From Candidatus Bathyarchaeota archaeon (GTDB lineage: Archaea; Thermoproteota; Bathyarchaeia; Bathyarchaeales; Bathycorpusculaceae), in the NCBI GenBank assembly GCA_963833575.1, contig CAWHXY010000006.1:96001-160000 (forward strand): a DNA stretch of 64,000 bases, read 5' to 3'. The notes under the pieces were generated by a model. That model had not been told where the DNA came from. It searched no databases and saw nothing but the letters and a program-made list of their open reading frames with translations. The translations under genes and the position numbers were made by a program. This document shows positions 1 through 64,000 of the stretch, one piece after another; position 1 is the stretch's first letter; each line of letters starts with the position of its first letter.

Positions 1-198
1 CGACCCAAACAAAGTATTTGAATGGAAAAAGAGAAATTTAATGCGCTTTAGCAAAAAAGCGTTTATTTACCTGAGAAAGTATTACGGTTAGAAAGGTAAG
101 CGTGCAAGAATGGCATTTAGTGTTAAAAGAAAAACCAATACTAAAAATATCGCCTACTGAAATGATGCTACGCCCTTTTTTGTCTGAGAGCTTAACAT

Positions 199-1239
199 AT
201 GCCCTACAATGAATTAAGAAAAGATTACTTGCTTAACCGCTGGGTTGTAATCGCAACTGAGCGAAGCCGCAGACCCACCGATTTCGCGAAACAAAAGGCT
301 GAAACTACCCAAACCACAGTTTGCCCGATGTGCGTAGGCAACGAACACTTAACGCCTCCAGCCACAATGCTTTATCTCAAAGAGAACGACGGAGTAAATG
401 TGACTCAAGACCCGCTGACAGGTGAGCGCCCAAAAAACTGGCTCGTCCGCGTCATCCCAAACCTTTACCCTGCTTTCAGCGCGCCTAAACAACCTGAAGA
501 TACAGCACAAATTTTGAAGAGTGAATGTTTTGGCGATGCGATTGGCGGTCATGAAGTTATTGTTGAATCTCCTAATCATGATGAGGACCCCGCTGATGCT
601 GAACTGCACCAACTTGAACTGGTCATACATGCCTACATTGACAAGCTAAGAGAGTTAAGCGCAAAACCATACGTCAAATATGTCTCGATTTTTAGGAATT
701 TTGGCAAAGAAGCAGGCGCCTCTCTTTCCCATGCCCACAGCCAAATAATCGCAACCCCCATCGTTCCATCACTCATCCAAGCAGAGACAGATGCAAGTAA
801 AGCATACTACAGAATGCATAGGAAATGCGTTTTCTGCGACATAATCGAGCGAGAAGCGAAGGGTCCACGGCTTGTCTATGACAATGCTCATTTCGTGGTT
901 TTTGCTCCTTATGCCAGCATTAACCCAATGGAATTTTGGATTGCACCCAAGAAACACGGTGCTAACATCCTTGGAATGACCGGTGCTGAAGTTGAGGCGT
1001 TCGCTAAAACGCTCAAATTAAGCCTCAAAGCCTTAAAAGACGTTGTCAATGACCCTCCGTATAATTATGGAATTCATTTAGCTATAAATGAAGAAGCAAA
1101 AGACTATTACCATTGGCACTTGGAAGTTTATCCTAAATTGTCAATTTGGGCGGGTTTTGAACTAAATACTGGAACCTACATTAACACAGTCACACCTGAA
1201 ACCGCCGCTGAAAGCTTAAGAAATGCAATAGCGTCCTAA
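199..1239 (+). CDS. galT: Galactose-1-phosphate uridylyltransferase (HIT family)
   Basis: N-terminal ELRKD..WVVIA..R..RP, CPMC, RVIPNLYP, GASLSHAHSQ (HxHxQ) motifs. Confidence 0.92.
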   Translation: MPYNELRKDYLLNRWVVIATERSRRPTDFAKQKAETTQTTVCPMCVGNEHLTPPATMLYLKENDGVNVTQDPLTGERPKNWLVRVIPNLYPAFSAPKQPEDTAQILKSECFGDAIGGHEVIVESPNHDEDPADAELHQLELVIHAYIDKLRELSAKPYVKYVSIFRNFGKEAGASLSHAHSQIIATPIVPSLIQAETDASKAYYRMHRKCVFCDIIEREAKGPRLVYDNAHFVVFAPYASINPMEFWIAPKKHGANILGMTGAEVEAFAKTLKLSLKALKDVVNDPPYNYGIHLAINEEAKDYYHWHLEVYPKLSIWAGFELNTGTYINTVTPETAAESLRNAIAS

Positions 1240-1241
1240 AT

Positions 1242-3308
1242 TCAAAAAATTTCTTTCGTATTTTTTGGGTTAACCCTCAACACGTCTTCAATATAAGCTC
1301 GCAGTGGTTCAGCTACGCTCCACGCTTGGGAGATGCAGCCTCTTGGCTCATTTGGGGGATCGCAATCGTAGATTTCGTTTATTGTTCCTAAGCCGACCTG
1401 GTGAATTCCTATGGTGAACAGGGGCAGAATAAGGTTTTCGAGCATTTGCTCACGCGCCTTGGCAGAGTAATCGTTGACTTTCAGGTATGCCGTAACGTAG
1501 GGTCCAAGCAGCCATGGCCAAATCGTACCATTATGATAAGCCATATCCCTGCTTCTGCTGTCGCCCATACATTTGCCGACAAATTTGGGGTCACCTAAGG
1601 ACAAAGTCCTCAAGCCGTAAGGCGTTACGAGTTCGCGGTTCACGATATCGACAACTTTTTGGCTTTTTTCTAAGTCGAGCATAGTGTAGTCTAGTGAGAC
1701 AGCGAATATTTGGTTTGGACGAATAGAAGGATCCACCTTATCATCGATTACGTCGAAGAGGCAGCTGTTTTGTGGGTTCCAGAATTTCATGTTGAAGCTT
1801 TGACGGGTTTGGTTTGCTATAGCCCCGTATTTATTAGCTAAGTCTGGCTCCTCAAACTTGTTTGCGAGGATTTCCATTGTTCGCAGAGTGTTGTACCACA
1901 AGGCTTGGATTTCAACTGCTTTTCCAGTTCTGGGCGTAATTACGTCGTTGCCTACGCTGGCATCCATCCATGTGAGCCTGGGACCATGCATTAGCAAACC
2001 GTCGTTATCCATATGTATGCCAAATAAAGTACCCTTTTGATGGTTCTCAACTATCGATTGCAGTTTCGCCCATAACTCATCTTTGACAAACGCGAGGTCG
2101 CCGGTGTACTTAATGTACTGAAGCACAGCGTTCACGTACCATAAAGTGCCGTCAACTGTATAGTAAACTGGGATGCCGGATTTATCTGAAATAAAATTAG
2201 GAATCAACCCACTCTTGCAATACTGCATGAATGTTAGCAATATTTCTTTTGCGTCGTTGTACTTGCCGGTAACCAGCATGAGCCCCGGCAATGAGATGAA
2301 TGTGTCTCTGCCCCATGGCTCAAACCAATGGTAACCGGCGATGACTGCTTTTTTGCCATCGGAGTTTTCAACCATAAAGGAGTCGGCGGCGAGCAGAATC
2401 CAGTTCAACCAATCACTAACTGGCACCTCTGGATGGTCCAGGTAAAACGCGGCTATCAAATCGCTACGTTGATTCACTTCTTGGTTGAAGGATGTATTAA
2501 CGTCCTGGATTGTGGTGCAAACTGAATCTAAAACTTCTTGTGCCTGTCGGCTTTCATGGCTCACGGCAAATGTTACTGCAAAATCTTTCTCTCCATTAGC
2601 GGGCACCTGAACCGCAAAGTACCCGGGTTGGAAACAATCGTCAACGTCGGCTTCGCCCCGCTGCAATTCATCGCGGTAATGTATGTGGTTTAGCCAGTTT
2701 ATTTTTTCTTTGAATTCTCCCTCGGTAATGTGGCAAGCGATTGTGGCTTGTGGTCGCTGAAAAGTTGTCTGGAATTGTATGTATTCACTTTTGATGGTGA
2801 AATTCAATGGGACGCTCAATCGGTAAACGACGGTGTGAAAGTACCTGCAGGTTAAGAGAGGAAAAAGCCTCAAGTTAACATCTTGGCTATTTCTGTTTGT
2901 GACTTTGTAGGTTACGACCACAGCGTTTTTGGTTTTTGGCATAAAAACCGTTTTGCTAACCTCAACATTGCCCAAATCATAGATATAAGTGGGAAAAGGA
3001 TCGAGTGTAAACTTCGAAATCAACTTGTAGCCGTCAGGATAAATTACGTCGTGAAACTCGTTAGAGCCTAACCTGTAGATGTCATCGCCTACCAGCACGT
3101 CTTCATCGAGTTTTGAGACGCAGACGGTGCGGTTTCCAGGCGGATCCAAGGCAGCAACGAGCAACCCATGGTACTTGCGAGTGTTAATTCCGAGGACGGT
3201 TGAGGAAGCGTAACTGCCTAAACCGTTGGTTATCAGCCACTCTTTCTCTACAAGTTCGCCAAAACGTGAAAGGTCATCTTTCTGATAGGTTATGACAGGT
3301 AACTTCAT
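1242..3308 (-). CDS. Glycogen debranching enzyme (amylo-alpha-1,6-glucosidase, GDE_N + GDE_C)
   Basis: EWLITNGLGSYAS, AGYHWFEPWGRDTFISLPG, LTWMDA, YHNGTIWPWL, GCISQAWS motifs. Confidence 0.93.
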   Translation of the reverse strand: MKLPVITYQKDDLSRFGELVEKEWLITNGLGSYASSTVLGINTRKYHGLLVAALDPPGNRTVCVSKLDEDVLVGDDIYRLGSNEFHDVIYPDGYKLISKFTLDPFPTYIYDLGNVEVSKTVFMPKTKNAVVVTYKVTNRNSQDVNLRLFPLLTCRYFHTVVYRLSVPLNFTIKSEYIQFQTTFQRPQATIACHITEGEFKEKINWLNHIHYRDELQRGEADVDDCFQPGYFAVQVPANGEKDFAVTFAVSHESRQAQEVLDSVCTTIQDVNTSFNQEVNQRSDLIAAFYLDHPEVPVSDWLNWILLAADSFMVENSDGKKAVIAGYHWFEPWGRDTFISLPGLMLVTGKYNDAKEILLTFMQYCKSGLIPNFISDKSGIPVYYTVDGTLWYVNAVLQYIKYTGDLAFVKDELWAKLQSIVENHQKGTLFGIHMDNDGLLMHGPRLTWMDASVGNDVITPRTGKAVEIQALWYNTLRTMEILANKFEEPDLANKYGAIANQTRQSFNMKFWNPQNSCLFDVIDDKVDPSIRPNQIFAVSLDYTMLDLEKSQKVVDIVNRELVTPYGLRTLSLGDPKFVGKCMGDSRSRDMAYHNGTIWPWLLGPYVTAYLKVNDYSAKAREQMLENLILPLFTIGIHQVGLGTINEIYDCDPPNEPRGCISQAWSVAEPLRAYIEDVLRVNPKNTKEIF

Positions 3309-4190
3309 CTACGGCATCAGCTTTGCGACGTTTTTGTCTCGTGGAACACTGAAATAATTCGCTACGGGGACGCATTTTGTGCGGAACATTAGCAAATGCG
3401 GTTTTGTCAGTTTGTATTCAGTAAGGGTTTCAGCGTACCCCATTCCTTTAGCAAAAACCAGTTCAGCTGCGTCATAAACTTTTAAGAACTCTGCTGAAAC
3501 TTCTTTTTTCTGTAAGCCAACTGCGTCGGTTCCTGTGGTTATTACTTCATCGGCTAATTTGTCCATGTTTGAAATCAACGCATCATCCATAGTTGCATCG
3601 TTAATTACTGGTCCGCCTTTCACAACATAAATTACTTTTAGACCCATATTTTTTAATTGTTCAACGAGCAATGTGTCAAAAACAATTTCTCCAGCATTAT
3701 CCGCCAAGAAAAGAACAGTATTTGCTTTTTTTGCTAACGCGTAAGCTTTGTCAATATCATCAATAACTAAATCTTTAGATGCTTCTCTAATACAACCAGC
3801 TAAATCACTCAAATTGAATTTGTGACCCGGAATATCAAACTCCATAATGTTGCCCACGATAGCGCAAAGGCAAGCTTTTTTGAATCGTTCCTGCTGATTA
3901 TTGCTTTCCAACACAAGTTTTTTTGCCTGGGGCAGCATTTTGAGGGCTTTCTCGTTAGCTAACCGCTTAGTCCGAATGTAAGGATCCGTGTTGCTAGTTA
4001 GTTGTTTAATTATGCGGTCTCTTTTTGTGCCTATTTCTGCGGCAACTGAATTGGACTTGAATTCTCTATTTAATAATTTTACTATTTCGGCGAGACATCT
4101 AAAACGTAGGGCAGGATTTGTTGTGGCTTGATATGTTGCTACTTGTCCTCTTGAAAGTAAACAGGATTCACATTCAGCTTCAACTTTCAA
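3309..4190 (-). CDS. ARMT1-like / DUF89 damage-control phosphatase
   Basis: ECESC N-terminus, GNIMEF, LADNAGEIVFD, INDAT, KGMGYAE motifs; start placed at TTG 4190 (inferred). Confidence 0.88.
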   Translation of the reverse strand: MKVEAECESCLLSRGQVATYQATTNPALRFRCLAEIVKLLNREFKSNSVAAEIGTKRDRIIKQLTSNTDPYIRTKRLANEKALKMLPQAKKLVLESNNQQERFKKACLCAIVGNIMEFDIPGHKFNLSDLAGCIREASKDLVIDDIDKAYALAKKANTVLFLADNAGEIVFDTLLVEQLKNMGLKVIYVVKGGPVINDATMDDALISNMDKLADEVITTGTDAVGLQKKEVSAEFLKVYDAAELVFAKGMGYAETLTEYKLTKPHLLMFRTKCVPVANYFSVPRDKNVAKLMP

Positions 4191-4203
4191 AGCATTCACG
4201 CAA

Positions 4204-4914
<711 letters not shown>

Positions 4915-5012
4915 TTATTATTAACACTATCCCCCGAAAACAATATTGAATATACACGAAACAATTCAAAAGTTATTAATTGCTTAGAAGGTGTAACCTC
5001 TTGAGCAAGACG

Positions 5013-5603
5013 TTACGTCAGCTTCAGGGTCATTTCCAGTGTATCTCCATCTGTTGACTTTACTTTTAACCCAAACTTTTCCACGAGCCCAATCATCCTA
5101 TAGTTATCACTCGACAGCACACAGTAGAGCTCTCCAAGCTCATAATCTCTGGCAATTCTGATGAGTTCACCCAAAAGTTCTGTCCCCAACCCAATCCCCT
5201 GCCAAGCATCAGCTATTACAAGTGCAAATTCTCCTCGACTATCCTTGAGATTAATTATTAAACGTGCAACAGCAATGATTTTGCCTCCACCTCCAGGCAG
5301 GGCAACTATGGCTATCTCTTGGTTATAGTCTAAATTGCAGTATCTCTCGAAAGTTTCGTTGGGTAACTCTTTGATTATTTCTAAGAACCTAAAGTTCACG
5401 CTCGCGGGTGATAATGCCTTAAAGAATTCCTTCAACTTTGCCTGATCTGTACATTCAATCGGCCTTAAAGTAACGTTAAGTCCATTATCAAATGTTCGCT
5501 GGGTAGTGTATTTTTTTCTCACAGAATCAGCAAGTTTTTCATCCGCATGGTCGGTTAGCAAAATTCTATGCATCCCTTGCCGTGAATTATCCTCTTGATA
5601 CAT
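5013..5603 (-). CDS. GNAT family acetyltransferase
   Basis: EFALVIADAWQGIGLG acetyl-CoA motif A; N..MIGL..KFG. Confidence 0.85.
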   Translation of the reverse strand: MYQEDNSRQGMHRILLTDHADEKLADSVRKKYTTQRTFDNGLNVTLRPIECTDQAKLKEFFKALSPASVNFRFLEIIKELPNETFERYCNLDYNQEIAIVALPGGGGKIIAVARLIINLKDSRGEFALVIADAWQGIGLGTELLGELIRIARDYELGELYCVLSSDNYRMIGLVEKFGLKVKSTDGDTLEMTLKLT

Positions 5604-6106
5604 ATGGAAATCAATTCATAAATCATTTTAGCTTTGAAACCATACTATCTCTCACAATAGCTCCTATTGCACTCCAACTCCAAGTTGAGGAGCACCAATT
5701 TTGGTTTTGGAATAAATTTTATTATCAAACCAAATGCGTTCTAACACAATTATCGAATAAAAAATCTAAACTGCAAAAATAGAAAACAATGAAGCACGTA
5801 CAAAGCAAAAACAGGTGTGCCCTTCTTTTCAAAAATCGATGTCGATGCAAACAGTGCAATCAGTCATATCAAAACTATCTGAAGATAAAAGTGGCTAACA
5901 TTGCAAAAACAAGGTGAAATTGACCCAAGAACGCAAAAACAGCTAGGAAATGAATATATTTCACGTGTATGAGACATAAATAAACGACAGCGTAAACAAG
6001 ATACCCAAAAACTGGTTTTGTGTCCTTACTGTTTTGAGCAATAAGCCACGCTGAACTTAAAATTTTTGGTTCATGTACCTGCCTAAAGTAAATTGGAGAT
6101 GAAAAT

Positions 6107-6229
6107 ATGATGAATAATGACAAATGCCGATGTGGTTGTGAAGAAACCGAACTTAGAATCAGCGATACCGGAGAATGCCTAAGTTGCTGTGTTCAATGTG
6201 GGTGTATCCGCACTAAAGTATGGGCTTAA
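6107..6229 (+). CDS. 40-aa Cys-rich micro-protein (8 Cys), not in the ORF track
   Basis: Hand translation MMNNDKCRCGCEETELRISDTGECLSCCVQCGCIRTKVWA; GGAG just upstream. Confidence 0.5.
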   Translation: MMNNDKCRCGCEETELRISDTGECLSCCVQCGCIRTKVWA

Positions 6230-6494
6230 AATATCTCATGCTGGTAAACATTTCAGCTAACTAAAATGTTAGGTCAAAAATTGGAAACCCCAGAAGAATG
6301 AACTGAAGGGTGCAGCTGCTAACCGAAAAACTAAGAACTCTTTTTTTGTTTGAATGAAGTAGCAGGGATACTAGTGTACGTATGTACTTAGAGATTCGGA
6401 TTTAGATTTTTTTACTAAAATTTAATATGTAATACTCACAAGAAATCAGCCCTCTCAAATTGTCGCCATTATTTTTTCATGGAAACATTTAAAA

Positions 6495-6517
6495 GTAGTA
6501 GTTGTTGAAGGTACTAC
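6495..6517 (+). promoter_or_regulatory. Inverted repeat (putative autoregulatory operator) upstream of vapBC
   Basis: GTAGTA-N11-TACTAC directly before the antitoxin start and after TTTAAAA. Confidence 0.45.
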
Positions 6518-6528
6518 GTTGATGAAAG

Positions 6529-6759
6529 TTGGAAACAGAAGTTGTCGTAACAAAGAAAGGACAGACAACCATTCCCGTACGTCTTCGCAAAAAATTCAAA
6601 ATAGAAGAGGGCACAAGACTTGAAGTCATCGAAACTACTGAAGGGATACTTTTCAAGCGAAAAGAGTCTATATGGGACTTAATTGGCTCCGGCTCAGCAG
6701 TTGCAACTCCTGAAGAAATGAAAAAAGAGCTAGATAAACTCAGGGAACAAGATGCATAA
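6529..6759 (+). CDS. vapB: AbrB/MazE/SpoVT-family antitoxin
   Basis: VTKKGQTTIPVRLRKKFKIEEG signature; overlaps the PIN gene. Confidence 0.9.
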   Translation: METEVVVTKKGQTTIPVRLRKKFKIEEGTRLEVIETTEGILFKRKESIWDLIGSGSAVATPEEMKKELDKLREQDA

Positions 6760-7135
6760 GGCAGCATACGATACCAGATTCTTCGTTGAGTTCTTCTATT
6801 CAAAAAACGAAACGCAACATAGAAAACTATTAGAAGAAAAAAACCGCAAAGAAAAATATGTCTCAGCAATAGTGATCCATGAATTGTACAAGCTATCTCT
6901 TGTTCGAGAAAGACAAGAAATAGCCAAACTCAGAGCAAATTTAGTTAAAAAAGATTTTCAAGTCGTGCCAGTTGACGATCAAATGGCTCGAATCTCAGCA
7001 GAACTAAGACAAAAGTATGACATATCGATGGGAGACAGCATGATTGCAGCTACAGCATCAATGTTAAAAGCCGTGTGCGTCTCAGATGACCCTCATTTTA
7101 AACAAATCAAAGAAATCGAAACAACCTGGATATAG
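6752..7135 (+). CDS. vapC: PIN-domain toxin
   Basis: YDT, VIHEL, DSMIAATA, SDDPHF acidic PIN motifs. Confidence 0.9.
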   Translation: MHKAAYDTRFFVEFFYSKNETQHRKLLEEKNRKEKYVSAIVIHELYKLSLVRERQEIAKLRANLVKKDFQVVPVDDQMARISAELRQKYDISMGDSMIAATASMLKAVCVSDDPHFKQIKEIETTWI

Positions 7136-7505
7136 CAAAATATGATCCAGAGTGAAAACAACCAACTTGTAAAGACCACGATTTTTGCTCTTCTTTCTGC
7201 GTTCATTTAATTGTTGAAACGGGCATAATTCAAATTGGATCGGTACATAATTCTCATTTTCTTCTGAGGAGTCAAAGTCGCCTCCAAAATATCTATCGTA
7301 AGAGTTCCCCACCCACGTTTCCACACGCTACAACATTTCAAACTCAAAATAACAGAGACTTTATGCTACAAACCATATCTCCTGAACACTAACATATCAA
7401 AAAGCAAAAAGAAGAATAGTGGCTCACCGAAAATCTCCAACTGTCATCTAACGTAACGCTTGGGATTAAGAGATTCGCACAAATAGGAAAGGAGAACTGA
7501 AAAAA

Positions 7506-9188
7506 TCATGTGGAAGGTGTTTTAACTTTCAGGGCCGCCTTTTTAGCTATGTCTTCGGTTAACATGCCTATAAGTTGTCCGTTTTTAACCATGGCAGCGC
7601 GTTTTATGCCTTTTTCTCCCATTAACTTCATCGCTGTAAGCATTGATTCGTCTCCCTGAAGAAGTATAAGTGGTGTGTAGTTGAGGTCCTTTGTTGGAGT
7701 TTTCTTTGGATCTTTGTGTTCCATCACAATGTCTCGTAAAATGTCTTTGTCGCTTATCACTCCAACTGGCTTTTGGTTATCAGTTATTAAAACTGAAGCA
7801 ACATTGTTTTGCAACATTTTGTCCACGACTTTGGCAACGGTGTCAGTTGTAGAGACGTCCACAGAGGGAAGTTTTGTGCCGGCTTGGTTGCTGATTTCTG
7901 AAATATCTATGCCTCTCTTCCAAATATCATCAAGCATTTCGCTTACTCTTTCAATTTGGCCAGGGTCACTGGAGTAGAAAGTATCGACAAATGGGAATGC
8001 GGATTCAGTTCCAACATCGCTAAGCGGAGGCGCCTTAAACATAAACAAGTGCTTTTTGTCAACAAGCATCATTGTTAAGTAACTTATTGGTACATGCTTG
8101 ATTTCGTAGAGAGCTGAAAGTTTCTGTGCGGGTTCAAGATTATCTAGGTCAATGGACGCCATAATTTGGGTTTTTATGCCTTTTTTAAAGTAATCTACTA
8201 TGGGATCATTTTCAGCGAGACGATTAATACTTTGAGATGTGGTAATTATGACAATTTCTTTTTTAGCTGACTCTAAGATCTTTGTTACTTTGGTCCAAGC
8301 TTCTTCGCCACTTTTAATTACTAGTGTTTCGCCTATTGGTATTCCGCTTTTTAACTCGTCTATTCTTCTTGAGGCGTCAATTCCGATTTGCCACATCTGG
8401 ACAAAAAAAGCTTTCAAAACTGAAATGAACATTTTGTCGTTAATCCACAAGCCTTCATCTTCTAGATTCAAAACAGATGCTTCGTTGCCAAAAGGAGCAT
8501 ACAGTATGGCTTCTTCACCATCTTTAATTAAAAATCTCGGGAAAAACTTTGAAGTCATGCCGACGTGACGTAGTTTCATGTTCAATTTTTCTTCAACAAT
8601 GCTTTTGTCAAGCCTTTCTGCGACTTTGAGGTTTTCAGGGGCAATATCAGTTATAATTTGGAATTGAACTTTACGATCTTCAGAAGAAACTTCGGCGGTG
8701 TCAAAAATTCCTGCGATATCTTCTTGAATTAAGCCTAAAGCGGTTGTTAGAATTGTAACCTCACTTTTTGATTCCTCAATCATCGATAACATTTTAGAAT
8801 GAATCTTCTTTTTGCCTGTAATGATTGAGAATTTTGCTACTGGGTATTCTGATTCGGGTGCGCTAACGGACTGCCAAGCTGTAAGGAGACTCAGCTTCTG
8901 ATCAGTTAAGTTGGTAACTTCGTTCTTTTTAGCGTTAATAAACTGGTCAACTAATGCTTCAAACGGGACAATAGTAAACCTTGTAGGGCGCTCCAAAGTC
9001 GCTTCGATGAACCCTTTTTCCTGAAGCTTCTTAAAGGTACGGTAAGCTTGCACCCGCTCCATTTTAAGCCTTTTAGCCACAAAACTTGTTGATTGGACAC
9101 CGCTCTTAGCAAGAAACATATAAACTTGAATTTCTCGTTTGGATAACCCGAGAATCTGTAAGAATTTGGTTACGTCTTTTTCACTCAA
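7506..9188 (-). CDS. TrmB-family transcriptional regulator with C-terminal CBS pair
   Basis: LGLSKREIQVY..L wHTH, ERPTRF, two effector-like repeats, C-terminal GVISDKDI / GMLTED CBS motifs. Confidence 0.85.
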   Translation of the reverse strand: MSEKDVTKFLQILGLSKREIQVYMFLAKSGVQSTSFVAKRLKMERVQAYRTFKKLQEKGFIEATLERPTRFTIVPFEALVDQFINAKKNEVTNLTDQKLSLLTAWQSVSAPESEYPVAKFSIITGKKKIHSKMLSMIEESKSEVTILTTALGLIQEDIAGIFDTAEVSSEDRKVQFQIITDIAPENLKVAERLDKSIVEEKLNMKLRHVGMTSKFFPRFLIKDGEEAILYAPFGNEASVLNLEDEGLWINDKMFISVLKAFFVQMWQIGIDASRRIDELKSGIPIGETLVIKSGEEAWTKVTKILESAKKEIVIITTSQSINRLAENDPIVDYFKKGIKTQIMASIDLDNLEPAQKLSALYEIKHVPISYLTMMLVDKKHLFMFKAPPLSDVGTESAFPFVDTFYSSDPGQIERVSEMLDDIWKRGIDISEISNQAGTKLPSVDVSTTDTVAKVVDKMLQNNVASVLITDNQKPVGVISDKDILRDIVMEHKDPKKTPTKDLNYTPLILLQGDESMLTAMKLMGEKGIKRAAMVKNGQLIGMLTEDIAKKAALKVKTPST

Positions 9189-9323
9189 TCAAGCAACCGC
9201 CATCAGAACCAGCTATTGTTAGGAACTAAAGATGCAATTCGACATTTATATAACTAATGTTTTCTTGTATCCTTTATGTCAAGCAATTTGCCTACAAGTT
9301 CACGTTTCATGATTAAAAAATTG

Positions 9324-9986
9324 TTAGGCAAGCTTTTGCTGCAAAAAACCATTCTCGCTTTTTACTCTCTTTGCCGGCTTCCAAGACTTTCTAACAAAGT
9401 CTGGATAATCACCATGTCTTTCAAGCAATTGCTTAAGAAAAATCATGGTTTTTTCATCCGTCAGGTAACCGCTACCGAAATTGCCATACTCAACTCTCAA
9501 GCTCGCAATTTCTCTATCACGCTCTACCTTAGCGATGATGGATGCTGCGGAAACTATTGGGTAAATTCTATCTGCTTTATGTCTGGAAATGATTCTGGTT
9601 TTTATTTTTAGGCGTTCTCTTATGTGGTTTCCAAAGCGGTGTTCAACTGTATCTGCCGCGTCGACGAAAGCTTGGTCGGGTTCTAATTCTTCAATGATTT
9701 GTGCCATTGTTTGAGCTTCAAGTCTGTTTAGTTTGTGGAGTCTTCTGGCGCTTTCAACGACTATGTCAATTTGAGAGGGCATGATTTTTATGATATGGTA
9801 TTTTTCGGCTAGCTGAATGATTACTGGATAAAGTAGCTCACGCTTTTCTGGGGTCAAAAGTTTAGAGTCTTTAACGCCCAGTTCGTTTAAGATTGACATG
9901 TTTTCATTTTTTATCATGACTCCAGCGACGACTAGGGGACCGATGACGCATCCGCGTCCTGCTTCATCAACGCCAGCAATCAACAT
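9324..9986 (-). CDS. rnhB: Ribonuclease HII
   Basis: GVDEAGRG, VKDSK, VSAASIIAKV, GSGY motifs. Confidence 0.96.
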   Translation of the reverse strand: MLIAGVDEAGRGCVIGPLVVAGVMIKNENMSILNELGVKDSKLLTPEKRELLYPVIIQLAEKYHIIKIMPSQIDIVVESARRLHKLNRLEAQTMAQIIEELEPDQAFVDAADTVEHRFGNHIRERLKIKTRIISRHKADRIYPIVSAASIIAKVERDREIASLRVEYGNFGSGYLTDEKTMIFLKQLLERHGDYPDFVRKSWKPAKRVKSENGFLQQKLA

Positions 9987-10082
9987 TATGTTTTCAGCCT
10001 AAACTATCAATGGCGTAATTAAACTAAGCTATATTGCTTTTCCAAAAGTTGCGTCGACAAAGAAAATCAAACATTGCGCAGG

Positions 10083-10445
10083 CTACGTCATTATCTCCTT
10101 GGGTAATTCAAAAAAGCCTTTTTCGTTTGTGGGAAAATCGACTACTTTTATCACGGCAGAGAGATTAATTGGGCCATAAATGTGGGGGAATAGGTTGCCA
10201 ACATTTGGATCATAATGGCCACCGCCAGTCGGATACTCATATTTACATTTGAACTGTAATTTGTTTTCGTCAATGCACAGGAGTGCTAACCCATTTTGTC
10301 CTCTGAAGAAAATATTTGCTGTATCTGCTGTCTGTTTCAGGGTTGAACAGTGAATAAATCCCTCAGTCTCAAGAGAGGGTGCTGTATATTTACCATGAAG
10401 CTGAGCTGTTTCCCATTCTTTGTGCGTAGTAATGTGCAAAATCAT
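10083..10445 (-). CDS. DUF952 family protein
   Basis: ILHIT..EW, SL..EGFIHCST, FPHIYGPIN; start at ATG 10445 inferred. Confidence 0.88.
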   Translation of the reverse strand: MILHITTHKEWETAQLHGKYTAPSLETEGFIHCSTLKQTADTANIFFRGQNGLALLCIDENKLQFKCKYEYPTGGGHYDPNVGNLFPHIYGPINLSAVIKVVDFPTNEKGFFELPKEIMT

Positions 10446-10647
10446 ATGGATTCTCCTAGTTACTTGAGATCTATTCATTATTTTCAAATAAAAGACTTTT
10501 GAGAATAAATATACAGAGGAAGACCTGCAGAAAGGGACGAGTAGTTCATTTTGTTGCTTGTCAGTTGGCTGTTCTAGCATTAGAACAAAACGTTCTGTAA
10601 CCAGAGCTAATAGGTGCACTTAGCATATCGCTTCATGGTGAAATCAG

Positions 10648-11961
10648 ATGGAGTTCAAATTTAAACTCATTGCAGTTGCTGCTCTGGCCTTGATGGTTGG
10701 AACGGTTTTTGCTGCGCCGCTTTTAATGGCGCCTACCAATGTTCAGCCATTTCCGCCAGTGTCGGAAGGGCCTAAAGCCGATTTCAGCGTCAACGTCGTC
10801 TACGCCAACTTCAACCCAATCAACTGGCAATACACCAGAACAAATTACGATTTCTCAGGCAACCCTTCAGTTGCCACGTATCAAGCAATCAACATTACAT
10901 ACAACGTTGTCCTCAACGTCACAAACCTTTCAAACCAACCCGCCACAGTCTACGAATTTTCCTTCGGAGCCGCTCAGGACATTAATGTTCAGCAGTCTTC
11001 AATTCTAGGCGGCACAATCTATACTTACGGAGCCAACAGTACATCCAGCGCCTTCCCATACTGGTTCTTCGGAGGCATGGTTTCAGGAGTTTACCTCAAC
11101 AACAAATGGGTAAACGCCACTTGGATGCCAAACACTTACACAAACAATAACGGCACATCGACTCTCGTACCTTACCCTGAATGCTTGTACTTATTTACTG
11201 AAGCTAATTATGATGGAGGCATTATGAGCGGTCCCCTCACCCCAGACAACATCCGCGCCTACAGTGCAGACCACACAATCAACGGCACAGTTCCAACTCT
11301 GCCAGAAAATGCAAGCGACACAGGAATCTCGTTTGAAGGCATACCCATAACAGAATACTACGACCAAAACGGAAACCCCTTGATAACCGAGATGTACATT
11401 AACGGGGCATGGGTTGACGTGACGGGCAAAGTAAAAGTCGACAACACACAGCCAATGACAACTATTTCAAACCCGCTGGTAAACGATGTTTTAACAGTGG
11501 GAGCACAACCGTACGAAAACATGAATTCAAGCCTAGGCGCTATAACGGCATTGCCGACATGGGGCGATTGGAATGTTGGACGAGGATATAACTGGCTTCC
11601 GTGGGATTGGAGCCAAAAGGGATTCAACAACACTTGGGCACCACACGAGTCAAGGCTAATCATGTTCAACAACACGGTAATGTTCATCATAGATCCTGAG
11701 GGATCAGCACCAACCGCGGGTCTAGCAGCGCTCGAATCAGGACACATTACACTCTATTCTTCCGTCTCAAACTACATCAACAACGAACCAGTTAACGGAA
11801 CCTACTATAATACTGTCTCAACTGCCACCCAAGTAACTCAACTACAACTGATTGAAACTCAAAACGGATATGTATACAATGGTATCTTAAGTGATAATCA
11901 AACGTTCCAACCAGGCAATTCAAGCATAGAAGTAACTGTTGCGCCGAGGACAACACCGTGA
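10648..11961 (+). CDS. Secreted/surface hypothetical protein
   Basis: N-terminal hydrophobic signal; N/T-rich with many NxS/T sequons. Confidence 0.75.
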   Translation: MEFKFKLIAVAALALMVGTVFAAPLLMAPTNVQPFPPVSEGPKADFSVNVVYANFNPINWQYTRTNYDFSGNPSVATYQAINITYNVVLNVTNLSNQPATVYEFSFGAAQDINVQQSSILGGTIYTYGANSTSSAFPYWFFGGMVSGVYLNNKWVNATWMPNTYTNNNGTSTLVPYPECLYLFTEANYDGGIMSGPLTPDNIRAYSADHTINGTVPTLPENASDTGISFEGIPITEYYDQNGNPLITEMYINGAWVDVTGKVKVDNTQPMTTISNPLVNDVLTVGAQPYENMNSSLGAITALPTWGDWNVGRGYNWLPWDWSQKGFNNTWAPHESRLIMFNNTVMFIIDPEGSAPTAGLAALESGHITLYSSVSNYINNEPVNGTYYNTVSTATQVTQLQLIETQNGYVYNGILSDNQTFQPGNSSIEVTVAPRTTP

Positions 11962-12097
11962 CCAACATAAACCCAACGAAATACAGTGGAACTACAAAGA
12001 GCCGAATAGTTGCGTGTAAGTCAATAAAAATGGTTAACCTCTATACCCCATTTTTTGGGATTAACTCTTTTAGGAAACTGATAGGAAGGGCATTAAT

Positions 12098-12616
12098 GTG
12101 ACAAACCTTGACACAGAAGAACTTGAAGGCACAACCCTAAACGTCTACGCCTGCATGGTGAAAGAAGGCAAACCTTTGGGTCCCAGAGAGACCATGCGAC
12201 TAGCCAACCTTAGCAGTCCAAGCGTGGCTTACTGGCATCTACAAAAACTCGAATCATTTGGCTTAATAACAAAAAACGAATACGGCGAATACTTTATCAA
12301 AGAAAAAGTAAACATCAGCGGCCATTTCTGGATTGGAAAGACCCTTGTGCCCCGCCTAATTTTTTACTCATTTTTCTTTTTCGGCATTTTATGCGTAGAA
12401 GCCATAACAACTGCCATCCTCTTTTTCCAAAGAGGCCAGATACCCAGTCTTTATACGTTTTACTTGATGGCCCCAACCGCCATTGCCATGGTGCTGTTAC
12501 TAAGTGAAGGCATCTGGCTTCGAAGAAAAACACAAAGTGAAAACAATAGAAAAAAACGTAACCCCACAAAAACACAGGCAAGTGCGCCAAATGTTGCTGG
12601 TGAAGTACATGAATAA
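12098..12616 (+). CDS. Winged-HTH protein with two C-terminal TM helices
   Basis: LSSPSVAYWHLQKLESFGLI HTH followed by two hydrophobic segments. Confidence 0.78.
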   Translation: MTNLDTEELEGTTLNVYACMVKEGKPLGPRETMRLANLSSPSVAYWHLQKLESFGLITKNEYGEYFIKEKVNISGHFWIGKTLVPRLIFYSFFFFGILCVEAITTAILFFQRGQIPSLYTFYLMAPTAIAMVLLLSEGIWLRRKTQSENNRKKRNPTKTQASAPNVAGEVHE

Positions 12617-12773
12617 GTTCATCAAGAAAGATTTGGAGAACCTAGAGTTCGCAGACCACAAACGCTTCTGCGAAAACTGCGGCAGGGAAACGTTCAGGTG
12701 GACTTGCTGTGGGAAGCGAACCTCGCGGGTGAAAATGCAGCCTATTCTTAAGGATAAACTACAGGTCAAATAA
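12609..12773 (+). CDS. Small zinc-ribbon protein (54 aa)
   Basis: CENC...CCG motifs; ATG overlaps the end of the upstream gene. Confidence 0.5.
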   Translation: MNKFIKKDLENLEFADHKRFCENCGRETFRWTCCGKRTSRVKMQPILKDKLQVK

Positions 12774-13053
12774 GAAAAAGGAAAAACCTCTCTATTGACC
12801 CTTTCTCATCTTTTCCACTCTTAACTTTCTAAAAAGAAAAGTCGTTTAGTAGACTAGCGAATCCAATGGCGGGCCGGCTGGAATACGCTAGTCTGGAATA
12901 GAATTTAACTTGTTTTTTCCTTTTTTTCTCTTCTCAAGGTGGGTCTTGAATTCATATGCGGAATTCAGGGTTAGTAACCGAATTTTCGGAAAAACAAGGC
13001 AGCCTTCTCATTCGGTTAAAGAGGGAATTTTGCGAGTGGAGGGGATTTGCTCC

Positions 13054-13458
13054 TCAATCACCGAGGCGATAATATGTTCGTTGTCCGTACAGCATGTACC
13101 CGATCCCTATTAAGATGAGAATGTACTCACTGGCGGTAACGGCTGGCGGAGGGGAGACTGTAAAGAAAAACTTTGCTTGATCGGCGGGCGCTGTGAAGAA
13201 AAGGAGCGCAGCGTCGATTATCGCCAAAACGCCGGCGAGTTTTCGTCTTCGGAACAGCGTAACCAGTCCTGCAATCGGAAGCAGCAACCCTACGGCAACA
13301 AAAAACACAGCGAATGCCAGAGTCCGTATTTCCTTCATACGGGTCTCAAAGCCCAACGGTGTCAACAGAAAACCCAGAATGATTCCCACCACAAACAAAA
13401 CTGCCAATATCCGCTCTGTATTCCCAAAAGACCTCTTTGAATTAGATAATGAAAACAT
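13054..13458 (-). CDS. Hypothetical membrane protein (about 4 TM)
   Basis: Four hydrophobic segments. Confidence 0.65.
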   Translation of the reverse strand: MFSLSNSKRSFGNTERILAVLFVVGIILGFLLTPLGFETRMKEIRTLAFAVFFVAVGLLLPIAGLVTLFRRRKLAGVLAIIDAALLFFTAPADQAKFFFTVSPPPAVTASEYILILIGIGYMLYGQRTYYRLGD

Positions 13459-13570
13459 TTCCTATGCTCCCCATTAAGGCACAAAAACTTCTAATAAAAT
13501 TAATTTACAAAGCAAAATATAAGTCTAATTTTACCCGAAGTAGAGCATCTCCGACCGTCTTGTAATCTCC

Positions 13571-13640
13571 ATGTCAAATTATGTCAAACAATGTCAATTT
13601 GTGTCAATTTGTGTCAAATTATGTCAAATTATGTCAAAAA
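13571..13640. repeat. Tandem 10-bp repeat x7, core RTGTCAA
   Basis: atgtcaaatt atgtcaaaca atgtcaattt gtgtcaattt gtgtcaaatt atgtcaaatt atgtcaaaaa. Confidence 0.9.
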
Positions 13641-13743
13641 ATGTATCAACCTGCAAACAATTCAAACCCTAAATCAAAAAAGCAATCTAAAACATAAAGA
13701 AAGAAATTGGACCGAATTTTTTACAAAGACACCGAAAGGTAAC

Positions 13744-14442
13744 TCAGAGACGTTGTGCAACTATCATTGCGTGTGCTTTGTCGAAGGGCTCTAAATTTAC
13801 AACTTCTTTTACGTCAAAGCCTCTTTTCCGCAAAACATTGGCTTCCTGGCGATAAACCGCATCTGGCTCCATGGTCACGTCAATGCTTTGCGATTTCACC
13901 GCTAACATAACCCAGCCACCGGGTTTTAGGAATACGTCGGCGTTGTCTGCTAAGAGTTTTGCTTGTTCTGGTTGTGCTACGTCGCAGTAGATGGTGTCTA
14001 CTTTGCCTGATATGAACATGGCATATCTTTCGGGCATTCGTGCGTCTTCGAGAAGGGGCGATATGTTTGAGCGGTAAGCGGCAACGTTGTTTACTAAGTC
14101 TCTGATTGATCGTTGAGCAAACTCTACGCAGTAAACATATCCAGTTTCGCCAACGATGTCGGAGACATGGCTGGGCGTGGTTCCTGAAGCAGCTCCTAAG
14201 TAAAGCACTTTAAAACCAGGTTCTATAGGCACGTTTTGGACGCCTTTAAGGATGGCTGCTGCAAGCTTACTTCGGAAGGCATCCCAAATGCGGTATTCAA
14301 CGCCCTTGACTTTAGCAAGTCGTTCACCATAAACATTTAAGCCAGGCGTTAAGTTGACAGTGGCTAACCGTTGGGAACCGTCTTCAAGAGAAGCTTGATA
14401 GATTTCTTTGAATTTAAGATGCGGTTTAACCCAGACGGTCAA
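13744..14442 (-). CDS. flpA: Fibrillarin-like rRNA/tRNA 2'-O-methyltransferase
   Basis: VYGE, WDAFRSKLAA, VLYLGAASGTT.SHVSD, DVAQPEQ. Confidence 0.97.
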   Translation of the reverse strand: MTVWVKPHLKFKEIYQASLEDGSQRLATVNLTPGLNVYGERLAKVKGVEYRIWDAFRSKLAAAILKGVQNVPIEPGFKVLYLGAASGTTPSHVSDIVGETGYVYCVEFAQRSIRDLVNNVAAYRSNISPLLEDARMPERYAMFISGKVDTIYCDVAQPEQAKLLADNADVFLKPGGWVMLAVKSQSIDVTMEPDAVYRQEANVLRKRGFDVKEVVNLEPFDKAHAMIVAQRL

Positions 14443-15737
14443 CGCCGTTCTCTTCTCCGATTCCTATCCCTACGCGGCCCACCATGATCTCTAAATGGAC
14501 GACCCCCACCTTCACGCGGCCTAAACGGTCGCTCTCCACCTTCTCTACGTTCAAATGATGGCCTCGGTTTAGGTTCCTTAGGTGGCGGCGGCTCCTTATA
14601 CTTCTCATGAATTTCTTCTAAACGTTTGTTAATATCAGCTTTTAATCTATCTCCGATATAGTGTCCTCCGAAAGCGTCAGCTCTCGCAGCGATAGCTAGT
14701 TTCCCAGCGATTACCCGCGCAATTTTTCCTCTCTGCCACCGCTTAGCATCATGCAAAAGGGTATGCTGGAAAATCAAGCCATGTTTTGGCGGACGAGCAC
14801 CTGTCTTTAATGAACGAAAAAGAGCTTTTTCTGCACCTAAAACCTGTATGGTGCTTGCTGGTCTCATAGCTAGATTCTGCAAGCTACCTGCAATAGCGAT
14901 TAATCTTGCACCCAGAAGTGAACCTGCAACTGCACGTACGTTAGGCGCCATTTCCTCCATGGTCGTGTCAACATAGCTATCCATGTTCTTGCGTAACTCA
15001 TAAAATGAAAGAACGTTGCGAGCTAATTCTTGTATCTGCTCCAAATCACGTTCTGCAATATCTGCTCCCATAGATGATTCAGCGGCTTTCACTACCAATT
15101 GGGATCTTTCTTTAGGAATATTTTCTTTCTCCAAAGCCTCGGCACTGTAGCTTTCTCTATCACCCAAGTTCATAACAAGTCTAGAGTAAGTTTCGTGTTT
15201 TTCGACTAAACGATCAAGCTCAGGAAAATACACACCATACCACTCTCTGAGTCTACCCATAAACAAGTTAACAGTACGATCTAAATCATCCAGCGTTTGT
15301 ATGCCTTGAGCTATAATCAGGTCTCTCTTTTCTGATGCACCTTTGATTCTTAATTTGGCAAGTTCCATGCTGACATTGCGGTTCCAAAGACTAAGTTCCT
15401 GCTCATCTTTAACAAAACCTGATTCAACTGCAACCTCATTCATTCGAGAACGTAAAACTTCAGCTTCTGCAGGTTTTGCAACCTCAACATTAACATTCAT
15501 TTTCCGCTGAACTTCTTCAGCCAAATTAGCTTTTTCAAAAACGAAAACGTCATAATCTGCATTTTTTAGTAGTGAAATTAAGAAGAAAACCTCATCAGGC
15601 ATTTTGCCAGCTTCCGTTTTTAGCAAGCTTCTTGCTGCTGCTTGAGGTTTCTTCGTAAATAGAACATTTTCAACTACACTATTTTTATCGTCGAAAGCCG
15701 CGACGCCGAACGGGAATTGGATTAGGAATGCTTTCAT
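14439..15737 (-). CDS. nop5: C/D box RNP protein Nop5 (Nop56/58)
   Basis: LREWYG.YFPEL, PASTIQVLGAEKALF, PPKHGLIFQH; R/G/E-rich tail; operon with fibrillarin. Confidence 0.96.
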   Translation of the reverse strand: MKAFLIQFPFGVAAFDDKNSVVENVLFTKKPQAAARSLLKTEAGKMPDEVFFLISLLKNADYDVFVFEKANLAEEVQRKMNVNVEVAKPAEAEVLRSRMNEVAVESGFVKDEQELSLWNRNVSMELAKLRIKGASEKRDLIIAQGIQTLDDLDRTVNLFMGRLREWYGVYFPELDRLVEKHETYSRLVMNLGDRESYSAEALEKENIPKERSQLVVKAAESSMGADIAERDLEQIQELARNVLSFYELRKNMDSYVDTTMEEMAPNVRAVAGSLLGARLIAIAGSLQNLAMRPASTIQVLGAEKALFRSLKTGARPPKHGLIFQHTLLHDAKRWQRGKIARVIAGKLAIAARADAFGGHYIGDRLKADINKRLEEIHEKYKEPPPPKEPKPRPSFERREGGERPFRPREGGGRPFRDHGGPRRDRNRRRERR

Positions 15738-15879
15738 ATTTTCTAAGCCCCAATAAACTATGTATTGTCACTGGTTTAACTTAATAAATAGTTTTGTTGC
15801 CTAAATTGAAAGAGCCATATTTCTCTATGAAAGGAACTCGTTTCTTCTACGGAGCCTAAAAGGTCATAGAACAAAAGAA

Positions 15880-15995
15880 AAGAAAAAGATTAACTTAGAT
15901 GCCGACAAAAAATTCGGAAGAGAGAGGGGAATCATTTGCCCGCATCTAAGCTAACATTATCTCACGCTTTGGGATCGTCCTTTTGCGCGATACTA
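15880..15995 (-). ncRNA. Candidate two-hairpin small RNA
   Basis: Minus-strand TTATATAT box near 16013-16020; hairpin TCGCGC/GCGTGA; long hairpin CTTAGATGC (15942-15950)/GCATCTAAG (15894-15902); then a T-rich tract. Confidence 0.35.
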
Positions 15996-16163
15996 TCAAT
16001 GCGCTTTGAATGATATATAACGATGTGACTGTACAATTACAGCAACAATTTTAAAAAAATGAATTTTTCCTTTACAGAACATTACGGAAGCAGTGAAGGT
16101 TCGATTTTAATCTGTAGAAACGATAGTTGCAGTTAAGTTTAAAGTCTGCAGTTAAATTATAGG

Positions 16164-18419
16164 TTGAGCACCGATCTTGGAGCTCAGAGGAAAAGGGTTA
16201 TGGTAAATCAGCCACCACAACGTGCACGCGGCGTAAAAGTTCTAAAAGCAGTCTCTTCACCGCTCAGGCTGCAAATCCTGAACCTACTTTTCGACAAAAG
16301 CGCACTCTCATATACTGAATTAATGAATCAACTAAAAATGAATCCCAGCCGAGATGCAGGCAGATTCGCTTATCACTTAAAATTCATGTTAAAAGCAGAT
16401 TTGGTTGAAGCAGATGTTGAAGCAAAAAAATACTTTTTGACTGACCTTGGCAAAATGGTTCTCGATGTAGCTGACCGCGTGGAGAGGAAAGCGTTTAAGC
16501 CGAGAGGCATGCTTGTTCGTACTTCACATTTAACTCTAGAAGAATTTGACGCAAACAAAATAGCCAATTCACTCATAAGAGAAGCTAAGGTGCCACCTGA
16601 ACTTGCTCAGAAAACAGCTAAAGAAACTGAAAAACGTCTAATCAAATCAAAAACAAAGTATCTTACTGCTTCCCTAATCAGGGAAGTAGTAAATGGCATT
16701 CTAATTGAGAAAGGGTACGAAGAGTACCGCAATAAACTCACAAGAGTCGGAATGCCCGTACATGAAGTAACAACTTCAATAGAGGCGAAAGACCAAGCCA
16801 TAGACTCAACAACGTTACTTGCAAGGGCAGGTCAAACAGTTCTTGGCGAATACACGCTGCTCAACATTTTTCCAAGAGACATAGCTGATGCTCACCTTTC
16901 AGGTACCATCCACGTTGATAGTTTAGGTACATGGATTCTTAAGACCAACGAAGTCAGCCACGATCTACGGTTTTTCTTTCAAAACGGTGTAAAGTTGGAC
17001 AATCCGCTTCAAACTTCAATGGATCCGCCGAGCGATTTCGAATCTGCCTTTGCAATTGCTTTCAATGTGCTTTTGCATGCGAACAAAGAAACAAATCGTA
17101 CTCAAATATACAATTACTTTAACGTTTTTCTTGCGCCCTTCATCAAGGGCACAGAAATACAAAGAATAAAAGAAAATCTACGTTTACTAATTTTGAATCT
17201 AAATCAGCATGTTGAAGCCACTTTGGTCCTTGATCTCATAATTCCAAAATTAACTGCGGAAAAAGAAGCAATTGGCCCAATGGGAAAAATAGTTGGAAAA
17301 TACAGTGACTTTGTCCAAGAAAGCCAACTATTGGCATCTCTTATCCTTGAAGTTTTTTTGGAAGAGAACGCTAAGAGACCGCTTCTCAATCCCAAGCTAA
17401 TCATTAAAATAAATAAGGAGTCCTTAGAAGACGAAAAATTGAGAGAAGTTCTTCTGAAGGCGCATCGTTTGGCAGCAGAAAGAGGAACGCCTTACTTCGC
17501 TAACACTACAAAGAAAGAAACAGAAAACACTGTTTTTTCGCCTTCAGGAGTCAAACTGGCGGCTGATCTAACCGGAGATTGGGAAACTGACACTCTGCGC
17601 ACGGGCTGTCTTGGATGCGTAACAATAAATTTACCAAGAATTACTCAAGAAAGTGAAAAAGACCAAAACAAGTTTTTCGAGCTTATACGAGAACGTTTTG
17701 AACTTGCCGCCCGAGCTATAGGAATAAAAAACAATGCGTTAAAACAGTTCGGAAAAAACTCAATGCCTTTCCTATTAAAAAGCTCAAGCGGAGATACATA
17801 TTTCAGGCTCGAAAACTGTTCCAGAATCATTAATTTGGCTGGGTTCCGAGAAGCCGTAGAAGCTTTCACTGAAAAAAGTATAAATTCGGAAGAGAGCCGC
17901 AGGTTCACAGAAGAAATTATTCAAAACCTCTTGGCCTTTAAACAGAAAATTGGCAGAAAACATGGAAGACGTCTTTACCCGGCTATACTCGGCGACGTTG
18001 AGGCTTCAGAACGTCTCGCACAATTAGATATAGAAAAGTACGGTATTGCCAAAGTTAAGTTTTCGGGAACCCGTGAGAAACCCTATTACTCAACCCTTAA
18101 AAGATTCCAAGTTAGACCTGCAGGTGAGCTCCTTAGTCTTCAAACTGATGCGATTGATACGGCACAAAAATTCAAAGGGCTAAACACTGGCGGAAGCCTA
18201 AGCATATTAGAGTTGGAATCCAGTGAAGTTAAACCTGAAGCGTTAATGGATTTGACAAGACGCTTAATTGAGAACCAAACCTTGGAATTTTTCACTTACA
18301 ACCGCATAATTAGTTACTGTGATAACTGCAAGAAAAGTTGGTTTGGAACCCTGCACAAATGCGCATGCTGCGGCTCCATGAGTGCACTGACCACTTTCGA
18401 CCGCTTTACTTCAACCTAA
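16164..18419 (+). CDS. ArsR-like HTH + ATP-cone + class III ribonucleotide reductase (NrdD)-like protein, probably non-catalytic
   Basis: SSPLRLQIL HTH; LVRTS..EEFDANKI ATP cone; AHLSGTIH, VTINLPR, PYYS, GG and CxxC..CxxC NrdD features; no C-terminal RxxGY. Confidence 0.85.
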   Translation: MSTDLGAQRKRVMVNQPPQRARGVKVLKAVSSPLRLQILNLLFDKSALSYTELMNQLKMNPSRDAGRFAYHLKFMLKADLVEADVEAKKYFLTDLGKMVLDVADRVERKAFKPRGMLVRTSHLTLEEFDANKIANSLIREAKVPPELAQKTAKETEKRLIKSKTKYLTASLIREVVNGILIEKGYEEYRNKLTRVGMPVHEVTTSIEAKDQAIDSTTLLARAGQTVLGEYTLLNIFPRDIADAHLSGTIHVDSLGTWILKTNEVSHDLRFFFQNGVKLDNPLQTSMDPPSDFESAFAIAFNVLLHANKETNRTQIYNYFNVFLAPFIKGTEIQRIKENLRLLILNLNQHVEATLVLDLIIPKLTAEKEAIGPMGKIVGKYSDFVQESQLLASLILEVFLEENAKRPLLNPKLIIKINKESLEDEKLREVLLKAHRLAAERGTPYFANTTKKETENTVFSPSGVKLAADLTGDWETDTLRTGCLGCVTINLPRITQESEKDQNKFFELIRERFELAARAIGIKNNALKQFGKNSMPFLLKSSSGDTYFRLENCSRIINLAGFREAVEAFTEKSINSEESRRFTEEIIQNLLAFKQKIGRKHGRRLYPAILGDVEASERLAQLDIEKYGIAKVKFSGTREKPYYSTLKRFQVRPAGELLSLQTDAIDTAQKFKGLNTGGSLSILELESSEVKPEALMDLTRRLIENQTLEFFTYNRIISYCDNCKKSWFGTLHKCACCGSMSALTTFDRFTST

Positions 18420-18421
18420 AC

Positions 18422-19420
<999 letters not shown>

Positions 19421-19532
19421 TCAAGTTAGTGCTTATATGCTTTTGTTGTTGTTTCTCGTTTGCAACACACTTTTAATAGCAACCGTTAGGCAATATTATT
19501 TTAAATTAGAAATTTTGAAGGTGTTTTTGAAA

Positions 19533-19730
19533 ATGGAAACAATCATGGATAAAATTTCTAAACGAGAAAAAACCAAAGAATCTTTTAATTCTCTAGGATA
19601 CATGCCTAGAGTATTTGACGTTAGAGCACCTTGCCAATGGCTCGAACATTGCTATGACGGAAAATGCCCAGCATTTACAAAACTTAACGGAAACTTTTAC
19701 TGCGCACGACCTAACCAAAATCATAGCTAA
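19533..19730 (+). CDS. Small hypothetical protein with four Cys
   Basis: ATG after AAGGTG; C..C..C..C in the C-terminal half. Confidence 0.4.
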   Translation: METIMDKISKREKTKESFNSLGYMPRVFDVRAPCQWLEHCYDGKCPAFTKLNGNFYCARPNQNHS

Positions 19731-19805
19731 CTCATAAACTAAAGACCTGACTATCAGCAGCTCAATTCTAGCTATTTAACGAGCAACTGCAAGAATTATT
19801 TTACA

Positions 19806-20717
19806 TTAGCTCTTCAACATTGCAATCATTTCTTTTACAATGCCAACTGACTTCTCAAAACGTTCTCTTGTCTGAGCCGACAAGTCTAACTCAATTATTT
19901 TTTCAACTCCCTGTTTTCCAACAACCACTGGCACCCCGATTGAAACATCCGAGAAGCCATATTCTCCACTTAGACATGTTGATACGCTCATGACTCGGTT
20001 TCTTCCTGTCAAAATTGCGTCAGCAGTTATTGCTATGACAGTTCCGGGCGCATAGATTGTTGAGCCCTTAAGTTTGATTACATCCCCACCTGAACTGACT
20101 GTTAAATGCACTATTTTGTCAATTTGCTCAGATGTTAATAGGTTTGCAATTGGAATTCCCGATACAGAAGCGCATTCAATTAGTGGAACCATTGAATCGC
20201 CGTGCTCACCGATAACTAATGCACGTGTATCTTCTCTTGAAACGTTTAGTTCATTAGCGATGTATGTTCTAAACCGAAGTGTGTCCAAAATATTACCCAT
20301 ACCAAACAAGCAGCAACGAGGAAAACCAGATTCTTGAGCAGCAACATAAGTCATTACGTCAACTGGGTTAGTAACAATCATAAGTTTGCTGCCAGGTGCA
20401 TATTTAACTATTTCTTTAACGATCGATCGGATAATTTGTGCATTAGTATTCATAAGGTCAAAGCGACTCATATCAGGTCTTCTTCCAAAACCAGCAGTGA
20501 CAATTACAAGTTCCGACCCCTGCATTTCTTTGTAGTTGCTTGTTCCACGGATTGTGCCGTCAAATTCGATTGCGGGTGCCGCCTGCATCATATCAAGGGC
20601 TTCCCCCCGGGCTTGGTTTTCGTTTGCATCAATCAAAACGACATCGCTTATTTTGTAGCGAAGGATATCGAATGCAGCAGCACTTCCAACTTTGCCAGCT
20701 CCAATGACAGTTATCAT
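19806..20717 (-). CDS. mdh: Malate dehydrogenase (LDH-like)
   Basis: GAGKVG, RRPDMSR, VTNPVD, LDTLR, GEHGD. Confidence 0.92.
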   Translation of the reverse strand: MITVIGAGKVGSAAAFDILRYKISDVVLIDANENQARGEALDMMQAAPAIEFDGTIRGTSNYKEMQGSELVIVTAGFGRRPDMSRFDLMNTNAQIIRSIVKEIVKYAPGSKLMIVTNPVDVMTYVAAQESGFPRCCLFGMGNILDTLRFRTYIANELNVSREDTRALVIGEHGDSMVPLIECASVSGIPIANLLTSEQIDKIVHLTVSSGGDVIKLKGSTIYAPGTVIAITADAILTGRNRVMSVSTCLSGEYGFSDVSIGVPVVVGKQGVEKIIELDLSAQTRERFEKSVGIVKEMIAMLKS

Positions 20718-20926
20718 AACAAAGTAAGATTTGGAAGTTAGATATAACCCGCACGGATGCTCTACGTAAAGTAATGTTTAGGTAATCATCTTTTCTTTTC
20801 TGCTCTGGCAACTCAACCTAATTGTTTCTTAGCTATTTTTTTAAACAATATAAAGGTAAAGTGCTAATTAATACCTAAAGAGGGAATGTTGGGGGTTCAT
20901 CAATCAATAAGCATATACAGATTCTA

Positions 20927-22528
20927 ATGGTCATGCTTATTATTCCAATAATAGTTTTATCAGCATTCAATTTCCCCAGCACCAAAGCGACTGACGAAAA
21001 TTCCTCATGGACAACTATGACGCCCATGCCAACCGCTAGAGGTGGACTCGGTGTTGCCGCTGTAAATGGAAAAATCTATGCTGTCGGCGGCTTGAATGGT
21101 AATTCACCTGTTAACAATAATGAACAGTTTGACCCCATTTCAAATCAGTGGACCGTCGAAATGCCTATGCCTACTGCTAGAAGCGGTTTTGCAATTGCTG
21201 TTTATGATAACAAAATTTATTGTATAGGTGGAACAGTCGGCAATGGGTATGTTGCAAACAACGAAGTCTATGATCCCTCAACGAATACGTGGGAAACAAA
21301 GGCATCCATGCCTACTCCTAGATCTGACCTAACTGCAAGCGTAGTGAACGATAAGATTTACCTAATAGGTGGAAAAAAATATTCAAACGCTGACCCTTAT
21401 TTCATTGAAACTAACGTAAACGAGGTTTACGATCCAGCAAACAACACGTGGACTACTAAAGCATCTATCCCAACAGCTGTTTATGGATACGCCTCAGCGA
21501 CAATAAACGGAAAAGTCTACATTATCGGGGGATCAAATAATCCTACATCATCACAAAATGGCGCTTTAATTAACGCTAATCAAGTCTATGACCCCCAAAC
21601 CGATAACTGGAGTTTAGCGGCGAACTTACCTACCTTAGCAACATATGGCGCTGCAGCAGCAACTGAAGACTATATGGTACCTTCACGATTATATTTGGTA
21701 GGAGGATATCTTTGGGATACTTTTAGCAGCAAAACCCAAATCTATAATCCCTCTAACAATTCCTGGACCGAAGGCCCATCGCTACCTTCGCCCGAAGCGC
21801 ATTTGGGTCTTGCAGTTGTAAACGACATTTTATATGCAATCGGCGGATTTGATGGGCAAAATTGGTTAGATACAAATTCCCAATATAAACCTGCTGACTA
21901 TGGAACGGTGCCCCCGAAACTTGAAATTACGTCTCCTGAAAACAAGACTTATTCGCATGTAAATTTGACGTATAGTATCAACAGGGATGCTGATTGGACG
22001 GGTTATAGTGTAGATAATCAAGCGAATGTAACAATTACTGGAGGAACTAACATATTGGGCTTATCTCAAGGAGGACACAGTATAATATTGTACGCAAATG
22101 ATAGCCAAGGTAATATGGGTTCTTCTGGCACAGTTTACTTTTCAGTAGACTCGCTTCCTCCAACCATTGTTATAATGATTCCTCAAAACCAAACTTATGG
22201 TTCCACTGACATGCAATTGACTTTCACAATCAATAAGGCTGTCTCAAAGCTATCATACGATCTAGATGGTGAAGGAAACATAACAATAATTGGAAACGTA
22301 ACTTTGCCAGCGTTGTCTGATGGTTCACACCGTGTAACCGTTTACGCAACCGACTTACTGGGTAACTCTGGCTCAGCTGTCGTTTACTTTAACATAACGT
22401 CTTTTCCATTTATAGCGGTTGCAGCAACCGCAGCAATAGTAATTATAGCTTTAGCCGCTGGATTTCTGTTTTATAAACGCAGAAAACCAAGCAGCAACCA
22501 AGAACAAAAAAGTGTAATTGCCCAGTAA
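20927..22528 (+). CDS. Membrane-anchored Kelch-repeat protein with Ig-like domains
   Basis: Six GG..Y.P..W Kelch repeats; two PP.I.I..P.N.TY Ig-like repeats; C-terminal TM + KRRK. Confidence 0.9.
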   Translation: MVMLIIPIIVLSAFNFPSTKATDENSSWTTMTPMPTARGGLGVAAVNGKIYAVGGLNGNSPVNNNEQFDPISNQWTVEMPMPTARSGFAIAVYDNKIYCIGGTVGNGYVANNEVYDPSTNTWETKASMPTPRSDLTASVVNDKIYLIGGKKYSNADPYFIETNVNEVYDPANNTWTTKASIPTAVYGYASATINGKVYIIGGSNNPTSSQNGALINANQVYDPQTDNWSLAANLPTLATYGAAAATEDYMVPSRLYLVGGYLWDTFSSKTQIYNPSNNSWTEGPSLPSPEAHLGLAVVNDILYAIGGFDGQNWLDTNSQYKPADYGTVPPKLEITSPENKTYSHVNLTYSINRDADWTGYSVDNQANVTITGGTNILGLSQGGHSIILYANDSQGNMGSSGTVYFSVDSLPPTIVIMIPQNQTYGSTDMQLTFTINKAVSKLSYDLDGEGNITIIGNVTLPALSDGSHRVTVYATDLLGNSGSAVVYFNITSFPFIAVAATAAIVIIALAAGFLFYKRRKPSSNQEQKSVIAQ

Positions 22529-22610
22529 TAACAACTTATCGCGTTTTGGCGGCATTTTTTTTCTTTGTGTTTTAAGTTGCTTTTTTGTTTTAGGCTTTGA
22601 TTTGTCTGCA

Positions 22611-22700
22611 GGTTGCGTACAGATTCGGCTAGATTCGTACAGTTTCGTACAGAAAAGTAGAGAGAAGTAGGAAAAAGGTTAGAAAAGTAGGAAAAAGTCT
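22611..22700. repeat. Degenerate 10-bp-period intergenic repeat
   Basis: agattcggct agattcgtac agtttcgtac agaaaagtag agagaagtag gaaaaaggtt agaaaagtag gaaaaagtct. Confidence 0.6.
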
Positions 22701-22924
22701 AAAATAAGCTTAGAAAAATAGGTTGTGAAGATCTGTGTTTAACTTTTTTGGGAACGGGAATTGTCGATTAAATAACAGGGAACTATTTTATGAGATTGGT
22801 TCTAAATAATCAGATTCTTTAAGATTTTAATAATCCTTGCCAACATAATACATGTCTCAAAACTCGCTTTGTTAAGAAAAAAATTTAAGTAAACAAAAGC
22901 CAAGGTTCTTGAGGGGGGCATGCA

Positions 22925-23176
22925 TTGGGCTACGAAATTGATTACGCTGGTGGAGAACGAATGGGCTGTTCCTCTAAACTGGTAATAGCTGATAGAATTT
23001 TCTATGTCAAGCTATTTGGAAGTGGGCGATCAAGTTTTTTCTCGGGCGATCAGCAAGGAGTTATTCAGAAAGAAATTTCGCAATCTGAGTTTGACCTTTG
23101 GGTTAATATTTTAGCTGATAATGAGGCTGAAGCTCATGAAGCTCAAAAGAAGCTCAGTTTAGGAAAAAAATACTAA
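22925..23176 (+). CDS. Hypothetical protein (83 aa)
   Basis: GAGGGG SD before TTG; T-rich terminator after the stop. Confidence 0.65.
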   Translation: MGYEIDYAGGERMGCSSKLVIADRIFYVKLFGSGRSSFFSGDQQGVIQKEISQSEFDLWVNILADNEAEAHEAQKKLSLGKKY

Positions 23177-42403: not shown

Positions 42404-42674
42404 TAATAATACTTACGCCTTTAATGGAAGGTTGCTTTAGAACCTTACGATTGATGCTCGTCTTTCAAAACATTATCTATCATCAAAGTTGCGCGATAAA
42501 TGATTTTTGTCCTGCAGCTAAGACAAAATCTCCAGGAAAATAGGCAAGCATACATCCTATATTTAGAAGTTAGATGAAAAAGGTCTAAAACGAAATTGGG
42601 CAAATTCCTCAGTCGTTTTCTTTTAGAAAGGCTTAAACAGAGCCTTTTTAAACTAGTAAATTCAGAGAATAGAT

Positions 42675-42863
42675 ATGCCAACTATAAAAAACGCTAAGGC
42701 GAAAGCAGAAGAAGATGCTAAAAAGGCTGTTGCAGATGTCAAGAAAGCTGGCGGAAAGGCAGTTGAGGAAACCAAAAAAGCTGCCGGAGTAGCCGAGAAA
42801 GCTGGTAAAAAAGTAGCCAAAGAAACCAAGAAAGCAGCCAAAAAAGTCAAGGAAAAAATGTAA
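42675..42863 (+). CDS. Small Lys/Ala-rich basic protein
   Basis: Repetitive KKA/KKV composition; T-rich terminator after it. Confidence 0.6.
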   Translation: MPTIKNAKAKAEEDAKKAVADVKKAGGKAVEETKKAAGVAEKAGKKVAKETKKAAKKVKEKM

Positions 42864-42975
42864 GAAAGCAAATTATTTTTAACATCCTTTTTTCCTTTTT
42901 TTCATAGAAAATTGCTAATAGACGAGTTAATTTTAACGAAAAGCATGATCTTAGCGCTTTAGAAGAAATGAAAAT

Positions 42976-44142
42976 TTATTTTAGTAAATCCTTATTTGGA
43001 ACTACTTCGTTAGCCGGCTGTTTATTAACAGCTGGCAGAATTGCCTTTTTTCGTCTTGCTGACAATAACTGCCAAGCGACGATAGGTGCCCAACCGCTGA
43101 TAATCATAACAGTTCCAGGGAAGCCGCCGATGTTTCGTCCCAATATTGGTTGAAGTCCATTTATGATGTCTCCAAGGAATGCTTCCCAAATGCCAAAAGC
43201 TACTGCAATTGCTACGGCAGCAATCAAAGCGGTTCTTTTGCCAAACTTATTGTATGTTTGAACAGCTAGAACTCCTGCAAAGAAGAAGTCGCCTAACCCT
43301 AGGCCTCTTGCTAAAATACCGCCTGTCGACGAGTAGACAAAGGGGATGTTTGGCAAGTAGACCAGCACTGGAAGCCCGAGGTTCGTAAATGAATGCGCAG
43401 CAGTAAGCATTACTGGTGTTCCTATAACTAAAATGATGTCCATGGTAGTTAGCAGAACTGCGAAGAGCCCCACTGTTTTCCAGCTGAATAGTGAGCTTAG
43501 GTAAAGGATTATCAAGATTGCGAATGTTAATCCGAAAACATCCATAAGATATGGAGACCAAACTGCGGCAGTACCCGAATTGTAAATTACGTTAAAGAAG
43601 ACAAATAAGAGAACAAATATTGCAGGAGGTTGTGCTGCCACATACCAACGCTGCTTAATCGATGGTTTGTATTGTTCGTAAACTGCAACGCTGAAACAAA
43701 AGATGGCGAAAGCGACAAATGCTATAACCCGATATATAGTATAGATATCTCGAAACGGTGTTAGGGCAAGAACAATTGCCACTACTATACCGGCTGTTCC
43801 GAAACCTACTGAGAGCATTTGTGCCCTAATTCTTGTTAGATTGGAAAATACGAACGAAATAGTGAAGAGCAGCATAGTGTATGATGACAAGAAGAACACT
43901 AGAAGAATATCTTCAAAGATAGCCCCAGGATTAAGCACAGCGGCATAAGCTAAAGCCGAAACTATAATCGCCATGAAAACAACAAGAAGAATTATGTCTT
44001 TTGTTTTGAACTCTTTTTGTTCAACTGTGCTCATAAGTTTGCCTTGAACGCGTTTGTTTAGAAACATGGCAACGGTAACTACAAGCAGCAAGGCGATTGG
44101 CATAGCCACGTCAAGTGAGGGCATAGAGAGCAAAGTAATCAA
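42976..44142 (-). CDS. Presenilin/SPP-like GxGD intramembrane aspartyl protease
   Basis: MDIILV and GLGLGDF catalytic motifs in TM segments. Confidence 0.78.
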   Translation of the reverse strand: MITLLSMPSLDVAMPIALLLVVTVAMFLNKRVQGKLMSTVEQKEFKTKDIILLVVFMAIIVSALAYAAVLNPGAIFEDILLVFFLSSYTMLLFTISFVFSNLTRIRAQMLSVGFGTAGIVVAIVLALTPFRDIYTIYRVIAFVAFAIFCFSVAVYEQYKPSIKQRWYVAAQPPAIFVLLFVFFNVIYNSGTAAVWSPYLMDVFGLTFAILIILYLSSLFSWKTVGLFAVLLTTMDIILVIGTPVMLTAAHSFTNLGLPVLVYLPNIPFVYSSTGGILARGLGLGDFFFAGVLAVQTYNKFGKRTALIAAVAIAVAFGIWEAFLGDIINGLQPILGRNIGGFPGTVMIISGWAPIVAWQLLSARRKKAILPAVNKQPANEVVPNKDLLK

Positions 44143-44261
44143 AGTTGCATTTATTTGTTTAGATAAAAAAACAAAAAAGCCCTAATGCTTCAAACAACAA
44201 TAACATATTGAGTGTACCTTATGCAAAGAAATAAAAAGTCGTTAATAATTGATCTTGGAAA

Positions 44262-44996
44262 TTAGAATATGGTTTCTGTCATTATCCTCTTTAGTATTGT
44301 GGCACCGTCTTTCATTTTGAGTTTTTTTTCACCGAGTCTCTCTCTATACTGGATCGGCACCTCAACTGTTTTGAAGCCTTTCTTTTGTATCAAGCTGTTT
44401 AGTTCCACTTCGATGTCGAAGCCTTCAGACTTTATTGTATAGTTCCTGAGAATTTCTGCTCGGATAACTCTCAAACCTGTAAGAGGGTCAACTAGTGTTA
44501 TCCCGTTAAGAACATTATGGGCAAAAGCTAGAACTTTGTTTCCCAAGTAGAAACGGCTACGCAATGCTTTGTTGTCTAGCTGATCGTTGAATCGGTTTCC
44601 ACAAACCATTCCTACGTCTGGATTCTGATCAAGAATTTTTATCATTTCGGGCACATGTCGAGCTGGATAAGTGAAGTCCGCATCGGTGATTACAACATAG
44701 TCAATATCGCTGTCTGTTAGATTTAGCCCCTTCGCAATAGCATCCCCTTTGCCTACACCATCTTGAAAAGTAATATCCACTCCATAATTCTTTGCTACTT
44801 CCACAGTTCTATCGCTGCTGTGACCGTCTACAACCAGAATATGAGGCGAATCAAGATTATCCTTAAGCTCCTCTAATGTAAGTCCAATGCCTTGCTCCTC
44901 GTTTAAAGCTGCGACAATCACTTGAGTAGAACAAGCGCGGGCAAGAGGTGTTTCATAAATATTTTTCATAATCTGCAAAGTGTAAGTCCCTTTCAT
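44262..44996 (-). CDS. GT2 glycosyltransferase (DPM1-like)
   Basis: ALNEE, VVDGHSSDRT, GKG, DADFTY, GFDIEVE. Confidence 0.9.
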   Translation of the reverse strand: MKGTYTLQIMKNIYETPLARACSTQVIVAALNEEQGIGLTLEELKDNLDSPHILVVDGHSSDRTVEVAKNYGVDITFQDGVGKGDAIAKGLNLTDSDIDYVVITDADFTYPARHVPEMIKILDQNPDVGMVCGNRFNDQLDNKALRSRFYLGNKVLAFAHNVLNGITLVDPLTGLRVIRAEILRNYTIKSEGFDIEVELNSLIQKKGFKTVEVPIQYRERLGEKKLKMKDGATILKRIMTETIF

Positions 44997-45505
44997 CCAT
45001 TATTTCCTTTCATCCGTAATTTAGCGTTCTCTCTCTTTGAGTTCAAGTTAAAACAAAGTTCTCGTGGTTATTTAATATGTTTATGTGATTGTATGTTATC
45101 AGTAACAAGAAAATGATGGCTTTAGGAGTTATAATCGAATATTGTGTGTTTTTCTGTGTCTATCTGGCAGACTAATGCAAGATACAAACCATCCAAAAAA
45201 CCAAGCGACAACGACAAAAGGCAAGAGTAGTAGTTTGAATATTTTATTTTGTCTATACATAATGTCCTCTCTCTGGTATCATGCTATTGCAAGGTTTTAC
45301 AAAATAAGATTTTTTGAGAACTACACTTAACTACTTTGTTAATTTCTCTTCGCAATGTTCGAATCTGCTGAATTATTTTCAAATTAGTCAAAACAGTTAG
45401 CTGAAAAGACAAGTTTATTGCTGATTAAACTTTTTGAGGGCTTCCTATTATTATTCAATAGGATTTATTTTGCTCATGTTTCTAATATAGGTCGAGGATA
45501 AAGAA

Positions 45506-45757
45506 GTGAGCGAAGCGATTGACAGAAAAGGGTGGCGTGAGAGCGCTAAATCTTGGATATTACGTTTCATAAAATTCAACGTAATTGGCACCGTTGTTTT
45601 CTTGGTGGCAACAGTAATTTACATGGCTGCTTTTCCAGCAATTGGTGCCTGGACATGGCTGTTAGCTAATGCTGCTGGGGGCTTACTGCAGTTTACGTTG
45701 ATTACTTATTTCAACAAGAAGAAAAAAGGCGTGATTTTCCAGCAATGCAAGCAATAG
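45506..45757 (+). CDS. GtrA-like small membrane protein
   Basis: RFIKFNVIG motif and hydrophobic helices. Confidence 0.6.
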   Translation: MSEAIDRKGWRESAKSWILRFIKFNVIGTVVFLVATVIYMAAFPAIGAWTWLLANAAGGLLQFTLITYFNKKKKGVIFQQCKQ

Positions 45758-45783
45758 ATGTTAATGATAATAGACTTTGATAA

Positions 45784-46653
45784 TTAAAAGATATCACTTC
45801 TTTCCCCAAACTGCATGTTCAAAATTGCTAACGTCGCTAGGATCGCTTCTTCAGTTCGAACCGTCGCCGTTCCCTGCTCAGGAATCATATTCACCACAAA
45901 ATCAACAATGGCTTCAAGCTTTGAGCCTTCCTCTTCAGCAATTTCATGCAATCCACGCGACGGAGCACCAAACGCTACCAAAACCCGCCTGCTACCCCGC
46001 CATTTTTCATTTATCTTGCCAGCGACACCCATAAAGTTATCGCCTATCCGTGCAGTAGCAATACGCAAATCAAAATGCCCATCTGCAATCATTTTTGCAA
46101 ATGAACGTTTTTCCACGCGAACCCTATACCCCCAGTAAACTGGAATATCTTCTCGGTTTGCGGTTTGAACCTCAATTTGCTTGCCAATGTTAACTATTTG
46201 CAGAGTTAATCGGTCTCCCACTGCAAACAGTTTTTGCCTCAAAAGTGCAGGTTGCTGAACTCCAATGTCAAGAACTAAACCCTCTTTGTTCTCAGACAAA
46301 ACCACGCCCTCACGGTAATCGCCCACTTGCAGATGCTTAGTTTTTCCACTCAAAGGATGATGCGGTGTACGCAACGGAGGCAAAATTCCTGCAAACTCCA
46401 AATCTGGATCAAGCTTAAACAACCGTTTCCTCAGATACTGTGGAGTCTCCAAATAGCCAAGTAAAAGCGCAACAAAATCTATCTCCCTTTTCTGATCTGC
46501 TTTGCGGATGTCTGGGTAAACTATGATTTCGTCCACTCGGAAAATCGCTGCTGTACGCCCAATTAACCCAATTTTCGCTGTTTTCTCTCTCAAGTGGGGT
46601 GTATCGGATATTGTGGACGCGGGGATAGCGATTGAAATTTTGTTTTTATCCAT
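45784..46653 (-). CDS. SPOUT-family RNA methyltransferase (DUF171)
   Basis: ETPQYLRK, LPPLRTPHH, FGAP..GL, QGTATVRTEEA. Confidence 0.9.
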   Translation of the reverse strand: MDKNKISIAIPASTISDTPHLREKTAKIGLIGRTAAIFRVDEIIVYPDIRKADQKREIDFVALLLGYLETPQYLRKRLFKLDPDLEFAGILPPLRTPHHPLSGKTKHLQVGDYREGVVLSENKEGLVLDIGVQQPALLRQKLFAVGDRLTLQIVNIGKQIEVQTANREDIPVYWGYRVRVEKRSFAKMIADGHFDLRIATARIGDNFMGVAGKINEKWRGSRRVLVAFGAPSRGLHEIAEEEGSKLEAIVDFVVNMIPEQGTATVRTEEAILATLAILNMQFGERSDIF

Positions 46654-46728
46654 AGTACTTCTGCCTCTGTGCTTGGTTGTCTGCGGTGTGCTTAAAAGGC
46701 TGAGAGGAGATATAAAACTGCGTGTTAT

Positions 46729-47844
46729 TTGGAGGATCTAACTTTGCCAACAACGCTTTTAGATAACGTTGAAAAAATAAATGCGATTGATAAAAGTGGA
46801 ATGCTAAATTTTTGTATTAACGCACCCAAACATTACCGAAAAGCAGCCGCTATAGCCCAGAAAATCTCGGTGAACATCCCTAAACCAGACAACATCATCA
46901 TTTCCGGATTAGGCGGCTCAGCGATAGGCGGCGATTTGCTAAAAGATTGGGCGAGAGACAAATCGTCAGTACCCATTGAAGTAAACCGCGAATATCATCT
47001 ACCAGCATACGTTGGAAAGAAAACTCTTGTGATAGTATCTAGCTATTCAGGCGAAACAGAGGAAGCGCTTAGCGCATTTCTCGAGGCCCTCAAACGCAAA
47101 TGCATGATCTACTGCATCAGCAGCGGCGGCGCCCTCCTGAAGTATGCCATAAAACACAATGTGTCTTATCTGCAGGTCCCAGGAGGCATGCCTCCTCGTG
47201 CAGCGTTACCCTACATGTTCATTCCATTAGTTATTTTCATGCAAAAAACTGGTTTAGTAACTGGAGTTTCTGTTGAACTCGATGAAGCCCTAAAGCTTCT
47301 GGAAAAAATCTGTGCCGACAATTTGCCGCAGAAACCAACGGCCGATAACTTTGCTAAAACGTTGGCGTTGGACATCGGTGAAACGGTTCCTGTGATCTAC
47401 GGTTTTGGCTTCTACCGCGGTGTTGCTCAACGTTTTAAGCAGCAAATCAACGAAAATGCGAAGTACCCAGCGAAATGGGAGGTTTTCCCCGAGCTTAATC
47501 ATAACGAGATTGTCGGTTGGGTAAACAGCGGCGATTCCTGTAAGGGGTTTTCCGTCATTTTCCTTCGCGACATGGATGAGCCAGTGGAGATCAAGAGCAG
47601 AATCGAAACTACAAAACAAATCATGGGTAACTCTGGGTTAAAAATGGTTGACCTTCAATCGCAGGGCACTGGCGCATTGGCAAAGATGCTGTCAACTATA
47701 CTTGTGGGCGACTTCACAAGCAACTACTTAGCTGTGCTGCATGGAGTGGACCCAACGCCGGTAGAAATTATTACCCACCTAAAAGGCACGCTACAACAAA
47801 ATGGGTTTAAAGAGAAAATAATAAGAGAGCTAGAAAAAATCTAG
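46729..47844 (+). CDS. Bifunctional phosphoglucose/phosphomannose isomerase
   Basis: GLGGSAIGGD, SYSGETEE, PRAA, NENAK, PELNHNE. Confidence 0.93.
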   Translation: MEDLTLPTTLLDNVEKINAIDKSGMLNFCINAPKHYRKAAAIAQKISVNIPKPDNIIISGLGGSAIGGDLLKDWARDKSSVPIEVNREYHLPAYVGKKTLVIVSSYSGETEEALSAFLEALKRKCMIYCISSGGALLKYAIKHNVSYLQVPGGMPPRAALPYMFIPLVIFMQKTGLVTGVSVELDEALKLLEKICADNLPQKPTADNFAKTLALDIGETVPVIYGFGFYRGVAQRFKQQINENAKYPAKWEVFPELNHNEIVGWVNSGDSCKGFSVIFLRDMDEPVEIKSRIETTKQIMGNSGLKMVDLQSQGTGALAKMLSTILVGDFTSNYLAVLHGVDPTPVEIITHLKGTLQQNGFKEKIIRELEKI

Positions 47845-47969
47845 CTAAGCTACCAATTTTGCCAAGACGTTAGCATTACTTTTTTCTCTTAATTGAGGAA
47901 AGTCCCAGTTCTCTTTATGCACGAGTTCCTCAACAGGCGTCTTTTGTCAATGTTAATTCAAGTTTTAAT

Positions 47970-48641
47970 CTAGCGCTTAATCCATTTCTTTTTCCAAGCC
48001 ACCATTGTAGAAACCAATACAACAACTGCCACAATAATGGCCACAGAAAGGGAGTAGAACAACGTTTGGTTCAACCCAAGAATTTGTGGGTTCCACATGT
48101 TTGTTGCAGTCGCTTTTGCATGGATCGTGTAATTCTCTAAGTAATCGTTACTTTGTGTGTAGACGCCTGTAGATTTATCCCATTCTTTGTTTCTCTCAGT
48201 TGTATTAGTGTATGTGATTACTCTGTCGGCGCCAGCCACTGTCTGGTGGAGTTGCCCCTGAATAGTTACATTGCTGCCTAACCCTGAGTCATAGAAGTAT
48301 TCGCCTGGGCTAAGGTTAGCAGGGATAATAATCCAAGCTTGGACTTGTCCAGCGCTGAAATTGAAGAGTCTAACACCGCTTGAAAATGTTCCGTTTACAT
48401 ACCTAACTGTGACATTTGCATGAAACGCAGTACCTTCAACGTCTAAAATCTCGATTCTAGCCCAGTTCAAATTTTGTTCTGGAAGCGGAGTGCCAGTTGC
48501 GCTGACACTATACTCAACCCAATTCCCCTTCTTGACTCCCACAGAGGTTGATTGACATTGAACTGCACTCAAAGTTATCAGGAAAGAGAAAACTATTATT
48601 GCCGCAACCATTATGCGCGTAAATTGACGCATGAAAAGCAC
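47970..48641 (-). CDS. Membrane-anchored secreted hypothetical protein
   Basis: Signal peptide, VGVKKGNWVEY, WDK.TG, TNMW, C-terminal TM. Confidence 0.72.
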   Translation of the reverse strand: MLFMRQFTRIMVAAIIVFSFLITLSAVQCQSTSVGVKKGNWVEYSVSATGTPLPEQNLNWARIEILDVEGTAFHANVTVRYVNGTFSSGVRLFNFSAGQVQAWIIIPANLSPGEYFYDSGLGSNVTIQGQLHQTVAGADRVITYTNTTERNKEWDKSTGVYTQSNDYLENYTIHAKATATNMWNPQILGLNQTLFYSLSVAIIVAVVVLVSTMVAWKKKWIKR

Positions 48642-48714
48642 TCAAGGAAAGGTCAGTTTTTCTATCTAAAAAGCTTTTGCGAAAAGGCAAATTAAAAAAG
48701 AAAAAATCAAAAAG

Positions 48715-49776
48715 TTAGGCAATGAATTTTGCGAAGTCTTTTTCTGCAACCTCAATCGAAACCATTTGCGGTGGACGTTTAAACGCGTATGCACAAATTG
48801 GGTCAATTGCACCTTCAAGTTTCTTGTTTAATGCCAATTTCATTGCACGGACTACATCAAAGAGCACACTACCAGCGTTTGGCGCATCAACAGTTTGGAA
48901 TTTGAGATCAATCTTCATGGGTGCATTACAGAAGTAGACGCCGCTTATCCAGAAGTAACTGTCACGCTTGTTTTGCAGAAAATCAACATAATCCGTGGAT
49001 CCAGCTACAATTTCAGCTTTATAGGGTATTGAAGCAGCTACTGACTCAGTTTTTATTGTCCGTTTTGCATCACGACTGCGTTCCTGCGTATCAACGGATT
49101 CTGTTCCTCCACCAACATCAAGTTGGTAAGTCTCAACTATCTTCACCCCACTGTCTGAAAGCAGTTTAAGCAGTGTTTTATGCAATGAAGTTGAGCCCAC
49201 TTGATCTATTAGGTCGTCGCCAACAAGTGGGAGTTTTGCGTCAGCAAATCGTTTTGCCCATGAAACATCACTGGCTATGAATGTTGGTGTAGCATTTACG
49301 AAACCGCATCCTGCAGCCAAGGCTTGTTCTGCGTACCACTGCGAGGTTTGCGTAGCTCCACTTGGCAACAGGTTAACCATGATTTCAGCGCCCGAATCCT
49401 TGAGAACCTTGACAACGTACACATCAGTCACATTGCTAACTTTTACGATAGCTTTACTCGAATTTCCCAACCCATCCAGCAGCGGTCCCTTGTTAACCTT
49501 GACGCCTGTTAAAGGCACATCAGCTACTTTAGGAGCATTATTAGGCAAAGCAAAAATGGCTTCCGAAAGATCTTTTCCAACTTTGCGTTCATCCACATCA
49601 AAAGCCGCAACTACCTCAATGTCTTTAGGGCTTAAACCAGCCAAAACGGGGTTGCGAAGCCCAACAAAATCTTCAGATTTCTGGAATTTTGAGTAGTATT
49701 GAATGCCTTGAATAAAGGCTGAAGCGCAGTTTCCAACGCCGATTAATGCAACTTTAACTTTGGGCACATGTAGCAC
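48715..49776 (-). CDS. ino1: Myo-inositol-1-phosphate synthase
   Basis: GVGNCAS, AAFDVD, FVNATP, GDD, D.PN.G, AFKRPP. Confidence 0.9.
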   Translation of the reverse strand: MLHVPKVKVALIGVGNCASAFIQGIQYYSKFQKSEDFVGLRNPVLAGLSPKDIEVVAAFDVDERKVGKDLSEAIFALPNNAPKVADVPLTGVKVNKGPLLDGLGNSSKAIVKVSNVTDVYVVKVLKDSGAEIMVNLLPSGATQTSQWYAEQALAAGCGFVNATPTFIASDVSWAKRFADAKLPLVGDDLIDQVGSTSLHKTLLKLLSDSGVKIVETYQLDVGGGTESVDTQERSRDAKRTIKTESVAASIPYKAEIVAGSTDYVDFLQNKRDSYFWISGVYFCNAPMKIDLKFQTVDAPNAGSVLFDVVRAMKLALNKKLEGAIDPICAYAFKRPPQMVSIEVAEKDFAKFIA

Positions 49777-50003
49777 CTTGCTTGGCTTCTCTATTTGCGA
49801 ATCCCCTTTAAAAAGCTACGGTGTTCACACTCTTGAATAAAACACTCAGCGAAACCCTTTCTGATTTTCAACACTTCTTTTTGCAACTTCATAAGAAACG
49901 CTTATTATCCAAATTTGGGTGACATCTCCCGCGCCAAACCCTCCCTTTCTTTTTCATTAATGTTCTGCTGTAGTCTTTTTGCTTACCTAAATTTTTCGGA
50001 GGT

Positions 50004-50282
50004 TTGTCCTTGAGCGGTAGCTGTGAACCTCTTTTTTCTGATTTTTACAACAAGGATTGGGCCAATCGAAAACTCCGTTTTGCGATCGCAACTCTTCAGG
50101 GAAAAATTGAGATCTCTATCTGGAAAAGACGCCTTCAAACGGCTCTAATTGCCAAGGATGAGCTCCTGGATCATGGTTACAAGTGGCAAGCCCAGAGGAT
50201 CGATAACTGGATCCATAGGCTCCAGGGCCAGGAAATTGCTAAGGATGAGGCCAGGATTCAGGGCCAGGAGGCCAGGAAATAA
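50004..50282 (+). CDS. E2 ORF1 hypothetical (92 aa)
   Basis: GGAGG before TTG; homologous to E1 33640-33882. Confidence 0.72.
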   Translation: MSLSGSCEPLFSDFYNKDWANRKLRFAIATLQGKIEISIWKRRLQTALIAKDELLDHGYKWQAQRIDNWIHRLQGQEIAKDEARIQGQEARK

Positions 50283-50473
50283 TGAAGGATCCAATCTTTG
50301 GATCTGGCCAGTTAGATATCTGGCCCTGCAGGAGAGGATCTTGGCACCAGGAAAACAATTATTGGTTGATTGAGGCCTGGCCAGCAGCTGCTCAGGATCC
50401 AATAGTTTCCAGGCCCGGGAATTTACAGGCCGAAGGCCTGACCTCTGAGAGAAGAGAGGAGGGCTCTTTCTAA
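50282..50473 (+). CDS. E2 ORF2 hypothetical (63 aa)
   Basis: TAATG overlap; C-terminus shared with E1 ORF2. Confidence 0.55.
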   Translation: MKDPIFGSGQLDIWPCRRGSWHQENNYWLIEAWPAAAQDPIVSRPGNLQAEGLTSERREEGSF

Positions 50474-51424
50474 TTGGCAGCAAAATTTAGGCTGGAGCAA
50501 GAAGGCAGCTTCACTTTCATGAGGCCTGACTCGATCGAGTGTAGGATCGTTACCTGCAAGCATTATGAGGCCTGTAAAAGCGTTGGCGAAAAGTCGGGTA
50601 TCCTGCCTAAAGCGAAGTACGGTTTTGAGGAAATTGATTGGCAGTTACCAGGCCACGGCGAGAAGTATGATGATTGTGGGGATTGGCGGTATCGTGGCTG
50701 TCTTAACGTAGAAGCTCACGGCCAGAATGAGCTCGGTCAGGATGTTGAGGGAAAGATCTGGGTTGAGTGGTATCATCGGAATTGTGGCCGTGCAGAATGT
50801 CCTACTGATTATGAAAGATGGGCTGGGCTTGAAGCATCAAAAATCACGCATCGGTTGAAGTATTTTTGGAAGAGGGGAAAGGTGCTTCATATAACCATTT
50901 CTCCGAGTGAAAAGGACGCTTTAACATTGAGCTTTACCAAATTGAAGGCTAAAATGTACCGTGTTGCAAGGCTGAGGGGGATCAAGGGAGGCTGTGTAAT
51001 TTGGCATCCCTTCAGGGAAAATGATGATGGAACCTGGAGAGTATCTGGCCACTTCCATATCTTAGGGTTTGGGTGGGTTCGAAATGTCAGCCAGGGGTAC
51101 AAAAGTGATGGTTGGTTAGTGAAAAACATCCAGGACGGTCAGAAGGAAAGATCTGTTTTCAGGACGGCCATGTATCAGCTTAGCCACTGTGGTATAAGTA
51201 AAGGAACTCGTCCTGTGGCTTGGTTTGGAGTTTGCAGCTCAAAAATCAAAGTTCCAGAGATTGAGGAAGTTAAGCATCTATGTCCATGTTGCGGAGCTGA
51301 GCTAGTACAGCTTCGTTATTATGGAGATCCTGACGGTCTCCCAGATAAGACTGAAGAGAACGGTTCCTGGTTGGATTCTGGAGATTGGATCGAGAAAGAA
51401 ACAGTGAAATGGAGGAGAGATTAG
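50474..51424 (+). CDS. HUH rolling-circle replication initiator, IS91/SNJ1 RepA-like
   Basis: NCGRAECP, HITISP, GHFHILG, YQLSH, CPCCG. Confidence 0.85.
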   Translation: MAAKFRLEQEGSFTFMRPDSIECRIVTCKHYEACKSVGEKSGILPKAKYGFEEIDWQLPGHGEKYDDCGDWRYRGCLNVEAHGQNELGQDVEGKIWVEWYHRNCGRAECPTDYERWAGLEASKITHRLKYFWKRGKVLHITISPSEKDALTLSFTKLKAKMYRVARLRGIKGGCVIWHPFRENDDGTWRVSGHFHILGFGWVRNVSQGYKSDGWLVKNIQDGQKERSVFRTAMYQLSHCGISKGTRPVAWFGVCSSKIKVPEIEEVKHLCPCCGAELVQLRYYGDPDGLPDKTEENGSWLDSGDWIEKETVKWRRD

Positions 51425-51425
51425 G

Positions 51426-51638
51426 ATGTCTAAACTAGGGAGAAAGATTTGTTGCATCTATAGAAAGGATGCTCGCTGTGTTAGACCATTCCAGGATTTT
51501 CAACGGTGTTTCTTCATTGGAAATCATGTTAGAGCTGGAGAACAATGTGATTTTGACGTTGGAGTATGTTTGTTGGTACCTGAAGCAATTAAAGCTCAAT
51601 ATCTCGCTATTTTAGAAAAAAATGGTTTTCATAGGTGA
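51426..51638 (+). CDS. E2-specific Cys-rich protein (70 aa)
   Basis: Tightly packed after Rep; six Cys; absent from E1. Confidence 0.6.
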   Translation: MSKLGRKICCIYRKDARCVRPFQDFQRCFFIGNHVRAGEQCDFDVGVCLLVPEAIKAQYLAILEKNGFHR

Positions 51639-51645
51639 TGATTAG

Positions 51646-51804
51646 ATGTTCGTTAGCATTGAGATTTTAGAGAGTTTCAGGGCCAGGATCCAGGTTAAGA
51701 TCTGTGGTGAATGTCGGTTCTGGGTTGGCCGTTGCCTTTTAGGTGAGGGGAACCGTTTTGCCGGATCTGAGGCTTGTAATAGATCTAGGAGTCGAGATGT
51801 GTAA
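51646..51804 (+). CDS. E2 52-aa Cys-rich protein (not in the ORF track)
   Basis: GGTGA SD; RARIQVKICGECRFWVGRCLLGEGNRFAGSEAC; TAATG overlap with the next gene. Confidence 0.7.
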   Translation: MFVSIEILESFRARIQVKICGECRFWVGRCLLGEGNRFAGSEACNRSRSRDV

Positions 51805-52097
51805 TGGCTAGGGCTACAGATTGTATCTTAACAGGTACTAATCAAAAGAGGCTGTTGCGAGAGATTAGACAAAAGCGGTTGCTACCTCTGAATTTTGTTG
51901 AGAGGGTCAGGGATAAGGTTGTGGATCTAGATATCAGCTGTGAGATGTGTGGCCGAAGGATTAGAAAGGGCTCCAGGATCCATGTGATAAGGAGCTCAAT
52001 TAAAGTCAGGATTTATCATCTGTGTTGTTTTGAGGGCTCTTTTATTCATGCTCACAGAAGTAACTGTGATCAAGCTTCTGGGAGGGTTGAAAACTAA
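51804..52097 (+). CDS. E2 zinc-finger-like protein (97 aa)
   Basis: CEMC...YHLCC; homolog of 35356-35652. Confidence 0.72.
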   Translation: MARATDCILTGTNQKRLLREIRQKRLLPLNFVERVRDKVVDLDISCEMCGRRIRKGSRIHVIRSSIKVRIYHLCCFEGSFIHAHRSNCDQASGRVEN

Positions 52098-52098
52098 A

Positions 52099-52311
52099 AT
52101 GCCAAAAGGTGAAGGTACTGCTGGAGGCATCATGGAGATAATTAAGACTCCGCTGGGCATCATCATTTTGTTTATCATTATGTTGGTGCTAGCTGGACTC
52201 TCGATTGCCTCAGCTATCTCAGGAGCCTTAACCGCTGCAGCTGTCAGTTCAGCTGGGCTGTTGGTTGTAGTTGTGCTCCTGGTAGTTGTCAAAGTATTAG
52301 GGAAATCTTAA
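52099..52311 (+). CDS. E2 70-aa two-helix hydrophobic protein, candidate virion/capsid protein
   Basis: Amino-acid identical to 35654-35866. Confidence 0.8.
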   Translation: MPKGEGTAGGIMEIIKTPLGIIILFIIMLVLAGLSIASAISGALTAAAVSSAGLLVVVVLLVVVKVLGKS

Positions 52312-52599
52312 GCAGAAAGGCTCAGAATTGAGCTTTATTTCCTCATTCTCCCTCATTTTTCCGTTAATTAACATCTTTTGAGCTCCAGGAGAGGGGTTTT
52401 TGACTCTCTTAGGGTGGTCAGTTTTGATCGGAAAATGGCCAAGTTTCTTCAATCTTTTGCGTACGTGAGAAATTTGGGCCCCTTTATTATTATATTATGT
52501 ATATTAGGTAATCACAAAAAAAATAAATATTAAAAAATGCTTAGTAGAATTCAATTTGGGGTTGAATGTTGAAATGGAGCTCAGTTTGGTGGTATCTAA

Positions 52600-52881
52600 G
52601 TGAGAGAGTACAGTAATGGCTTCTCTGTTAAGCTAACAGATGAGGAGCAAGCAAGCTATGAGAGAGTTCTCAGTTATTATAAGGCCGTTGATCCTTCTCG
52701 ATCAAAAGCTTTCAGGTTGTTGCTGAGGGCGCTGGAGTTGGAGATCTCCAGGCAATCTCAGAAGGCCTATTGGAGTAACACCGAGTTTGATCCTCCCAGG
52801 GCTGAACCAAGCCATGACGTAACAATCAGTTCTGAGGAGGAGTTCCTGGAGAGAGAAGCAAAGGACACCTGGACTGAGTAG
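52600..52881 (+). CDS. E2 RHH-like regulator
   Basis: Identical to 36155-36436. Confidence 0.65.
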   Translation: MREYSNGFSVKLTDEEQASYERVLSYYKAVDPSRSKAFRLLLRALELEISRQSQKAYWSNTEFDPPRAEPSHDVTISSEEEFLEREAKDTWTE

Positions 52882-53050
52882 GGCAAAAGTAATATCCATA
52901 AAGGCGTTATTATTGATCAAGCAGCTGAGGCTAGCTGCATGGCTCCAGGAGGATTTAAGATCTTGAAACCGTCTTTTTCTTCCTTTTGGAGCCATCCAAT
53001 TTTAACTATTTTTGTCAATTGTGAAATAGGTCTAAAATCGGACATAGTGG

Positions 53051-53131
53051 GTAAAAAGTAATATCCGTTTGATGGGCTTTTGTGTCCATTTTGTTTATAA
53101 GTAAAAAGTAATATCCGTTTCATGGACTTTT
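53051..53131. repeat. E2 31-bp direct repeat x2 upstream of the integrase
   Basis: Same units as E1, at 53051 and 53101; partial copy at 52885-52897. Confidence 0.85.
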
Positions 53132-53195
53132 CTAAAAACTGTAGATGTTAAGAGCCTTGACGTTGAATAAGTCCTTCAAGGTTTCAAGATTTAAA

Positions 53196-54482
53196 ATGAG
53201 TGCTGATTTAGCTCAAATTTCAAGTTCAAGTAACAAAACCAGCTCAGCTCCTCAGTGTCCTGAGTGTAGTTCTCATGAAGTAGTTCTTGATGGCCATCGT
53301 TACTCCTGGGGCCAGGATATTCAGCTTTTCAGATGTAAATCATGTAAGCATAGGTTCTCAAACGGACATAACAGTTCAAAAACTAATCAAAATACTATTA
53401 GATCTAACCAATTAGGCGCTAAATTAGAGGCGAAAAAATTGGTCGTGCTGCCACATAGAAAACATGTCGGCACGGGAGAAGTCACTGCAGAACATGAAGC
53501 ATTGCTTAGAGTTTTTGAAGGTTGGCTACGGAAAGAAGGCTACAACAAAAACTGTTATCCAAACAACGTAAAGACATTGCTATACCTTGGGGCCAATCTT
53601 TTAGATCCAGAGGATGTCAAAGCAAAAATCGCTGATCACAACGTCAAAAACGGAATGAAAATGCAACTTTGCTACAGTTATGAAGCGTTTCTACGGATGA
53701 ACAAAATGACTTGGACGCGACCAAAAAATGGAAAAGGCTACAAACAAGACGAGATTGATCCGTGGATTCCACTTGAGGTAGAGCTGGATCAACTGATTGC
53801 AGCTGCACATAGCAAGCGGATGGCAGTTTTTCTACGGACTCTTAAGGAAACTTTCACTGATCCAAGTGAGGCACTACAGATTGAGAGCCATGACATTGCA
53901 GACAATTCAGTAACGATCAGACATCCTGTTAAGAAACATCGTCCACGAACGCTAGAAGTTTCACCTCAGCTGATTGCAGATCTAAATAGCCTCTCACATG
54001 ATTCAGATCGGATTTTTGATTGCAGATACAGCACTATGATCAGCGGTTTTATTGCGTTGCGTAGGCGTGTCGCTCAAAGAACCCAAAACGACAGAATAAA
54101 CTACATCGAGTTACGGAGCTACAGACATTGGGCTGGAACAATGATTGCAGAAATGTCAAACGGTAATCCAATGTCAGTAATGAAGCTGCTAGGCTTAAGA
54201 CGCATTGAAAATGCTATGAAATACGTTAACATCTGGAAATTGAGCTTCAAAACTGAGACTGAATGGCAATACATGGAAGTTACAACACCTGAAGAACTAA
54301 AGATTGCCTTGCTTGGCGGCTACCAACATGTCATCGACAAGTTTGGAGCTTCATGGTTTAGAAGACCTAAAAGAATTGCCATTGCTATTACACCGATTAG
54401 CCAGCGACCAGATGAACCACAATGTCCCCAGATAGAAACCCCGATTAATAAACGCGAACCTGCATTAAGAAACGCTTATTAA
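53196..54482 (+). CDS. E2 tyrosine recombinase-like integrase with N-terminal zinc ribbon and non-canonical catalytic residues
   Basis: N-terminus shared with the E1 integrase; ETFTDPSE, HPVK, LRSYRHW, LGLRRIENAMKY; stop codon overlaps attR. Confidence 0.85.
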   Translation: MSADLAQISSSSNKTSSAPQCPECSSHEVVLDGHRYSWGQDIQLFRCKSCKHRFSNGHNSSKTNQNTIRSNQLGAKLEAKKLVVLPHRKHVGTGEVTAEHEALLRVFEGWLRKEGYNKNCYPNNVKTLLYLGANLLDPEDVKAKIADHNVKNGMKMQLCYSYEAFLRMNKMTWTRPKNGKGYKQDEIDPWIPLEVELDQLIAAAHSKRMAVFLRTLKETFTDPSEALQIESHDIADNSVTIRHPVKKHRPRTLEVSPQLIADLNSLSHDSDRIFDCRYSTMISGFIALRRRVAQRTQNDRINYIELRSYRHWAGTMIAEMSNGNPMSVMKLLGLRRIENAMKYVNIWKLSFKTETEWQYMEVTTPEELKIALLGGYQHVIDKFGASWFRRPKRIAIAITPISQRPDEPQCPQIETPINKREPALRNAY

Positions 54483-54517
54483 ATGACGCGGATTAAACCT
54501 TAGAAGCCAGAGGTTTT

Positions 54518-54595
54518 GGGCGAGTAGATCAGTCTGGCATGATCGCCACGTTGGCATCGTGGAGGTCCCGGGTTCAAATCCCGGCTCGTCCACCA
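54518..54595 (+). tRNA. tRNA-Ala(GGC)
   Basis: GGGCGAG/CTCGTCC acceptor with G3:U70, CCACG-TTGGCAT-CGTGG anticodon arm, GGTTCAAATCC, encoded CCA. Confidence 0.96.
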
Positions 54596-54743
54596 AACAA
54601 TTATTCGTGTTTACGCCTCGAAGGCGACTTATTGCCAATTTAAGGGCATTTTCACAGATTTTTGGCGCATTTAACCCAATTTCATAAGCTAAATTCGCTA
54701 ATTCTGGATTTAATTCAATCGTTGCACTGACTTGTGTTGTCAT
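54596..54743 (-). CDS. CcdA/RHH-like small protein whose frame runs into the antisense of the tRNA
   Basis: TIELNPEL..A.EIGLN..KICENALK.AI pattern typical of CcdA-like antitoxins. Confidence 0.5.
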
Positions 54744-54939
54744 TTTGTTGATCTCCACGAAATGCACGTGTCTGTTGTCCGGTTAGGACTTTATAGGAAT
54801 TTTGTCCAAGCCTATTTTTTAAGAGGTGACTTTGCAAAGTTTGAAAAGTTGATGACTATGAAATAAGTCGAGAGGACTTTGCAGTTTTATGAAAGACTTA
54901 AGAACCAAGTACGATAATCCAGATAACTGGTGACTTGGC

Positions 54940-56877
54940 TTGCCAGCTCCAAAATACTTGATTCCGCAATTTCTTCATCTCAAGATTAGTAACATGACAA
55001 CTTTTCCACAAGAAAAGAGAATTTCCTTTGATAAGGGAATACACGTAATATTTGGCGGAAACCATTCAGGAAAAACCACAATAGTAAACTCCATAAGATA
55101 TGGCGTTTTCGGCTTATCATCGAGTAGCCTCCCTGAAGGAGTTGAAAAGAGGTATTTTTCATCAAGAATTCAAGAAAATATACGCAATTCTTTAGATATT
55201 AATACTGAGTGTCGTTTGGACAACGTCAAAATAACAACTCATAGAAAGGTTTTCTCCTCAATAAATGCAGAAATTGAAGCAACAATTTCAAAGGAGACAA
55301 AAAACACCTTTTCAATGTCACAAGAAACTGTCGTCCGTGAAAAGGAGTATTATGATAGACTAAGGGGCATTATGGGAAACATCGACGAACAACAACTGGA
55401 TTTTGTTTCAAATCTTATGTTTGCCGATGAAAGCAGACATTATATTCTCTGGAGTAAGAACTTAGAAAACTTTGTAACGTACTTTCTTACATCTCCAGAG
55501 ATTTTTAAAGAATACATGACCCTTGAAACTGAAATAATCAAAACTGACATAGAATTGACAAAGCTTAAACAAGAAAGGACTCAAGGAGTAAACAAACTTC
55601 AAGATAATGAGCGGTTGGAAAAGTCTTTCGAGAGAACATTGAAAGAATTCGAAAAATTGGATATTGATCAAGTAACTGAAGAAATCGAATCTTTGGGCAA
55701 TCAATTAGAAGAGTGCAGAACCAAAGTCGCTGAAGCAAGCAACATTTTGTCAATCAAAATTAAAGACAGATCGGATATTGTTACAAAAATTGCGGAGAAT
55801 AAACATGAAATCGATGAGATAGAAGAAAAATCTGATGATGCGAAAAAAGAACTTCTTAAAGCGTATCTCAATCCGCAAGATAGTGATCAATACCATCTTG
55901 GTAGATATCTTTACCATAAAAAGCAATGCCCTGTATGTTCTGCTGATATGTCTGATGAGATAAACAGTCGTCTGGAAAAGAGAAAATGTCCACTTTGTGG
56001 TCATAGAGACATAGTTGATTACCGAAGTGATGCAAAAACAAGTGATAACCAATTTTCGATTCTCACTGAAAGCAAAGAAAAAATTGTTTCCCTTATGCAT
56101 TCAACCGAAACTAATTTAACTAAAATAGAAGGTCAAATCGAAGAAACAAACATGATTTTAGGTCAAGAACACGCAAGAGAGGTTGCATTGCTCCAAAGGA
56201 GAGCTGAATTTAAATCAATCGAAGAAAGCCTGCTCAGAAGGGAAATAATCCTTGATCAACTAAAGAAAATATCCATGCAAAAAGGAGTTTTCGAAGAAGC
56301 TATTACCGAGATTGATGAAAAAATAGAAAATACAAACGAGAAAATAGAAAAAACAAAACAGAAACAAGACCGTGTAAGAAACGATATGGAATTGGACGCC
56401 AAAACCGCTTTGACAAATGTTCGACAAAGATTTTCCAATTTCTTTGACATAGCCACGAATGGAGAAGAATCGGCAAAACTTACAGAACATTTAATTCCTG
56501 AACTTAACGGTCGTCCAGTGTTTCATTATGACACAGTATCGCAATTTGAACGTACCGTTTTCGATTATGCTTTTAGGATTGCATTGTTGTCTGAATTCGC
56601 AGTAAGAACAAACACTTTCCCTTCACTAATTATTGAAACTCCTGACGAGGTAACTGATGAGTCTTATATACCCCATTTGGCTAAAGCGATTTTCAAGTAT
56701 TGTTCAAATCTTTCTATCGTTGTTACAACGGTTAACACTGATCTAATGAAACATCTACTCAACAATTACAAAGGCGAGGAAAAAAATAGACATTTCACTG
56801 ATTTAGTTTCTAAAGGCACACTTACGCAGAAAAAGTTCTACGAAGTTTCTATCAAGAAATATTTAAGTGAAATTTAA
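54940..56877 (+). CDS. Rad50/SMC-like ABC ATPase with coiled coil and zinc-hook-like CxxC pair
   Basis: GGNHSGKTT Walker A; long heptad coils around CPVC and CPLC; VSQFE signature; LIIETPDE Walker B. Confidence 0.85.
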   Translation: MPAPKYLIPQFLHLKISNMTTFPQEKRISFDKGIHVIFGGNHSGKTTIVNSIRYGVFGLSSSSLPEGVEKRYFSSRIQENIRNSLDINTECRLDNVKITTHRKVFSSINAEIEATISKETKNTFSMSQETVVREKEYYDRLRGIMGNIDEQQLDFVSNLMFADESRHYILWSKNLENFVTYFLTSPEIFKEYMTLETEIIKTDIELTKLKQERTQGVNKLQDNERLEKSFERTLKEFEKLDIDQVTEEIESLGNQLEECRTKVAEASNILSIKIKDRSDIVTKIAENKHEIDEIEEKSDDAKKELLKAYLNPQDSDQYHLGRYLYHKKQCPVCSADMSDEINSRLEKRKCPLCGHRDIVDYRSDAKTSDNQFSILTESKEKIVSLMHSTETNLTKIEGQIEETNMILGQEHAREVALLQRRAEFKSIEESLLRREIILDQLKKISMQKGVFEEAITEIDEKIENTNEKIEKTKQKQDRVRNDMELDAKTALTNVRQRFSNFFDIATNGEESAKLTEHLIPELNGRPVFHYDTVSQFERTVFDYAFRIALLSEFAVRTNTFPSLIIETPDEVTDESYIPHLAKAIFKYCSNLSIVVTTVNTDLMKHLLNNYKGEEKNRHFTDLVSKGTLTQKKFYEVSIKKYLSEI

Positions 56878-57514
56878 TGAAAGATCGAATGAACTCGAGG
56901 AACTTAAAGATCAATTTGCTCTTTGGCTTCTTTTGAGTAAGCTGAAAAGATGCGAATATACAACTCAGCGACTGAAACTCCAAAAGCTTGTTTATTTAAT
57001 TGATATTTTTGGAACAATATTCGAAAAGAAACCAACCAACTACACATTCAATGTATACAAACTTGGACCTTTTTCAAAAGACATTTTGCAGGATATGGAT
57101 CGTCTTGTTTCTGTTGGCATAATAGATGCTAAAGAAATAAAACTTTGGGATCCTAATCACGAACGTTCATTTGAGTACAAGATAAAGAGAGAACCTGAGT
57201 TAAGCAAAATTGCCCCAGCCATTAAACGCGATTTTAGTTTGTTGGAAAGAACTATTGTTTTTACGGTTCAAGCAGTTGGCAATTTTAATAGCGAAGAAAT
57301 AAGAAAACTGGTATATAATGAGCCAAATTATGTTCAAGCTAAAAAACAGGGTTTCATGACAACAATTAATCCTCACTACGAACTCGCTAAACAATTCAGG
57401 GAGTCATCAAGAAAAATTGCTTTTGACCAATTCAAAATGGTCTTGGATGAAGAACAAATTTCTCTGCTTTACTTGGGTTATATGAAGAGTGGAAAATTTC
57501 CACATTTGCAATGA
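56867..57514 (+). CDS. Panacea/SocA (DUF4065)-like protein
   Basis: LKLQKLVYLID ... Y.F..Y.LGPFS.DI motif. Confidence 0.7.
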   Translation: MKFNERSNELEELKDQFALWLLLSKLKRCEYTTQRLKLQKLVYLIDIFGTIFEKKPTNYTFNVYKLGPFSKDILQDMDRLVSVGIIDAKEIKLWDPNHERSFEYKIKREPELSKIAPAIKRDFSLLERTIVFTVQAVGNFNSEEIRKLVYNEPNYVQAKKQGFMTTINPHYELAKQFRESSRKIAFDQFKMVLDEEQISLLYLGYMKSGKFPHLQ

Positions 57515-57520
57515 TAATAA

Positions 57521-58503
57521 ATGAAGAAAGACGCTGTAGACGCTGATTTCAAATGCGCAATGGAAGATTTCATACAGGATTATCTCAATAAATATGGTTG
57601 GCTAATTGATTTATCGAAAAAGTATTTCATTTCTCCCTCCTTGTTTGAAAATATTTTGAAGTTTGTTGAAAGAGTTCCTAAGATGAGAAAAGAGAAGTCG
57701 CCACTTAGTCTAGGCTTGGCGTTCAAAAACAAAGTATTGAATCTTGAAGAACCATTAATGTCTTACAACCCATTTCATATTTCAGAAATGCGCAACTTTT
57801 CCAATCTGAAAAACGCGGTAGCTGGCAATCCACTATGTTACATCTTAGATCCGATCGGCTTGGTAAGTATTGGTCAGGTTCCCAAATCAATGATTTTGAC
57901 ATCTCCTGATCAGACATTAAGGAATTATCTAAAATCTTTAATACACTGACATTTTTTGTTGAAAACTCAATACTTGAGGTATATGACACCGGAAGTTTTG
58001 TTCAAATCAATAGAAACGGACTTTGGATGAAACCATGCATAATGGTGCTAAATGAATTTCAGAGGCAGGGATTCAAACTTGATCTTCTTCAACATGTATT
58101 GCAAATTTGCCTACAAATGTCCTACCTTAACAAGGGCGGCACTTTCGTTTTGACGAAAGATGACCCCCCAAAATTCTGCGTATCAATGATAAAAGGAAGC
58201 GTTTTCAAAAAAACAGAACTTGATCTTTTGCCCCCCACGGAGATAATTGCTTTTGCAGATATTGATGGCGCTGTCATCATAAACCAAAAAGGTGAATTGC
58301 TTAATGTCGGGCAACGACTTTGTCCACCAGACACAACCACAGGGTATTTCGTGGAATCAGGGCGAGGAGCCAGACATAATTTCGCCTCAATGTATTCAAA
58401 AGCAGTAGAGGCTCTTGTTTTTGTAGTTTCCGAAGAAGGCTCAATTTCACTATATTATTCTGGAGATTTACGTGCAAGATGTTTTTCTGAACTTTTTGAA
58501 TAA
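57521..58503 (+). pseudogene. Diadenylate cyclase (DisA_N/DAC)-domain protein, split by a 1-bp frameshift near 57925
   Basis: GGTF, IDGAVII, GARHN (RHR-like), VSEEGSIS; the downstream frame is open from 57910 and overlaps the upstream ORF. Confidence 0.78.
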
Positions 58504-58516
58504 GGAATTGTTATAC

Positions 58517-58753
58517 TCAGTTTGACTTCTCGTTTTTCAAATCCCTAAAATTGTGGCTTCCTTGAGAATCTCTTGACAATTCATGATATCCATCTTTATC
58601 TCTGAGTACTGTTGCGTCGCCTTTTTTTATATTTATAAATGTCAAGTCATCATCAAAAACTTGTGTTTTTGAAGCTGTCAAGCCAAACAATCCTTTTGCC
58701 CATCCGCTCGCTTTAATCTTCGTATATTTTTCACGCGATTTTGTTTTTACCAC
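58517..58753 (-). CDS. Small hypothetical protein
   Basis: GAGGTGG SD before GTG; 78 aa. Confidence 0.55.
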   Translation of the reverse strand: MVKTKSREKYTKIKASGWAKGLFGLTASKTQVFDDDLTFINIKKGDATVLRDKDGYHELSRDSQGSHNFRDLKNEKSN

Positions 58754-58792
58754 ATTTCCACCTCAAATTAGTATTTTACTTCATTTAATGGG

Positions 58793-59260
58793 CTATTTTG
58801 GTAACGCCTTCTCAATTTCGACTAGTCGGTCTCTCATCCCTTTCGCGAACTCTGTTGAAACATCTGTTTCAATAACTTTTAGTTCTATCAATAATCTTTG
58901 AAACTCAGCCTCGGGAGTGGGAATAGATTCCCAAGGATCAGGGGTATAGCCTGTCATCTCCATCGCGTCAATTGACGAACAAGCCTTCCAATATTTTTTC
59001 ATGAGTATGTCAAGCATGCGATACCCAGATTTTTCGGCAATTTCTTCTGCTTTTTTTCTCCCTTCAACATATTCTTCACCTTTCTGTTTCTGAAGTTTAT
59101 CTAATAGTGGTGACATGTCAGGGTTTTTTCTTAATTCTAAATATTGAATTATGCCGGTTTTTGCAACGTTCGACCAACTTACTTCAGGATAAGCGTCCAT
59201 TTGATTTCCTACATCATCAGGTAACCCGAGCGTTATGTTCCTAGTCATTTCGCTTAACAA
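58793..59260 (-). CDS. Protein with N-terminal RHH-like DNA-binding domain
   Basis: RNITLGLPDDV..M..YPEVSWS.VA..GI..YL pattern. Confidence 0.65.
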   Translation of the reverse strand: MLSEMTRNITLGLPDDVGNQMDAYPEVSWSNVAKTGIIQYLELRKNPDMSPLLDKLQKQKGEEYVEGRKKAEEIAEKSGYRMLDILMKKYWKACSSIDAMEMTGYTPDPWESIPTPEAEFQRLLIELKVIETDVSTEFAKGMRDRLVEIEKALPK

Positions 59261-59262
59261 AC

Positions 59263-59331
59263 TCCTGTGAATATACAGTTATCACAGGAATAAAAGCATT
59301 TCCATGACCACAGTTTTCACAGTATTCACAG
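59263..59331. promoter_or_regulatory. Operator-like inverted repeat plus CACAG direct repeats
   Basis: TCCTGTGA-N11-TCACAGGA; CACAG at 59309, 59318 and 59327. Confidence 0.55.
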
Positions 59332-59725
59332 CAATTTGTTTATCGAGTCGAATGAATCTTTACTTTCTTTGCGTTCCGCAAAGTATGTTATCAAATTGTA
59401 TGGGCATTTATCCATGAAAAAGGATGATTATTCATAATTTCAGACTTTTTAACACGTTTTTTCATTGAAAATCGAGTAAAATTATTCTGCAAAATCGACA
59501 ATCAAGGGCAATTTTACCCTATTTCAATGTTTACCCGACACTATGTGTTCGATGAACTCTCAGTCTTTTCAATGATGTCAAATCGCTGCCACGATACCTA
59601 CGTGGAGGTCTCGGGTTCAAATTGAGGCTTGGCCACCATTTTTCTCCACCCAACGCGCATGCTTAAGTCATAAAAAAACTTATCAATTAGCGCAAACAAA
59701 AGGCATCTAAAGAAGGACTCGATAC

Positions 59726-60244
59726 ATGTCAAGTTCTGAAAAACAGTTAGGAATCATTAAAGACATTGTTTTACCACTCGATATTAACACAAGGTATGAC
59801 TTTTATTTTACAGACAAGCGTATTGCAATAGTTTGTATGGGTAAAGCAAACCGTTTCGAATCTGAAACGTTAGAGCGAGTTTCTTTAATGCCTTCAGCGT
59901 TCGGAATGCCTTCACCCGCATCAACTTACGTGGAAAAGACAGAAGACAGACAATCGATTGACGAAGAAATAAAAAACTGGTCCATAGACGATATATTAAA
60001 GCTGAGCAAAAAAAGCTGTTTCTACACCCTTGAAGAAATCGAAGAAGTCAAATTGATTTTAGGACACAAACCCAAATTCGTTATCCTAAGTAAAGAATGT
60101 GAATCCAAGTTTTCTCCAAATGAAGAACAGTTAAAACAACTAATCGAGATATTGCCTACAATAGAAACACTCAGAAAAAAATTCGCGATTGCTGGAAACT
60201 GGAACACACTACAGGAAATATTCAAGGCACCTTTCTGTAAATAA
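59726..60244 (+). CDS. Hypothetical protein (PH-like)
   Basis: YDFYFTDKRIAIV motif; 172-aa ORF. Confidence 0.6.
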   Translation: MSSSEKQLGIIKDIVLPLDINTRYDFYFTDKRIAIVCMGKANRFESETLERVSLMPSAFGMPSPASTYVEKTEDRQSIDEEIKNWSIDDILKLSKKSCFYTLEEIEEVKLILGHKPKFVILSKECESKFSPNEEQLKQLIEILPTIETLRKKFAIAGNWNTLQEIFKAPFCK

Positions 60245-60416
60245 TCAAGTCATTGGCAATAAAAGAATTTTGCAATCTGTAAAAAATCGTCAATCGTAAA
60301 AGATGGCCTTAACAGGTAAACATCCATTCTTATTTGGAACCGTCATAAAATCTAATTAAGAATCAGAGAAAATTTAAATCGCTGACAGTCTTTGCTTTAA
60401 AAAGGTTGATAAAGAT

Positions 60417-60968
60417 ATGAATTTTTGGAAAGACTTACCAGCAGGAGATAATCCGCCTGAATTTCTGAATATGGTTATTGAAGTCATAAGTGGCTCAAGA
60501 GACAAATACGAATACAACCTGAAATGGGAAGCTTTTGTGCTAGACAGGATTATTCCTTCGTCCGTCGTGTTTCCAGTTGAGTATGGGTTTGTTCCTCAAA
60601 CATGGTTTGACGACGAAGACCCTTTAGACATTATGGTTCTCAGCCACGCGCCACTTACTGTCGGCTGTATTGTAAAAGTCCTTGTCATAGGCGCACTAAT
60701 AATCGAAGACGAAGAAGGACTAGATGCAAAGATTCTTTCCGTATTGGTCAACGATGCGCGATCCGAAGGCTACCGGGACATAACTGACATCCACAAACAC
60801 AGATTAGTAGAGATTCAAGAATTCTTCGAAACTTACAAACGTCTTGAACCACACAAATGGGTAAAGATCAGAGCGTGGAAAAACGCAAAAGAAGCCTGGG
60901 AAATCGTAAAATACTCGATGGAAAAATACCGCGAACTCAACGAAAAGCCACCTGCAAATCACAAATAA
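60417..60968 (+). CDS. ppa: Inorganic pyrophosphatase (family I)
   Basis: KYEY, LDR, YGFVPQT..DDEDPLD, FFETYK.LE. Confidence 0.95.
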   Translation: MNFWKDLPAGDNPPEFLNMVIEVISGSRDKYEYNLKWEAFVLDRIIPSSVVFPVEYGFVPQTWFDDEDPLDIMVLSHAPLTVGCIVKVLVIGALIIEDEEGLDAKILSVLVNDARSEGYRDITDIHKHRLVEIQEFFETYKRLEPHKWVKIRAWKNAKEAWEIVKYSMEKYRELNEKPPANHK

Positions 60969-61109
60969 TTGTCAGGTTTATGTCCGCGTGAATAGTGATC
61001 TTGATTCGATTTTAATTAACGAATTTAAGGTATTTTGCTGTTAGAGCTTGGGGTTTAGCGTAAGTCTTAAGTTGTTCAAAGCAGTTTTGCCTTAAGGAAA
61101 AATGACAGC

Positions 61110-61415
61110 ATGGACACTTACGGTTTGGCCAATTTATTTCTAAGTTTCGCCAGCATAATAAATTTTGTAGCCTTACTGTTAATGCTCAGAGCGGTGATTA
61201 AAAACAGAAAAGTACTTCGTGGATACAGCATTCTAGGTTCATTCTTAACCTTCGTTTCTATTGTTGGCTTCGAAATTGCTTATTATTTGCTTGGAAACTT
61301 TATCGGTTTCGCATTTGGATGGGCAACCGTCGCATTCTGGTTCGTAGCATTCCTCTATAGTTTACGTCAGAGATTGAAGGGAACTGAAGAACAAAAAAAA
61401 ATGGTTGAGCCTTAA
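61110..61415 (+). CDS. Small 3-TM membrane protein
   Basis: Three hydrophobic helices. Confidence 0.6.
   Translation: MDTYGLANLFLSFASIINFVALLLMLRAVIKNRKVLRGYSILGSFLTFVSIVGFEIAYYLLGNFIGFAFGWATVAFWFVAFLYSLRQRLKGTEEQKKMVEP

Positions 61416-64000: not shown

Follow-up and report, generated by a model that had tools for sequence, protein, structure and literature searches.

The window, a stretch of 64,000 nucleotides from a Candidatus Bathyarchaeota contig whose positions are counted from its first letter, carries three genes of unusual combination on its forward strand between positions 54940 and 58503. Gene 1 (54940..56877; 645 aa, TTG start) overlaps gene 2 (56867..57514; 215 aa, GTG start) by 11 bp, and after a gap of 6 bp comes gene 3, which runs from 57521 to 58503 and encodes a DAC-family protein in two frames. 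The initial annotation, made from the sequence before any search, had described three co-oriented, tightly packed genes with this same overlap and gap, and the ORF coordinates agree. It had also placed the trio inside a tRNA island, which is borne out by a tRNA-Ala with anticodon GGC, called by ARAGORN on the forward strand at 54518..54595 and forming the left boundary, and by a direct repeat of the 3' part of this tRNA. A repeat search located the left copy (51 nt) at 54545..54595 and the right copy, which has 78% identity to the tRNA 3' part and marks the right boundary, at 59588..59638, both on the forward strand. Their spacing of 5043 corresponds to an island of about 5.0 kb, and ARAGORN did not call the right copy as a tRNA. 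The GC content of the trio is 35.3%, compared with roughly 40–45% in the flanks.

Two other ORFs lie within the island, both on the reverse strand: one of 78 aa (58517..58753) with no family match and one of 155 aa (58793..59260) with no significant family match, and neither is conserved beside the trio at other loci. An integrase at 53145-54482 was considered as part of the same island and rejected, being on the opposite side of the tRNA and having its own 16-nt direct repeats; we treat it as a separate neighbouring element. From the 51-nt-repeat tRNA island, its low GC content and the sporadic presence of the trio (see below), we conclude that the three genes are accessory and mobile.

Gene 1 had been read as a coiled-coil ABC ATPase with two CxxC motifs, and both features can be located: the Walker A motif (GGNHSGKTT) occupies residues 39-47, and besides a coiled coil there is a zinc hook of two CxxC motifs, CPVC (330-333) and CPLC (350-353). 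The Walker A motif is invariant, as are all four cysteines of the hook, the latter in 27 of 27 relatives. A PADLOC search, one of the checks that the initial annotation had proposed, matched gene 1 to the LmuB model PDLC03859 with E 1.8e-23 over residues 13-614 of 645, and the LmuB models PDLC03859, 03863 and 03862 each match every one of the 27 relatives (E<=1e-5). The protein also matches Pfam AAA_23 and has Rad50-type similarity at its N-terminus; an alternative start at M19, used in the gene caller's version, would yield 627 aa. When gene 1 alone was the query, a sequence search of the PDB found nothing, and a 3-row profile found only Rad50/SMC P-loop stretches (best E 0.0048). Published work on Lamassu describes 'short' LmuB proteins as having 0-2 copies of CxxC, and the length of 645 aa fits this class (PMC12663957). 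Since all features of LmuB (an SMC/Rad50-like ABC ATPase with Walker A and coiled coil, about 600 aa, with 0-2 CxxC) are present, gene 1 is, as judged by its sequence, a bona fide short LmuB relative of the SMC/Rad50 type.

The assignment of gene 2 as a Panacea/DUF4065-like protein is upheld by its motif (KLQKLVY...YKLGP) and by its family: Pfam SocA_Panacea (PF13274) matches 16 of 20 members at E<=0.01 (best 8e-6), and PF13274 is among the precomputed labels of several relatives. In the window's own gene 2 the match is weak (E 9.6e-4; 20.5 bits, below the cut-off of 25.7). Among PADLOC models (E<=0.1), the family is matched by PDC-M19A in 20 of 20 members, DarG in 16 and LmuC in 11 (best 1e-5 for LmuC), and the gene 2 of the window itself falls short of the LmuC model at this threshold. 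The predicted structure (pLDDT 87.6) points in the same direction. Its best structural match is the C-terminal domain of DarG (7yk3_D; VIA Z 11.2, 144 residues aligned), and the two solved LmuC chains rank third and fourth of 48,161, with about three-quarters of each covered: Z is 7.8 for 9ny5_C (131/171 residues) and 7.6 for 9hqx_d (127/164 residues), both values being 'middling' (Z <8) and below the safe level. Foldseek returned no match at E<=0.001, its best being DarTG at 2.9e-3, and a profile search of the PDB by sequence gave nothing meaningful. Taken together, family matches and modelling suggest that the predicted fold of gene 2 resembles that shared by LmuC, Panacea (DUF4065) and the C-terminal domain of DarG.

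Gene 3 is interrupted. Its first frame (57521..57925, in an ORF of 142 aa that continues to a stop at 57949) encodes a helical hairpin and most of a degenerate DAC-like domain, and the second (57925..58503, open from 57910) encodes the end of this degenerate domain and a DAC domain, both on the forward strand. The break lies at 57925, a base common to both frames, which leaves one base fewer than in intact homologues. Compared with one such homologue (P0002), the first frame has 39% identity to residues 9-126 and the second frame has 50% identity. Intact homologues, which are 313-329 aa in length, align without a gap across the break, following the first frame to N135 (57923-57925) and the second from the adjoining L (57925-57927), so the gene in the window is one base short of an intact frame. 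Because the site (AGG AAT TAT) has no canonical X XXY YYZ slippery heptamer, programmed -1 frameshifting seems unlikely; the break may be a mutation or an assembly error. Given the break as assembled, it follows that the copy in this genome is probably inactive.

The protein had been recognised as a DAC-domain protein carrying DGA and RH, and this reading agrees both with Pfam DAC (PF02457; 44.7 bits for the window gene and 51.8 bits for P0002, cut-off 27) and with the fold, in that the model of an intact homologue (pLDDT 90.4) has DACs as all of its top 6 VIA matches (Z 11.8-15.4). An N-terminal extension, also noted at the outset, is indeed present and actually has two parts, so that the full layout begins with a helical hairpin, continues with a degenerate DAC copy and ends in the DAC domain proper. 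The degenerate domain and the DAC domain were aligned by hhalign with a probability of 92.6% (E 4.6e-7). Apart from DAC, P0002 has no match in Pfam; the Pfam DACN models match neither P0002 at E<=0.01 nor the first-frame part of the window gene at E<=0.1. As a lead only, the nearest ESM Atlas clusters are automatically labelled DACNK or DACNH with DAC. Bacterial proteins also end in this module of degenerate DAC plus DAC (about 300 aa), preceded there by PRTase-CE, Lon_C with zf-HC2, AMP-binding or PAS/GAF domains.

The motifs of this domain in the window read DIDGAVI, GRGARHN and VSEEG. All 19 of the alignment rows that cover them keep DGA (which aligns with its counterpart in CdaA), [RK]H and S-x-[DE]-G. 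The final Arg of RHR is replaced in 19 of 19 rows (by N, D, E, K, H, S or F; never R), for which reason cyclase activity is not assured. This incompleteness of RHR would suit a model in which the DAC module binds a nucleotide or oligomerises without synthesis, and the trio is a sensor lacking an effector, like Lamassu clade O, or works with an unlinked partner. The same model gains from the position of the bacterial module behind effector-like or sensor domains, which befits a regulatory role, from the existence of a Lamassu clade without an effector domain (described in the accessible text of PMC12663957), and from the fact that no receptor gene accompanies the trio. However, the C-terminal domain has strictly retained DGA, [RK]H and S-x-[DE]-G, all of them lost from the N-terminal copy, a pattern expected of selection for catalysis, and defence-associated DACs that keep only 'select residues' of the motifs are active cyclases, according to the available portion of a recent report (10.64898/2026.08.10.743927). 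We therefore regard a purely non-synthetic role as improbable.

How gene 3 might be held is indicated by complex modelling, which the initial annotation had also suggested. In the model of the gene 2–gene 3 pair from another trio locus (L008), the hairpin of gene 3 sits on gene 2 with an ipSAE of 0.79, against 0.08 for the best control; the mark used for this score is reached by 58 of 80 solved complexes and by 2 of 110 mismatched pairs. The runs agreed in no fewer than 82% of contacts, and the pLDDT of the partners was at least 83. Gene 2 is thus predicted, from these models, to be the docking partner of gene 3 through the N-terminal hairpin.

A small protein that binds an adjoining enzyme is also what would be expected of a PanA-type toxin-antitoxin pair, in which gene 2 neutralises a toxic cyclase encoded by gene 3, the ATPase is an accessory with a regulatory or stabilising part, and the primary role of the whole is addiction to, or stabilisation of, the island rather than the sensing of DNA. 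The frequency of SocA_Panacea in the gene 2 family, the toxin-binding DarG domain of DarTG as the best structural match, the predicted direct binding and the carriage of the trio by an integrative island would all accord with such a pair, as would the many toxin folds that Panacea antitoxins neutralise through direct binding; one such toxin, encoded by a Burkholderia prophage, is a putative nucleotide cyclase (PMC8832971, in the part available). Against this, an ATPase is present at every locus with room for one, and its coiled coil and zinc hook mark it as LmuB-like in particular. In the Panacea survey, accessory third genes were confined to a small fraction of genomes, as far as its available text reports (PMC8832971). 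Moreover, gene 2 is also LmuC-like, and the two readings overlap, in that Lamassu itself sequesters its own effector. On balance, we consider a simple toxin-antitoxin role unlikely, if less so than a non-synthetic one.

That the trio is more than a chance association is argued by the recurrence of the same three genes, in the same order, at other loci, with 40-66% protein identity. Gene 2 lies directly upstream of gene 3 at all 8 loci that have a close full-length homologue of gene 3; a full-length gene 1 is present at 7 of them, and at the eighth its last 34 residues lie at the contig edge. These 8 loci represent 4 sequence types besides that of the window, with gene 3 intact and with one type only partly on its contig, so that the conservation elsewhere for which the initial annotation had proposed a neighbourhood search is in fact found. 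LmuB-like and middle genes are the only co-conserved neighbours of gene 3. Flanks differ among loci, with ribosomal S12/S7 genes at L008 and an integrase fragment and an AAA_22/AbiEi-like gene at L027. At the annotated trio loci, no known defence genes were seen adjoining, and neither a c-di-AMP receptor nor a killing effector is encoded with the trio. The more distant DAC relatives account for 29 of the 39 loci, and in their neighbourhoods tblastn detected no LmuB-like or gene-2-like gene (E<=1e-3). IMG/VR viral contigs yielded no relative of either gene 2 or gene 3 with the patterns used. The trio family is rare and mostly metagenomic.

This distribution bears on a further possibility, namely that the trio is a housekeeping checkpoint of DNA integrity, a modular counterpart of DisA whose c-di-AMP output, serving the cell's own DNA-damage response, is controlled by a Rad50-like scanner. 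DisA pairs a DAC domain with DNA scanning and is among the structural matches of gene 3, and gene 1 has its Rad50-type N-terminal similarity. Nevertheless, the trio is sporadic: gene 1 was not found among 24 genomes of the same genus, of 401 genomes of the phylum, the one that holds the window is alone in matching the gene-2 profile strongly, and the trio was found in none of the other 400 sampled. It also resides on a low-GC tRNA island with different neighbours at each locus, no DAC was found elsewhere in this genome or in 40 of its relatives, and one gene is disrupted in 2 of the 4 complete trio types (gene 3 of the window by its frame break and gene 1 of L024 by an in-frame TGA). With such a pattern, a housekeeping role is very improbable.

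The explanation that we favour, with a probability of roughly 0.55, is that the trio is a mobile, Lamassu-derived archaeal defence module in which a two-domain DAC-family protein (degenerate DAC plus DAC) takes the place of the usual LmuA killer enzyme. Sensing would fall to gene 1, the short LmuB-type ATPase of the SMC/Rad50 kind with its double zinc hook, beside which stands an LmuC-like middle protein, both assigned by homology; the N-terminal hairpin of the cyclase is predicted by modelling to be held by the C-terminal helices of the middle protein. By analogy with the solved Lamassu complex of V. cholerae, the LmuB-like dimer would sense DNA ends or replication intermediates of an invader and release the third protein. 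Once freed, the cyclase would self-associate and be switched on, since the active site of a DAC is known to form only between two facing DAC domains. The product would be c-di-AMP or a related dinucleotide, made in a host that otherwise has no DAC. How the infected cell might then be arrested is speculative: through ion homeostasis by way of RCK_C-type receptors, through an unlinked effector, or through a drain on ATP, although catalysis by DAC enzymes is perhaps too slow to deplete it.

A narrower claim, that the SMC-type DNA sensor of the Lamassu core drives the synthesis of a cyclic dinucleotide rather than the release of a nuclease, is tentative and clearly weaker than the reading of the trio as a Lamassu-derived defence module. 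If true, the detection of foreign DNA by SMC proteins would for the first time be connected with immunity by nucleotide second messengers, and this in archaea that are otherwise without c-di-AMP synthesis. The Lamassu effectors listed in the available literature all act on their targets in the cell directly, be it DNA, protein, NAD+ or lipid, and a cyclase in the position of LmuA would mean that one and the same sensing apparatus is able to supply a signalling pathway or a metabolic poison. There is a close mechanistic parallel between LmuA, which is activated by oligomerisation after its release, and a DAC, which requires two facing domains. There are also hints that LmuC is related to Panacea and to DarG-type toxin-binding domains; if so, LmuC, the Panacea antitoxins and the toxin-binding domain of DarG would form one superfamily of effector-holding adaptors, a relationship to be set beside the structural paper on Lamassu, whose available part reports no LmuC relatives outside Lamassu. 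For now, practical value is limited by the rarity of the family, its largely metagenomic occurrence and the broken state of this genome's copy.

Several known systems share single elements with the trio. DisA has in common with gene 3 the DAC fold (Z 13.3-13.9) and, conceptually, a connection between the state of DNA and c-di-AMP, in that DisA is linked to DNA integrity. It is, however, a single protein with its own DNA-binding C-terminus, and gene 3 scores 20.8 bits against NCBIfam DisA (cut-off 201). PanA (Panacea/DUF4065) and the C-terminal domain of DarG resemble gene 2 in sequence and fold, and likewise in the direct binding of an adjoining enzyme that is predicted here; the known Panacea–cyclase pair mentioned above belongs to this group. 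Unlike the trio, which always includes an LmuB-like ATPase, these are two-gene toxin-antitoxin pairs, and the window's gene 2 falls below the Pfam gathering score.

For the use of DAC enzymes in immunity there is precedent in PanS and DS-2C (PMC13640721 and 10.64898/2026.08.10.743927, each in its available part), both described in 2026, and the trio would add a third, archaeal class to these minimal PanS and DS-2C types of defence-associated DACs. As with the trio, the DAC recruited to immunity in PanDA/Panoptoo is carried by mobile DNA of low GC content, and its hosts have no housekeeping DAC (PMC13640721, available part). PanS, by the same account, consists of a minimal DAC domain (about 150 aa); it makes a decoy signal constitutively and has the operonic 2TM-beta membrane effector PanE as its partner (PMC13640721), whereas the DAC of the trio has a degenerate DAC copy and a docking hairpin, is accompanied by an SMC-type sensor and has no 2TM-beta partner. 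DS-2C/CdaG also has a DAC preceded by a DACN-type domain, reportedly distantly DAC-like, and is associated with defence (PMC13640721, available part), but DS-2C, which belongs to the DS-2 CBASS variant and has the order DACNG-DACNH-DAC, is about 550-575 aa long and adjoins CD-NTases. Gene 3 reaches 21.4 bits against NCBIfam DS2_3 (NF053872; cut-off 630), over the DAC core only.

The closest relative is Lamassu (LmuA-LmuC-LmuB; DdmABC of Vibrio cholerae) of the short type, with which the trio shares a short LmuB-type ATPase with CxxC zinc hooks, a small middle protein that is LmuC-like in its predicted fold and whose relatives match LmuC in sequence in 11 of 20 cases, a compact arrangement of the three genes, predicted docking of the third protein on the middle one, and a sporadic, mobile distribution. 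In Lamassu, the small middle protein LmuC binds both LmuB and LmuA. The differences lie chiefly with the enzyme. None of 17 gene-3 relatives matches any PADLOC LmuA model (E<=0.1), and LmuA is absent from the best 50 fold matches of the gene 3 model, an absence that the tool treats as uninformative. The enzyme of the trio is a DAC-family nucleotide cyclase, outside the LmuA domains listed in the available parts of PMC12663957 and PMC10586767 (nuclease, protease, Sir2, lipase, hydrolase, FMO, TIR and similar). Gene 3 has its docking helices at the N-terminus and its enzyme at the C-terminus, the reverse of LmuA, whose effector domain is N-terminal and whose conserved docking domain is C-terminal; the gene order is LmuB-like, middle, cyclase at all loci, in contrast to the usual LmuA-LmuC-LmuB; and the middle protein bears a Panacea signature. 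The combination was not found in the main-text literature searched. The layout first proposed, an SMC-like sensor with a small partner and an enzyme, thus holds, with gene 1 as a relative of LmuB, gene 2 as LmuC-like and gene 3 as a DAC-domain protein. As for the further proposal of a new defence system, the core is not new but a derivative of Lamassu (LmuB matches in 27 of 27 gene 1 relatives), and what is new is the third component: as far as sequence comparison and structural modelling indicate, the trio is a Lamassu derivative with a new third component.

The trio occupies a mobile island. About 5.0 kb separate tRNA-Ala(GGC) (54518-54595) from a direct repeat (59588-59638) that is 78% identical to the last 51 nt of that tRNA, and this interval holds the trio together with two small minus-strand ORFs, neither of which matched a family in protein family scans. 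The three genes lie on the plus strand exactly where the initial annotation had placed them: gene 1 (54940-56877, a 645-aa ORF), gene 2 (56867-57514, a 215-aa ORF overlapping gene 1 by 11 bp) and, after a 6-bp gap, gene 3 (from 57521), which is split between two frames. Their GC content is 35.3%, as against about 40-45% on both sides. The host is archaeal: a contig of the same assembly (2.75 Mb in 8 contigs; the window is C6:96001-160000) yields a full-length match to an archaeal SSU model, with 1486 bits.

A second small integrated element appears to abut the 5' side of tRNA-Ala, where a stretch of 4.6 kb (49892-54482) begins and ends with a perfect 16-nt direct repeat (copies at 49892-49907 and 54466-54481). 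We considered its tyrosine-recombinase gene (53145-54482; 445 aa, with Zn-ribbon and tyrosine recombinase, a PHROG integrase match at E 2e-7 and a weak XerA-like match) as part of the trio island, and assign it to this neighbouring element because the tRNA separates it from the trio and it has its own 16-nt repeats. The same stretch contains a 316-aa ORF (50474-51424) without a family match, several small ORFs, and strong GC skew (0.2-0.33) at 50000-52500. A 100-aa minus-strand ORF (54465-54767) starts in the spacer to the right of the tRNA and runs antisense through the whole tRNA-Ala gene; its first 52 residues yielded no family match, and the ORF is perhaps an artefact, perhaps a gene changed by integration.

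Gene 1 places the core of the trio in a known family. Its residues 13-614 match the PADLOC LmuB model PDLC03859 (E 1.8e-23), with further LmuB models next in rank, and a database search returned 28 further clusters at 33-48% identity. When gene 1 was aligned with the 26 longest of these (A10, n = 27), every member matched three LmuB models (E<=1e-5, best 2e-27), and matches to GajA, PtuA, PbeC and mad3 were weaker or confined to the P-loop. In all 27 the Walker A motif (GGNHSGKTT) is invariant, as are four cysteines that make up a pair of CxxC midway along the coiled coil. According to PMC12663957, 'short' LmuB proteins are marked by a length such as the 645 aa of gene 1 and by 0-2 zinc hooks, and gene 1 resembles them in both respects. 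The Walker B region reads h-h-h-h-E-T-P-D-E, from which we infer that Thr occupies the position of the catalytic Glu, comparable to hhhhD[Q/S/T/E] of short LmuB. The gene 1 of the sequence collection, at 627 aa, fits an ATG start at M19 (54994) rather than the TTG at 54940; because residues upstream of M19 (P9, Q10, L14, I16, N18) are invariant in three aligned copies (A7), the TTG start is favoured.

The middle protein, gene 2, has in the window a weak match to SocA_Panacea (20.5 bits, under the cut-off) and weak PADLOC matches to PDC-M19A (2.5e-8) and DarG (6e-5). Five models are matched across the gene 2 family (A5): Panacea (DUF4065) by 16 of 20 sequences at E<=0.01 and, at E<=0.1, the PADLOC candidate PDC-M19A by 20, DarG (C-terminal domain) by 16, a type I restriction specificity-subunit model (in part) by 15 and the PADLOC LmuC model by 11 (best 1e-5). 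The fold closest to its AlphaFold model (pLDDT 87.6) is the C-terminal domain with which DarG binds DarT (7yk3_D; Z 11.2, rmsd 3.9, 144 aligned), and ranks 3 and 4 among 48,161 chains fall to LmuC chains from independent structures of Lamassu, 9ny5_C (Z 7.8, rmsd 3.7, 131/171 aligned) and 9hqx_d (Z 7.6, rmsd 3.5, 127/164 aligned), both in a zone where a common fold arrangement can give such scores. Taken together, the sequence and fold matches make kinship of gene 2 with LmuC likely, and the family matches hint at a common ancestry of all these 'holder' domains; the Lamassu structural paper reports no relatives of LmuC outside Lamassu. A less likely alternative, for which the Panacea and DarG matches speak, is that the trio is a toxin-antitoxin pair of the Panacea type, the ATPase being an accessory; this reading overlaps largely with the one that we prefer, a Lamassu-derived variant.

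Structure prediction supports binding of gene 2 to gene 3. For the pair from another trio locus (L008), modelled with an alignment for each partner in three runs and three controls, ipSAE was 0.79, 0.79 and 0.71, the best control reaching 0.08; in calibration, 58 of 80 solved complexes attained the mark of this pair, as did 2 of 110 mismatched pairs. The runs had at least 82% of contacts in common, with partner pLDDT of at least 83. In the predicted interface, helices at the C-terminus of gene 2 (~172-208) pack against the N-terminal hairpin of gene 3 (~9-42, with 85-88 and 111-113). We know of no solved complex resembling this pair; even so, the model could have profited from the likeness that gene 2 bears to DarG and LmuC.

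Gene 3 is interrupted in the window. The first frame ends at a stop at 57949, and the second is open over 57910-58503. An intact 319-aa homologue (P0002) aligns gap-free, following the first frame to N135 and the second from the next residue, with base 57925 shared by two successive codons, closing one and opening the other; the window gene is therefore one base short of an intact gene. Inspection of the site revealed no canonical slippery heptamer, and because of this break the window copy is probably dead.

The C-terminal half of gene 3 is a diadenylate cyclase (DAC) domain (Pfam 44.7 bits; cut-off 27). The top six fold matches of the intact homologue (model pLDDT 90.4) are all diadenylate cyclases (Z 11.8-15.4, residues 163-316), to which Foldseek gives E about 1e-7. 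Among the 19 alignment rows covering the active site (motif names after 10.64898/2026.08.10.743927), DGA, [RK]-H (R in 17, K in 2) and S-x-[DE]-G are each present in all 19, and no row has Arg as the third residue of the canonical RHR. The missing Arg speaks for a less likely rival explanation, that the DAC module is non-catalytic; the three motifs kept throughout speak against it. The N-terminal 'extension' falls into a pair of long helices (residues 1-43) and a second part, residues 44-168, which matches the family's own DAC domain in profile-profile comparison (92.6% probability, E 4.6e-7, 95 columns) with the DGA and RH positions absent, so that this second part is a duplicated DAC fold that has degenerated. 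It fits the DACN-type sensor domains as described in PMC13640721. The nearest Atlas clusters carry the automatic labels DACNK or DACNH plus DAC, a lead only, and Pfam scans of window gene 3 and P0002 matched no DACN model.

The three genes are conserved as a set. An exhaustive profile search with gene 3 yielded 372 relatives at E<=1e-3, of which just 14 reached E<=1e-30, these being about 313-329 aa where whole. Scans of the collection gave 39 loci, eight of them with a close full-length gene 3, and gene 2 lies directly upstream in all eight; gene 1 is full length in seven, and in the eighth its last 34 residues remain at a contig edge. Two further loci hold a gene 3 fragment only, at a contig end, and in the 29 others, with distant DACs, tblastn (E<=1e-3) found neither gene 1 nor gene 2. 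The eight trio loci, one from a Bathyarchaeia MAG, represent four sequence types (L008=L028=L029=L030, L026=L027, L024, L025), about 64-68% identical in nucleotides to one another and to the window. Gene 3 is intact in all eight. In L024 the LmuB-like gene (L024:213-2153) is interrupted at codon 384 by one in-frame TGA, whereas genes 2 and 3 of this locus are intact. With the window and its frame break included, four types hold the complete trio, and two of them have one disrupted gene.

Flanks vary among these loci: ribosomal proteins S12/S7 in L008, and in L027 the last 103 aa of a phage-type integrase, present as a fragment (L027:8964-9275) 7 bp downstream of gene 3, and, upstream of the trio on the other strand, a 394-aa AAA_22/AbiEi_4-like protein (L027:3312-4496). 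The trio occurs sporadically. A search of 24 genomes of the same genus did not find gene 1, and five of the same order gave weak P-loop matches only; the gene 2 profile scores E 4e-98 in the window's own genome, its best match among 400 other genomes of the phylum being partial (6e-12). This distribution and the island setting speak against a further, unlikely rival, that the trio is a housekeeping checkpoint, for which the Rad50-type similarity of gene 1 could be cited. In bacterial relatives (P0019-P0059) the whole ~300-aa degenerate-DAC plus DAC module forms the C-terminal part of larger proteins (about 470-1030 aa), where it may be a signal maker or a regulator; the 20 distant relatives scanned carry PRTase-CE (7), AMP-binding (4), Lon_C with zf-HC2 (3), PAS/GAF (1) or DAC only (5).

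In V. cholerae Lamassu, as described in PMC12663957, an LmuB dimer and LmuC grip one LmuA monomer via its C-terminal domain, and LmuA tetramers form upon DNA ends, turning the nuclease on. By analogy, we propose that the LmuB-like dimer and gene 2 would hold the cyclase by its hairpin. Homologies, conserved trio and mobile setting are observed, the contact between gene 2 and gene 3 is modelled, and the steps beyond it are inferred. Sensing of invader DNA would free the cyclase, which would self-associate so that two DAC faces meet; DAC chemistry needs two such faces brought together. The product might be c-di-AMP or a related dinucleotide, and defence DACs also make cUA, according to 10.64898/2026.08.10.743927. 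Since we found no other DAC in the window's genome, nor any in 40 relatives, a sudden burst of dinucleotide would stand out as an unambiguous alarm or act as a poison. Its targets, speculatively, might be a protein with two TrkA_C domains, of which this genome encodes one, ATP itself through drain, or an unlinked receptor; the TrkA_C domain class binds c-di-AMP in other organisms.

The trio described in the initial annotation is confirmed, and the new defence system proposed there stands in part: the core is that of a known family, and the new component is the third. A full-text literature search found no paper that names Lamassu together with a diadenylate cyclase, and a cyclase is absent from the Lamassu and ABC-3C effector lists in the accessible text of PMC12663957 and PMC10586767. 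The 2026 preprints on defence DACs, in their accessible text, present only minimal PanS and DS-2C/CdaG (PMC13640721; 10.64898/2026.08.10.743927), and neither 'SMC' nor 'Lamassu' occurs in PMC13640721. Because the trio has an LmuB and probably an LmuC, and departs from Lamassu in lacking LmuA and in gene order, we call it a Lamassu-derived variant rather than a member.
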